NCBI RefSeq assembly: GCF_006345805.1
Contig: NC_042997.1
Location: 139,190,001 to 139,254,000 of the forward strand
Source of the DNA: Octopus sinensis
Taxonomy: Eukaryota
Reading direction: 5' to 3'
Length of the DNA stretch: 64,000 nucleotides
The notes below the pieces were generated by a model, which was not told where the DNA came from, did not search any database, and worked only from the letters and a program-made list of their open reading frames with translations. Made by a program: the position numbers and the translations under genes. This document shows positions 1 through 64,000 of the stretch, one piece after another. Every line of letters starts with the position of its first letter. The first letter of the stretch is position 1.

Positions 1-2055
1 AGGCCTTCGACAGTATACCGCATCCATGGATCTTGAGATCGCTGGACATCTTCAAAATTTCCCCTGTGATTTCAAACTTCCTGAAGCACAATATGTCGTT
101 GTGGAATACGAATCTCCAACTATACCACTCTAATGGAGTACTTGCCTCAGAAAATATAAACATCAACTGCGGAATTTTTCAAGGTGACTCACTTTCACCT
201 TTAATATTCTGCATAGCCCTAATACCCCTTACAAGTGAATTAAACAGAACAGAGTATGGGTATAAAATTGCCAATAAAAAAATAAGCCATCTATTTTATA
301 TGGATGACTTAAAACTTTATGGTAAAGACAATAATGAACTTGAAGGCCTATTGCGCACCGTGAGAGCATTCAGCGATGACATCGGGATGGAGTTTGGACT
401 TGGGAAGTGTGCCAAGGCCACTTTCCAGAAAGGGAAAGTGAAGACCACAAATTCAGTCGTGTTAGATGTTGACACAGTCATAAGAGAGCTTGAGCAAGAA
501 CAAACATACAAATATTTAGGGATAAATGAAGGCTCTGGTATTCAGCATGCAAGCATGAAAGAGAAAATCAGGAAGGAATGTTATAGGAGAGTTCGTGCAG
601 TCCTGAAATCTGAACTAAATGCACGTAACAAGGTGTTAGCTATAAATTCCTTAGCAGTTCCAGTTGTTACTTATAGCTACAATGTGTTGAACTGGAATAT
701 GAGTGAAGTAAAGAATATAGATAGAAAAATACGCAAGCTGCTGAGTTGTAATAGGATGCACCACCCAAAGGCAGACGTAGATCGCCTTTACCGTCCCAGA
801 GCCCAAGGAGGTCGAGGCCTGATCCAATTTGAACTAGCTTACAAAACAATCACAATTGGACTGGCCAAATATCTTGAAATATCGAATGACTGGATGCTAA
901 AGCTCGTGGAAAATCACGAGAGACGAAAGAAGCTTCATTCTATCATCAAGGAAAGCAAAAAATTTGCTATTGATCTCGTGCAGGATACCCAAACTGAACA
1001 ACCCGAGGGAAGTACGGCAACTATTGTTGCAAAGAAGGTGAAAATGATGGCAATGAAAAAAGCGCACGAGCAATTGGCTGATAGGTGGGAGGAGAAACCT
1101 CTGCACGGCAAATATGTGACCCGCAGCAAACAAGCTGATGTTGACCAGAAGCAAACCCATCAGTGGCTACGGAGCTCAGGGCTAAAAGCAGAGAGCGAAG
1201 GTTTCATCCTGGCTGCTCAAGATCAAAGCCTATTAACCCGGAACTACCAGGCCAATGTGATGAAAAATGGAGCAGACCCAAAATGCCGATTCTGCAACGA
1301 CATGATTGAAACAGTGGACCACCTAATCTCTGGATGTAAAGTCTTAGCACCAGTGGAGTATAAATTAAGACATGACAGAGTTGGCCAATATCTACACTGG
1401 CTAATAAGTCGGCATTACAATATCAAAACTGCCGACAAGTGGTATAATCACCACCCTGAGGCTGTAACTGAAGGAGAAAATGTAACCATTCTGTGGGACT
1501 TTCCAGTACATACAGACCGAACCATCAAGGCCAATAAACCAGATATTGTTGTGAAAGACCAAAACAATAACGTTTGCTTATTGATCGACATGAGCATCCC
1601 TTGTGATCATAATATCTCAGCGAAAGAGTTTGACAAGCTCAGAAAATATAAAGACCTACTCATTGAAATTGAGAAAATGTGGCATCTCAAGGCGGTTACA
1701 ATACCAGTGATCGTAGGAGCACTAGGAATGATCAAGAAGGGAACCGAAAATTATATGAGAATGATCCCTGGCTTACCATCCCTGCAAGAAGTGCAAAAGA
1801 TTGTCTTAACTGGTACATCACACGTATTGAGAAGAGCATTGTCGATGTGAGAACTGTTGCTGCTCATGTATTTTAATTTAACTTTAAAAAAAAAAATTTT
1901 TTTAAATGAACGAACTACTGAGTTTGGTTTAATGGCCTACCAATGTATACTATGAGTTTCTTTGCCCTAGGAGTCGGGAAGACACTCGGCAAGAAATGGA
2001 AGCAAATTTGAAAGAAGAAAAATAAAGTAATAAGAATAATAATAATAATAATAAT
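1..2055 (+). mobile_element. R4/Dong-clade RLE non-LTR retrotransposon, 3' portion, with 3' UTR ending in (TAA)n
   Basis: ORF above, ~175 nt 3' UTR, then taataagaataataataat. Dong-like elements are known to target (TAA)n. Confidence 0.88.
3..1850 (+). CDS. Reverse transcriptase + CCHC zinc knuckle + restriction-like endonuclease ORF of an R4/Dong-type non-LTR retrotransposon (5' part outside window)
   Basis: Frame open from base 3 (AFDSIPHPW). RT motifs GIFQGDSLSPLIF and YMDDLK; GGRGL; zinc knuckle CRFC..HLISGC; RLE motifs RHD, KPDIVV, IDMSIP, K..KY. No stops or frameshifts over >600 codons. Confidence 0.95.
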   Translation, partial: AFDSIPHPWILRSLDIFKISPVISNFLKHNMSLWNTNLQLYHSNGVLASENININCGIFQGDSLSPLIFCIALIPLTSELNRTEYGYKIANKKISHLFYMDDLKLYGKDNNELEGLLRTVRAFSDDIGMEFGLGKCAKATFQKGKVKTTNSVVLDVDTVIRELEQEQTYKYLGINEGSGIQHASMKEKIRKECYRRVRAVLKSELNARNKVLAINSLAVPVVTYSYNVLNWNMSEVKNIDRKIRKLLSCNRMHHPKADVDRLYRPRAQGGRGLIQFELAYKTITIGLAKYLEISNDWMLKLVENHERRKKLHSIIKESKKFAIDLVQDTQTEQPEGSTATIVAKKVKMMAMKKAHEQLADRWEEKPLHGKYVTRSKQADVDQKQTHQWLRSSGLKAESEGFILAAQDQSLLTRNYQANVMKNGADPKCRFCNDMIETVDHLISGCKVLAPVEYKLRHDRVGQYLHWLISRHYNIKTADKWYNHHPEAVTEGENVTILWDFPVHTDRTIKANKPDIVVKDQNNNVCLLIDMSIPCDHNISAKEFDKLRKYKDLLIEIEKMWHLKAVTIPVIVGALGMIKKGTENYMRMIPGLPSLQEVQKIVLTGTSHVLRRALSM

Positions 2056-2450
2056 CCTTTCTACTAAAGGTACAAGGCTCGAATTTTCTTTAGGGGCGGG
2101 AGAACTAGTCGATTACATAAACCCCAGTGTTTCTTTGATACTTAATTTATCAACCCCGAAAGGAAGAAAGGCAAAGTCGAACTCGATGGAATTTGAACTC
2201 AGAACGTAAGAACAGAGGAAATACCGCTAAATGTTTTAACCCGGCGTGCTAACGCTTCTGCCAGTTCGCCGCGAAAATAATAATAGTGGTTTCAAATTTT
2301 GCGACAAGGGCTGCCATTTTGGGGGAGGTGGCGAGTCGATTACATTGACTCCAGTGTTCAACTGATACTTATTTTATCGACCCCGAAAAGATGAAAGGCA
2401 AAGTCAACCTCGGCAGAATTTGAACTCAGAGCGTAGCGACAGGCGAAATA
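2056..2450 (-). mobile_element. Two tRNA-derived SINE copies (family B)
   Basis: Minus strand reads ggcgaactggcagaa..gttagcacgccgg..gagttcaaattcc (A/B-box-like head), central gtcgactttgcctttcatcctttcggggtcgataa, and a tail ending in (ATT)n. Confidence 0.85.
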
Positions 2451-3236
2451 CCTATTTCATTACTACCCACAAGGGGCCAAACACAGAGAGGACAAACAAG
2501 GACAGACAAAGGGATTAAGTCGATTATATCGACCCCAGTGCGTAACTGGTACTTATTTAATCGACCCCGAAAGGGTGAAAGGCAAAGTCAACCTCGGCGG
2601 AATTTGAACTCAGAACGTAGCAACAGGCGAAATACCTATTTCTTTACTACCCACAAGGGGCCAAACACAGAGAGGACAAACAAGGACAGACAAAGGGATT
2701 AAGTCGATTATATCGACCCCAGTGCGTAACTGGTACTTATTTTATCGACCCCGAAAGGATGAAAGGCAAAGTCAACCTCGGCGGAATTTGAACTCAGAAC
2801 GTAGCAACAGGCGAAATACCTATTTCTTTACTACCCACAAGGGGCCAAACACAGAGAGGACAAACAAGGACAGACAAAGGGATTAAGTCGATTATATCGA
2901 CCCCAGTGCGTAACTGGTACTTATTTAATCGACCCCGAAAGGATGAAAGGCAAAGTCAACCTCGGCGGAATTTGAACTCAGAACGTAGCAACAGGCGAAA
3001 TACCTATTTCTTTACTACCCACAAGGGGCCAAACACAGAGAGGACAAACAAGGACAGACAAAGGGATTAAGTCGATTATATCGACCCCAGTGCGTAACTG
3101 GTACTTATTTAATCGACCTCGAAAGGACAAAAAGCAAAATCGACCTCGGCGGAATTTGAACTCAGAACGTAACGGCAGACGAAATACTGCTAAGCATTTC
3201 GCCCGGCGTATTAACGATTCTCCCAGCTAGCCGCGA
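2451..3236 (-). repeat. Tandem array of family-B SINE units (184-bp period, 4 copies)
   Basis: cctatttc..ttactacccacaagggg recurs at 2451, 2635, 2819 and 3003. Units are nearly identical; only the last retains the 5' head. Confidence 0.92.
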
Positions 3237-3247
3237 AAATAACAATG

Positions 3248-3304
<57 letters not shown>

Positions 3305-4339
3305 TAATAATAATAATAATAATAACAATAATAATAATAATGATGCAACTAACACACACCAGCAACAACATCATCACCACCACCACCATCAGCAGTAACA
3401 ACTAAGCTTCTAAACAGTTGAGTGACAGCCATCTGCGAAATGATGAAACGGCGCCAATGCAACAACTCAGCTGAGAGTTAATTACTCCACCACCAACTTC
3501 CGCTTTAAGCAACAGCAACAATAACATTAATAGCAGCAACAACAACAACAACTACAACAACCACTAGAATTAGACAACAATCATCGCAACTGTCACCATC
3601 ATCATTAACATATATAGCATTAAGCCCGTCACCACAACCACCACACTCATCACCACTACCTCTCGAAAATTTAACGCATTCTCTTTAATGCACTAACGCC
3701 ACCGACATGATTTAATACACAAACAAGTGCGCATGCGCTCGCGTGCACACACACACACACGCACACATGCATACAAATGTATAGACACAAACATACATAA
3801 CATGTACATAGATACATATATGCATATATATTTCTGTATACATATACACATATATGCATATATATATATACATATATAAAAAAACAAAAATGGAACAAGA
3901 TCGTAGCAGGCGACAGCAAAACATCAGGACAGTTGGACGATACAAAAAGTGGACAGGAGAAAACATGGACGGGTCATTTGGAGCTTTCTTTCATCAATCA
4001 AATTCCATATCGTCGTTACAGTTTCGGCCGGTTACACTCGAGACTGCTCCAATCTGGCCGGCCCCAACAAAATCTAAGCTAAGAACTCTAGATTCTTTGG
4101 AAGAAAGCAAACGCGTGTATACGAAAACAAGGACGATATATATTTATACATACAGACATACATACATACATACATACATACATACATACATACACACATA
4201 CATACATACATACATACATACATACATACATACATACATACATACATACATACATACTAATACATAAATGCATAAAAATATATACCTATAGATATGTATT
4301 TGCATAAGTTTATACATGTGTATATATATATACCAGAGT

Positions 4340-4545
4340 AAACACATAAATGCGAAACAAGGTGAAAAATTAATAGTCGAATTCCGGAGGTAGAGTAATA
4401 TGTTTTATTAAAAAGCAGCAAAAATGCCTCAAAGACTCAGAGTTTCACGTTCCCGTTCGTCGGACAGTTTTGTTTAGATTTTGTTTAGTTTTGTTTAGTG
4501 AAACTCTGAGTAACAGTATTTGTGATATCTTTGCTGCTTTTTAAT
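4340..4545. mobile_element. Fold-back insert with hammerhead-like motif (probable Penelope-like element terminal-repeat remnant)
   Basis: Inverted arms ~4407-4448 and 4498-4545. Minus strand reads ctgt-CCGACGA-acg-ggaa-cgt-GAAA-ctctgag-T; plus arm reads GAAA-ctctgag-TA-acag. Confidence 0.6.
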
Positions 4546-4550
4546 GATGA

Positions 4551-4807
4551 TGACCCCCTTCGGTCAGACACTGACCATGGGTTTGCACCTAGAGAGTTAC
4601 CCTCTGAGGCACAAGTCTGGGCAAGGTTGTTTTATAGAAGACCAGCAGTCGCCCATGCATGCCGGCCTCCCCTCTCCACGTCACCGATGTTGTCCAAGGG
4701 AAAGGCAAGGGCCGATACAGCTTGGCACCTATGACGTTGCAACTCATTTCTACAGCTGAGTGAACTGGAGCAACGTGAATTAAAGTGTCTTGCTCAAGAA
4801 CACAACA
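4551..4807 (-). mobile_element. tRNA-derived SINE family C, head missing
   Basis: Matches the full copy at 45901-46233 (gtgttcttgagcaagacact..cactcagctgtagaaatgag..gaccgaagggggtc). Confidence 0.8.
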
Positions 4808-4851
4808 CTTTTTAATAAAGTGTATATAAATATATATGTCTGTGTGTGTGT

Positions 4852-4887
<36 letters not shown>

Positions 4888-4995
4888 TGTGTGTGTGTGT
4901 GTGTACAGAAATACACGCACACACACACACTCACTCACATACACTGACATCTATCTATCTAATTAGCTATTTATCAGTTTCTCTCTCTCTCTGTC

Positions 4996-5035
<40 letters not shown>

Positions 5036-5410
5036 TCTGTCTTTCATCGATCTATCTATCTATCTATCTACCTATTTGTATATGCGTGTGTATAAAAATT
5101 TGATTTTAGAAACGAGAGAAATAAAATTCAATACATAAAACAGAGTATTTATATTTTTTTCTTACTCGAGGAGTGACATAGACTTAAGAGCGTACAGTTT
5201 CACGCCAATGATAAGTGCTCTGGCACTAAACTGTAGACCCCTTGAAACAGCGTCGCTCCTGAATTAATGAAAAATATATCAGTGTATGCGTTCGTAGGTT
5301 CCGCTTTCAATCTGACTCTATGGCAACTTGGGAAAATGGTCATCCACTATAGCTCCGAGGTGAACAAAGTTTTGTGAATGGATTTCGTAGACGATAACAG
5401 AATGAATACC

Positions 5411-5446
<36 letters not shown>

Positions 5447-5450
<4 letters not shown>

Positions 5451-5602
5451 AGCGTAGCTAGAGTGTGTGCCGCCCGGGGCCGACCTTCAGTTTCCGACCG
5501 CGGGCCCCACGAAAAAAAATTTGCTTACAGCAAACTCCATAAAAGTGCCGCCCGAGGTGGACCGCCCCCTCCACCCTCTTGCTCCCTCTGGCTAAGCTAG
5601 TG
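5447..5602. mobile_element. Short GC-rich MITE, probably hAT-related
   Basis: Imperfect TIRs tactagcgtagctagag / ctctggctaagctagtg. Internal repeated gtgccgcccg motif. Inserted in (TG)n, so the TSD is ambiguous. Confidence 0.55.
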
Positions 5603-5636
5603 TGTATGTTTGTATGTACGTATGAACGTGCGTATA

Positions 5637-5922
5637 GGGTAAATACCCCACTTCGGTCATGATTGACCGTGAGTGGGTTTGCACAAGTCCGGGCAAGGTT
5701 GTTTGTGGAAAAACCAGCAGTCGCCCATGCATTCCAGCCTCCACTTCTCACTGCCGTTGATGTTATCCAGCTTGGCACCAGTGACGTCGCTACTCATTTC
5801 TACAGCTGAGTGAACTAAAGCAACACGAAGTAAAGTGTCTTGCTCAACAACACAACACACAGCCCGGTCCGGAAATCGAACTCACAACCTCATGTAACTG
5901 TTCTAACCACTAAGCTATGCGC
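5637..5922 (-). mobile_element. tRNA-derived SINE family C
   Basis: Head ggcgcatagcttagtggttagaac..gagttcgatttccggaccggg, with the same body as 45901-46233. Confidence 0.8.
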
Positions 5923-5943
5923 CATATATGCGCGCGCGTGCAC

Positions 5944-5989
<46 letters not shown>

Positions 5990-6849
5990 TAGTGTGTCTG
6001 CGTTTGTATTTGCCCTCCACCACCGCCTTGACAACCATATAAGTGGTTCAGCAAAATGGAACGGTAGAATAAATAGCAAGCTTAAAAATAAGTATCGGGG
6101 TTTGTTTGTTTGACTGACCCCTTCAAAGTGCTGCCCCAGTATGGCCGCAGCAATCCAAAAACTGAAATAAATAATTGACAAAAGCTAAAGGATATATGTG
6201 TGTATGTAAGTGTGTGCGTGTATGTAAACTAAAATATTCAATGAAAGATGAGTTCATATACACGTATACGCGTGCCTAAGTATGTGTGTTTAATTAATTC
6301 TAACTGCGTAATATCGTTTCTTTTATATAAGCGTTTGACCCTAAAATATTGATGCATACACTTATACACACGCGAGCACACATGCAGATACATGTGTGTC
6401 TGTGTTTATCTGCCTGTGTCTATCGTATTATTTCTTACATATATATACATACGTTTATGCCTCTGTATGTGTATGCATGTGTGTATTCGTATGTATATAT
6501 ACTGCACATGTACTCCTATGCCTAGACACATTTATATCCAAACAGAGATACAATCATCGCATATTTGAATACCTTCTATCGCGCCAGTTTTGTGTCGTTT
6601 TTTTATGCATACACGTATATGCATCTACAACTATATGTATATATATGTAGATGTACACAGGTACATACACATACATTTACACACAAAGTCAGATACTTTG
6701 AAATGAATATATATTCATGTCCACTTTTAGCATTGCATATTCAGTAAACACCAATAAGATTTCCATTAAGCCAAATCAATCAAACTCTTGTTCGGGACCT
6801 ATAAGAGTTGGGTCTTTGCTGGTACATATGTCCCAGAACATTAAAAGTG

Positions 6850-7740
6850 AATAAGGGTCCTTTAAGTGCCTAGCAGATCCTTTCTTAAAAACCTTCCTCC
6901 CCTACATCGTACACTTGTGATCTCTCGCCCTTGAGATCTTGGCAAAAGCATAGCTCTTAATAGCAGCGACGGGTATAAGAACCACTTAGCTACTTTGTCC
7001 ATATGTCAGCACTATATGTCTGTCATTTCTAGAATTGACGTTTCTTTATAATAGCACAAAAGATGCTCTCTCCCTCCAAACTGCATTCTTTTAATACTGG
7101 CCGCGCCAAAATGTCGAGTTAAGCCTTTAACCTTCTCTTTTCTGTACATTAACGATCTACTCATTTTCTATCCTATCTAACAACTCATGCCTATACAGAT
7201 ATTATCACCCTTCACTACATCTTAATGGCGGAGGAGTGGCTGTGTGTTAAGTAGCTTACTTACCAACCACATGGTTCTGGGTTCAGTCCCAATGCGTGGC
7301 ACCTTAGGCAAGTGTCTTTTACTATAGCTTCAGGCTAAAGCCTTGTGAGGGATTTGGTAGACGGAAATATATATGTATGTGTGTGTATACGTTGTGTGTC
7401 TGTGTTTGTTCCCCCAACATCGCTTGACAACCGATGCTGGCGTGTTACGTCCCAGTAACTTAGGGGTTCGGCAAAAGAGACCGACAGAATAAGTACTAGG
7501 CTTACAACGATTAAGTCATGGGGTCGGTGCTCCAGCATGGCCACAGTCAAATGACTGAAACAAGCAAAAAGAGTAAAAGAGTTCCGTACATGGACCTCAT
7601 CAACATGCGACTCGCGCCCTGCTTGCATTAATGCCATTTCTAAGACCTTGAAAACATGCTTCGGGTGAAACAATCTTTCTTCTTTCACTAGAACAAAGAC
7701 ACTAAAGATGCTCTTCCTCAAAAATGCATTCCTAATATAT
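6850..7740 (+). pseudogene. Highly decayed CR1/Jockey-type LINE RT fragment interrupted by a SINE
   Basis: Remnant motifs gcccttgagatcttggcaaaagca (ALDISKAF-like), FLYINDLL at ~7139, and THAYTDIITLH (YADD-like) at ~7185. Many indels. Confidence 0.5.
7226..7580 (+). mobile_element. tRNA-derived CORE-like SINE (family A)
   Basis: Head ggcggaggagtggctgtgtgttaag..gggttcagtccc, CORE-like ccttaggcaagtgtc, internal (TA/TG) tract, tail tgactgaaacaagcaaaaagagtaaaagag. Confidence 0.85.
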
Positions 7741-8580
7741 ATTAGTATGGCTGTATACGTATGTATGTAGGATCAATTAAACTGTTATGCACTACAGTTT
7801 AACTTAACATGGACAGTGTACACCTTAAATTACTACAAATCCTACACCACACAAAGTCCGGTGATCTCTCAAGGCAAGTTGATCTCAGTAAAACATTAAC
7901 AGCTCCTTAAAATCTCAGACTGAAACCAGCTATGATCAATTGCTGAATCTTCATCATATGTCGAGTGTTACCACACAGGAATATTAATTACATATCTGGG
8001 ACGGTGTTGCTGTTGTTGCTGCTGTGGCTGCTGCTGCTTCCAATGTTGCTGTTATCCCACCACGCACGCGCGCACACATACATACATGCAGTTTGTAGAC
8101 AGAATCCAAGAAGATCATCCGAATAATTAGTAAGAATTTATTCAACTAATCAAACACTTTATTTCCATTTTATCATAATCAAACTTAACATATCAGACTT
8201 TTTTGTGCATTTGTACATGCATAAATAGACACATACATACATACATACATACATACATACATACATACATACATACATACATACATACATACATACATAC
8301 ATGCATACTGACAGACATGCAAATTTACAAACATACAGATATACATATGCACATACAAACAAGCATATATTCAAATGCATGTGTGCATGTGTATGTGTAT
8401 GTGTGCTTTGAGTCGAATATTCGCATGAAAAGTTATTCGTTGACTAATCGGAGAATACTTCTCTGACATTAATGTGACAACTATCAACTTCTTTTAAATA
8501 ACTGGTTATTCTTCTGATCATATTCATTTAATCATTGAAGAAACCGTCGCGATATTCGTCTCAGACTTGAATACACCACG

Positions 8581-8672
8581 CAGAGAGAGAGAGAGACAGA
8601 CAGACAGAGTAAATGTCTGAGAGAGAGAGAGAGAGTGGGAGAGAGACAGACAGACAGACAGAGTGAATGTCC

Positions 8673-8714
<42 letters not shown>

Positions 8715-8768
8715 GTGAATGTCCGAGAGAGAGAGAGGCAGACAGACAGACAGACAGAGTAAATGTCT

Positions 8769-8816
<48 letters not shown>

Positions 8817-8825
8817 TAGACAGAC

Positions 8826-8856
<31 letters not shown>

Positions 8857-8866
8857 GTGAATGTCT

Positions 8867-8918
<52 letters not shown>

Positions 8919-8980
8919 TAGACAGGCAGACTGATAGACAGAGTGAATGTCTGAGAGAGAGAGAGAGAAGGAGAGAGAGA
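8581..8980. repeat. Compound minisatellite: (GA)n(GACA)n blocks separated by gagt(g/a)aatgtc
   Basis: Spacer gagtRaatgtcY recurs about 6 times at 50-80 bp intervals. Confidence 0.85.
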
Positions 8981-10257
8981 TTAGCTACAAACAACATGAC
9001 TGGAAACGACAACACCAACACTACTGAAAACGAGTCGGAGAAAAACATCAAGAAAGCTAAAATGATCACATTTTAGTTGTCAAAGAAGAAAATGAAAGTA
9101 TAAAATGCATTTTTCTTGGAGTTATGAACTCAATAACGACTTACTTAATTGCAAAACAAGATCTTTCTGTTGGTTTATATGCCATTTTTCTTGGAATTAT
9201 AAACTTAATAATGACTCACTAAATTGCGAAAAGAGGATCCCGGTGTTGGCTGTATGAAAAGAATGAAAACATACTGAGATGACTACCACCCGCAGAACTT
9301 AATTTAATCAGTTACGTCGAGCGATATTTGTTGAATGCAAACAAAGAGTCGGTTATTGTAATTACAATTCGAAAAATTATGAGTATAGTTTTATTGTCCA
9401 AAGTGTAAACACTACATAAATAATACTGCGTGAACATTCTCCTAGAACAGACATCCTTTCAAACATATTGACACCATATGTCACAGTAAACCAGATTCTT
9501 ATTACTACAGCGTTACCTCACAATCATGTTGTTCGTTTTACTGCAGCTATGGTAACTCGTGCTAAGTCCACTGTTCACAAACTACTGCCAGCAGACTAAC
9601 AACAAAAGTGACGATAAATGAAAATATATATTATGAACTGGAAGAGAAAGGTCTGAAAACAACAGCAATGTATTCTCAATGAAATCTTTCAAGGAAAGAT
9701 TACTTCACAACACATCAGAATGGGCTGCTATTAGCAACATTTCTCCGGACATTTTGCTTGTTTATATTTGATAAGGGGAATCTTTCTCGAAATATTGTAT
9801 AAATAACTTATGTTAGATAATACAATATTTTCTCTTTATTTTCGTTTGTTGACATTCACTTTACATATTGTGCCTAGCATTTCACCTGCGTTGCTCAAAG
9901 GTATTTTTAAACATTTATATCAAAGACTATTTCATTTTTAAAGCTGTCTTTTTCTTTACAAGGAAGAACACACATGACAGTCATTAATATGAAACCAAAT
10001 GATAGATTCTAACGGGGATTAACGAAACGGGAAATATCGTGAGGTTACTGAAAAAAAAAAGAAACAAACATGTGCCATCATGAATTTAGGAAAATAGAAA
10101 AACTTGTCGATCAACGGAAAACTACCAATTATGTAGTTTGCTTATATGAAATAAAACATAAAAAAATAACTACACCTTCTGTCAGCAAAGAATAAAAAAT
10201 AAAAAAGGAACACTATTTGGAGACAGCAAAAAAGAACACTTTTTCATCCTCAAAGGC

Positions 10258-10676
10258 TCAGGCGTGGCAGTGTGGCAATAAGTTTGCTTACCAAATATTT
10301 GGTTCCAGATTCAGTCATACTGCGTTGAACCTTGGGCTACTGTCTTCTACTATAGTCCCAGGGCGATTTAAGCCTTGTGAGTGGACTTGGTAGAGGGAAA
10401 CTGAAAATAGCCTATCATATGTGTGTGTTATGTGTGTGTGTGTATGTGCGCACGTATGCATGTGTGTTTGTCCCCTGCCAAAGTTTTACATCTACCATTT
10501 GTTTTGTTTATGTCCCCCACAAACTAGCGGTTCGGCGTAAGAGAACGATAGAATAAGTACCAGCTTAAAAAGAAATAATTACTAATTCCTGAGAGATGTT
10601 TGTTCAACTAAGAAAAAAACCCTTGAAGGCTGTGCCCCTGCATGACCGGAATCCAGTTAGTGAAACAAGTAAAAGA
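10258..10676 (+). mobile_element. Family A SINE, diverged
   Basis: caggcgtggcagtgtggcaataag head, ccttgggc core, gcggttcggc..gatagaataagtacc, gaaacaagtaaaagat tail. Confidence 0.75.
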
Positions 10677-10699
10677 TATCAATTTTTAAAAAATAGAAA

Positions 10700-13600
10700 C
10701 AACGTATGGAGCGAGCAAAATGAAAGAACACTTGAGAATAAATTAATCAGCGTCAAACAGGGGTTAAAACAGCTGTCAGGGAAAAAATCTGGCACCAGAA
10801 GAGAGTAGCTAAAAGAATAATAATTAACAAGAAATTTAATTGAAACCAATCAGCTGCTTATAGATTTAAGGAGACACTCAATTAATGTCACAGAGGTTCC
10901 TTCTCAGAAAGATACTGATTAATTCTGGAGGCAAATCTAGTGTGAGGAAAAGAATGTTTAACCAGGATGAAGTGTTGCTAAGAGAAATCCTAAATAAGTA
11001 TTTTCTTTTCTTATAGACAGAGTCAACATCCATTGACTAGGTTGCAAAAACAATGAAAATTTTGGGAGAAAAAATATAAATACTAAATGAGTGTAAATCG
11101 AACTGGTGAGTGTGTTAGATAATAAAGCATTAAAACAATATGACTCTCACCAGACACAAAAATTTACTTCAACACACGACTTCACATAAACAATCTTGCC
11201 AACCTAATACAAATACGAAGTATTTTCTCTGTGTTTAACCAAAAGTACACAACGTCATTGATAGAGCCCTTGAAACTGTGGATCAAATACAGGATAGAAA
11301 AGCGACAGGAATACAAGAGGCTGCTGAAAAGTTCCTGACTTTAAGGGTATCACGAAAGTCCTGGTTGGAGGCCCAACCTTCCAAATTCCTTTACCGGGCT
11401 TAGAAAAACTGAAGGGCCACTGCAATAAGTGTGTGTATCTGAGAGAGGCATATGTTGAATATAATCATAATTAACTGATCCTCCTGCATCATTTTTTTTT
11501 ACTCAGAGCCAAGAACTTTTCAGTACCCCTTCGTACGTATATTTGATTGCCAGGTACTTGTATCAAAGCATTGACTTATTGCTGGTATGTTACTGACTTT
11601 TGCCAACAAGTTCTCAATGTAGATATAAACATGCGAAGCTAGTTGTCGCTGAGAGAAACAGCACTGGTATCCCCAAAGAAAAATATTCATGTTGCGGAAA
11701 ACTACATGCCAGAATTTAAAATATAAAATATGCACAACCTGTTCGAATGTATCCCACCAGTGTTACTGTGGTAGAGTGCTGAACAAACACCTGGGAAGAA
11801 GGAAGCTTAGGTATGTATTGAACAAGATTTGGTTAACGAAACAGTTATGTTAAGAGTGAAGCATCATTAAAGGATATTGGTAATAGTTTGGCTTGATTAC
11901 ATAACAGCATTCGGTTCTATTCCTCGTTCGTAGATGCTAGGATCGCTTTAACTTGCTAAAGTTACAGGTACGATAATCGAGGACATAGACAACGCAACTT
12001 TGTCCTGGGAAATAATCTTGAAATTATACACAAGAAGTGGTTCTATTGTCACTAAGATACAGCATAACATGAGTCTGTTTGTAGGCAGCAGTCTATGATG
12101 ATCTTTATATTTTCAGTAAATCTCTAGTCCTTTTGTTTAGATAATCTGAAGGGCCGTGCGGCTGGCTCACAAAAACATAAAGACGTCAAGCTAAAATATT
12201 ACTTCTTTGCAGACGACCTGAAAGTATTTGCCAAGAACATGAAGGCTATGGAAAGAAACTTTGACCTACTCACAAACGATATAAGGTATGAAATTTAGCT
12301 AGGTTATAAAAGCTCAGTCTATCAACATTTCTATCAAAGGCCTGGTTATTTCTTCTGTACTTGTAGAGGAAAGAGACAAGAAAATAGGGATGATCAGAAC
12401 ATGTACTGTCATGGCATTATCTCCAGGAATGCGTAATCAGAATATAGCACCAGGTTCAGATAAGTATGGTCGTCTGAACTTTTTCCATACAATGAAACAA
12501 AATCCAACAATGTTTTTCCGGTGCCACTTTGGTGTGTGATCTACAATTTAAAGGGAGATTACTTTAGGTTACTTTTTAGTTTACTTTGTGTTAGAGCTAC
12601 TTTGCTGTCTGAGCTACGGCAGCAAATTAACGTGTGATCTACGTGCTTATTTTAATTTTTATATTGTTTATTCTTGGTTTCTTATTACAATTTACTAAGA
12701 CATAAATGAAACATGGTTTTCTTATTATTAAAATAGTAAGAATTTAGAAAAAATACATTTACATCGCTAAGTATGACCTACAGTAATCTCCCTTGTAGAT
12801 CACACTCCAAAGCAGCATAATTTTTTCTCATACCACTATTTATGCCAACATTTGGACTACTCCATTGAACACTAGATGAAGTCCGAACTGCTGATGTTAA
12901 AACCCGAAAATTAGTAACCCACGTCAACAGCAATGTAAACTGTCTCAACTCAAATGAAAACAAACAGGATGAGGATTAACGTTGATTCGAACAACCTTTG
13001 GATGTCGCATCATATCCATTCAACAAAATCTACTAACTATCAAGTGTCGAAGTTCAAACCTTGGATCAAATCTGCATACATGACGTAGATAACATGAGAG
13101 CTGAAAATCAGCTCCTCCGAAAAGCATTCCGTGGAGTTAATTTCATTAGGGATATATACCCATGCAAATTGAAAAACGCTATAGCAACAGGTCATGAGAA
13201 TGAAAATCTGTATACATATCAACAGAAGACCATGCATACCTACATGACCAGGAAGGTGCAGAGTAACAGCAACATAGTAACCAAGCCAGACTATTTTTGC
13301 ATCAGTAGTAAGGATATTAGCCCTAACTTCGTAGTATATACTATCGCATATATCTCAAAGAACAGAAACTAGCAACAACCAAAATGGATGCAAAATAAGG
13401 TTAGAGCTACAGTTAAACCAACCTAAACGCACCAACTGATGCAGATTCTGTGAAATGAATTCAGACGATGTTACTTCCATCGCTTAGCGGTCGTCCAAAA
13501 ATGTCATCATATTATGTGATGTCAAGGCCAGGACATTGTACAACACAAACCACAGAAAAGATAGTTCTGAGGACACAAGGTTACAAACATAAGAGGCTAC

Positions 13601-13940
13601 CATGAATGGGGTGGGGCACAATCACATAATACAGAAGAATACTGATAGCGTACTTCTATCAAACTAACAATAAGACGCGAGCATAACAACCAGAAGTAGC
13701 CAAAATAAGTGAAAAAGAAGACACCTATGCAAAACTAATGAGAAGTCTATAGATACTTCAAGGCTATAGCTTTAGGTTTTTACCCGTAATTATTGAAGTA
13801 CTTGGATACTGAACTCGCAGCTTCTGAGAAGATACACTTCACAAAATGAGAAAGAACATGGTTCATGAAGAAACTACAGCTACATACCATTAAAGGCACT
13901 GTAGAAATATGCAAAACATTTCAAAAGTTTAGAATGTGAT
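10700..13940 (+). pseudogene. Heavily decayed RLE-type non-LTR retrotransposon
   Basis: Remnants: FWRQI at ~10923, AFGSIP (AFDSIP-like) at ~11908, FFADDLKVFA at ~12205, and C-terminal KEDTYAKLMRSL..FLPVII..GTVEICKTFQKFRM* ending at ~13940. Numerous stops and indels. Confidence 0.65.
11314..11533 (+). mobile_element. Mariner internal-deletion derivative (MITE) nested in the decayed retrotransposon
   Basis: TA-flanked imperfect TIRs caagaggctgctgaaaagttc / gaacttttcagtaccccttcg. Retains a transposase C-terminus-like HCNKCVYLREAYVE. Confidence 0.7.
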
Positions 13941-14307
13941 AATACACACCTGTTGACGTGCAAACACACACATACACACGCACACACACGCATAGACGCG
14001 TGCGCACACACTAACATTAGCTGGGCATCCCATCATTGCTGGGAAATTTTCACTATAGAATGCCTTTATTTCAATGTAAATTTTATTCCATGTCAGACTA
14101 TGTTTTCTCTGATGGATAGACCTCTTGATCAGAAGAGATTTGAGGCAATTTATAATGTATCTATAAACTGCTTTTGTTTTACCATTTGACGCATAGATTT
14201 AAAGATTTTTCTTAGCTCGCTGCTGATGCTTTGTGAGGGTTTTTCGACTTTACTGCCCTAATGAAATCCCTTACGCACATGCATACACACACACACGCAC
14301 ACACACA

Positions 14308-14373
<66 letters not shown>

Positions 14374-14519
14374 CATGAGCAATATAGATTAGCAGAGAGT
14401 GAGAGTGTGATAAATATATCGAGAGACTGGGGACGTTTACAATGAGAAAAACGTAAATGAAAGAGACATACAGACAGACAGACAGACAGACAGACAGATA
14501 GACAAACAGACAGACAGAC

Positions 14520-14590
<71 letters not shown>

Positions 14591-14907
14591 CAGATAGATC
14601 TTTTCTGTTGCTGTCACAGATTTTGAAACATTAAATGAAGTGAAAATTTTTGAATTTCCGTATATTGCTGCACTTTTCCACGCTGAATCCGATTTTCTGA
14701 TTCATTTATTCTAGAAAAAAAAATGGAAAAATGTTAAAGAGGTTTAAAGTTTGATCATTTTCACCCAATCAGAAAGCAAGATTTAGAAGATAGTATTTTC
14801 TGCGTGAAAGATGTCTATCATAAAATGAGAGTAAACTTTACGAGACTAAGTTTTAAACAAATGAAAGCAAGTATATGTCATCAAGTGAAGAGAGAGGGGA
14901 CAACATG

Positions 14908-14942
<35 letters not shown>

Positions 14943-14948
<6 letters not shown>

Positions 14949-15171
14949 TGGAGTATAACTCCAAACTTACAGGGAAAAATTCAATTTAGTATTAAATCAA
15001 ATTTCACAATATAAATATATAATATATATAAATTAGAGAAAAACCACTATTATTCATTTTTGCACTTTTTGGTGATTTAGTTATATGGTTTAAAATATAT
15101 TTATTTTTTATTTATGATTTGGTTTATGTCTATCATTGTTTGAATTGCATAATAGTGGTTTTTCTCTAATT

Positions 15172-15180
<9 letters not shown>
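14943..15180. mobile_element. Fold-back insert in (TA)n
   Basis: ~32-bp inverted arms atatatataaattagagaaaaaccactattat (15022-15053) and its complement (15149-15180), plus a one-sided unique extension at 14943-15020. Confidence 0.55.
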
Positions 15181-15222
<42 letters not shown>

Positions 15223-16964
15223 AGAGGGTAATATAGAGTGATAACTATATAGAGGGAAAGATGTAAAAGGGACGGAAAGGCGCAAAAGAGAGAGAGAGAG
15301 AGTCTGATGGAGATAGAAAGTGAGAGATTTGTCGAACTAAAAGTTGAGTTATTTCTCGTATTAAATTATATTTTTTGATTAGTTATAACTGAATACGTTC
15401 CTGTTGGGACGCAGATTTCGGGTAGAAATCGAAGCGATATCATTTGGTGACCGGCTACGTATATTGTCACAATGGTACCAAGCATCGATTTTTCAATCTC
15501 GTTATAGCTACAAAAATTTACTCACATACCATTAGAAAAATTCCATATTAATTCTAGTGTAGCATCTTGCTATCTTGCTTGAACAAGCTGAGATTGTTTG
15601 TTCTCTCTGTATGAGTACATCTAAAAAATTATTTATGGAATAAAAATGTATCTAGATATATTACCACGGGAAATATGTGTGGAAATTAAAAGAAATAACA
15701 AAAAGGTGGGAAATAATTCCTTACTACTACGACTATAATAAAACGGAGTGTCCGATAACGAAACAAACCAAATGTATAATAGTACAAATATAGATATTAC
15801 ATTGTGTAAGTAGATGTTGATCAGTGTGGATATTATTTTCACTTCTGCATTGGTAACTAAGGCTGTAATAAGATAAGAGACAATATTTTGTTTCACTACA
15901 ATGACCAGGTATATAAATGCGCGCAGCGTTAAACGCACTCTTTCCTCTAGCCAGCCATTTTCTTCGCACTATCCCTGGGAGAGTTGTGGTGGTAGAGTCC
16001 TTCACAGCTCATATCAGAAGCAACTGTCATTAGACTTTCCTACAGGTTTCTCAAGTGTGACTAACTAAGACTATGGATATTATCCAACCATCCTAGGATT
16101 CCTGCTGGTTGACTTGGCTCTAAGAAGCCGTCTTACGATCCTTTCTTGCGACAATTTTAATCACAATTCGTTGCCTAATTTGTGCAGGCGTCTGGAGTGT
16201 CGGATTTATTCAAGAACGTCCTGCGTTTCAGTGCTAGTGGGTGACTGAAATGCCAGCTTGGATGCACGGCCGGATTTTGTGGGGATAGCTAAAATGAAAA
16301 GTAGGCGTAAAAGCCTTCGCAAATCTTCTCATTCATTTCTTATGACATTCTAATCACATACCCGTAGTAGCTACGGAATGTCACAAGAATTCTAATCACA
16401 GCTCCTCGCCTAATTTATTCAAATGTCTGATAAGTACCGACTGCAATTTCCCGTATGAGCCAGAGAGGACTTGGACAAACAGTATCAGGTAATCCAGATT
16501 GCATCCAGACAAAGTACTCTGTAGGTCAGCAGATAGGGATAGCATTGATTGTCCATAATTCAGCAAGGTCGGCTATATAGACGACAAATTTGTGATCTGT
16601 ACCATCAATCTAAATAGGTTGTATAGACAAAAACTGGAGACTGAACGCATCTTTCCCGGCGTGCCAAGTTTACAGACACTGGATTAGAGAACTAGTTATT
16701 AGTCATGAAGGAGTTGACAACTGCAATCATCAACAAATGATTGTAGTTAGCTTCGAAAAAGGGTATTCGTTTTGAATCGATGTGCTTTAGTGGGAAACTA
16801 GTGATTGGCAATTCTAGAGCACAACCGGAGATTGTTAGAAACCTAATACAGGCGCTAAGGGAAGCTATTGCGACTGGCGTGCTAGCGCGAGATTTACTTT
16901 TCAACGCTAAGCACGAAGATTGTTGTTGTCAGAGCTAGGATACTCGAAGGAGTAAGGGAACGAA

Positions 16965-19900
16965 ATGTAAATGTTCGGGGCCTGGCTTCGGCTTGGAAGC
17001 AGGGGCACCTCCGCAACGATTTCAGGTCCCCAAATTTAGGTGTGACAGCAATTAGTGAGACGAGAATTGCTGGGAAACATGCTCTTGCATCGATTTTTGA
17101 AGACTACGAGGTATTCTCGTCTTGTGGTCTGTCGGAAACGGACGGTGGTGTAGCAATGTTATTCCGAAAATCCTTTGGTCACAAAGTAAGAGCAATTTTC
17201 TTGGACCCGGACAGTAGGTTGGTGGTCCTAGATGTGAATGCTGGTGAAGATGGTACCTTTAGATTGGTGGCCGTGTATGCTCCGACAGGGGCTGAGAGGC
17301 CAGATTTCTTCAGGCGTCTAGAAACATTCCTGGGAACATCTCGCACTTTAGTACTAGTGGGGGATTGGAATAGTATTTTGGACGCACGGAATGACTGTGG
17401 GTTTTGTACATAGAAGAAGAGGATGCAAAAACCTCGAAAACCTGCTCAGAAATTTCCAGCTATCTGACAAGTATCGACTGGATTTCCCTGATGTGCCATT
17501 GGAGCAATCACAATGGGTCATCCAGATTGTATCTAGATAGAGTATTTGTTAGGTCAGCTGATAAGGATAGCATAGGGAGTCCCCTATTCAAATTGGTCGA
17601 CTACACTGACCACAAATTTGTGATCGTCACAGTCGATTTAGATAGGATGCGTAGACAGGGACCTCGTTACTGGAAGTGGAATGCGTCCTTTCCGGGGTGC
17701 AAAGACTACAGGGACCGGATTAGCGAACTAGTTAAGCGGCAGTTGACGGAGGCAATCATCACAATCGGTGGTGGATAGCCCTGAAAAGAGTGATTAGAAC
17801 CGAATAGGTAGAGTTTAGGAAAGAGTTAGCAATAGAAAGAAACAGATTAGAGGGAGAACTAGTTAGAGGATTAGTAAAAGCATCGCGATTGACGTGGGGT
17901 TCGGTAGCGGACGTGGGGTTCTGCGAAAAGCCGATAACGGCCACTGAAATACGATAGACGATGAGCGATTGCATAAGTCACAAATCACTACGTTTAGATG
18001 GTCTGCCCTATGAATTCCATGTCCGATTTGTTTAGCGATTTGTTGGCAAACATTTACCGCAACTGGCAACAAAACGGGAGAATTCCTGATGTTATTAGTC
18101 TGGGTGTGGTGATACTGCTGAAGAAGGACGCCGACAGTGGGGGCACACTAGGGAATTTTCGGTCCATAACTCTGCTAAACACAGAGGTGTAAGCGAAAAG
18201 ATTGGTGATTATCGTTGGTAGTCTAGTAGGGGAAGCTCAAACGTGCGCAATCCCAAACAGATCTATCCACGACAACCTCCACCTTATGCGATACATCATA
18301 GAGAGGGCTGGGACAAAAGCTAGCTTCTACGGGGCCCTGATCAATTTGGATCAATCGAAAGCATTCGATAGAGTCGATCATTGCTACAGAGAAGCTGTCC
18401 TTAAAGCGGCCGGTTTCGGACCCGTTTTCAGAGGCTAGATCGCTGCAATGCACAGCGGCACCTGCTCGGTGGTCAAAGTTAATTACCATCTATCGGAACC
18501 GTTTAGCATCGCACGTTCGGCCCGTCAGGGCTGCCAGCTGTTACCTCTTCAGTACGTGCTGGCTCTCAAGCCACTGCTGCGGGACCCTATTGAATTAGAA
18601 TACGGAAGGGCAGAGTCTGCATGCGCGGATGACGTTATCGTCATGGTGTCGAGCACCTCCGAAGTGAAGATGGTCGGCTCCATTCTAGAGGAATATGAGT
18701 CGGTTGCGGGGAGCAAAATGAATGCCGTAAATTCGGTGGGCTTGCGACTGAGAATCTGGAGAAGCAGGTCGATGCCGTCATACAGCGTCGTCGGATGCTG
18801 GACTGACAGACCAGTTAAACTGGTCGGGGTCTGGTTCGATCCTGATCTCCAGGTAGATAAGAACTAGGACGAGGTACAAACAGAATGACCAGTCATACCC
18901 AGAAATGGGCTGAGAGGAAGCTGTCCTTGAAAAGTCGGGCAGAGGTGGTGAATGCCTACAGCGTATTCGTTATCATCTATCGTCTGACCTTCGTGCCTTT
19001 CCCCAGTTACTGCTTGATGAATTTGGGGCGTCTTTTGTTCATGTTCTTGTGGAAGAAACACGTTCCAATGGTTAGTCTGCTGCCAGCTCCCTCTGAGTGG
19101 CGGCTTAGGCATGCCGTGACTTTTGATGCGCAGACATTCGCTTAGGTTGCGCCACGTGCAACGATTTCTTGAAGGTGAACGTGTGTGGGCTCCGTTTCTG
19201 AGGCACGTATTTCCGCAACTCGTCTCTAGGACGGAGTTGATGTTCTAGGTGAAGAATAGACCAAGACTGGGTACCTGGCACCTAGAATATTATCGGGCGC
19301 TCACTATTCTCCACCATTCGGGCAATAGGATCGGTGAATGTTCCACTTTAGCTATTTAAGGAGGATGTTTTAGGTGAAGAATAGACCAAGACTGGGTACC
19401 TGGCACCTATCAGGCGCTCACTATTCTCCACCATTCGGGCAATAGGTGGAGGTTCCACTTTAGCTATTTAAGGAGGATTAGTGGCGGCAAAGTGTGACGG
19501 CGTGCTAGGGGAGACTATGAACGTTGACGAAAACGAACTGGCTAGTCTCTTCCGGGGAACTTTTCGGTCGGGGACTATTATGGATAATTTCCAGATGTCT
19601 TTGGCTTAGCGGTGATACCGAAGAGCACTATCCGGTTCGAGATAAACCCTACAGACACGGATGTGCTCTGAGACAGGCTTGTACAAGGTGCGCGTCCAGC
19701 GACGAAACTGTTGTGCATGCACTCGTTAAGTGTCCGGGCATTACTGACTTTTGGAGTTATGTCGAGCAGCTGCTGTCGTGTGTGGGACGGATCCGTCTGT
19801 AGTCCGAGTCCATAGTGATAATTGCTCCACCGCCTTTCTGTAATCGGGCAGGCAAGGCAGTTTTCCTTTGTCTAGTGGCTGTAGCGAAAGAGGTTATCTG

Positions 19901-20365
19901 GTGGACGATGCTGAAAGGAATGAGGACAGAGACATTCCTCTTTGGTAAAGCCCTCATCGACTTTTTCAAGTTTCACTTGAAAAGGAAAGTGAGGTTGAAG
20001 AGGGAGCTGCTGTCCTCGAGTGAATTTATGAAAAGGTGGGTGAAAGTTGCGAAAAGGGCAAGAGTGGATGGTACCACTCTCAGTGTAGACCTGTGAGTTG
20101 AAAGAAAGGAGTTGGAGAGGGTTCTCATCCTTGGTATTCAGGGCGATCTTGGATGGTGGGATTCCTCCCTAAAGGTCCTCCTGCATCAGGGTCAATGCAT
20201 CACTATCACTTTCACTTTTTTCTTGTGTCGTATACTATGTATACTTCCCTTCTTCTACTGTGTACCGTGTATACTTTTTTATCATTCCATCATATGTAAC
20301 CCTCCATACTTTATGTCTGTCTTTGTATTGTCCCCCTCATCCTTAATCCTGGTGGCAAATAAAAG
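16965..20365 (+). pseudogene. Degenerate L1/Tx1-clade LINE ORF2 (AP endonuclease, RT, CCHC) with 3' UTR
   Basis: APE motifs NVRGL, AISETR, VYAP, GDWN, YLDRVF, TDHK. RT motifs FRSITLLNTE, LDQSKAFDRVDH, RQGC, ADDV. Zinc knuckle CTRC..HALVKC. Stop at 20096, AATAAA at ~20358. Broken by stops and frameshifts. Confidence 0.9.
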
Positions 20366-20382
20366 GAATCATTATCATTATT

Positions 20383-20464
<82 letters not shown>

Positions 20465-20477
20465 CCATCACCACTAA

Positions 20478-20672
20478 GGCGGCGATCTGGCAGAATCGTT
20501 ACCACGCTGGTATTTCGCACGTCGCTACGTTCTGAGTTCAAATTCTGCCGAGGTCAACCTTGCCTTTCAACCTGTTGGGATCGATAAAACAAGTACCAGT
20601 TGAGCACTGAGGTCGACGTAATCGACTATTCCCCTCCCCCAAAATTCCAGGCCTTGTGCCTATAATAGAAAG

Positions 20673-20703
<31 letters not shown>

Positions 20704-20945
20704 GTTGTTGTTGTTGTTGTTGTTGTTGTTACTCAGGTGTTGAACTGGCAGAGTTGTTAGCACGCTGGACGAAATGTTTAGCGGTATTTCGCCCGTCGCT
20801 ACATTCAGAGTTCAAATTCCGCTGAGGTCGACTTTGCCTTTCATCCTTTCGGGGTCGATAAATAAGTACCAGCGAAACATTTGGATCGACGTAATCGACT
20901 GTTCCCCTCCCCTGTAGTTTCAGGCTTTGTGTCTTTAGTAGAAAA
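20478..20945 (+). mobile_element. Two family-B SINE copies separated by (ATT)n(GTT)n
   Basis: ggcggcgatctggcagaatcgtta..gagttcaaattc..gtcgataaa..gtaccag..agaaag, twice. Confidence 0.85.
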
Positions 20946-22019
20946 GTTTATTGTTATTACCACCATCACTACCTCCGCCGCCGCCACCATCACCATCACC
21001 ATCATCATTATTTGCGACGCAATTGAAATAAAATAGTCCGACGAGAAGTATTTATTTACATGTCTGGTGCTTTGGGGAATGATCTGAGAGTCACAACATC
21101 TTGTGTTCAATGATCTATTTAATAAAATATAGCATCTCCTGTTTATTCTTAACAAACCACTGTTATTGTGGCGAGAACCGTGGAATGGAAAGGTTAACGT
21201 CCCAGATAAGTAAGAGTGCATTTCCTTCAATTTCCTTGCTATTACTTTTGGGAAATGTATGAGCGCCCCATCATTTTTATTTCCGACACTATTATAAACA
21301 TTCACTCAACCCACCAAAACCGCCGCCAACGCTGCCAATACCACCGCCGCCGTCTACAAAGCTGCAACCTTGTGCCTAGTCACAAAAAGAAATATTCATA
21401 TTACACTGTTGTAGCCGTAGGAGGATGTGAAGGCGACGGAGAATGCAGAAGTGCAGTGGTGCAGAAGGTAGATGTGGGGAGAAGCAGGGTAGAAGTGGTA
21501 GAAACAGGGTAGAGACTAGCTGGTTAGCAAGCTGGCTGGTCGGCCTCTTGGTTTGTTGGTTGGTTGGTTGGCTGGCTGGCTGGCTCACTCGCTCGCTGGC
21601 TGGCTGGCTGGCTGGCCGGCCGGCTGCATGACTGGCTGCTTGGTGGAGTAGGTGCAAGTGGAGGTGCAGGTCGGTAGTTTTGCGGCGGCAAGCAAAGCAA
21701 CAGCAGTAGAAACTAGGTTACGACGACCGAGAGCAGAGTGACCTTGCCTTATCGCGAGGACATGAGAGGAGCAGAGAGAGAGAGAGAGAGAGAGACAGAA
21801 AGAGACAGAGAGGAAAAGAGAGACAGAGACAGACAAAGAGAGAGAGAGAGAGAGCGAGACAGACAGTCTGACAGAAGCAGGCCGGCAGCAGTCGGTGGTG
21901 GCGTTGATAGCGAGAGGGGAGTTTACTGCTGCTGCTGCTGCTGCTGCTGTTGTTGTTGCGGCGCCTCTGTCAGTTAGAGTGACGGAGTGAGTGAGTGAAG
22001 GAGTGTTGTCGGTAGAGAG

Positions 22020-23820
22020 TTGGGGAGGAAGGAAAATTAAATTTTGTAAAATAAAAAAAGAGAAAGACGAAACAGAAAGAAGATAAGCAACACAGACGGC
22101 TTGAGGAACGAGTTGGTGAGGTTGTGGGGGGAGACGTATTAAGTAAGAGCAAATAGAAGGATAAGGAGTAAGAATGAAGTCACTGGAATGTCTGTCTGTG
22201 AAGTGTCGGCAGAGGAAGAGCGGGAGGAGAACGAGGAGCAGGAGGTAGGGGAGGAGGGAAAGAAGGACGGAAGTGGTGGGAGTAGGTGTATAAGAAGTAA
22301 GAGAGAGAAAAAATGCTGAAGAGAAGGAAAAGAGGAAGTAGGAGGAGCAAACGTAAAGACTGACTTGAACTACAGAGATGGAAGGGGAGACAATGTAGAA
22401 AAATACAAGAGAAAGAGATGTGGAGACAGAGTGAGAGAAAATATAAGAGAATGGTTTTCTGAAAGAGCGTTGGAGATAGAGATATAGAGAGAGGATAGAG
22501 TGAGAAAATTAGAGTGATAGAAATTATAAGAGGGCACAGAGAGGGTGAAAGAAAAGTGAGTGATAGAGTGAAGAGTTGTAGAATTTTGATGAAAAGTAAA
22601 ATATATGACGGAGAAATTAAAAATTAGAGTGAGTGAGTAATGTGTTAAGAGAAAGGATGAAAAAATAACGAAAGAGTGAAAGAATGAAGGGAAGAAAAGG
22701 AAAGAAGAGGAAATGTAAGAAAGAAAAGAGAAGAAAGAAGGAAAAAAGGAAAGAAAGTAAAAGGGAAGAAAGAAGGAAAGGGAAATGAAGGCAAGAGAGA
22801 AAAAGAAATAGAAAAGGAAAGAACAAAAGATAGAAAGGAATAGAAACGGAAAGAACGAAAGAAGGGAAGAGAGAGAAAGAATGAAAAGAAGGAAAAGTGT
22901 TTGCTGTGTGTGCTTGTGTCTGTGTATGTTTGTGTATGCGTGTAATAGAGGAAGAAAGAGTGAAGATAAAGAAAGAGAAATATATAGACAAAAAGAGACG
23001 GAAGAGAGAAAAAGAAGCAGTTAATATAAGAGAAAAGAGAGGGAGAGAAGCGTGAGATTGCAATAAACGGAAAGAAAGCAATGGTAGAGGGAAATAGAAA
23101 GAGGTAGAGAGATATACAGAAAGAGATAGAGAGACAGACAGTGTGTGCAGCCAGACAAAAAAAAAGAAGAGGAGAGAGAGAGAGAGAGCATGAGAGAGAA
23201 AGTGCGCAGACGACAGACGAATAAAGGCGGGAGTGAGGGGAGAGGGAGAGAGAGGAAATGAGACTGAGAGCGAGGGGGAAGAGATGAGAGAGAGCGTTCG
23301 TAAATAACAGACGAAAAAAGGCGAACAGAGTGAGAGAGTGACAATGAGAGTGAAAGAGATTGAAACCGTGCGCAGACGAATAAAGACGAAGAGAGGGAGA
23401 GAAAGCACAGACGGAAGACGAATAAAGACGAAGACAGAGAGAGACTGAGAGCGTGCGCAGACGGCAGACGAATAAAGGCGAAAACAGAGAGAGATAGAGA
23501 GAGATATGGAGAGGGAAAGAGAGAGAGAGAGAGAGAGAAAGAGGGAGAGAAAGAGAGAAAGAGCAGGGACGGAGGTTGGAATAGAAACAAATATATTTGA
23601 ACAGGAAGTGTTAGAGAGAGGGAGACGGAAAGAAGGCTAAAAAGGGGGAAGAAAGAGGGAAGTAAAAAGAATTGGAGAAAGTAAAATAAACATTGAAGGA
23701 AATGAAAATAAGAGTCAAAATTAAGAGAAAGAGGGGGGAGAGGGGGGAAAGAGAGAGAGAGAGAGAAAATATAGTGGAATGTGAAGCGCATGGAAAAAGA
23801 GGAGAGAAAAGAAATGGGAA
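22020..23820. repeat. Long polypurine (GA-rich) low-complexity tract
   Basis: About 1.8 kb overwhelmingly A/G on the + strand. Confidence 0.85.
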
Positions 23821-24589
23821 AGATGCATACATACACTTATATACATAGAAGCACAAATATATACATGTCGGCATATACACACACATACAAAAGCACATGC
23901 ACACACTGACAAATATACCTGCACACAAATATTCATTCATTTCATTCATATATTTACTCACACACACACGCATATCGTTACATAGATACACTGATTTACA
24001 CACGCGCTCATACATACACACACATACACATATATATATATACACGCATGCACACATACACACATGTCTCTGTGTCCACTTTGACACGTTAAAAACAATA
24101 TTTTCTGAATGAGGGAAAGAGCACTTTAAAAAAATAACCGAATCGAGATGGCTGAGAGTTGATTGGTTGACAAACAGAAAAGTCAGGTCGACTGTATCTA
24201 TGAGCGAAGAAGTTACAGAAGAGAACCGCTTGGTTATTAATACAAACGGTTGGTGTTGATGGAAGGCAGGTTGCGGAAAATGATGAATAGTTACCTTAAT
24301 TGGTTATAAGACAAAAAAAAAAGAAGAAGAAAGAAAGAAAAAATTTATTATTAACGCTGTCACATTTCCCTTAAACTGAGTTTTTTCGAAATTGCCGCAT
24401 ACCTGGATATAACACCTGTTAATTAATATTCAGGTTTCGTTTTTATTTAATATTTAGGTGGTGTTGGTGTGTTTGTGCGTGAGTATGTGTGGAGGTAAGA
24501 TGTAATAATATATATATAAAAAAAAAAAAACTACTGTAATATTCTGGTTAGTTGTGTCAATAACTTTGAACACTTGTCCAATTAACGTG

Positions 24590-24802
24590 TCGCAACATCC
24601 TTACAGAATAGTTAACACGGGAAATAAAATACATAGCTGTATTTCTTTCCGGCGCTTTACATTTCGAGTTCAAATTCCGCCGAGGTCGACTTTCCTTCTT
24701 CATCCATATGGAGTAGACAAAATAAGTACCAGTTGAGCGCTGTGGGTCGATCCCATCGACTGGCCCACTCCCCAAGAATTATTATTATTATTATTATTAT
24801 TA

Positions 24803-24850
<48 letters not shown>
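24590..24850 (+). mobile_element. Diverged family-B SINE with long (ATT)n tail
   Basis: gagttcaaattccgccgaggtcgactttcc..ataagtaccagttgagc followed by (ATT)n. Confidence 0.7.
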
Positions 24851-25009
24851 TGCATTTGCAAATGAAAGACATCGTTTTGGAGCTTGTAAGGTGTTTTTGA
24901 ATTTTATTGTTTTGAAAGAAAAATTCCGGCTTTTGTTGTACCATTTTGTTATTAAGACAGAATGAAAGAACGAAGACAGAGCTAAGGAACTAGTTGACGT
25001 TATTCTTTT

Positions 25010-25225
25010 ATTCTTTTATTCTTTTATTCTTTTACTTGCTTCAATCATTTCACTGCGGCCATGCTGGAGCACCACCTTTAGTCGAACAAATCGACTCCAG
25101 GACTTATTCTTTATAAGCCTAGTACTTATTCTATTAGTCCCTTTTACCAAACCGCTAAGTTATGCAGACGTAAACACACCAACATCTGTTGTCAAGCGAT
25201 AGTGGGGGAACAAACACAGACACAC
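25010..25225 (-). mobile_element. Family A SINE, 3' half
   Basis: ttcttttacttg..gcggccatgctggagcacc..aaccgctaagtta..gttgtcaagcgat. Confidence 0.8.
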
Positions 25226-25230
25226 AATGA

Positions 25231-25272
<42 letters not shown>

Positions 25273-25283
25273 GCACACACACA

Positions 25284-26559
25284 TTAGGTCGTCAAGTATG
25301 AAATTTGTAGAAAAGAAAAAAGTGTACTAATATTTTATAAATACAAGGAATAGTTTTATTCATCAAAGTATGCACCTATATTGTCAATACTCTTTTGCCA
25401 TTTCAGCGGTAGCTTGTCCTGCGCAGAACTGTAAAAGCTTGGCAATCTAGTGTCAATAAAATCTTGGAAGCCCTGTTTCACAGCATCGTCGGGATTAAAT
25501 TTTTTCCTCCCAAAAAGTTATCCGAATTCTGGAAGAAGTGGTAGCCAGTGGGTACAAGATCAGGTGAGTATGGTGGGTGATGGAGAGCTTCCAACTTCAA
25601 TTCCTGTATTTTCGCCAATGTCATTTTTGCGAGCTGTGGTCTGGCATTGTCTTGCAATAAAAATAGGAGTGGATTTGTTGCCTAATCCAGTCTAAGTCTT
25701 TTTGGGTTTTTTTGTGAGTTTCTGCATAATTTGGTCCAGCTGGCTGCAGTATACTTCGGCCGTGATTGATGATCATAATGGATCACACCTGCGCCAGTCC
25801 ACCAAACACACACCATCAGCTTCTTTTGATGAATTTTGCTTTTTGGACTGTGTTTTGGAGGTTCGTCTTTGTCCAACCATTGAGCCGAACGTTTACGGTT
25901 GTTGTATTCGATCCATTTTTCATCATATGTTACAATTCGATTAAAAAATGATTGATTTTTGTGACGAGAAAGTAGCATAATGCAGGCTTCCAAACGTTGC
26001 TGTTTCTGATTTTCATTGAGTTCATGTGGAATCCACTCATTCAACTTTTTCACTTTACCGATTTGAACTAGGTAAATCAATATTCTTTGCTTGCTAACAC
26101 CAACCAACAATGATAATTCACGGGCCCTTTGGGATGGATCTGACACGACGTTAGCTTTCAGTTCGTCATTATCCACCTTTGTTTCTGGTCGACCGCGTTG
26201 CTCATTTGTGAGATCAAAGTTACCAGAACGAAATTTTACAAACCAATTTGATACTGTCTGTGTAATAACATTAGAAGGAAATACTCCATTACTATTCCGA
26301 GCTGTTTCTGATGCTGCATTTCCAAGAAAGAACACATATTTCAAAACTGTACGAATTTCCGACTTATCCATCTCTAAACAAAAATAGCAAAAAACGATTT
26401 ATAAATACTTTATAAAGCGCAAAATGAGTTAGAATAAAGAAACAGATGTCAGCTTTCTAACAAAAAATACAGATTGTCAAAATATAATAATGGCGCAAAA
26501 TGAGAAGCTGTCAAACTTTACCATATACCTTACTACAAATTTCAGACTTGACGACCTAA
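25284..26559 (-). mobile_element. Full-length-size mariner DNA transposon (~1.28 kb), defective
   Basis: 27-bp TIRs ttaggtcgtcaagtatgaaatttgtag / ctacaaatttcagacttgacgacctaa, with TA on the right flank. Confidence 0.93.
25350..26371 (-). pseudogene. Mariner transposase pseudogene
   Basis: MDKSEIR..HTH region..RGRP..WIPHEL..IVTYDEKW in ORF 25682-26371. After a frameshift, QDNARP and HPPYSPDLVP..YHFF. Confidence 0.9.
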
Positions 26560-26970
26560 TATACATACAAACATACATACATACATACATATATATATAA
26601 AAGTAAAAAAATACACAAACTGGGACAAGAACGTGAAACATTTTGAAGACGACACAAAAAACACGGACGGGACTTTCGAAGCTCTCAGTCATCAGTCAAG
26701 AACCGGATCATCTTCGCAATTTCATATATATATATATATATATATTTATATGCATACATATACATACATATATAATTGACATACGTATATATATACATCC
26801 ATATATACATCTACATATACATGTATATATGTGTATATATGTGTTTGTGTGTGTGCGTGTGTGTGTGTATTTGGTAGACGTAAACTGAAAGAAGCCCGTT
26901 GAATTTATATATATATATATTCGACGGGCAGTAATACTGGCAAAAACTGCATTATGCTTATGAAAGGGAA

Positions 26971-27193
26971 GGCGGCGAGCTAGCAGAGTCGTTAGCACGC
27001 CGGGCAAAATGCTTAGCGGCATTTCGTCCATCTTTACGTTCTGAGTTCAAATTCCGCCGAGGTCGGCTTTGCCTTTTATCCTTTCGGGGTCGATAAATTA
27101 AATACCAGTGATGCACTAGGATCGGTGTATTCCTTTGGGGAAGGGGACTTATCTCATCCCCCAAATTTCAAGCCTTATGCCTATAGTAGAAAG
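26971..27193 (+). mobile_element. Family-B SINE with 18-bp target-site duplication
   Basis: Complete head to tail; attatgcttatgaaaggg at both 26951-26968 and 27195-27212. Confidence 0.92.
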
Positions 27194-28477
27194 TATTATG
27201 CTTATGAAAGGGCAGGTTAGTGTTTTCATCGTTGACAGTTCAAAGTTCAAAAATTGAACGACTTCTGAAACGACAAAAGAGAGTAGCAGAAACTACAAGA
27301 TAGACAGCCACAAAAGCAACAACATTAAGAAAAGTAAGAACATCAACAGCAGCAACGATTTACAGCAAATGCAACCACTGCCGCAGCAGTGAAATCCCGG
27401 CGAAAAATGTTCTCTTACCAAGATTACAGACGTCCTCGATGTTGTCTCATTGGACAAAAGCCACGAACATTTACAAAAGGTGGTAAAACACATCAAAAGA
27501 CTACAACAGAAAAATTACGCTTAATATACTGCAACACCTTCTAGGGTAAACTGAAAGGAAAATACTTTCTGTATAGATGCTTTTCGACGAAAAGACACGA
27601 ATTAGAGCGTATACGTTCAGGCCAAACTGAACTCTGTTTTGAAGACATATGGAGCTTAATATTAATTTTGTGGAGTATGCCCATAAGTTCGGATTCATCC
27701 AGAAGCACTTGACACTTCCACAAAACAAAACAAAAAAGATAACCCGAAGATTTCTCACTGATGCCGATCAACCTGAGACGGAGAGTAATCCGAGTAAAAA
27801 TCCTAAACAAACCACCAGATTTCTAGTGAGTGAGGAATTTTGTGGTTTTGGAAGACACGATGGTAGAAATAAAAAGATTCCGGAAAGAAATTTTGGTTGT
27901 GATGAGGCCGGGGTGTTTAATTCAGTTGAAAACTGAGATACTAGAAAAAGCCCTACCCTAAGAAATCCTAGGAGCGTAGCAACTTCAGATAGTAGTTAAG
28001 GATAGAAGGCCTTGATGCTTTAATTTTAGAAATACTAATCACCCTAAGGTTTTCTTTCTCCAACAGCCACAGAAAATAACAACGCAATAAAAACAACTGC
28101 AACTACAGTCGTTGAAGCTACAAGACTGGAAGCAGAACGTACAGCTACAGTAGCAAACAATTATGCTAAAAGTGGAAACAACATCAAGAAAAACAACAAA
28201 GCAAACACCTCCCTCAAGAGCCACCACATCACCAACAACAATAGCAACTGAAAGCCTCTAAATAATAACAGTAAAACAAAAAGACGATGATCCATCCGAG
28301 ACATGCTTTGAACCATCTAGATTTGTCCTGTGGAGAAGGTGACGGTGAGGAGCCAAAATAGTAAACAAACAGGCGAGATGCTTTTGAGCAACAACGAACC
28401 AACACCGGCCCAAATAGCACCTATACTAATACTATCGACACCATGACCCCATGATTATCACTACTAATACTATATTT

Positions 28478-28834
28478 GGATCTTTTCTGTTTGAACGGCA
28501 GTTTTTAACATAAATTCTAGGTAACTAAAAAAATTTAAACTTCGTATACTGGTAGAATGTGTTTATAAAAAAACTTTTTCTCTTGGCTTTATTGAGAAAA
28601 TTCTGAGTTAAAAAAACATTCTGTGCCGTATGAATATGTCCCTCGTTTAAGAAACAGATTGGGTTTATTTACATTTCTGAAGAAAAAAGATACCCTTCCC
28701 CCCACCCCTAACCCTAACTAACCCTAACCTTAAAACAGATTGAAATGCAATAGATCGATACTAGGGTCATAATTATGGGTGACAATTTCATATAACACCG
28801 CTAGAAAAAACTGCTGTTCAAACCGAAAAGATCC
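28478..28834. mobile_element. Non-autonomous DNA transposon, Merlin-like, carrying (CCCTAA)n
   Basis: TIRs ggatcttttctgtttgaacggcagttttt / aaaaactgctgttcaaaccgaaaagatcc. Perfect 8-bp TSD ctatattt (28470-28477 and 28835-28842). GG termini with an 8-bp TSD fit Merlin. Confidence 0.8.
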
Positions 28835-29264
28835 CTATATTTAGTATATATAATACAATTCTATAACTGACACCATCATTACAACCACAGCCACAACTTA
28901 ACTTATACACACTAACTACATCAATCAGAACACACAACCCATCGCGAACAAAAAAAAAAAAGAAATCATTAACTACATGACTATAATCAGAAGTAATAAA
29001 AAGACCCAATTGGTCACATACACCAACAAACAAGCAGTACAATCAATAACTACATGGCATTAACAAATAACATACATGCACATAAAATAAATACCCCAAA
29101 GGAGAAGGAGACTTCGGGGGGAATATAAACAAATGGCTATATAAAGAACTGCATGTAGAATCAAACACAGCCAAACGGAGGGAAGAAATATCTGTCTCTC
29201 CATAGAAATAATCTAAGTAGGGTTTTTCGATTTCCTCCTTCCGTCAAATGGACTTAATTAGAAA

Positions 29265-30045
29265 AAGCAGTGTATGTGTACGTAGCTTAGTATCACCATG
29301 GAAGCAGGGTCATCTACTCAGTGACCACAGACCACTAAATAAAGATATAGTCAGCAAGACTAAAGAATCCTGTCTACATACCTTCATGCCCATCTTCGAT
29401 GGATACGAGGTCTATTTATCTTCAAGTTGAACGGATTTGGGAGGTGGAGTTGCCATGTTGCTTCGGAAGGTACCCGGAAAGTAAGCTGGTGGTTCGTGAT
29501 GTCAACAGTAATGAAGAAGGTGCTTTCAGATTAGTTGCTGTCAATTCGCCGCCGAAGATGGGGTAGTTGGATTTCTCCAGGTGCTTGGCGGTTTCTATGA
29601 ACGACCCGCTCTTGGATGCACGCTTTGGATTGTATGGGGCAAACTGATAGAAGAGAGATTTTAAAAACCTTGCTAACGTGCTCAGATGTTTCTAATTCTC
29701 TAACAGGTGCCGATTAGATTTTCTGAAGGTGCTAATGTAGACATGGACAAACTGCATCTAATCAGCCAGATCGTATGCAGACAGAGTATTCTGAAGTCGA
29801 ATCGATGAGGATAATATAGACTGTCAACAATTTAGAACCATCACATATTGGTGATCCGTACGATCGACTTACTAGAAGCTGAACGCGTCACTCCCAGCGC
29901 GCCAAGTTTACAGAAACTGAATTATCGAATCAATTTGGTGTTGATGGGAGCAACCGTCAACAACCAATGGTGGTTCATTGCGAAAAAGGCGATTTGTGTA
30001 GCATCACAAAGGTTTGGTAAGGCTATAACGACTGAGAAAACTTGA
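29265..30045 (+). pseudogene. Older fragment of the same L1/Tx1 family (APE region)
   Basis: VRSLVSPWKQGHLLSD matches NVRGLASAWKQGHLRND at ~16970; gaaggtgctttcagattagttgctgtc matches ~17250. Confidence 0.7.
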
Positions 30046-30356
30046 AAACAAAAGAGACTGAGTGAAAATTTTTGAAGAACCCCTTCTGCAACCGACGCCT
30101 TGTCCGTAACAGTAACTTCAGCAACATCAGCAGTCGTAGCATCAACAGCAACAGTGTCAGCGGCAGTTGTACATGTAGCAGCAGCATCATAACAAACAGG
30201 AAAAAAATACTCAGCAACAACGACGTTCAGCAGGAAAAAGACACTCAGCAGACACTAGCGTCACAACCCCACAAAAAGTGTCGCCAACACCAACACAATC
30301 CAAAGAAACCCCATCCACACCAGTCAATCACACTACAGACAAACATAGTCAGTTAC

Positions 30357-30419
<63 letters not shown>

Positions 30420-30422
<3 letters not shown>

Positions 30423-30770
30423 TCGCTCAAGCACATATATCTTCGGGTGAGAATATATGGAGTAGCTGTGTTGCTTCGGAAAGGGCTGTATCTTTGGATG
30501 AGGGTCCTTTTCCTGGATCCAGAAGTTAAGTCGGTGAAGCAGGGCATCTCCAGCAGCGTTGTCTTTCCCTTCAGACAACTAACCGTCCATGTTCCGACAG
30601 GGGCGGAGCTCCCGAATTTCTTCAGGCACCTGGAGGCCTTCCTGTGAACGTCCCACTCTTTAGTTCTGCTAGAAGACTAGAACAGCACCTTATATGCATG
30701 GATGGTCTGTGTGGGGCATATGCATAGATGGTCTGTGTGGGGCTAGCCGATAGGAGAGGGGTTTCAAAGC
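30420..30770 (+). pseudogene. Further L1/Tx1 APE fragment
   Basis: GVAVLLRK..VLFLDPE..PTGAELPNFFRHLEAFL matches GVAMLFRK..IFLDPD..PTGAERPDFFRRLETFL of ORF 17042-17413. Confidence 0.75.
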
Positions 30771-30823
30771 ACTTTGCCTTTCCCTATTCCAGAGCAGATG
30801 AAATAGGTTTATTTCAAGGAATG

Positions 30824-31265
30824 AAGACAGCAAGCCAGCAGAATCGTTGGCACACCGGCTAAAATGCTTAACGGCATTTCGTCTGCCTTTGTGTTATAAG
30901 TTCAAATCAACCGAGGTTAACTTTGCCTTTGATCCTTTCGGGGTCGATAAGATAAGTACCAGTTGAGAACTGGGTCGATGTAATCCACTAGTACCCTCCC
31001 ACTAAATTTCAGGTCTTGTATCTATAATAGAAAGGGTTATTTCAAGGAATGTTAAGGCGATGAGCTGGTTGAATCGTGAGTATGCTGGACAAAAAGTTTA
31101 GCGGTATTTCGTCAGTCTTTACGTTCCGAGTTCAAATGCCAGCGAGGTCGACTTTACCGTTCATCCTTATGAGGTCGATAAAATATGTACTAGTTGAGCA
31201 GTTGGGTCGATGTAATCGACTTCCGCCTCCTCTAAAATTGCTGGCCTTATACCAAAATTAGAAAC
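30824..31265 (+). mobile_element. Two adjacent family-B SINEs; the first has a 15-bp TSD
   Basis: ttatttcaaggaatg at 30809-30823 and 31037-31051; family-B head and body motifs in both copies. Confidence 0.8.
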
Positions 31266-33668
31266 CATTACTTCATTATTTAAAAGAATGTTGGGTTGGG
31301 AAATTGACTACATTTTTAGAGCATGGGAGAAAAATACGTTGCTTTTTATCTTTCAGGAGGTCAATGGAATAAAAAAAAAGAGACAATCAAGTAGCGAGTT
31401 CGATAATCGACCTTTCCTTCATCCCCAAAATTCTGATTGTGTGCCTATATTAGAAAATATTCTTTAAAAGATTGTTCCGACTGCTGTTGTGTCTGAAATT
31501 TGTTGCGTCTGAAGACATTTCGTATTCTTAGAACTAGAGTATTCTTTAAAAATGCATTTAAGTTATTATTTTGTGCAAGGGATGGCACAATTGGAAGAAT
31601 ATGAAACAAAATAGTTTATGGTACATTTTGACAATTTCGAGTCTGATTTAACTATTTTTTCCAGAATCGGCCTTATTTTACTATCTTCCCGAAATCTATA
31701 AAATATATACAGTGAAGTGCTGGGATCGATTCCATTGCTTTTCTACATTAGTGTAGACCTAGTTTTATGGTTGATTAACTTCTTTACTCGCTCCCGGTGT
31801 TGATAAAATAGGTTACCGGTCAACTATTGGGGGTCGGTGGTATCAACAAAATCCTTTCCCCAAAAATTCTTGTTTCTGTGCGTAAAATCAGAAACCGTTA
31901 GTCCCACTGAGCGGCTCCTTGGGAAAATGCCTTCTATTGTCACCTGTGAGTGGATTTTGCTAGATGGACAAACTGCTTCAGAGGCCTAACTAGTGTGGAT
32001 GTACGTAGTATGTATATACATATGCGTCACACGTGTGCATATTTGTCTGTATATCTATACATGTTCATGGTTGTATCTGTTTGACACAATGGCGCCAGTT
32101 GAAATAAGACAGATATCCAGTCAAACTGCTACCGCAGACAATCGCCATTATATAGAACTAGAAAATATATGGAGTGAAATAAGTACTGAGATTGCTACGA
32201 TCGGCTATAAATAAATGCTGAAGGTTGTGACTCAATGTGACTACAGTCTGATGACTGAAACTAACAAAAGAATTTATATCAATACTAAAAATAACATTTT
32301 GGGGGCTGCGGAACAAGTATCACAGAGATAAGCACCCGGTGATTTTGTTTGATGTCAATTGAAAATATTTCACCTCGGACAAAAGGTATGCATTTACAAT
32401 TTTTTCCCTTGTTTTGAAGGCATCTAATTCAAAGAACTCACTGTTTTAAATCGATGTCTAACAACATTTGCCAATGTATTTCATTTTAATTGTTGATATA
32501 ATAATTAGAGTGTTGTTAAGGCAGCGAACTGACAGATACGTTAGTATCTCCAGCAAGCTGTTCAACGGTATTTTTTTCCCTAGCTCTTTGCGCTCTGAGT
32601 TCAAATACCACTGAAGTCAGTTTATAAAATACCAGTATAGTATCAAAATCAAAATTTATGGTCCTGTATTTAAATCAGAAATAATTACTGAAGTAAGTAA
32701 TTCATTTGAGCAACGTACAAAATGCTCAACGGTATTTTTTCTAGCTCTTTACGTTCTCAGTTTAAAATATCCCCGAGGTCAGCTTTGCTTTTAATCCTTT
32801 CGGGATCTATAAAATAAAGTACCAATCAAAATTTATGGCCTTGTACCTTAATTAGGAAGAATAAAGACAGTAGACTGGCGTCTGACAAAATATCTTGAAG
32901 TATTTGTTCTAGCTCTTTATGTTCTGTGTTCATATCCTGCCGAAGTCAACTTTGCTTTTCGTTCCTCCGGTATCGATAAATTAGAGGAACTGTGAAGTAC
33001 AAATGTCATTGACGGAGGACTGAGTTCTAAATCCAGTTTTGAATTTTAGTGATATTCATTCCGCATTACATTCGCTATGCATCTCTACGCGCACGCGTAA
33101 GAATGGCATGAAAGTCATATCATCCTAATTTCTCATTTGTTATAATTTCAGTCTTCGTATAAAAGTCGGTGCTAAGACTAAACGAGTTGGCATAAATATT
33201 TTACAGTATTCAGTTGATTACATCAATTGTTTTTTCATTCAAAATCCCGTTTTGGTTGATTGCGTTTGCTGCTTGTTTCCTCCATGACTAATGAAATGAA
33301 GATCAATAAGATACAGAGATATATTAAAGCAATTATGATTTTAAATGATCTTGTGTTTAGACCAAACAAATATTATTGATTTGATTTTTTTAATATATAG
33401 ACGCAGGCGCAGCTGTGTGGTACGAAGTTTGCTTCCAGGTCACATGGTTCCGGGTTCAGTTTATCTTATACTTATTTCAGTCATTAGACACAAACCATGC
33501 TGGGGCAACGCCTTAAAGACATTTTAATCGAATGAATCGATCCCATGACTTATTTTCTCTTTGCCGAACCACAAAGTTACGGATACGTAAACACACCAAC
33601 ACCTGTTGTCAAACGGTGGTGGGGGACAACATAGACACAAAGACACATCCCTCACACACACACATATG

Positions 33669-33975
33669 TATATATAATAAAAGAAAGAAAATGCACGCAC
33701 TTTACATAGCTTTAATATATTTCTAATATATTTTATATTATGCTTGTCGTCCGGTTTCGCTTTCGCTAGTCATGACATTGAAATTATCGTACTTTCGTAT
33801 TTTCTTTGTCATGATTAGCGAAAGCGAAACCGTTCGACAAACACAATATAAAATATATTTTAAAATATATTAAAACTATGTAAATTGTGTGCATTTTCCT
33901 TCTTTTATTATATATATATATGTTGCATTACAACTCACCACGTGTGGATAATCGAAATTCTTCCCTTTGTGTTTT
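33669..33975. mobile_element. Fold-back insert with a minimal hammerhead-like motif in each arm (PLE-type remnant)
   Basis: ~109-bp imperfect inverted arms 33669-33777 and 33807-33916. + arm: ttgtc-ATGATTA-gc-gaaa-gc-GAAA-ccgt-TC-gacaa. - arm: tgtc-ATGACTA-gc-gaaa-gc-GAAA-ccgg-AC-gacaa. Confidence 0.65.
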
Positions 33976-34392
33976 ATATATATATATATATAACACAAAG
34001 TAAGTTATATATATATATATATATATAACACAAAGTAAGTTAGGGGTTATGGGTGCAACCCACTAAGGGATAGTATTTATCCAATATATTGTTGGTAAAC
34101 TACCCAAATTCTTAAACATAAATGTTTAATTGCAATGCATAACTTATTTATTGTATTAAACGGGTGAAGGCAAAGAAATATTTTATCGTTAATTTATAAT
34201 AAAAATAAGAAAATGGAGAAACAATTTAGTTTGTTCATCAACTTTCGGATATTAGAATGTTGAATTATTTATTCATTTAACAAAATGAGAACCTTAATAG
34301 CATACATATATACTTTATAATTCAATACATATAAGATAAGAATACAAATTATAAAAATCATAATATAAATTATTGAAATCATTAAAATCACT

Positions 34393-34525
34393 TCTTACAG
34401 CTGTTTCAGTCTATGGTTAAAAGTATTTTTTTTTATTTTTATTGCCTATAGTTGTCTATTATATTGAGATTATAGACATTTAAAAATAGGGTACTTATAT
34501 ATATAACCATAGGCCTCGTCAGAGA
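34393..34525 (-). ncRNA. Type I minimal hammerhead ribozyme motif (PLE-type)
   Basis: tct-CTGACGA-ggcctatggtta-[~84 nt]-taaccatagact-GAAA-cagctg-TA-aga: canonical core, 12-bp stem II with one mismatch, palindromic stem III, GUA triplet. Confidence 0.7.
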
Positions 34526-34734
34526 TTATAAAGAATTCCCAAAATATTAATACATGAAACAGGATACACTTATAATTTAATATATATAAAAATATGAACA
34601 AATATTCATATAGATTTATACGTATACATATATACCTATACACATGCATAAGCAGGGTGTATATACTTTTACATGTGTAAAAATACATAAATAAACACAA
34701 TAAAAAATAGATCCAAGTAAATAGAACATTCGTC

Positions 34735-34766
<32 letters not shown>

Positions 34767-34915
34767 ACCCGGTAATTCCCGGGGGTAAAGATATTCTATT
34801 GAAACGCCTTATTACTCTGATATCAAAAAGCAATTTCGTTATAACTGCCACAAAAGTATATTTTCCATCGGAAAAAAGTACAAAAAACTCTCAGCTGGAG
34901 GAGGGAAGAATTGTT

Positions 34916-35099
34916 GGAGGTTGACGAGAGAGGTTTTCGGAAGTTGGCGGGAAACATTGTCGGAGGTTGGCAAGAGAGGTCATCAGAGGTTGTCGAGAGA
35001 GGTTATCGGAGGTTGTCGAGAAAGGTTTTCGGAGGTCGGCGAGAGAGGTTGCCAGAGGTTGGCGAGAGAGATTGTTAGAAGTTGTCAAGAGAGGTTTTC
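34916..35099. repeat. 23-bp minisatellite, 8 copies
   Basis: Consensus ggaggttgtcgagagaggttttc, 8 consecutive units with no indels. Confidence 0.9.
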
Positions 35100-36029
35100 C
35101 GAAGTTACATGGGAAAAACGCGGTTGAAGTGTTAAGTGAAATTTGGCAATCGAGGATCGAATCCATGCTGTGCCTGCATGAAGCCACTACAAATACGTTG
35201 TGGAATAAAAAAAATTATCTACTGTTATAGAAAAAGTGTAACTGTAAAAATGAAGAATTATCGGAGTAATGGGCATTCAAAAAAAGTATGTATGTATAGA
35301 AATGTGTGAATGAAGTCTTTAAGGTTTAGGATTAAAATCAAAGAAGTGCGATAATGTTTAGCAGTTAAAAACTGAGTAGTGAAATGCAGAATTAGGTCGG
35401 CTGATCGTGAGAATCAAATATTGATCGCTTCGCTAGAAACTGCAGGTGGTATGGGTTATTTCCCTTGAGTTCTTTAAATATGATATTAGTAATATTTAGT
35501 AGATAGAAGGACCGATTGGAGGGGCCTTGTTATCGATATTTTTCAACAATCTAAGTATGTCACGAGGTTTCCAGACATGAGTTCTACGTCTCAAATAAAG
35601 TATAAAAGTGATATTATCTTCAAAAATTAGAAATTGGACACACAAAGAATCAATATTCAAAGTAATCGAGCATAAACAATAAAACCTGTAAAATACTTCT
35701 AAATTCGATGGCTCAATTAGTTTCGCGAGAATATTGATCGCTCCGCTAAAAACTAACTACTGTAAATGCAGGTGTTATGGGTTATTTCCCTTGAGTGTTT
35801 AAAAATAATTATACAGGTGCTATGAGTTATTTCCCTTGGGTGTTTAAAAAATTAGTTAACTGAGGTAGATATAAAGATTCCTTCCGGGGGCCGAATTATC
35901 GAGTTTTTCAATAAGTATGTCACGAGGTCTCCACTCACATGTCAAATTTAATCAAAATCAATAAAACGATGTAGGCGGAGTTAGCCAACAACGCCACAAA
36001 CAAACACACACCGATTTTCCACATGTGTA

Positions 36030-36066
<37 letters not shown>

Positions 36067-36119
36067 TGTATGATGTGGGATAGGGACAGATAGACACAAA
36101 TACACACACACATAACTAT

Positions 36120-36275
36120 TCGGCGGGATTCTTTCAGTTTCTGTCTACCAAATCCACTTAGGAGGCTTTGGTCGGCTCGAGGCTATAGTAGAAGACATTT
36201 GTCCAAGGTGCCACATAGTTGGCTTGAACTCGGAACCATGTTGTTGGTAAGCAAACATCTTACCATACAGCCATG
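36120..36275 (-). mobile_element. Family A SINE, 5' half
   Basis: ttctttcagtttctgtctaccaaatccac..gctatagtagaagaca..ccaaggtgccac..ggaaccatg..cagccatgcc. Confidence 0.75.
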
Positions 36276-37396
36276 CCAGTTATCAATAATTCTAGTGGTG
36301 TAAACGTCGGGACAAAGTTTGTAATTAAAATAAGCTAAGGGAAACTCTATATGTAGGGAACTGATGGCTTATATCCGTACGGATCTAATAAGCAAACGTG
36401 GTTGTGGTGGTGGTGGGGTATTGGTGGTGGTGGTGCCAGCGGCAGAGGCAGTGACAATATAGGAAATCATTTAAGAAATCAATTGGAAACCGTGGGAAAA
36501 ATCATTGAACTGTTTTCGCGATTCAGTTTTGATTTCCATCCGGGATCCTTTCTGCATCATTTCTGTTTATCTATTTGGAAAGACGTGAAAGACATAATAT
36601 CTATTTTGCTTCAGCCTTAAATATATCTTCTTGGTCTTAGTGCTTTTAAGAACATAGTTATTACGATGTATTAAATACGAAAATAAATCGATATTGCATT
36701 ATAATGGTGATTACAAAAGCTTTACACTAATCTTGTTCGGATCATCGCTCAACTTAACTTGGATCAAACCAGGCTCAACTGTGTCTTTTCAATATTGTCT
36801 AAGAACAGGTGAAATCAAAATGTATGTAGTCAATCGGTTACTTTAGATATAACAAGCAAATCTTCCTCGTATCACATGGGTTATAAAAGAAAAAAACGCC
36901 GGACAGGATGTAGTATGTATTTGTTCATATAAAAATGACGGTTGGGCACAGATGTTATTCTTTGAAATCAGTATCAATAAAGAATCTTCTATGTGATCAC
37001 TGGATTTGATAGGTCATTGCATAACCGGAAACTAATTTGCTGTAAGGATACCAGTGAAGACAGTATTCAAAAAAGGGTTTGGCGAGGTTCAGCGGTCCTC
37101 CACAATACAGTGGAATTCACTTACTATAACCTTTGATTTTAAGAAAATGACTTTCATAATTTGCCTTATGACTGTGAGCAGAGCACAGAGGTGAAACTCC
37201 CGAGTAGATGACTCTGTGTGTGTGTGTGTGTACGTATACACACACACACACACATATATATAATGTTATATATATCTAATATATAGAATATGTATGCGTG
37301 TATGTATGTATGTATGTATGTATGTATGTTGTATGTATGTATGTATGTATGTATGTATGTATGTACAGGGTGTCCTAAAATGTATGTGTGTATGTA

Positions 37397-38261
37397 CAGG
37401 GTGTCCCAAAAGTCACTGATGGGTGCCAACTTTTAGTAACTTCCTTAACCTTACAAATAAATTCTTGATATTTTGATACAACATAAAGGACATAATGGAA
37501 ATTAATATACATAAGTCAAATTTTGCACCACCACTACATCACATATGAAAAATGATATCGCTTAAATTGCAGCCATTCTCGCCTTCACACACCCATGCTC
37601 TTTCAAAAACTTGCACCATAATACCCTTGTGAATTTCAGACCCCACTTCTCTGATTTCTCTATTGATGTTCTCCTTCAGTTGCACCAGGGTCTCCGGCTT
37701 GTTACCGTAAACCCTCTCTTCCAGGTATCCCCACAAGAAAAAATCCAGGCTAGTTAAGTCTGGGGAACATGAAGGCCAGTTAACAATGACATAGCAGGAG
37801 ATTATTCTCTCTCCAAAGCACTGCCATAGAAACTGCATTGTTTCTCTTGCGGTATGAGCAGTTGCCCCACCTTACTGGAACCATGTGTTAGGTCTACTTT
37901 GACTGGCCGGGCGCAAAACGGTCTCAATCATGGATGCCTGAAAGAGGGGGTTTATGTCAACAAACCGGAGATCTTGGTGTAATTGAAGAACATCAATAGA
38001 TAAATCAAAGTAGTGGAGTCTGAAACTCGTGAGGGTGTTATGGTGCAAGTTCTGGAAAGCGCATGGATGTGCGAAGCCGAAAATGACTGACATTTAAGCG
38101 ATGTTATTTTCCATATGTGATGTAGTGGTGTTGCAAAATTTGACTTGTGCATATTAATTTCCATTATGTCCTTTATATTGTATCAAAATTTCATGCATTA
38201 TTTGCAAAGCTAAGGAGGTTATTAAAAATTGAAATCTATCAGTGACTTTTGGGACAACCTG
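37397..38261 (-). mobile_element. Internally deleted Tc1/mariner element of the DD41D (rosa-like) group with long TIRs
   Basis: TA-flanked. ~170-bp TIRs start cagggtgtcccaaaagtcactgat. Remnant WFQ*GGATAH..WPSCSPDLTSLDFFLWGYL has 41 residues between the mutated second and the third catalytic position. Confidence 0.85.
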
Positions 38262-40417
38262 TATGTATGTATGTATGTATGTATGTATGTATGTATGTAT
38301 GTATGTATGTATGCATGCATGTGTGTATGTGTGTATAGAGAGCGAGAAATGTCGAATTAGGGGAAAAACAAAGTGAGCTGAGGTTTGTGCCCAATTTCGG
38401 TTCCCACTTAGTATTATTAATTCATTCCATTCTCACAGTTAAAAGGCTTGGAAAGTGCATGAATATCTCAACATTATATTTCCAGGTCTACTAGAAATCT
38501 GAGCTCTAATTATTTTCTAAGAATCCATATAGTTGAGTGATGGACATAACTGGAATAGTTATAGGTCGAACTAAATATTTTAACGTGTTTAATTTCGTCA
38601 TTCTTGATCACGAATTCAAATCTCATAAACGTCAATAAAATACTGCATCACAGGTTTATCATTCAATAAGTGACTTCGTCAATGTTCAAACATCACAGAA
38701 ATCGACTTTACCAGGGTCTGTATGATATATACCTGCCAAATAACTGGATCGATTTAACAGAATAAGGAAATACGTAATGTTGAACCAGTGTTAAAAGCCA
38801 TTATCACAGTACATAAGGGCGGTGAATTGGTTTTTTACCTTTCTGGTTTCACATCTCACTAAAGTCAACTTTGCCTTTCATTACCAGCTCCTAAGGTCGA
38901 TAAAATAAGGTACCATTCAATTACTGAGGTCGGTGGTATTGGCTAAACCCCACCTATAAAAATTGTTGACTTACTGCCTAAATCCGAAATTAATATTACA
39001 ATACATAGTCGAGGGAAAGGAAGAGTCGTTAGAACACAAGACAAAATGCTTAACGGTATTTGTTCCGGTTCTCTCTGACGTGTTTAATTCCCGCTGAAGC
39101 CAACTTTGCTTTTCATCCTTTCAGCGTCGATAAAGTAAAGCAGCAATGCAGGCGATAGAGCGGGGTCATTGTTAGATTGCAGGACGAGATGCAGGACTTT
39201 AATTTGATTTTTATTATTTTTATTATTAATTTTGCGTTCTGAGTACTGAGTTCTTGAGTGGTACACTTAATCTGTCGTCCCGGTTTAATACCAACATCTG
39301 AACTTTTGGTGCTTCTAGCGGAGTTTATTCTGTTGCAGGCATTCGGGCACATTTCGATCTAACGGTAACCAATTCTGGAGAGAGACTAAAAACAAAATAA
39401 AATGTAAATAAAGAGTCATGAGCGCAGCCCTTCTAATTGTAACTAAGTTTCTTCAAAAACAGTTGAGTACTTCATTTAAAAATGTCATAAAAGCATTGAT
39501 ATACATCTTTAGGATAACACTCTTAGAATAGTATATATCTCACTTAACATAGATATTCTGTAGAAAGCCACAACACTCTAGTATCCGTCTTGAGAATGCG
39601 TCTCGTATAAACATTTAGCACTAAATAGCACAGGGATGTATTAGTAGCAGACAAAAAGTGTCCAGCAGCGGCAGAGAAATTGCTAAATTCGGATTTCTGC
39701 GTCTTTGCGCATCATCAGTAGCAAGTATCAACTAACAACCGCATAGTTAAACAAATGTTGCTTCTACTGAAATAGAAAAACAGTGATTAACAAATTCCGC
39801 CGAGAGCAACTTTATCTTTCATCTTTTCGTAATCGGTAAAAATAAAGCGCCAGTCAAGAAGAAGAAGAGTAGTGTCGATATAATCGATTACATAACCCAG
39901 CATCACACTGTGTGACTTTGTAACAAGGTTAGAAATCATAATAATAATTATAATACAGTATAGAGAAAAAGGCGTGGTAGAAGAGCCAGAAGTAGATTCC
40001 TGGCAAAGAGACACGACAACGCGGTTTCCATCACCTGTTGGAACTATTTTACTTTGCTGACGTCAGTTTGGGAAATGCGTAAACATAAAAGCTTCCCAAT
40101 TAAGAAAGAGAGAGAAATGGAAGATGGTGTGAGATGTAGCTTCAGAAACAGTAGAAAATCAACGCTTAAATATCCCTCCATATCAAAAGTAAAAAAAAAA
40201 AACACAGGACGTGGGAAGACTTCAAGAGTCTATTTTGGGCTTCTCGCCCCTTCGAACTCGATGAAATATCAACTGTTGTTGTTGTTGTTGTTGTTTATCT
40301 CTGCATCAGCTCTGATGAAGCTGATTGTATCTAAAACTACAGTCCAATGTGTACAACCGTATATATTTTTATACTGTCTACTTCGAACAAGATTTAAGGA
40401 AGATTTGGCTGTCTTTG

Positions 40418-40458
<41 letters not shown>

Positions 40459-40460
40459 TA

Positions 40461-40532
<72 letters not shown>

Positions 40533-40756
40533 GGTGTGTATATATATATGTATATATATGTATATATATATAGTGTAATATATATAGTGTGTATATATAT
40601 ATGATATATATGTATATATATATATTATATATATATATATAATATGTATGTATGATGTATGTATGTATATGTATGTATGTATGTATATGTATGTATGTAT
40701 ATGTAGGTATGTATGTATATATATGTATGTATGTATATATATGATATATATGTATA

Positions 40757-40821
<65 letters not shown>

Positions 40822-40823
<2 letters not shown>

Positions 40824-41120
40824 TCTCTTTTGGTGCTTATAATTTAACACACTAACCGGTAAAATTTCCACGTATTTCTTTTTTTATTTTTCTAAAATTT
40901 TCGTTGCGTCATGCAACCTTTTCAGTAGTTTTGACTCTATTGAAAAGGTTGCCAGAAGCAACGAAAAGTTTAGAAAAATAAAAAAGAAATAAGTGGAAAT
41001 TTTACCGGTTAGTGTGTTAAATTGTAAGGCACCAGAAGAGAATGACATTCCCCAAACACAACAGAATATGCTTCAACACACGAATTCACATAAAGAATCT
41101 TGCAAACCAGATCCAAAAAT
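40822..41120. mobile_element. Fold-back insert in (TA)n with degenerate hammerhead-like motif
   Basis: ~107-bp inverted arms 40822-40928 and 40937-41043, plus a unique tail to ~41120. + arm: tcta-TTGAAAA-g-gttgc-cagaa-gcaac-GAAA-agtt-taga. Confidence 0.6.
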
Positions 41121-41569
41121 TATATATATATATCATCCGTAAGTATTAATCCGAAAATAGATAACTTAGAGTGTCTGTGCATATGTGTGTGTGTGTGTGC
41201 ATGTCAAGAAAACAGGGATTTAAGAACTCCCTTACCAATGGTAATACCGTCATATACAGTCTTTTGCTTCTCTCTCTCTCTTCTCTCTTTCTTTCTTTTT
41301 TCTCTCACTCTACATACACGCATATATGTATATATATGTATGTATGTATATATGTGTGTGTGTTTGTGTCGTATGTGTGCATATATATATATACAAACAT
41401 ATATATATATATATATATATATGCATGTGTGTGTGTGTATATATATAAACATATGCATATACACATATACATATACATATACATATACACATATACATAT
41501 ATATATATGTATGTATATATAGATATGTATATATACATATTCATGCATATATACGTATACATATATATC

Positions 41570-41940
41570 TACTCTCTTTACCCTTTTACTTGTTTCAGTC
41601 ATTTGATAACAGCCACGCTGGAGCACCGCCTTTAGTCTAGCGAATCGATCCCGGGACTTATTCTTTGGAAGCCTAGTACTTATTCTATCGGTCTCTTTTG
41701 CCGAATCGCTAGGTGACGGGGACATAAACACACCAGCATCAGTTGTGAAACGCAGACACACAAACATACACACACACATAAATATACATATATACGACGG
41801 GCTTCTTTCAGTTTCCGTCTACCAAATCCACCCAGAAGGCTTTGGCCGGCCTGAGGCTATAATAGAAGACGCTTGTCCAAGGTGGCATGCAGGGGGACTG
41901 AACCCGGAACCATGTGGTTGGTATGCAAGCTACCTACCCA
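41570..41940 (-). mobile_element. Family A SINE
   Basis: Tail cttttacttgtttcagtca, body, internal CA/TA tract, head ..ggactgaacccggaaccatgtggttgg. Confidence 0.85.
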
Positions 41941-42033
41941 CACACACACACCACACACACACACATACGCACACACATATATATAACATACATACATACA
42001 ACATACATACATACATACATACATACATACATA

Positions 42034-42086
<53 letters not shown>

Positions 42087-42105
42087 GTATATCTATTATA
42101 TTATG

Positions 42106-42166
<61 letters not shown>

Positions 42167-42183
42167 GTAATATATTATATATG

Positions 42184-42215
<32 letters not shown>

Positions 42216-42218
42216 ATG

Positions 42219-42253
<35 letters not shown>

Positions 42254-42772
42254 GTATAATATATATATATATATATAATATATATATATATTATATTATA
42301 TATATATATATATGTGTGTTGTGTGTAATATAATATATAGAGATAGAGGGAGGAAAGAGAGAGAGAGAGGAGAGAGAGAGAGAAAATAACAAAATAAATA
42401 CTAAAAACTATAAGCAGGCAGACTTTTGTCTTATATTGAATTGTAAGTGGCAATATAGCGGTACAGACGAACAAATAGATATGTGTGCTGTACTAGCAAT
42501 GGCGAGAAGGCTGTAACTGCATTTCAATGCGTCTCTCTCTCTCTGTCTGACTGTATGTGGTATCTATCCAATACATTGTATGTCTTGTGCTCTTCATTGT
42601 GTTTGAAGCTGAAGTTTGCTTTCCTGTCTGTGCAGGAGTAATGCGTAAATGCGAGCGCGAATGCGAGTGAACGTAAGTGTGTGTTTTACCATCTTCGATG
42701 AATGCCGACCTTTCGCCCGTAGTGAGTGTGTTCGTCGTGTGTTTGCTCGGCGTGTGAGTCGCTAATACACAC

Positions 42773-42876
<104 letters not shown>

Positions 42877-42995
42877 ATATAGATATATATATCTACATAT
42901 ACATATATATATTATCTACATATATATATATATATACTATATAATATGTATAATATATTATATATATATATTATAATATATATAATATATACATA

Positions 42996-43029
<34 letters not shown>

Positions 43030-43133
43030 ATATATATACATATATATATAATATATATATTAACATATACATATATATAATATATATATACACTCTATAT
43101 AGATATTATATATATATAATATATATATATAAC

Positions 43134-43233
<100 letters not shown>

Positions 43234-43286
43234 ATATATATATAATATACATTATACATATATATATATATTATAATATATATATG

Positions 43287-43490
43287 TAGGTCCCGGGTTG
43301 ATTCGGGGTTAACCACAGTAAATAAGGTACTCAATACATAGCAGAGTAAAATTAATTTATTATATAGAAGGAGCTTCTACAGGACTAGAACTGTTTCATT
43401 CAGAGAAATCTTCAGGAAGCTTCCTGAAGATTTCTCTTGAATGAAACAGTTCTAGTCCTGTAGAAGCTCCTTCTATATAATAAGTAAATA
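43287..43490. mobile_element. Near-perfect 127-bp palindrome with hammerhead motif on both strands, plus unique extension
   Basis: Arms 43357-43419 and 43420-43483, centred on aagctt. + strand: agcttc-CTGAAGA-tttc-tctt-gaat-GAAA-cag-ttctagtc-ctg-TA-gaagct. Confidence 0.7.
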
Positions 43491-44389
43491 GATAGTATAT
43501 ATATAGATAGATAGAGATATAGAATATATAGATATATATATATATAGATATATATATATAATATATATAGATAGATAGATAGATAGATAGATAGATCGAT
43601 AGATAGATAGAGAGATATACAAATATACATTATATATATATATATTATATATACATATAGATATACATATATATATATATTATATATATATATATATATA
43701 GATATATGATGTGTTGCAGAGATGAGTATATGTTTGTGTGCGCAGTGTTGTGTTGTGTATGTGTGTGTATGTTATGTACAGGATGAGGGTGATGATGATG
43801 ATGAGGTGGAGGAGGAGGAGGGGAGGAGGGGGAGGTGGTAATGCAAACTAAAGGGCGATGGCGATTTTTTTTTTGGGGTTTTTTTGGTTTTTCTTTTTCG
43901 CCGACTGCATGCAAGCTGTAAATGAGATGCTTCACAGTTTTCAGAAACCTAGCAGTGGCTCGATGACGTCACTAGTTAAGGAGCACTTTTACTGCAAAGT
44001 CGAACGCAGCAGACAGAACAACTTGAAGGTGCTTTACCGCTAGGATAAGCAATTACATTTTTTTTACAACATGCATGCATATATACTCACACAAACGTAT
44101 ATACATACATACATATACACACATACATACATACATACATACATACATACATACATACATACATACATACATACCATACATACATACATAATACATGCAT
44201 GCATGCAATGCATACATACATACATTACAGAATACATACATACATACATACATACATGCATACATTCATACATACATGCATACATACGTACATTAGCATA
44301 CATTCATAGATACATACATACATACATATTGCATACATACGTACATGCATACATTCATACATACATACATACATACATACATATAGCTG

Positions 44390-44479
<90 letters not shown>

Positions 44480-44845
44480 CAAATGGATAGATGGCTGGAT
44501 AAATGAATATATATGTGTGTAGATAAACAGATGTATACATACATAAATAGATATAGATAGACAGATAGAGAGAGTGACAGACAGACAGACAGACAGATTG
44601 GTCGATTGATTGATTGTTAGATGGATAGGAAAAAGAGGACAGGTGGTGATTGCATGGATAGACATACAAATATATATATACACCTGAATCTAAACTTACA
44701 GACACATACATACATGGAAATCTATAAAGAAACACACATATACGCACGCGCGTATACACACAGAGACACGTATGTGTGTGTGTGTGTGGATTTATGTATG
44801 TATATATAGATGGATGGATGAATGGATGAAGAGATAGATGGATGG

Positions 44846-44979
<134 letters not shown>

Positions 44980-45837
44980 GCGCTTGAGTGTGTGTATGTG
45001 TGTGTGCCGGTTTTGAACTAAAATCGGTTGGGGTGTTTTCCTGTTTAATCGATTTATACTATTTCATTCATTCGATTATGGCCATGTTGGTACTACAGTG
45101 TCAAATGATATCAATGTCAGTGATTCACTTACAGGTGTGTGTGTGTGTATGTATATGAATTACGTTGTTGTTTTCGTTAAGGCCTGAAACATCGCTAATT
45201 GGACGAAACTATCATCAAAGACACCAATCCATAGTTATACCATCTCTGTTCATTGTTTGTACGCTTTTCTCTTAATCAGGAATAATGACTTCCCAGGCTT
45301 CTATCATCTAGTGCACTTCGGTTCATATTGAAAATGAAGCGTACAGACTTACATGATGACCTGGTGTGATTTGAGAGATATTTGTCTTCCAAAACTATCT
45401 GATCGAGTGATCACACTGTGGCTTCTTCATTGGCTCATGTTCAAGGTGTTATTGTTGCTGATATTGTTGAGCCCCAGAGGAACCGTGATTATACAAAACA
45501 AGGATCAATGACATTTCACCTTAATTGTTCCGATCATTAGAGGTATTTATGACCACATCATCTAAATGTACGTATTCCCCACTTAAAAAAAAATTTAGGG
45601 GAAAATTGGTGACTATTTTCAGCATGTCACAGATAGCGAGTCCTTAAGCTCTGATAGAATCGTCGAAATGCCATCGTGACATGCAGCATGTTTTGTACAC
45701 TTAAAACCGTACGGAATCCGCCTGTGTCCAAGACTGAATCACAATCGATTTCTTCCCGACAGAGATTGAGAGTAAAAAATAGGAAACAAAAGGAAACAAA
45801 AGATAATATATAATAATAATAATATAATAATAATAAT

Positions 45838-45876
<39 letters not shown>

Positions 45877-45900
45877 AATAATAATAATAATAATAATAAG

Positions 45901-46233
45901 GGTAAAGACCCCCTTCGGTCATGAATGACCATGGGGATTGCACCTAGAAAGTTACCCTCCTAGACACAAGTCCGGGCAAGGTTGTTTATGGAAGACCAGC
46001 AGTCGCCCATGCATACCAGCCTCCCCTCTCCACGCCACCAGTGTTATCCAAGGGAAAGACAAAGGTCGATACAGCTTGGCACCAGTGACGTCGCAACTCT
46101 TTTCTACAGCTGAGTGAACTGGAGCAACGTGAAATAAAGTGTCTTGCTCAAGAACACAACACGCAGCCCGGTCCGGGATTCGAGCTCACAACCTCACGAT
46201 CGTAAGCTCGACGCTCTAACCACTGAGCCATGC
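45901..46233 (-). mobile_element. Full-length tRNA-derived SINE family C
   Basis: Clear tRNA-like head cgcatggctcagtggttagagcgtcgagcttacgatcgtgaggttgtgagctcgaatcccggaccggg (A and B boxes), followed by body and gaagggggtctttaccc tail. Confidence 0.9.
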
Positions 46234-46284
46234 GAATAATAATAATAAGAAGAAGAAGAAGAGAAGAAGAAGAAGAAGAAGAAG

Positions 46285-46495
46285 AATTTCTACTAAAGGA
46301 ACAACCCTGAAATTTGGGAAGAAGGGACAAGTCGACTATATTGAGCCCAGTGCGTAACTGGTACTTAATTTATCGATTCCGAAAGGATGAAAGGCAAAGT
46401 CGACCTCGCCGGAATTTGAACTCGGTACGTAGCGGCAGAGGAAATACCGCTAAGCATTTCGCCCGATGTACTAACGATTCTGCCAGCTCACCGCC

Positions 46496-46497
<2 letters not shown>
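46285..46497 (-). mobile_element. Family-B SINE
   Basis: Complete head aaggcggtgagctggcagaatcgttag and central domain. Confidence 0.88.
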
Positions 46498-46555
<58 letters not shown>

Positions 46556-46560
46556 TAAAT

Positions 46561-47210
46561 CATATTATCTCTAGCTGCCCAGTCCTGGCTAAGAAGGAAT
46601 ATATTCACAGACATGACAGAGTTGGAACCTACATACATTGGAAGCTATGCCAACATTATGGAATAACAACAGAAAAAAGATGGTATAGGCACACACCAGA
46701 AAAGGTCACAGAAAACGAGAAAGCAGCCATACTCTGGGATATGCCGATACACACAGATAGAGAAATTAAGGCCAACAGACCAGATATAGTTGTCAGAGAT
46801 AATGAAAAAAAAAAAGCTTTCTAATTGATGTATCAATACCAGCAGATGACAACGTGTCTCTAAAAGAAATGGAGAAACTCTCAAAATACAAAGACCTGGA
46901 AATAGAGGTAACTAGAATGTGGAATCTGAAAACAGAAACAATTCCTATCATAGTAGGTGCATTAGGCATGATAAAAAAATATTCAGACAAATACATAACA
47001 AAAACACCAGGACTTACAAACACATATAACATACAGAAAATTGCACTACTAGGCACTGCACACATCCTACGCAGAACACTTTCCATACAATAACCATCAG
47101 AGCATCACAACAAATCACAGCACATACCCAAGGCACACAGAGCTGCGCTCGGTAGTGAAGTGAAAGCACGCTATAAAAATAAAACTACTGAATAAAAATA
47201 ATAATAATAA
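46561..47210 (+). mobile_element. 5'-truncated R4/Dong-type copy (RLE region + 3' UTR) between (TAA)n tracts
   Basis: HIISSCPVLAKKEYIHRHDRVG..ILWDMPIHTDREIKANRPDIVV, a frameshift in an A-run, then KYKDLEIE..PIIVGALG..GTAHILRRTLSIQ*. Confidence 0.9.
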
Positions 47211-47612
47211 AGTACCAGATAATTGACTTTACAGTCCCAAATGATGAAAAAATTAATATGAGAGGTATAGAAAAAATAGCAAAGTATCAGGACCTAGCTA
47301 TTCAATTACAGAGACTATGGAAAGTGCGGGTAAAATGTGTCCCAGTAGTTATAGGTACATTGGGAACTATCCCTAAATATCTGAACAGATGGATAGAGGA
47401 AATAGGCATAAGACCCAGTTTAGTACAGCTCCAGAAAACAGTGTTAACAGGGACAGTTAGGATACTTAAGAGGGTTCTTGGCATCTAAGGTTACTGGTTG
47501 CAAACCAATAGGAAGATTCTTGGCATCTAAGGCTACTTGTTGTAGCCCGATGTTAGGATTCTTTTCTTTTTCAACAGTCTAATCTGTTGAATGTATATGA
47601 AAATAATAATAA
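47211..47612 (+). mobile_element. Second, different 5'-truncated R4/Dong-type 3' end
   Basis: IDFTVP..EKIAKYQDLAIQLQRLWK..PVVIGTLG..GTVRILKRVLGI*, then 3' UTR and (TAA)n. Confidence 0.85.
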
Positions 47613-48128
47613 ATAAATAAATGAATAATTACAATGATAATGCAAAGGGGTCGAAGCCAGTACTGACTGGTGTTTTATTTGTAGATCAATAGGACAGAAA
47701 GACAATATTGACCTCGCTGGGATTTGAACTCATTGGAAAGATCCGATGTGCAACTAAGTCTGTCAAATCACCGCCTTAATTCCCTCTACCAGATCAACTA
47801 AAAGATCGGGGTCCAGTTATCAAAATGTTATTAAAAATACGCTAACCTGAAAAATATAGCTAAATTTGTTGAATGTAAATAAGCTTAAACTCTAAACTTT
47901 AACATCATATATATTTCTTTACTACCCACAAGGGGCTAAACATAGAGGGGACAGACAAACGGATTAAGTCGATTACATCGACCCCAGTGCGAAACTGGTA
48001 CTTTATTTATCGACCCCGAAAGGATGAAAGGCAAAGTCTACCGTGACGTCGTGCGATGCTGTGTTATATATATATGCACAAAAATGCACACACAAACACA
48101 CACACATATATGTATTATGTAATGTATG

Positions 48129-48162
<34 letters not shown>

Positions 48163-48192
48163 CTGAGAGAGGGAGAAAGATAGACAAATGAT

Positions 48193-48270
<78 letters not shown>

Positions 48271-48544
48271 TTAGAAATGGGAGCAGTATTAATACCGAAC
48301 AGCCATCTTTGTATCCTACTCAACGTGGATGAATTATTAGAATGCCGAATACTACGGTATTCACCTTCAGAGATCTCATAGAGATGCTAAGATCGTTAGC
48401 AGACGAGAACCGTACAGACCACTGAGGAAGCGCAGTACACTGAAATCACGTGATCTAGCAGTTTCAGCGTCCATTACATACTGTATAATCTGAGGATTAT
48501 TTAGCTGCCCTTTCTAAGAAGGTGTACTACCACTTACATACATA

Positions 48545-49636
48545 CAGGGGTTCGACAAAATAATGGAAACATCTTAAAATTTCAAACAAATTTATACTAA
48601 TATGAAGTAGGACCGCCTTTGGCAGTAATTACAGCTTGAATTCTACGAGGTATGGACTCGTACAAAGTTTGAATTGTTTCCGAAGGAATGTTTGTCCATT
48701 CTTCAACTAAAACGGTCTCCAATTCTTGTAGCGATGATGGTGGAGGATATCGACTCCTTACTTGTTTTTCTAAAATGCACCATAAATGTTCAATAATATT
48801 GAGATCTGGGGTGCCAGATAAGATGTTCAACTTCACTAGAATGTTCCTCGTGCCATTCAGTAGCAACTTTAGCTGTGTGAATTGGTACATTATCATCCTG
48901 AAAAATTGCGTTTTTCTCCGGAAACAGTTCTGCAACCATAGGATGAATTTGGTCAGATAAAATGCTTAAATAGTCTTGATTAATTCTGACATGAAGGAAA
49001 ACCATTATGCCGGCGGATTTCCAAGATATAGCCCCCACCCCACCCCAATCATCATAGATCCTCCTCCATGTTTCACAGTTGGAAGAAGGCAGTCTGGGTC
49101 AAATGCGTCTTTTGGCTGCCTCCACACGTATACTCGGCCGGTGGTCGGAAATAAGGTAAAGGATGACTTGTCCGAGAAAGTTACATTCTTACACTATTCT
49201 AGGGACCAATTCTATAGGGGTTTACTCCACTCTAAATGCTTTCTACAGCACCTGGCGAACAGTTTTTGTGGAAACTGGGTTCTCGAGGTGGTCATTAAGC
49301 TCTGCAGAAATTTTGGAAGCTGAACTTTTGTGATCCTTTCTAACAATTCGTAGAATAGTCCGACGGTCCCTATCTGAAAATTTTAGGTTTCTTCCGGAGT
49401 TTTGTTTCGACGAGAAGGTTTTTCCCTCTTTCTCAAAGACTGTCATTACTTTCAAGACATTACTTCTTAATACACCAAATATTTCGGCTGTTTTCGTTAC
49501 GCTAGCGCCTGCTATACGAGCACCAACAATTTGACCTCTTTGAAAGTCCGGTAGATCTATCATTTTAATGAATTTTAATTAACTTTTTCTGATGATATCT
49601 GAAAAGAAGCAGCAATTTTAGTAAAACATATTAAGC

Positions 49637-49694
<58 letters not shown>

Positions 49695-49794
49695 CAAAGA
49701 ACACAAAAATAAAAAAGTTTTTGATGGCTTTATAGACATTTCAAAATTATGATGCTAAGATGCTAGATGTTTCCATTATTTTGTCCAACCCCTG
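48545..49794 (-). mobile_element. Tc1-like (DD34E-type) DNA transposon, defective
   Basis: TA-flanked TIRs caggggttcgacaaaataatggaaacatc / gatgtttccattattttgtccaacccctg. Transposase pieces MIDLPDFQRGQIVGAR, FSDKSSF, FQDDNVPIH, PDLNIIEHLW in different frames. Confidence 0.92.
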
Positions 49795-50147
49795 TACATG
49801 TGTGTGTATATATATATACATACATAGACATATATATATATTCACACATATATATATGCATACATATATGTATGTGTGTATGCACACACACACACACGTA
49901 AGGCAACAGATAAACAGTTATGCAAATTCTGTAATTTGTAAGTGTAATCGTTGCAGGTCTATTTCTGTAGAAAATACTCTGCGTGGCATGTTGTTTTCTG
50001 TATTTAATGTAATGAACATGCCTTACTGGTGGTATTGGTAACCTCAATAAGGGCATCACAAAGTCACACTATTAAAAAGGGACTTCTGAAAACTTTCTTT
50101 GGTATGAAGCTCTCCATCTACCAGATCCAGAGCAATCGCGTCTGGAT

Positions 50148-50349
<202 letters not shown>

Positions 50350-50359
50350 CATGCATACA

Positions 50360-50393
<34 letters not shown>

Positions 50394-50452
50394 CATACAT
50401 ACATAGATGTGAGTTTTGATGGGGAATAGATAATAATAATAATAATAATAAT

Positions 50453-50655
50453 CCCTTCTACTATAGATACAAGGCCTGAAATTTTAGGGGAGAGGACTAG
50501 TCGATTTCATGGACTCTCGTGTTTCACTGGTACTTAATTCATAGAACTCGAAAGGATGAAAGGCAAAGTCCTCGGCGGAATTTGAACTCAGAACGTAAGA
50601 ACGGGTGAAAAGCCGCTAAGCATTTTGTACAGCGTGCTAACGATTCTGCCAGTTC
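50453..50655 (-). mobile_element. Family-B SINE
   Basis: Same head and central motifs, with the (ATT)n tail on the minus strand. Confidence 0.85.
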
Positions 50656-51469
50656 ACTGCGTAATACATGTAAAATATATATAAACGCGCATACTCGCTG
50701 GTATTTGAAACCACTTTCCGCCGTTTATGTGACTAAATAGTGGCCCATATATATACACATACATACATGCATACATATATTTATATAATGTGTGTGTGCG
50801 TGTGTCTGTGTGTGTGTGTGAAGTGCGTGCGTGAGTATTTTGGTGGATGGAAACACGCATTGATGGATGTCCATGACAGGAATACATCCGTCCCCACCAC
50901 TACCACCACCATTCCCCCCCACTGTCACATCAACCGATTTCTACTACCACGTATCGAATATTGACATCAGCTTGAATCCTTGCACATGCGCAATTCGTGT
51001 CTCACTTGTTTGGATCCAAAATCGATATCCAAATTCGATGCGCGCTGATACAAAAATGCCGGCGCGATGGCAGTAGTGAAGAAGATGGTGGCGGCAATGA
51101 TGGTGATGGTTATGTTATTGTTGTTGTTGTTGTTTTTGGTGGTGGTGGTGGTGGTGGTGGTAACGTTGGTAGTTGTATGGATGCATTGTAGGTTGTGAAT
51201 GCCGTATCGAAGACACACCCTACATAGTGGTCATTATGTTGATGCATCAACGTAGAGATCTGGGTGTGAATTCCTCAAAGATTTCACATTTTTATTCGCT
51301 ATCGTGAGCAGTATTCATTGTATTATTAGCGCATATCCCTTTGTTTAGAATGTAATCATACGGGCATTCAAACATCCATCCATTCATCTTTCCATCCGTA
51401 CCGACATACACATGTGTATACGTTCATACACACATACATACATACATACACATATACATGTACATATAT

Positions 51470-51770
51470 ATAGGAGTGGCTGTGTGGTAAGTAGATTGCT
51501 TACCAACCACATGATTCCCGATTCATTCCCACTGCTTGGCGCTTTGGGCAAGTGTCTTCTACTATAGCCTCGGGCCGACCAAAGTATATGTTTGAAAACT
51601 GATGCTGGTGTGTTTACGTCCCCGTAAATTAGCGGTTCGGCAAAAAGAGACCGATAGAATAAGTACTAAGCTTCCAAAGAATAAGTCCTGGGATCGATTT
51701 GCTTGACTAAATGCGGTGCTTCAGCATGGCCGCAGTCAAATGACTGAAACAAGTAAAAGAGTAAAAGAGA
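51470..51770 (+). mobile_element. Family A SINE with internal deletion
   Basis: aggagtggctgtgtggtaag head, tgggcaagtgtcttctactatagcc core, tail gaaacaagtaaaagagtaaaagag. Confidence 0.85.
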
Positions 51771-52804
51771 ATATATATATATGTAAGTATAGATACATAT
51801 ACACATGTATGTATGTATGTATGTACGTATGTATGTATGTATGTATGTATGTATGTATGTATGTATGTATGTATGTATGTATGTATGTATTCATGTATGT
51901 ATGTGTGTGTATGTATGCATGTATGTATGAATAAACATGTTCTTTTATTCTTTTGCTTGTTTCACTCATTGGACAGCGGCCAGCTGAGCACCACGTTAAC
52001 TCGATTTAGTGGAACAAATCGACCCTCTGTACTTATTCTTTTAAAGGCTGATACTCTATTCTATCGAACTTGCCTAACCGCTAAGTTTAGTGGCATGTAA
52101 ACAAAACAGCTCCTGTTTTCAAGCGATATGGGAGACAAGCGCAAAGACACACACATATACGCGCGCACACATACACACACTCACACGCACGCACACACAC
52201 ATGCGCGCACACATATGTGGCAGGCTTCCCGATAGTTTCCATCTAAAAATTGTATATTCTATTCTATAATTTTAATTAAGTTCTATATTACATAATGTTT
52301 CAATCAGCTTTAGTTTACCCCTTTTATAAGTGAGACACTATACACTGCGAAATATAATATATGGTCAAGTGGTTAACACGTTTGCTTCTCAGCCATGAGA
52401 TTCCTGTTTCGATCACATTGCACGTCATCTGAAGCTAGTATCAATTTTTGTAACTTCGAACTGACTATATCTTCTGAATGAAATTCTTTTGATGTAAACT
52501 ATAAAAACTATACAGAAGTCAGTCAGATTTCACTTGTATTTCAAAGGTATAGACTTATCATGCACCAACAGATGGTTCGTTCCCTTGTGTGGCTGATGAC
52601 GTTTATTGATACAGAAACACAAATCAACAGCTGTCCTTATGGGCATGTCATTATTCTACTTCAGAATTACGTTAAGGATACACGTGTTTAAAGAATACTC
52701 AACCACGTACATGTTATTTCAATTAGTGCAATTGGCTGAAATGAAACCATCCATCCATCCAGCCTTCCATCTATCCATCCATATGTATGCGTGTGTGTGT
52801 GTGT

Positions 52805-52845
<41 letters not shown>

Positions 52846-53279
52846 TCTGTGAGTGTGTGTACGTATCTGAAACAGAAATTACGTAAGAGAATTGGCTCAG
52901 CATATCCAAATAGCCAATGACCTGCTTCAACAGCAAAGAATCATAAAGGTATACTACATACTATACAAGACAAATTCGTGGCGCATTGAAATTATCTCGG
53001 CTCCCAAGGAATGTAGAAGAATCACAATTGGGGCCAACTCCAAACAAGAAGTAAATATATAGTCAAGAACTAATAATTCTCTACAGCTGAGATACTGGTA
53101 AGGAAAACAGAATTTCATTGTCTGGACACAAGAGGAGTATCAGGTTTATAGGCGTCATCAGCCATGCAAGCTAATGAACCTCCTATTAGTTGTTGTTGAT
53201 CTACCATATGGTACCTATTTAAAACAAGATGGAATGAGAGAGTTGAGTGCCTTAGGCACGGACGAAGACAGTATATATA

Positions 53280-53322
<43 letters not shown>

Positions 53323-53327
53323 TGTGG

Positions 53328-53408
<81 letters not shown>

Positions 53409-53501
53409 TGCATATATATATATACATACAAACATACGTACGTACGTATTAACATGCATACAACCATACATACATACATACATACATACATACATACATA
53501 C

Positions 53502-53532
<31 letters not shown>

Positions 53533-53564
53533 CATACATACATACATACATACATACATAATAC

Positions 53565-53870
53565 AACCTGTGTGCGGTTGTGGAAATCAGCCGCCCTACG
53601 GATGTTAACAACACTAAAGATCAACGAGAAAGAGAATACCTACGCTGAACTATTGAGAAATCTAGTCACTCAATCCAGGTTACAAGTTCCAGTTTATACC
53701 TGTAATTATTGGGGCACCGAGATATGGAACACACTGCCTAAATAGCAAGCTTGAGAAATTAGGCTTCTCAAAACCAAAAAGGAGAAAGCTGATTCAAAGA
53801 CTACAGATTCAAGCCAACACTGGAACTCTAAAAATCTCTAAAACTTTCCAGAAGTTTAACATTTAAGTAT
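53565..53870 (+). pseudogene. 3' end (RLE domain) of a non-LTR element related to 10700-13940
   Basis: VVEISRPTDVN..KENTYAELLRNL..FIPVIIGA..GTLKISKTFQKFNI* parallels the C-terminus at ~13700-13940. Confidence 0.75.
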
Positions 53871-54389
53871 ATATGAGCGTGTCTAGATGTGCAACTATAT
53901 GCATGAGAATACATACATAAAACAAAACATACAAATCTTGAAATAAAACTGAACAAACATACATAGATACATATGAATCAAAAGTTCAGGGCTTGCATAT
54001 CTCAGCAAAAACCTGGAAATACTGTCTACATTGTATCTTATTTCTTGTATATCTCTCCCTCGTCACAAAAACTTCTAAAGAAAATGAACTCCACTAATTT
54101 CGATTGAAGCACTTTTAACTCGTCTCTGATGATGTGATATCATTTATTTCCCTGTAAGACCACCTTTCTATTTATAAAAGTCCTAGGTATATCAAACTGC
54201 CTTGGCCTTGTTATCTTGTTTTATTTAACATATACACGCTCACACATGACCTGCCTCAGACTCCTCACTCATGCTATTATTGAACCGGGAGCTTAGCAGC
54301 GGTACTTCCGTAGTAGTTACATATCCTTACCTGCCTTTTGTATCTTCTGGATACCAAAATACATACACGCGCACACACACACACACATG

Positions 54390-54432
<43 letters not shown>

Positions 54433-54715
54433 GCGAGAAAGAAGCAACAAGAATGGATAGGTTTTAGTACGATCGTTCATACAAGGACAGGTTTATTAAA
54501 AGTTGCAACTTTTAATAAACCTGTCCTTTTAATAAACCTGTCCTTGTATGAAACGATCGTACTAAAAACCTATCCATTCTTGTTGCTTCTTTCTCGCTTA
54601 TAATCACCCCACATTACTGTATTGTTAATCAGTATAGTTTTTTTGGTGCATCTAAGTTAGGTACCATATTCAAGTAAATTCATTTAAATTAACTTGAATC
54701 TTTATTGCTCTTTGA
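54433..54715. mobile_element. Palindromic fold-back insert in (TA)n with the 3' half of a hammerhead motif
   Basis: Arms 54433-54505 and 54506-54597, centred on ttgcaa, with a 17-bp duplication in the right arm. GAAA-cgatcg-TA at 54550-54561. Unique tail to ~54715. Confidence 0.6.
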
Positions 54716-54772
<57 letters not shown>

Positions 54773-54780
54773 TATATATA

Positions 54781-54940
54781 TACGACGGGTTTCTTTCAGT
54801 TTCCGTCTACCAAATCCACTCACAACGCTTTGTCGGCCCGATGCCATAGAAGACACTTGCCGAAGGTGCCATACAGTGGAATTAAACCCGGAACCATATG
54901 GCTGTGAAGCAAGCGTCTTACCACACAGCGCCGCCTGCAC
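54781..54940 (-). mobile_element. Family A SINE, 5' half
   Basis: cgacgggtttctttcagtttccgtctaccaaatccactcacaa..cacagcgccgcctgc. Confidence 0.8.
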
Positions 54941-56464
54941 CTATGCATATATACCTATCAGCACAAAGTATATTGGTGGAACATTCTCATCAAAACCTCT
55001 ACAAAATTCAAATGTAGCAGATCTGACATAGTTGTTTGAGACATAAAGCTTTGTATTGTCATGGAAGGTAGATTTTCTGCAGCTGTGAACAACTCTTCCA
55101 AAATCAGCGAATTCTCATGGAGTCGTACGCACACTGTCGGGAAATGTGGCGTGTCTTGGGATTTAAACACGAAGACTATTCTTCCTCAGCTGATTACAAT
55201 CTATTGTTCGCAGAAAGAGAATGTACGGACGAAAGCGCGAAGTATCGACACCGGTACTGAACTGGTACTTTATTTATCGATCCAGAAAGGATGACAGGCA
55301 ACACTGACCTCCACCTGATTTGAACTCAGAACGCAGAAAGAAGGTATGAATGAATGCCGCAACACCTTCTATCCGACTCTCTAAGGAACCAGCCAGTTTT
55401 CCGCCTTAGTTCACTTACTGAAATTCAAGTGCAAAAAAAAAGTGCACTGGAAAGTAACTATAGGATTTGCATGAAATGAAATGAGAAATGTGTCTTAAAA
55501 ACTTAACCATTCAAGGAAAGATAAATTATCTATACAGACAGATACTGCAAGCATCTAAATATGATACGTGTCTGAAAAAAACTTAAATGTATTAACGACA
55601 TCATTCCCAGAGCTAACAAATGATTATACGAAAAGAAATAAGCTGGCAAAATGAATAAGAAATAAACTTCTTGTGCAACATCAAGTCGCGAGATAAAAAC
55701 TTGCTAAAATAAGAAATATTGAAAAAGAACTGAAATATAAAGTTTTTTTGATGTTGGAAATGATCACACCAATTCACAATAAAAGAAGCAGGTCACTTAC
55801 CGATAACAAGTTCGTATCTCTCAACTCGTACTTCCCACTTTGAGCATTGCAGGTTCGTATTTCTCACCTTGGCCCAAAACTAAAATACTGGAACGCATCC
55901 GAGAAAGTTAGTTATTGAGAAAGCGTCTGTATAATCGCTCTGCTTGACAGAAATAGTAGTCAAATCTCCCTCATATCACACACATTTTAAAATAAAAAAA
56001 AGGATATATCAGACAGTAAGACCTAGATAAAATATGTCCGAAAAAAAAAAAACAGAAACGGAATTATCACGGTTAAAATATCTTTGACCATAAGCCTGCA
56101 GGGTAAAATACTGACATAAAAGCTAAGCAACAAAGTAACAACAAACAACTGAATGAATGGGTTTCAACTGAAAGATCTTGAGATATTAGAACAACTCTAT
56201 CTGGCTCTTTGTCGGTTACGACGCTAAGTGTTCCAGCTGATCCAATTAAAGGAACAGCTTGTTCGTGAAATTAATGTGCAAGTGGCTGAGCACTCCACAG
56301 ACACGCGAACCCTTAGCGTAGTTCTCAGGGACTTTCGATGTGACACACCGAACGTGACAAGGATGGCCTATTGAACTACTAGTACAATTCATTTTTGCCA
56401 GATGAGTGGATTGGAGCAACGTGAAATAAAATGTCTTACTCAGGGATACAACGCGTAGTCAAGT

Positions 56465-56680
56465 ATCGAATTTTATTCAACTGAATGCACGTCATTGATT
56501 GGTTGAAATTACCGAAATAGGACTACTTTAACGTGAAATTACTTCGTAAATATAAGTTTTTCTCAAAAATGCTAAGAGTAAAAGATGTTTTATATGACAC
56601 ATTCTACCAGTGTCCGAAGTTTGAAAGTGTTTAGTTACAAAAAATATTTTTTAAATCTGTAGGTCAAAAGGTAAAGATCC
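56465..56680. mobile_element. Fragment of a DNA transposon related to the 28478-28834 element
   Basis: Ends in aaagatcc. ttctaccagtgtccgaagtttgaaagtgtttagttac resembles the reverse complement of 28521-28558. Confidence 0.55.
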
Positions 56681-56685
56681 GAATT

Positions 56686-56897
56686 CAGCGAGCTGGCAGA
56701 AACGTTAGCACGCCGGGCGAAATGCTTAGCGGTATTTCGTCTGTCTTTACGTTCCTAGTTTAAATCTCGCCGAGGTCGACATTGTTTTTCATCCCCTCGG
56801 GCTCGATAAATTAAGTACCAGTTGCGTACTAGGGTCGATCTAATCGACTAGCCCCCCTCCCCAAAAATTTCGGGCCTTGTGCCTATAATAGAAAAGA
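56686..56897 (+). mobile_element. Family-B SINE
   Basis: gcgagctggcagaaacgttagcacgccgggcgaaatgc..gataaattaagtaccag..ccttgtgcctataatagaaa. Confidence 0.88.
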
Positions 56898-57767
56898 ATA
56901 TAGAAATTTTCTGCTGATATAATCAACTGCTTTCAAATCTAGCAGTGACAAATGATAACCAGGAGCTTCTATGTGGTGTCTAGATCGGCTAAAAGTAGCA
57001 GAGAGATTATCAGCAAATTACACTCCACCGTTTAATGAAAAACAATAGAGATAATGAGTCCAAGGTATACACAATGAAGAAATGGTTTCGACTTGAATGC
57101 TGTTGCCTATAGGTCTTCTTAATCAGGTTTAGCCAGTGGCTAAACAACAGCAGCAACAGAACCAGCAGCAGAAACAACAACAACAGCAGTAGCGGCACCA
57201 GTAGCGGCACCAGTAGCGGCAGTAGCAGCAATAAAGAGAAGTGACACCGATATTCATTGGCAATGCAGTCAACAAGAATTCGCTGTTGCTGATAAGATTA
57301 AGATAACAGGCTTCCGTCTGTAAAGCCGTTCTCTAATCAGCATACTCCAGCCTGGCAACAATGATGTCTGTATGATAGACATTATATAATGTTGTAATGA
57401 CAGGTGCGTGGCCTAATGGCAAGGGTGTTGCCCTCGCGATAAAGAAATCGTGGTTATCGATTTTGGGGCCGGGCAATACGCTGTGTTCTCGACGAAACAC
57501 TTCATATCACGTTACCCAAAAATTACTTCGACATTGGACCTGTGGCACACTGTGCATCTATACAGACAATGCCAATTTGTCACAATAAACAGACCATCTG
57601 TGCACGGTTTTTTCAGCAAGAAACTGTGGATTCTTCATCAGTTGTTTACGACAGAAGAGTCCACCATCTCTATGTATATGTGTATATATATATGTATATA
57701 TATAATGTATTTAGTATAGTATTATATAATACACGTACATGTATAAGTGTATATACATATTATATAT

Positions 57768-58003
57768 GTTCTTTTACTTGTTTCAGTCATTTGACTGTGG
57801 CCATGCTGGAGCACCGCCTTTAGTCGAACAAATCGATCCCAGGACTTACTCTTTGTAAGCCTAGTGCTTATACTATCGGGGTTTTTTGCCGAACCGTTAA
57901 GTTACAGGGACGTAAACACACCAACATCGGTTGTCAAGCGATGGTAGGGGGCAAACAAAGACACACAAATACATACATACATATATGTATATATGTGTGT
58001 ATG

Positions 58004-58046
<43 letters not shown>

Positions 58047-58354
58047 ATATATATTTATATATATATATACACATATATGTGTATTATGTGTATATACATA
58101 TAAATACAGTGTACATTTAAACACATAAGAGGCATCCATCATAGGACTCCTTGCACGCTAGAGAGAACAGTTAAATTCCAAACCACTATTAGAGATAGAA
58201 TTTCGAAGGGAATGAAATAAGAGGCATCCTATGATGGATGCCTCTTATGTGTTTAAATGTACACTGTATTTATATGAATAATATATAGTCTATTGACTAA
58301 ATGTTTACAAGCTAGGCCACTGGTAATGGAAATTTCTAATATTTCTGATTACCC

Positions 58355-58406
<52 letters not shown>

Positions 58407-58567
58407 GACGAGCTTCTTTCAGTTTCCATCTACCAAATACAATTACAAGGTTTTGGTCGGTCAGAGGCCATAGTAGGAGACACTTGCCCAAGGTGCTACG
58501 CGGTCGGACTGAACCTGGAACCATGTGGTTGAGAAGCAAGCTTCTTACCACACAGCCACTCCTGCGC
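57768..58567 (-). mobile_element. Family A SINE interrupted within its internal (TA)n by a fold-back insert
   Basis: 3' half at 57768-57970 and 5' half at 58404-58567, in the same orientation. Confidence 0.8.
58097..58360. mobile_element. Fold-back insert in (TA)n
   Basis: 50-bp perfect inverted arms 58097-58146 and 58227-58276, a nested hairpin at 58217-58248, and a unique tail to ~58360. Confidence 0.6.
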
Positions 58568-58940
58568 AGGCGTGGCTGTTTGGAGAGATGCTTGCTTCCC
58601 GACTACATGGTTCGGAGTTCACTCCTACTGCGTGACACCTTGGGCAAGTGTCTTCCACTAAAGCCTCGGGTTGACCGAAGCCTTGTGAGTGGATTTGCTA
58701 GACGAAAACTGAAAACCCATCATATATATCATCTGTGTGTGTGTGTCTTTGTGTCCGTGTTGTCACTCCACCATCGCTTGACAACCGCTACTGGTTTGTT
58801 TACGTCCCGGTAAATTAGCGGTTCGGCAAAAGAGAACCGATAAAATAAGTACCAAGCAACATAAAATGTAGTGAGATCGACACATTCAACTAAAAATTCC
58901 TCAAGACAGTGGCCCAGACTGACACAAATAAAATATAAAA
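58564..58940 (+). mobile_element. Family A SINE, head-to-head with the previous copy
   Basis: gcgcaggcgtggctg head, ccttgggcaagtgtc core, gcggttcggcaaaagag body. Confidence 0.8.
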
Positions 58941-59339
58941 GATTTATGTATATATGTATTTGCTTAACGTAGTATTCTTTTGGGGGTAAGAACTACCGGG
59001 GGATGTTTGTGTATTGGGTGGCAATGTCCGTAGGATGTGACTCAACCCACGTAGATCTAAATTGGTAACATATATTCACCACTTTAAATAAAGTGCAAAA
59101 CAAAAGAGCAGAAGAAGGAAACTCAATCTGTTAGAAATAGCAACCAAATTCTTTCACATTACACGTAATTGTGAAGGACACACATTAAGTAATGTAATAA
59201 TCCTACCAAAACATGGGATACACATGGCTGGAATAGCTTTAATGATCAGGTCTGCTCGATCAGGTTTAACTTTGAAGGTGCAACAAGAAGTGATCTGTGG
59301 CTCTTTAGTTTTTTTAATTCGATTGGTCGAGGGGAAGAA

Positions 59340-60620
59340 TTGGTGATCATTTCCTTCGTAGGCCCTTCAGAGTTGGTGAAACGACGCGTTCAACATTCGT
59401 CTCGTAGGGAAAGTATATACGGAGAGTGAATTCTAGAGTGAAAGAAACGACTGGATGTGGTTGTTAGTGTGGGACCAGGGGTGGAATGACCATAATATGG
59501 CTGATGAGAGACGAATGAGTCGGTAGTGCCTAAGTTCGAACATGAGTGAAAGCGGTAGGAGAAATATTTCTTGGAGGAAGAGTGTAGAGAAACAGGAAGA
59601 GTCGTGGCAGTGGAAAAGGTCGGGAGGGAAAGCAGTATGTCTGTGCATCAGATTTATGTATGTGAGGTACTTTATGCTTGTCAGTCGGGTGAGCTTATTT
59701 CGGATGCGTTCGAGAATATTTGCGTTTACAGAAAGGTTAAAAAAAGTCACCCCTTCTAGGATTTAAACTCAAAACACGTGGCATTTTATCGCGTTCTCTG
59801 CTGGTTCTATCAGTCACCACCCCGTTCCGACTATGTAAAAGAAAATAGAATAAAAAGATATGGAACTAAAAAAAAAGAAAAAAATTGAATGAGGGAAAAA
59901 AAATAACTTCAAAAAGCAATGAAGAAACAGAATGAAGAGCAAGTATTAAAATACCGAAAAATTGCATCAATCAATAACTAAGAGCAAAATGTATATATTT
60001 TTATTTATTGTTAGTAATTAGTGTCAGTTAATTACCACAATTTATTTATTAATAGCAATTAATGTCAGTTAATTCTCACAATCTTTCATTGCTGTCAGGC
60101 TTCATTTGTTAAGGGTCAGGGGCATTTTTCATCTACCATAATATGAGATAACACCGCGACGATGTGTCTATCGGTTAAACCAGTTGATGAAATCCTTATT
60201 CGTTTTAGTACTGCCGTCAGATGTGAGAGCAGTATTCCAGAATTTGTATTCTTTTTCTTTCTTTCTTGCTTAAAGAGAACGGCTAGTCTTTTTGGTGTTG
60301 TCTTAGTTATGTTAAGATTGTGCGTTCCTTAGAAGAGATCACCAGTGATGGTGAGGTCTGGAATTTGTTACATCCTTCTGAATTCTAGCCGCGTATTGTT
60401 GAAGTTTAGAGGAGGGAGTGCGGTGAGATTTTCTTGATGTGTGTTGTATTCAGACGAACTAATAGATGAAGAAGCTGTAACGGTTTTGTAAAAATTGTAG
60501 TTGAAGCTGAGAAAAAGATCGGGGTTGTTGAGTTGGACAGGCCAATGAAGATTGGTTATAATTTTATGTGACCTGTCCGAACTGATACACATCTCGTAAG
60601 ATAACAACGTTCGTTTCTTA
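59340..60620 (-). pseudogene. Very decayed CR1/Jockey-type LINE 3' fragments, interrupted
   Basis: Remnants LTITGDL..LNITKTTPKRLAVLF (~60270-60360) and HTNNHIQSFL (~59445-59475) resemble post-RT regions of such LINEs. Confidence 0.4.
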
Positions 60621-61564
60621 TATACAAAATGAGCCAGAAAAGGTCATATCCAAACGGAGAAATGGACAAACTGAAAGAAGATCAATGGCAGAGTAACAGG
60701 TAGGAGTATGTTACGTTGTTGCCAGCAACAAAAGCCTTGGACACATTTATTAGGATAAATCCTGTACAGTCACGATAAAAGTCGCATGGTGAGAGAAACA
60801 GCTGTTACCTAGTCAACAGCTGGCAAGAGAATCCTGCCAATCCCGTCTTTTTGTACATTGTCTAATACGTTCTTACTTTTTTTTAAACCAAAAACATTAA
60901 GATGTGATTTGAGGAAATTTGGTTGATATTTTTTGCAGACTAAGCTACTGAGTAGAAGCAACTTCAGGTGACACAGTATCATAAATTCGACGAAGAATTA
61001 GTACATTAAAAGACAGTGTCGACCTCGCCGGCATTAAAATTCAGAATGAATTCTTACTAAACACTGTAAGTCACTCAACGGTTTCTGTTATCCACTACCT
61101 TCCTTCATCTAAGCACAAACCATACATTGTAGTGGATCGGTATAGTCGACTCAGATATCATCGTTACATATTTGAACACCCGCTTCGCACCCTAGAAGGA
61201 TGAAAGATAAAATTAACCGCTTCACACCTCAACGCCAGGATTTAAACTCAAAATAAAGGTCTTAACTGTATCGCATTTTACTCATCTATCTGTTAATTCT
61301 ATAAGCTAACTACCTACCCACTCCGATTAAGCAATTAAAATAAAAGGGTATTTAATAAAAAAAATTCTGGGTGAGAAAAAGTGCAGAAAATTTAATGGAA
61401 GAGACGAAACGAAGTGGAATTGAAATGTCAAAACATTTCATCGTCTATATCTAAGAGTATACATACATACATACATACATACATACATACATACATACAT
61501 GCATACGTACATACGTGTGTGTATGTGTGTGTGTGTAAGTATTGATAGATAAATAGATAGACGA

Positions 61565-61633
<69 letters not shown>

Positions 61634-61641
61634 CAGATTTG

Positions 61642-62080
61642 TATTCTTTTATTCTTTTACTTGTTTCAGTCATTTGACCGCGGCCATGCTGGAGCACTGC
61701 CTTAAAGGGTGTTAGTCGAACAAATCGACCCCAAGACTTATTCTTTGCAAGTCTAGTATTTATTCTATCGGTTATTTTTGCCGAACCGCTAAGTTACGGG
61801 AACATAAACACACCAGCATCGGTTGTCAAGCGATAGAGGGGCGTCAAACACACACACACACACACACACACACAAATATATATACACACACACACATATA
61901 TATACTATATATATTAAACGGGCTTCTTTCAGTTTCCGTCTACGAAATCCATTCACAAGGCTTTGGTTTGCCCGAGGTTATAGTAAAAGACACTAGCCCA
62001 AGATGCTACGCAGTGGGACTGGACCCGGAACCATTGCGGTTGGGAAGCAAGCTTCTTACCTCACGGCCACGCCTGCGCCT
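61642..62080 (-). mobile_element. Full-length family A SINE
   Basis: Complete from head ggcgcaggcgtggccgtgaggtaag to tail gaaacaagtaaaagaataaaagaat. Confidence 0.9.
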
Positions 62081-62507
62081 ATATTTATTTTATTTTAAAA
62101 ATTAGTGCCGGTAAACTACCACAATTTATTTATTACAAGAAATTAATGCGTGTTAATTCTCACAATTATTTGATTGTTGTTAGGCTTCATTTAGTAAAGA
62201 TCAGAGGCACTTTTCACCTGCCGGAATACGGAAAGATATTGCGAAGAACAGGTATGAACTATTTAAATCAATGAGAGGAAATCTTTCATTTACTTTCTGC
62301 CATCAGCATCTTATTCACCAATTTAGCGAAATGATGTCTTCTAAAGAATAATAATCGAAGAGAGGAACTTGCTTTTCGAAATGTTTAAGTTTATAAATGT
62401 CTTCTAGAGTATTTTAGCTCCAGGTCAGCCTGATTGAGTTAAGCTTTGATCAAATGTTCCAACCATGGTCTTCCCGCCGATTTTTTTTTCAAGTATAATA
62501 TACATGG

Positions 62508-63030
62508 GTGCAGGCGGTGCTATGTGGTAAGTAGTTTGTTTCCCAATCACATGGCTTTGGGTTCAGTCCCGCTGCATAGCACCTTGGGCAAGTGTCAGCT
62601 ACTAAAGCTCCGAGCTGACCAAAGCCTTGTGAGTGGATTTGGTTGACAGAAACTGAATAGGCTTATTGCATGTGTGTGTCTGTGTGTATGTGTGTTGTCT
62701 CTCAGCACCTCTTGACAACCGCTGTTGACTTATTTGCCTCGTCGTAACTTGGCGGTTTGGCAAAAATGAGATCGATAAAACAATTATTAAGCTTAAAGGC
62801 GAGTATTGGTATCGATTTTTTCGACTGAAACCGCTCAAAAATATGCCTCAGCATGACCGCTGTCTTGTGACTGGAATTTATAGCTTTGTCTTTTAAATGC
62901 CACCGATGTCAACTTTACCTTTCATCCTTTCGCAGTCGATAAAATAAGTACCAGTTAAGCACTGGGGTCAATGTAATCGACAAGCCCTCTCCCACAAAAT
63001 TTCAGGGTTTGTGCCTATTGTAGAAAGGGT
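62508..63030 (+). mobile_element. Diverged family A SINE followed by the 3' part of a family-B SINE
   Basis: gtgcaggcggtgctatgtggtaag..accttgggcaagtgtc, then tcaactttacctttcatcctttcgcagtcgataaaataagtaccag. Confidence 0.75.
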
Positions 63031-64000
63031 TATCTAGTTTTTATCTGTTTCGAGTTTAATCGTCCTCAAAACAAGAATTATTTTCATTACTTATTTCCTC
63101 GACCTTGTAGTTGGTATAAACCATCGAAGTTGTTAAGTCCTAGCCATCCCCATAACCCTCTTTTAGTACAGTACGATAACTATTTTGTTGAGGGTAATAA
63201 TGGGAGAGAGGCGGTGAGCAAATTACAAGAGATCAGTGATCTGATCTTGTATAGTAACACTCAGAACTGTCGCTCTCTAAACATGAATGATACACATTTG
63301 TCTGGTGCTTTGTCTCACACCAACAACCTTGTCTAGACACGCTTCATTTACTGTTTTACATTTCACGACCGTTGTAAACAAAAACTTAAAACAACAGACA
63401 CAACAACAAACGCGTTGATGACGGCAACGACCTTTGCAGACAAAAGATTTCAAATTGAATTTATGAGTTGTGACAGCGAACAGAGTAAATTTAACGAGTC
63501 TATTATTCAAAACATATAAACTACTATACATTCCAACATGTTGACGGAAGTATTTTATTTAAGAACTTCTACGATGCATAATTTATTAGTTTCAATTGAA
63601 AGAGGTTGCCTTCTCTTATTTTTTATAGGTTTATTTATATATTTATTTATTATTATTTTTCTTTTTTAAGTTGAATACAAAGATAGGAAATGTTATAATT
63701 TCATAACGAAGTCGTCACTGAATTTTAAAACATCGTTTCACATCCGCGAAACAAAGACGTCTGCTTTTATTGTATTTTTTCTGTCCTTTTCTTTTTTTTA
63801 CTATTTTTCTTTCTTTCCCCCAGTGTTCTTTTCTTATGTATTTATTTATTCTTTTATCATTTGACACGGCCAACGCCTGTGTCATTTATACACGAACTGC
63901 AAAAGCTATCTAGTTGATTTAGGGAAAGGCTACTTATGTATTGAATGTTCAATTATAAAAAGGCCAACACCCAATAACTGCGTATGTAGACAAGAAGATA

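What the first reader, a model, noticed from the sequence alone, without database searches (positions are those of the whole stretch)
33744..33840. Minimal hammerhead with A3-U8 covariation in both arms of a hairpin
Both arms have A-U-G-A-Y-U-A instead of C-U-G-A-N-G-A, which preserves the established 3-8 Watson-Crick pair. Stem II is 2 bp with a GAAA tetraloop and stem I is (t)tgtc/gacaa. Each arm has one different lesion (ccgtTC vs ccggAC), so the inferred ancestor is GAAA-ccgg-UC: palindromic stem III with a GUC site, suited to dimeric cleavage. A ~35-nt non-canonical core like this would be missed by standard searches.
Basis: partly seen in the sequence, partly recalled or inferred. Interest (0 to 1): 0.75.

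Follow-up and report, generated by a model that had tools for sequence, protein, structure and literature searches.

The report
Retroelement hammerheads with flipped core pair
The hairpin is a decayed stump of a Penelope-like jumping gene whose tail carries a tiny hammerhead-shaped RNA motif with an A-U pair where C-G is the rule; sister elements in the same genome carry U-A there, so the pair has flipped in nature while staying paired, which suggests a likely working, but untested, self-cutting RNA variant that standard searches miss.

Summary
The two arms are head-to-head, 5'-truncated terminal repeats (pLTRs) of an old Penelope-like retroelement (RT plus C-terminal GIY-YIG, Neptune-like), so they are one insertion, not two witnesses, and both are damaged. 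The real support lies across families. Families A/B (the window's; 68 of 78 copies) and H (23 of 25) have A3-U8; C, E2, F and G have U3-A8; none has C3-G8. Stem I, stem II and the palindrome change sequence yet stay paired, and a tree rejects one A3-U8 clade. Against: cleavage is untested, a published all-pairs mutagenesis found only the G-C swap rescuing, and insertion ends do not pile up at the cut site. Minimal dimeric hammerheads in these elements and U3-A8 are in print; I found no natural A3-U8 family, but key papers were not available. The scan earlier noted one A3-U8 copy in a phage. Verdict: new variant of a known kind.

The parts
33662..33807 (-). 5'-truncated terminal repeat (pLTR) fragment of Penelope-like family A, inverted copy
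   Evidence: 81.5% over 146 nt to the family A element L026
33745..33777 (-). Hammerhead-like motif, left arm: stem I 4 bp, A3 33773, U8 33768, private C7, lesion U16.1>A at 33750; predicted cut would fall between 33749 and 33748
   Evidence: family comparison
33807..33984 (+). 5'-truncated pLTR fragment, direct copy, starting at the first base of stem I; joined head-to-head to the inverted copy
   Evidence: 83.7% over 178 nt to L026
33807..33839 (+). Hammerhead-like motif, right arm: A3 33811, U8 33816, stem II 33818-33825, GAAA 33826-33829, palindrome 33830-33833 with lesion G>T at 33833, U16.1-C17 33834-33835; predicted cut would fall between 33835 and 33836
33927..33973 (+). Tail extension present on the right arm only, as described for Penelope-like insertions
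   Evidence: matches in 10 of the 25 loci L001-L025; description in PMC8557442 and PMC3846280
33662..33923 (.). Whole inverted repeat (long hairpin) formed by the two pLTR fragments, flanked by CA/TA microsatellites

Best explanation
The locus is a decayed head-to-head pair of truncated terminal repeats of a Neptune-like Penelope-like retroelement, and the motif in each arm is that element's minimal hammerhead, with A3-U8 in place of C3-G8, which likely cut the element's RNA as a dimer when the family was active. Shown: the motif lies about 270-290 nt after the stop of an RT + GIY-YIG reading frame and, in a full-length copy, also just before its start in the same orientation; related families keep positions 3 and 8 paired as A-U or U-A while stems, loop II and palindrome change. 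Predicted: two copies on one transcript pair through the ACCGGU palindrome to build stem III for each other. Inferred: the 3-8 pair stacks on stem I as in the crystal structure and the RNA is cut after GUC, probably slowly and perhaps with help from the element's protein. The two copies in this window are probably inert.
For: Element context: GIY-YIG (PF01541, E 1e-5 to 1e-6) in frames ending just upstream of the motif; RT (PF00078) in sister family C; 635-aa open frame with RT, Cys linker and GIY-YIG followed by an A3-U8 motif (L239); full layout with 5' direct, 3' and inverted motifs in L395 and inverted-plus-3' layout in L026. 3-8 pair: A-U in 68 of 78 cores from 90 copies chosen by downstream sequence only, C-G in 0; A-U in 23 of 25 family H copies; U-A in 51 of 56 motifs from the family C loci, 3 of 3 family F, 18 of 19 family G loci and 13 of 14 family E2 loci. 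Family G (U-A) groups with A/B at 99% bootstrap and one A3-U8 clade is rejected, AU p 0.0065. Stem I differs between families and stays complementary: TGTC/GACA, ATATC/GATAT, AAGAAAT/ATTTCTT, TATTC/GAATA, AAACG/CGTTT with variants AGGCG/CGCTT; its third pair is A-U in 37, G-C in 28, G-U in 4 and unpaired in 9 of 78. Loop II varies while GC/GC stays. The palindrome stays one when it grows from 4 to 6 and 8 nt. The monomer fold is unfavourable (+0.9 to +7.6 kcal/mol) in all 8 intact motifs tested, and the double hammerhead is the two-molecule minimum for 3 of the 8. Published: such motifs cleave weakly as dimers (PMC4209133); covarying 3-8 pairs were reported active in vitro (PMC3088659 citing earlier work).
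Against: No cleavage assay. [quoted passage not shown] Among 29 genomic copies the motif is no better conserved than its flanks (0.898 against 0.905-0.914), as expected for dead copies but giving no support. Only 1 or 2 of 90 copies start at the predicted cut site. For 5 of 8 intact motifs (F, G, E2, two H) the two-molecule minimum keeps the palindrome duplex but not stem I. Sister families tolerate other core changes (C13 in E2; an extra base in the GAAA of G and H), which could mean weak catalytic demand. No motif was found within 1.5 kb after the frame in family E1. Stem II is only 2 bp. The tree is of the protein; exchange of 3' ends between families could give the same pattern with fewer flips, and the AU test ran 5000 replicates with a warning.
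Confidence: 0.68

Rival explanations
1. Same element and same fold, but no useful catalysis: the motif is kept as a dimerisation, priming or protein-binding signal of the retroelement RNA, and the 3-8 pair is kept because it extends stem I.
For: A-U did not rescue in the published pairwise scan; further core departures in E2, G, H; no pile-up of insertion ends at the cut site; the 2014 paper itself leaves functions other than cleavage open.
Against: U4, G5, A6, A9, G12, A14, A15.1, U16.1 and a non-G position 17 are kept in all six motif-bearing groups, whose proteins are only 51-70% identical; a mere helix extension would not need them.
Confidence: 0.22
2. A3-U8 is drift in a ribozyme that had already died; the pairing is coincidence.
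For: Copies decay neutrally at the motif; the two arms are not independent.
Against: Both positions changed together at least once and probably twice; families A/B and H spread afterwards to many copies (2748 and 1932 first-look candidates) with stems repaired by compensating changes; no family has an unpaired 3-8 combination as its majority.
Confidence: 0.05
3. The window locus is itself a working unit: a fold-back element or hairpin-RNA gene, or a retrozyme, whose two arms act together.
For: Very stable 130-bp hairpin.
Against: The arms are on opposite strands, so one transcript holds one sense motif, buried in the duplex; each arm has a lesion and neither gives the double-hammerhead fold; arms differ at 12 of 115 bases; inversion points differ between loci; no tandem array as in retrozymes; inverted truncated pLTRs with a one-sided tail are the published norm for these elements.
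Confidence: 0.05

Closest known systems
Minimal hammerheads in pLTRs of metazoan Penelope-like elements (Cervera and De la Pena 2014, PMC4209133)
   Same: Type I layout, short stem I, palindromic stand-in for stem III, place in the pLTR, pairs on opposite strands close together, many solo truncated copies, predicted dimer.
   Different: Core pair A3-U8: none of the 56 motifs of their Fig. S3 has A3 (53 C3, 3 U3) and no cephalopod is listed. Stem II is 2 bp (theirs 3 bp or more, often 7-8) and there is no extra base between 9 and 10.1.
Natural U3-A8 hammerheads (Perreault et al. 2011, PMC3088659; Schistosoma family Sm3/Sm4 in PMC4209133)
   Same: Two-sided change of the 3-8 core pair; 2-bp stem II and an inserted U in GAAA are also reported there. 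Families C, E2, F, G of this genome are of this type.
   Different: The pair is reversed (A-U), and both orientations sit in sister families of one retroelement clade.
Small dimeric hammerhead variants of Penelope-like retrotransposons (Lunse, Weinberg, Breaker 2017, PMC5785218)
   Same: By title and by a review's summary (PMC6765202): small variants with palindromic short stem III that cleave as dimers.
   Different: Paper not held; whether its alignments contain A3-U8 is unknown to me.
Neptune clade of C-terminal endonuclease Penelope-like elements (as defined in PMC8557442 and PMC3846280)
   Same: RT, then CX2-5CxxC linker, then GIY-YIG with CCHH-type residues; inverted truncated copy at the 5' end; one-sided tail; microsatellite flanks.
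   Different: Not placed against named Neptune, Nematis or Hydra references in a tree, so clade membership rests on motifs.

Membership tests
Penelope-like element (C-terminal EN) | Single frame with RT followed by GIY-YIG endonuclease | tested here: met
   Met by family copies elsewhere; the window holds no coding part (tblastn empty). PF00078 passed for family C, not for the partial B and H frames scanned.
Penelope-like element (C-terminal EN) | pLTRs in direct partial tandem and inverted 5'-truncated copy, one-sided tail | tested here: met
   L395 direct plus inverted; L026, L027, L082 inverted; tail in 10 of 25 loci
Neptune clade | CX2-5CxxC linker between RT and GIY-YIG, and CCHH motif | tested here: met
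   Read directly in L239 and L111 frames; definition from PMC8557442
Neptune clade | RT groups with reference Neptune elements | not tested
   No named reference proteins were in hand; the tree has only this genome's families and unnamed or mollusc homologues
Hammerhead ribozyme | Core U4 G5 A6, A9, G12 A13 A14, A15.1-U16.1, H17 | tested here: met
   Majority base at every position in 78 cores; the left arm of the window has lost U16.1
Hammerhead ribozyme | Canonical letters C3 and G8 | tested here: not met
   0 of 78 cores are C3-G8; the three G8 copies fetched have A, G, A at 3
Hammerhead ribozyme | Watson-Crick pair between positions 3 and 8 | tested here: met
   A-U in A/B and H, U-A in C, E2, F, G
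Hammerhead ribozyme | Stems I and II with compensatory changes | tested here: met
   stem II itself is invariant GC/GC in A, B, C, H and longer in E2, F, G
Hammerhead ribozyme (dimeric, PLE type) | Palindromic stem III allowing a double hammerhead | tested here: met
   Palindrome in all families; computed two-molecule minimum is the double hammerhead for A, B, C but not for F, G, E2, H or the window arms
Hammerhead ribozyme | Site-specific self-cleavage after H17 | not testable with these tools
   Only assembled contigs were available; insertion ends give no support
Rfam hammerhead families | Covariance-model score at gathering or E<=1 | tested here: not met
   No hit in the window nor in 6 loci, including a canonical C3-G8 motif
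Non-LTR retrozyme | Head-to-tail array of 150-400-nt units, canonical hammerhead, no coding frame | tested here: not met
   Window pair is inverted and belongs to a coding element; the genome's retrozyme-like family D is a different sequence

The most novel reading that the evidence does not exclude
A whole clade of Neptune-like retroelements in this animal lineage has given up the C3-G8 pair of the hammerhead core and flips it between U-A and A-U more than once, while also accepting C13 and insertions in GAAA. Families A/B and H would be the first high-copy natural A3-U8 hammerheads, active in a context (dimer, element protein) that rescues a pair found weak in vitro, and a sign that a large set of genomic ribozymes lies outside every current search pattern.
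Probability: 0.4. Interest if true: 0.68.

Novelty: new variant of a known kind. Interest (0 to 1): 0.5.

Why it matters
The role and even the activity in cells of the minimal hammerheads of Penelope-like elements is an open question. Here related families supply a ready natural series, U3-A8 and A3-U8 on nearly the same scaffold (A/B and C share stem II, GAAA and palindrome), with young near-intact elements (families B, C, H), so one set of dimer assays can ask whether selection keeps the pair for catalysis. It also shows that descriptors fixed on C3-G8 or U3-A8 undercount these motifs. It does not reveal a new class of RNA, and the window's own copies are relics.

Tried and rejected
Rfam: nothing in the window, no hammerhead family in 6 loci at E<=1. 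Conservation of the motif against flanks in 29 copies: no excess. 5' ends at the predicted cut site: no pile-up. G8 copies as C3-G8 revertants: none of 3 has C3. Metagenome scan for the A3-U8 pattern: 3 hits, none with stem I or a retroelement frame, taken as chance. Sequencing runs: no RNA holder listed, contigs only, so nothing on expression or cleavage; contigs of four coded organisms cover the motif. Pair count on alignment A1: my structure string was out of register for the stems, so only its 3-8 row (6 A-U, 2 U-A of 8) is usable; stems were parsed by script instead. No motif found after the frame in family E1 (12 loci) or L219 within 1.5 kb. Paper searches for 'A3-U8', 'A3U8', 'positions 3 and 8', and 'C3A' with 'G8U' found no relevant paper; a search on octopus, hammerhead and Penelope failed to run. 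Not held: Lunse 2017, Przybilski and Hammann 2007, Nelson and Uhlenbeck 2008, Arkhipova 2017.

Full report
Observation. The window is bases 139,190,001-139,254,000 of contig C1 of a 2.72-Gb animal genome. The nearest named homologues of the element protein are from molluscs (Argonauta 53%, oysters 44-45%), and the window's short repeats look to me (recalled) like octopus SINEs. The arms sit in an inverted repeat of about 33662-33923 (-143 kcal/mol, z -21.9) and match at 103 of 115 bases.

What carries it. The flanks of the 25 copies are homologous for up to 1.1 kb upstream and lead into a frame with a GIY-YIG domain (PF01541, E 1.7e-5 and 1e-5 in 2 of 6 fragments, 0.045 in a third) and RT motifs. 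L026 shows an inverted truncated copy, RT and endonuclease remnants, and the 3' motif. A younger subfamily B has a 635-aa open frame with RT, a C-x-x-x-x-C-x-x-C linker and GIY-YIG, with the motif 286 nt after the stop (L239). L395 has the motif directly before the start of the frame in the same orientation, a damaged one after it, and an inverted one upstream. This is the layout described for Penelope-like elements, with the linker of the Neptune type (PMC8557442 and PMC3846280, passages). The window holds two pLTR stumps head to head (33662-33807 on -, 33807-33984 on +), a tail on one side only (10 of 25 loci share it), and no coding part. Family A copies are 78-85% identical to the query copy, so the family is old. 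The two arms come from one insertion and cannot count as covariation.

The 3-8 pair. In 90 copies chosen only by a downstream 30-mer, 78 keep the core; 68 are A3-U8, the other 10 are scattered single or double changes, none C3-G8. The three G8 copies among the 100 listed have A, G and A at position 3. Related families were found by DNA, pattern and protein searches; of each search only the top 25-30 loci were read. Family C (proteins 52-64% identical to A fragments; copies 95-97% alike; 1204 pattern matches) shares stem II, GAAA and CCGG with A but is U3-A8 in 51 of 56 motifs read. F is U3-A8 in 3 of 3, G in 18 of 19 loci and E2 in 13 of 14 (the missing loci showed no motif). H is A3-U8 in 23 of 25. 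E1 and L219 showed no motif within 1.5 kb. In the protein tree G groups with A/B (99% bootstrap) to the exclusion of H (25 sequences, two short A fragments), and a single A3-U8 clade is rejected (AU p 0.0065, 18 sequences, 5000 replicates with a warning). So the pair changed on both sides at least once, and at least twice if 3' ends were not exchanged between families; A/B, C and H share the short stem II, so exchange is possible.

The rest of the fold. Stem I has a different sequence in each family and is complementary in each. Between A and B its third pair is G-C in 28 and A-U in 37 of 78 copies, G-U in 4, unpaired in 9; this is one event, in which a deletion brought in the new 3' strand. 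In H, three copies change both strands. Loop II varies freely in B and C while GC/GC stays. The palindrome is 4 nt in most families and 6 or 8 nt in H. One contig of another coded organism, depth 5, has the A3-U8 core in unrelated flanks with a 3-nt loop II and a reversed fourth stem I pair; a single contig is weak. For all 8 intact motifs tested the monomer fold is unfavourable; for A, B and C the free two-molecule minimum is the double hammerhead (-13 to -15 kcal/mol), for the other five only the palindrome duplex forms, and for the window arms neither.

Mechanism. Shown: place in the pLTR, core letters, paired 3-8, compensated stems, palindrome. Predicted: dimer through the palindrome on a transcript with two direct pLTRs. 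Inferred from the known family: cleavage after GUC to trim the element RNA. PMC4209133 (abstract to methods, parts 1-2 of 4, and supplement parts 1-2 of 3) reports no activity for monomers and low activity for dimers and trimers of such motifs.

Against. Nothing here shows cleavage. PMC9901934 (passages) found that of all double mutants of one hammerhead only the G-C swap rescued this pair. Copies decay evenly across motif and flanks. Only L295, and roughly L381, of 90 copies begin at the predicted cut, and partner copies in other loci show spread-out ends. E2 has C13 and G and H have an extra base in GAAA; an inserted U there is a reported tolerated variant (PMC3088659, passages). A non-catalytic structural role therefore stays open.

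Novelty. Minimal dimeric hammerheads in pLTRs and natural U3-A8 are in print. None of the 56 motifs in the 2014 alignment has A3. Full-text searches for A3-U8 wordings found nothing relevant (one search returned only two papers on C3-G8 or U3-A8). The papers most likely to mention it (Lunse 2017; Przybilski and Hammann 2007; Nelson and Uhlenbeck 2008; Arkhipova 2017) were not held, and I did not open the supplements of PMC3088659 or PMC8557442, so absence from print is not established; from memory, A3-U8 has been made and tested in engineered ribozymes. Other papers seen: PMC7229834, PMC3884650, PMC2920678, PMC6765202, PMC6155905, PMC7761336 (passages), PMC10085705 (passages and section 14), PMC11014351 (term search, no hits), bioRxiv 10.64898/2026.07.22.740005 (part 1 of 5). 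The scan's own notes hold several Penelope hammerheads and one phage copy with A3-U8, unchecked by me, and none in this genome.

Verdict. A real feature of a known kind with an apparently unreported core variant, backed by family-level covariation rather than by the two arms. New variant of a known kind; interest 0.5.

Noticed in passing
L146-L175, e.g. L157:1501-1884, L165: Family D: canonical C3-G8 type I hammerhead in 355-360-nt tandem and inverted units with no retroelement frame nearby, retrozyme-like; it has the same CCGG palindrome as the Penelope motifs, so mixed dimers are conceivable. 135 pattern matches against 25 control, most of the listed ones this family.
   Followed up: partly
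L188-L206 (family E2), about 750-980 nt after the frame: U3-A8 motif with C instead of A at position 13 in all 13 copies showing it.
   Followed up: partly
L242-L266 (family G) and L269-L293 (family H): One extra base in the GAAA segment: an added A in G (17 of 18), a U after G12 in most H copies.
   Followed up: partly
L179-L187 (family E1), L219: Related Penelope-like families with a long microsatellite-like 3' region and no hammerhead-like motif found within 1.5 kb.
   Followed up: partly
L160:1490-1545, L170:1490-1545: Two further single C3-G8 minimal hammerhead candidates with 7-8-bp stem I and the CCGG palindrome.
   Followed up: no
L026:4664-5164: A 167-aa frame that looks (recalled) like a Helitron/PIF1-type helicase fragment inserted inside the family A element.
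   Followed up: no
window 2334-3187: 4.6 tandem copies, 95% alike, of a 184-nt unit resembling the dispersed SINE-like repeat of this genome.
   Followed up: no
window 34911-35099: Eight copies of a 23-nt purine-rich unit with a 69-nt higher-order period.
   Followed up: no
L117, L132/L133, L334 and the window: Several very short head-to-head insertions whose inversion point lies within about 40 nt upstream of the motif, in families A and C; not tested for enrichment.
   Followed up: partly
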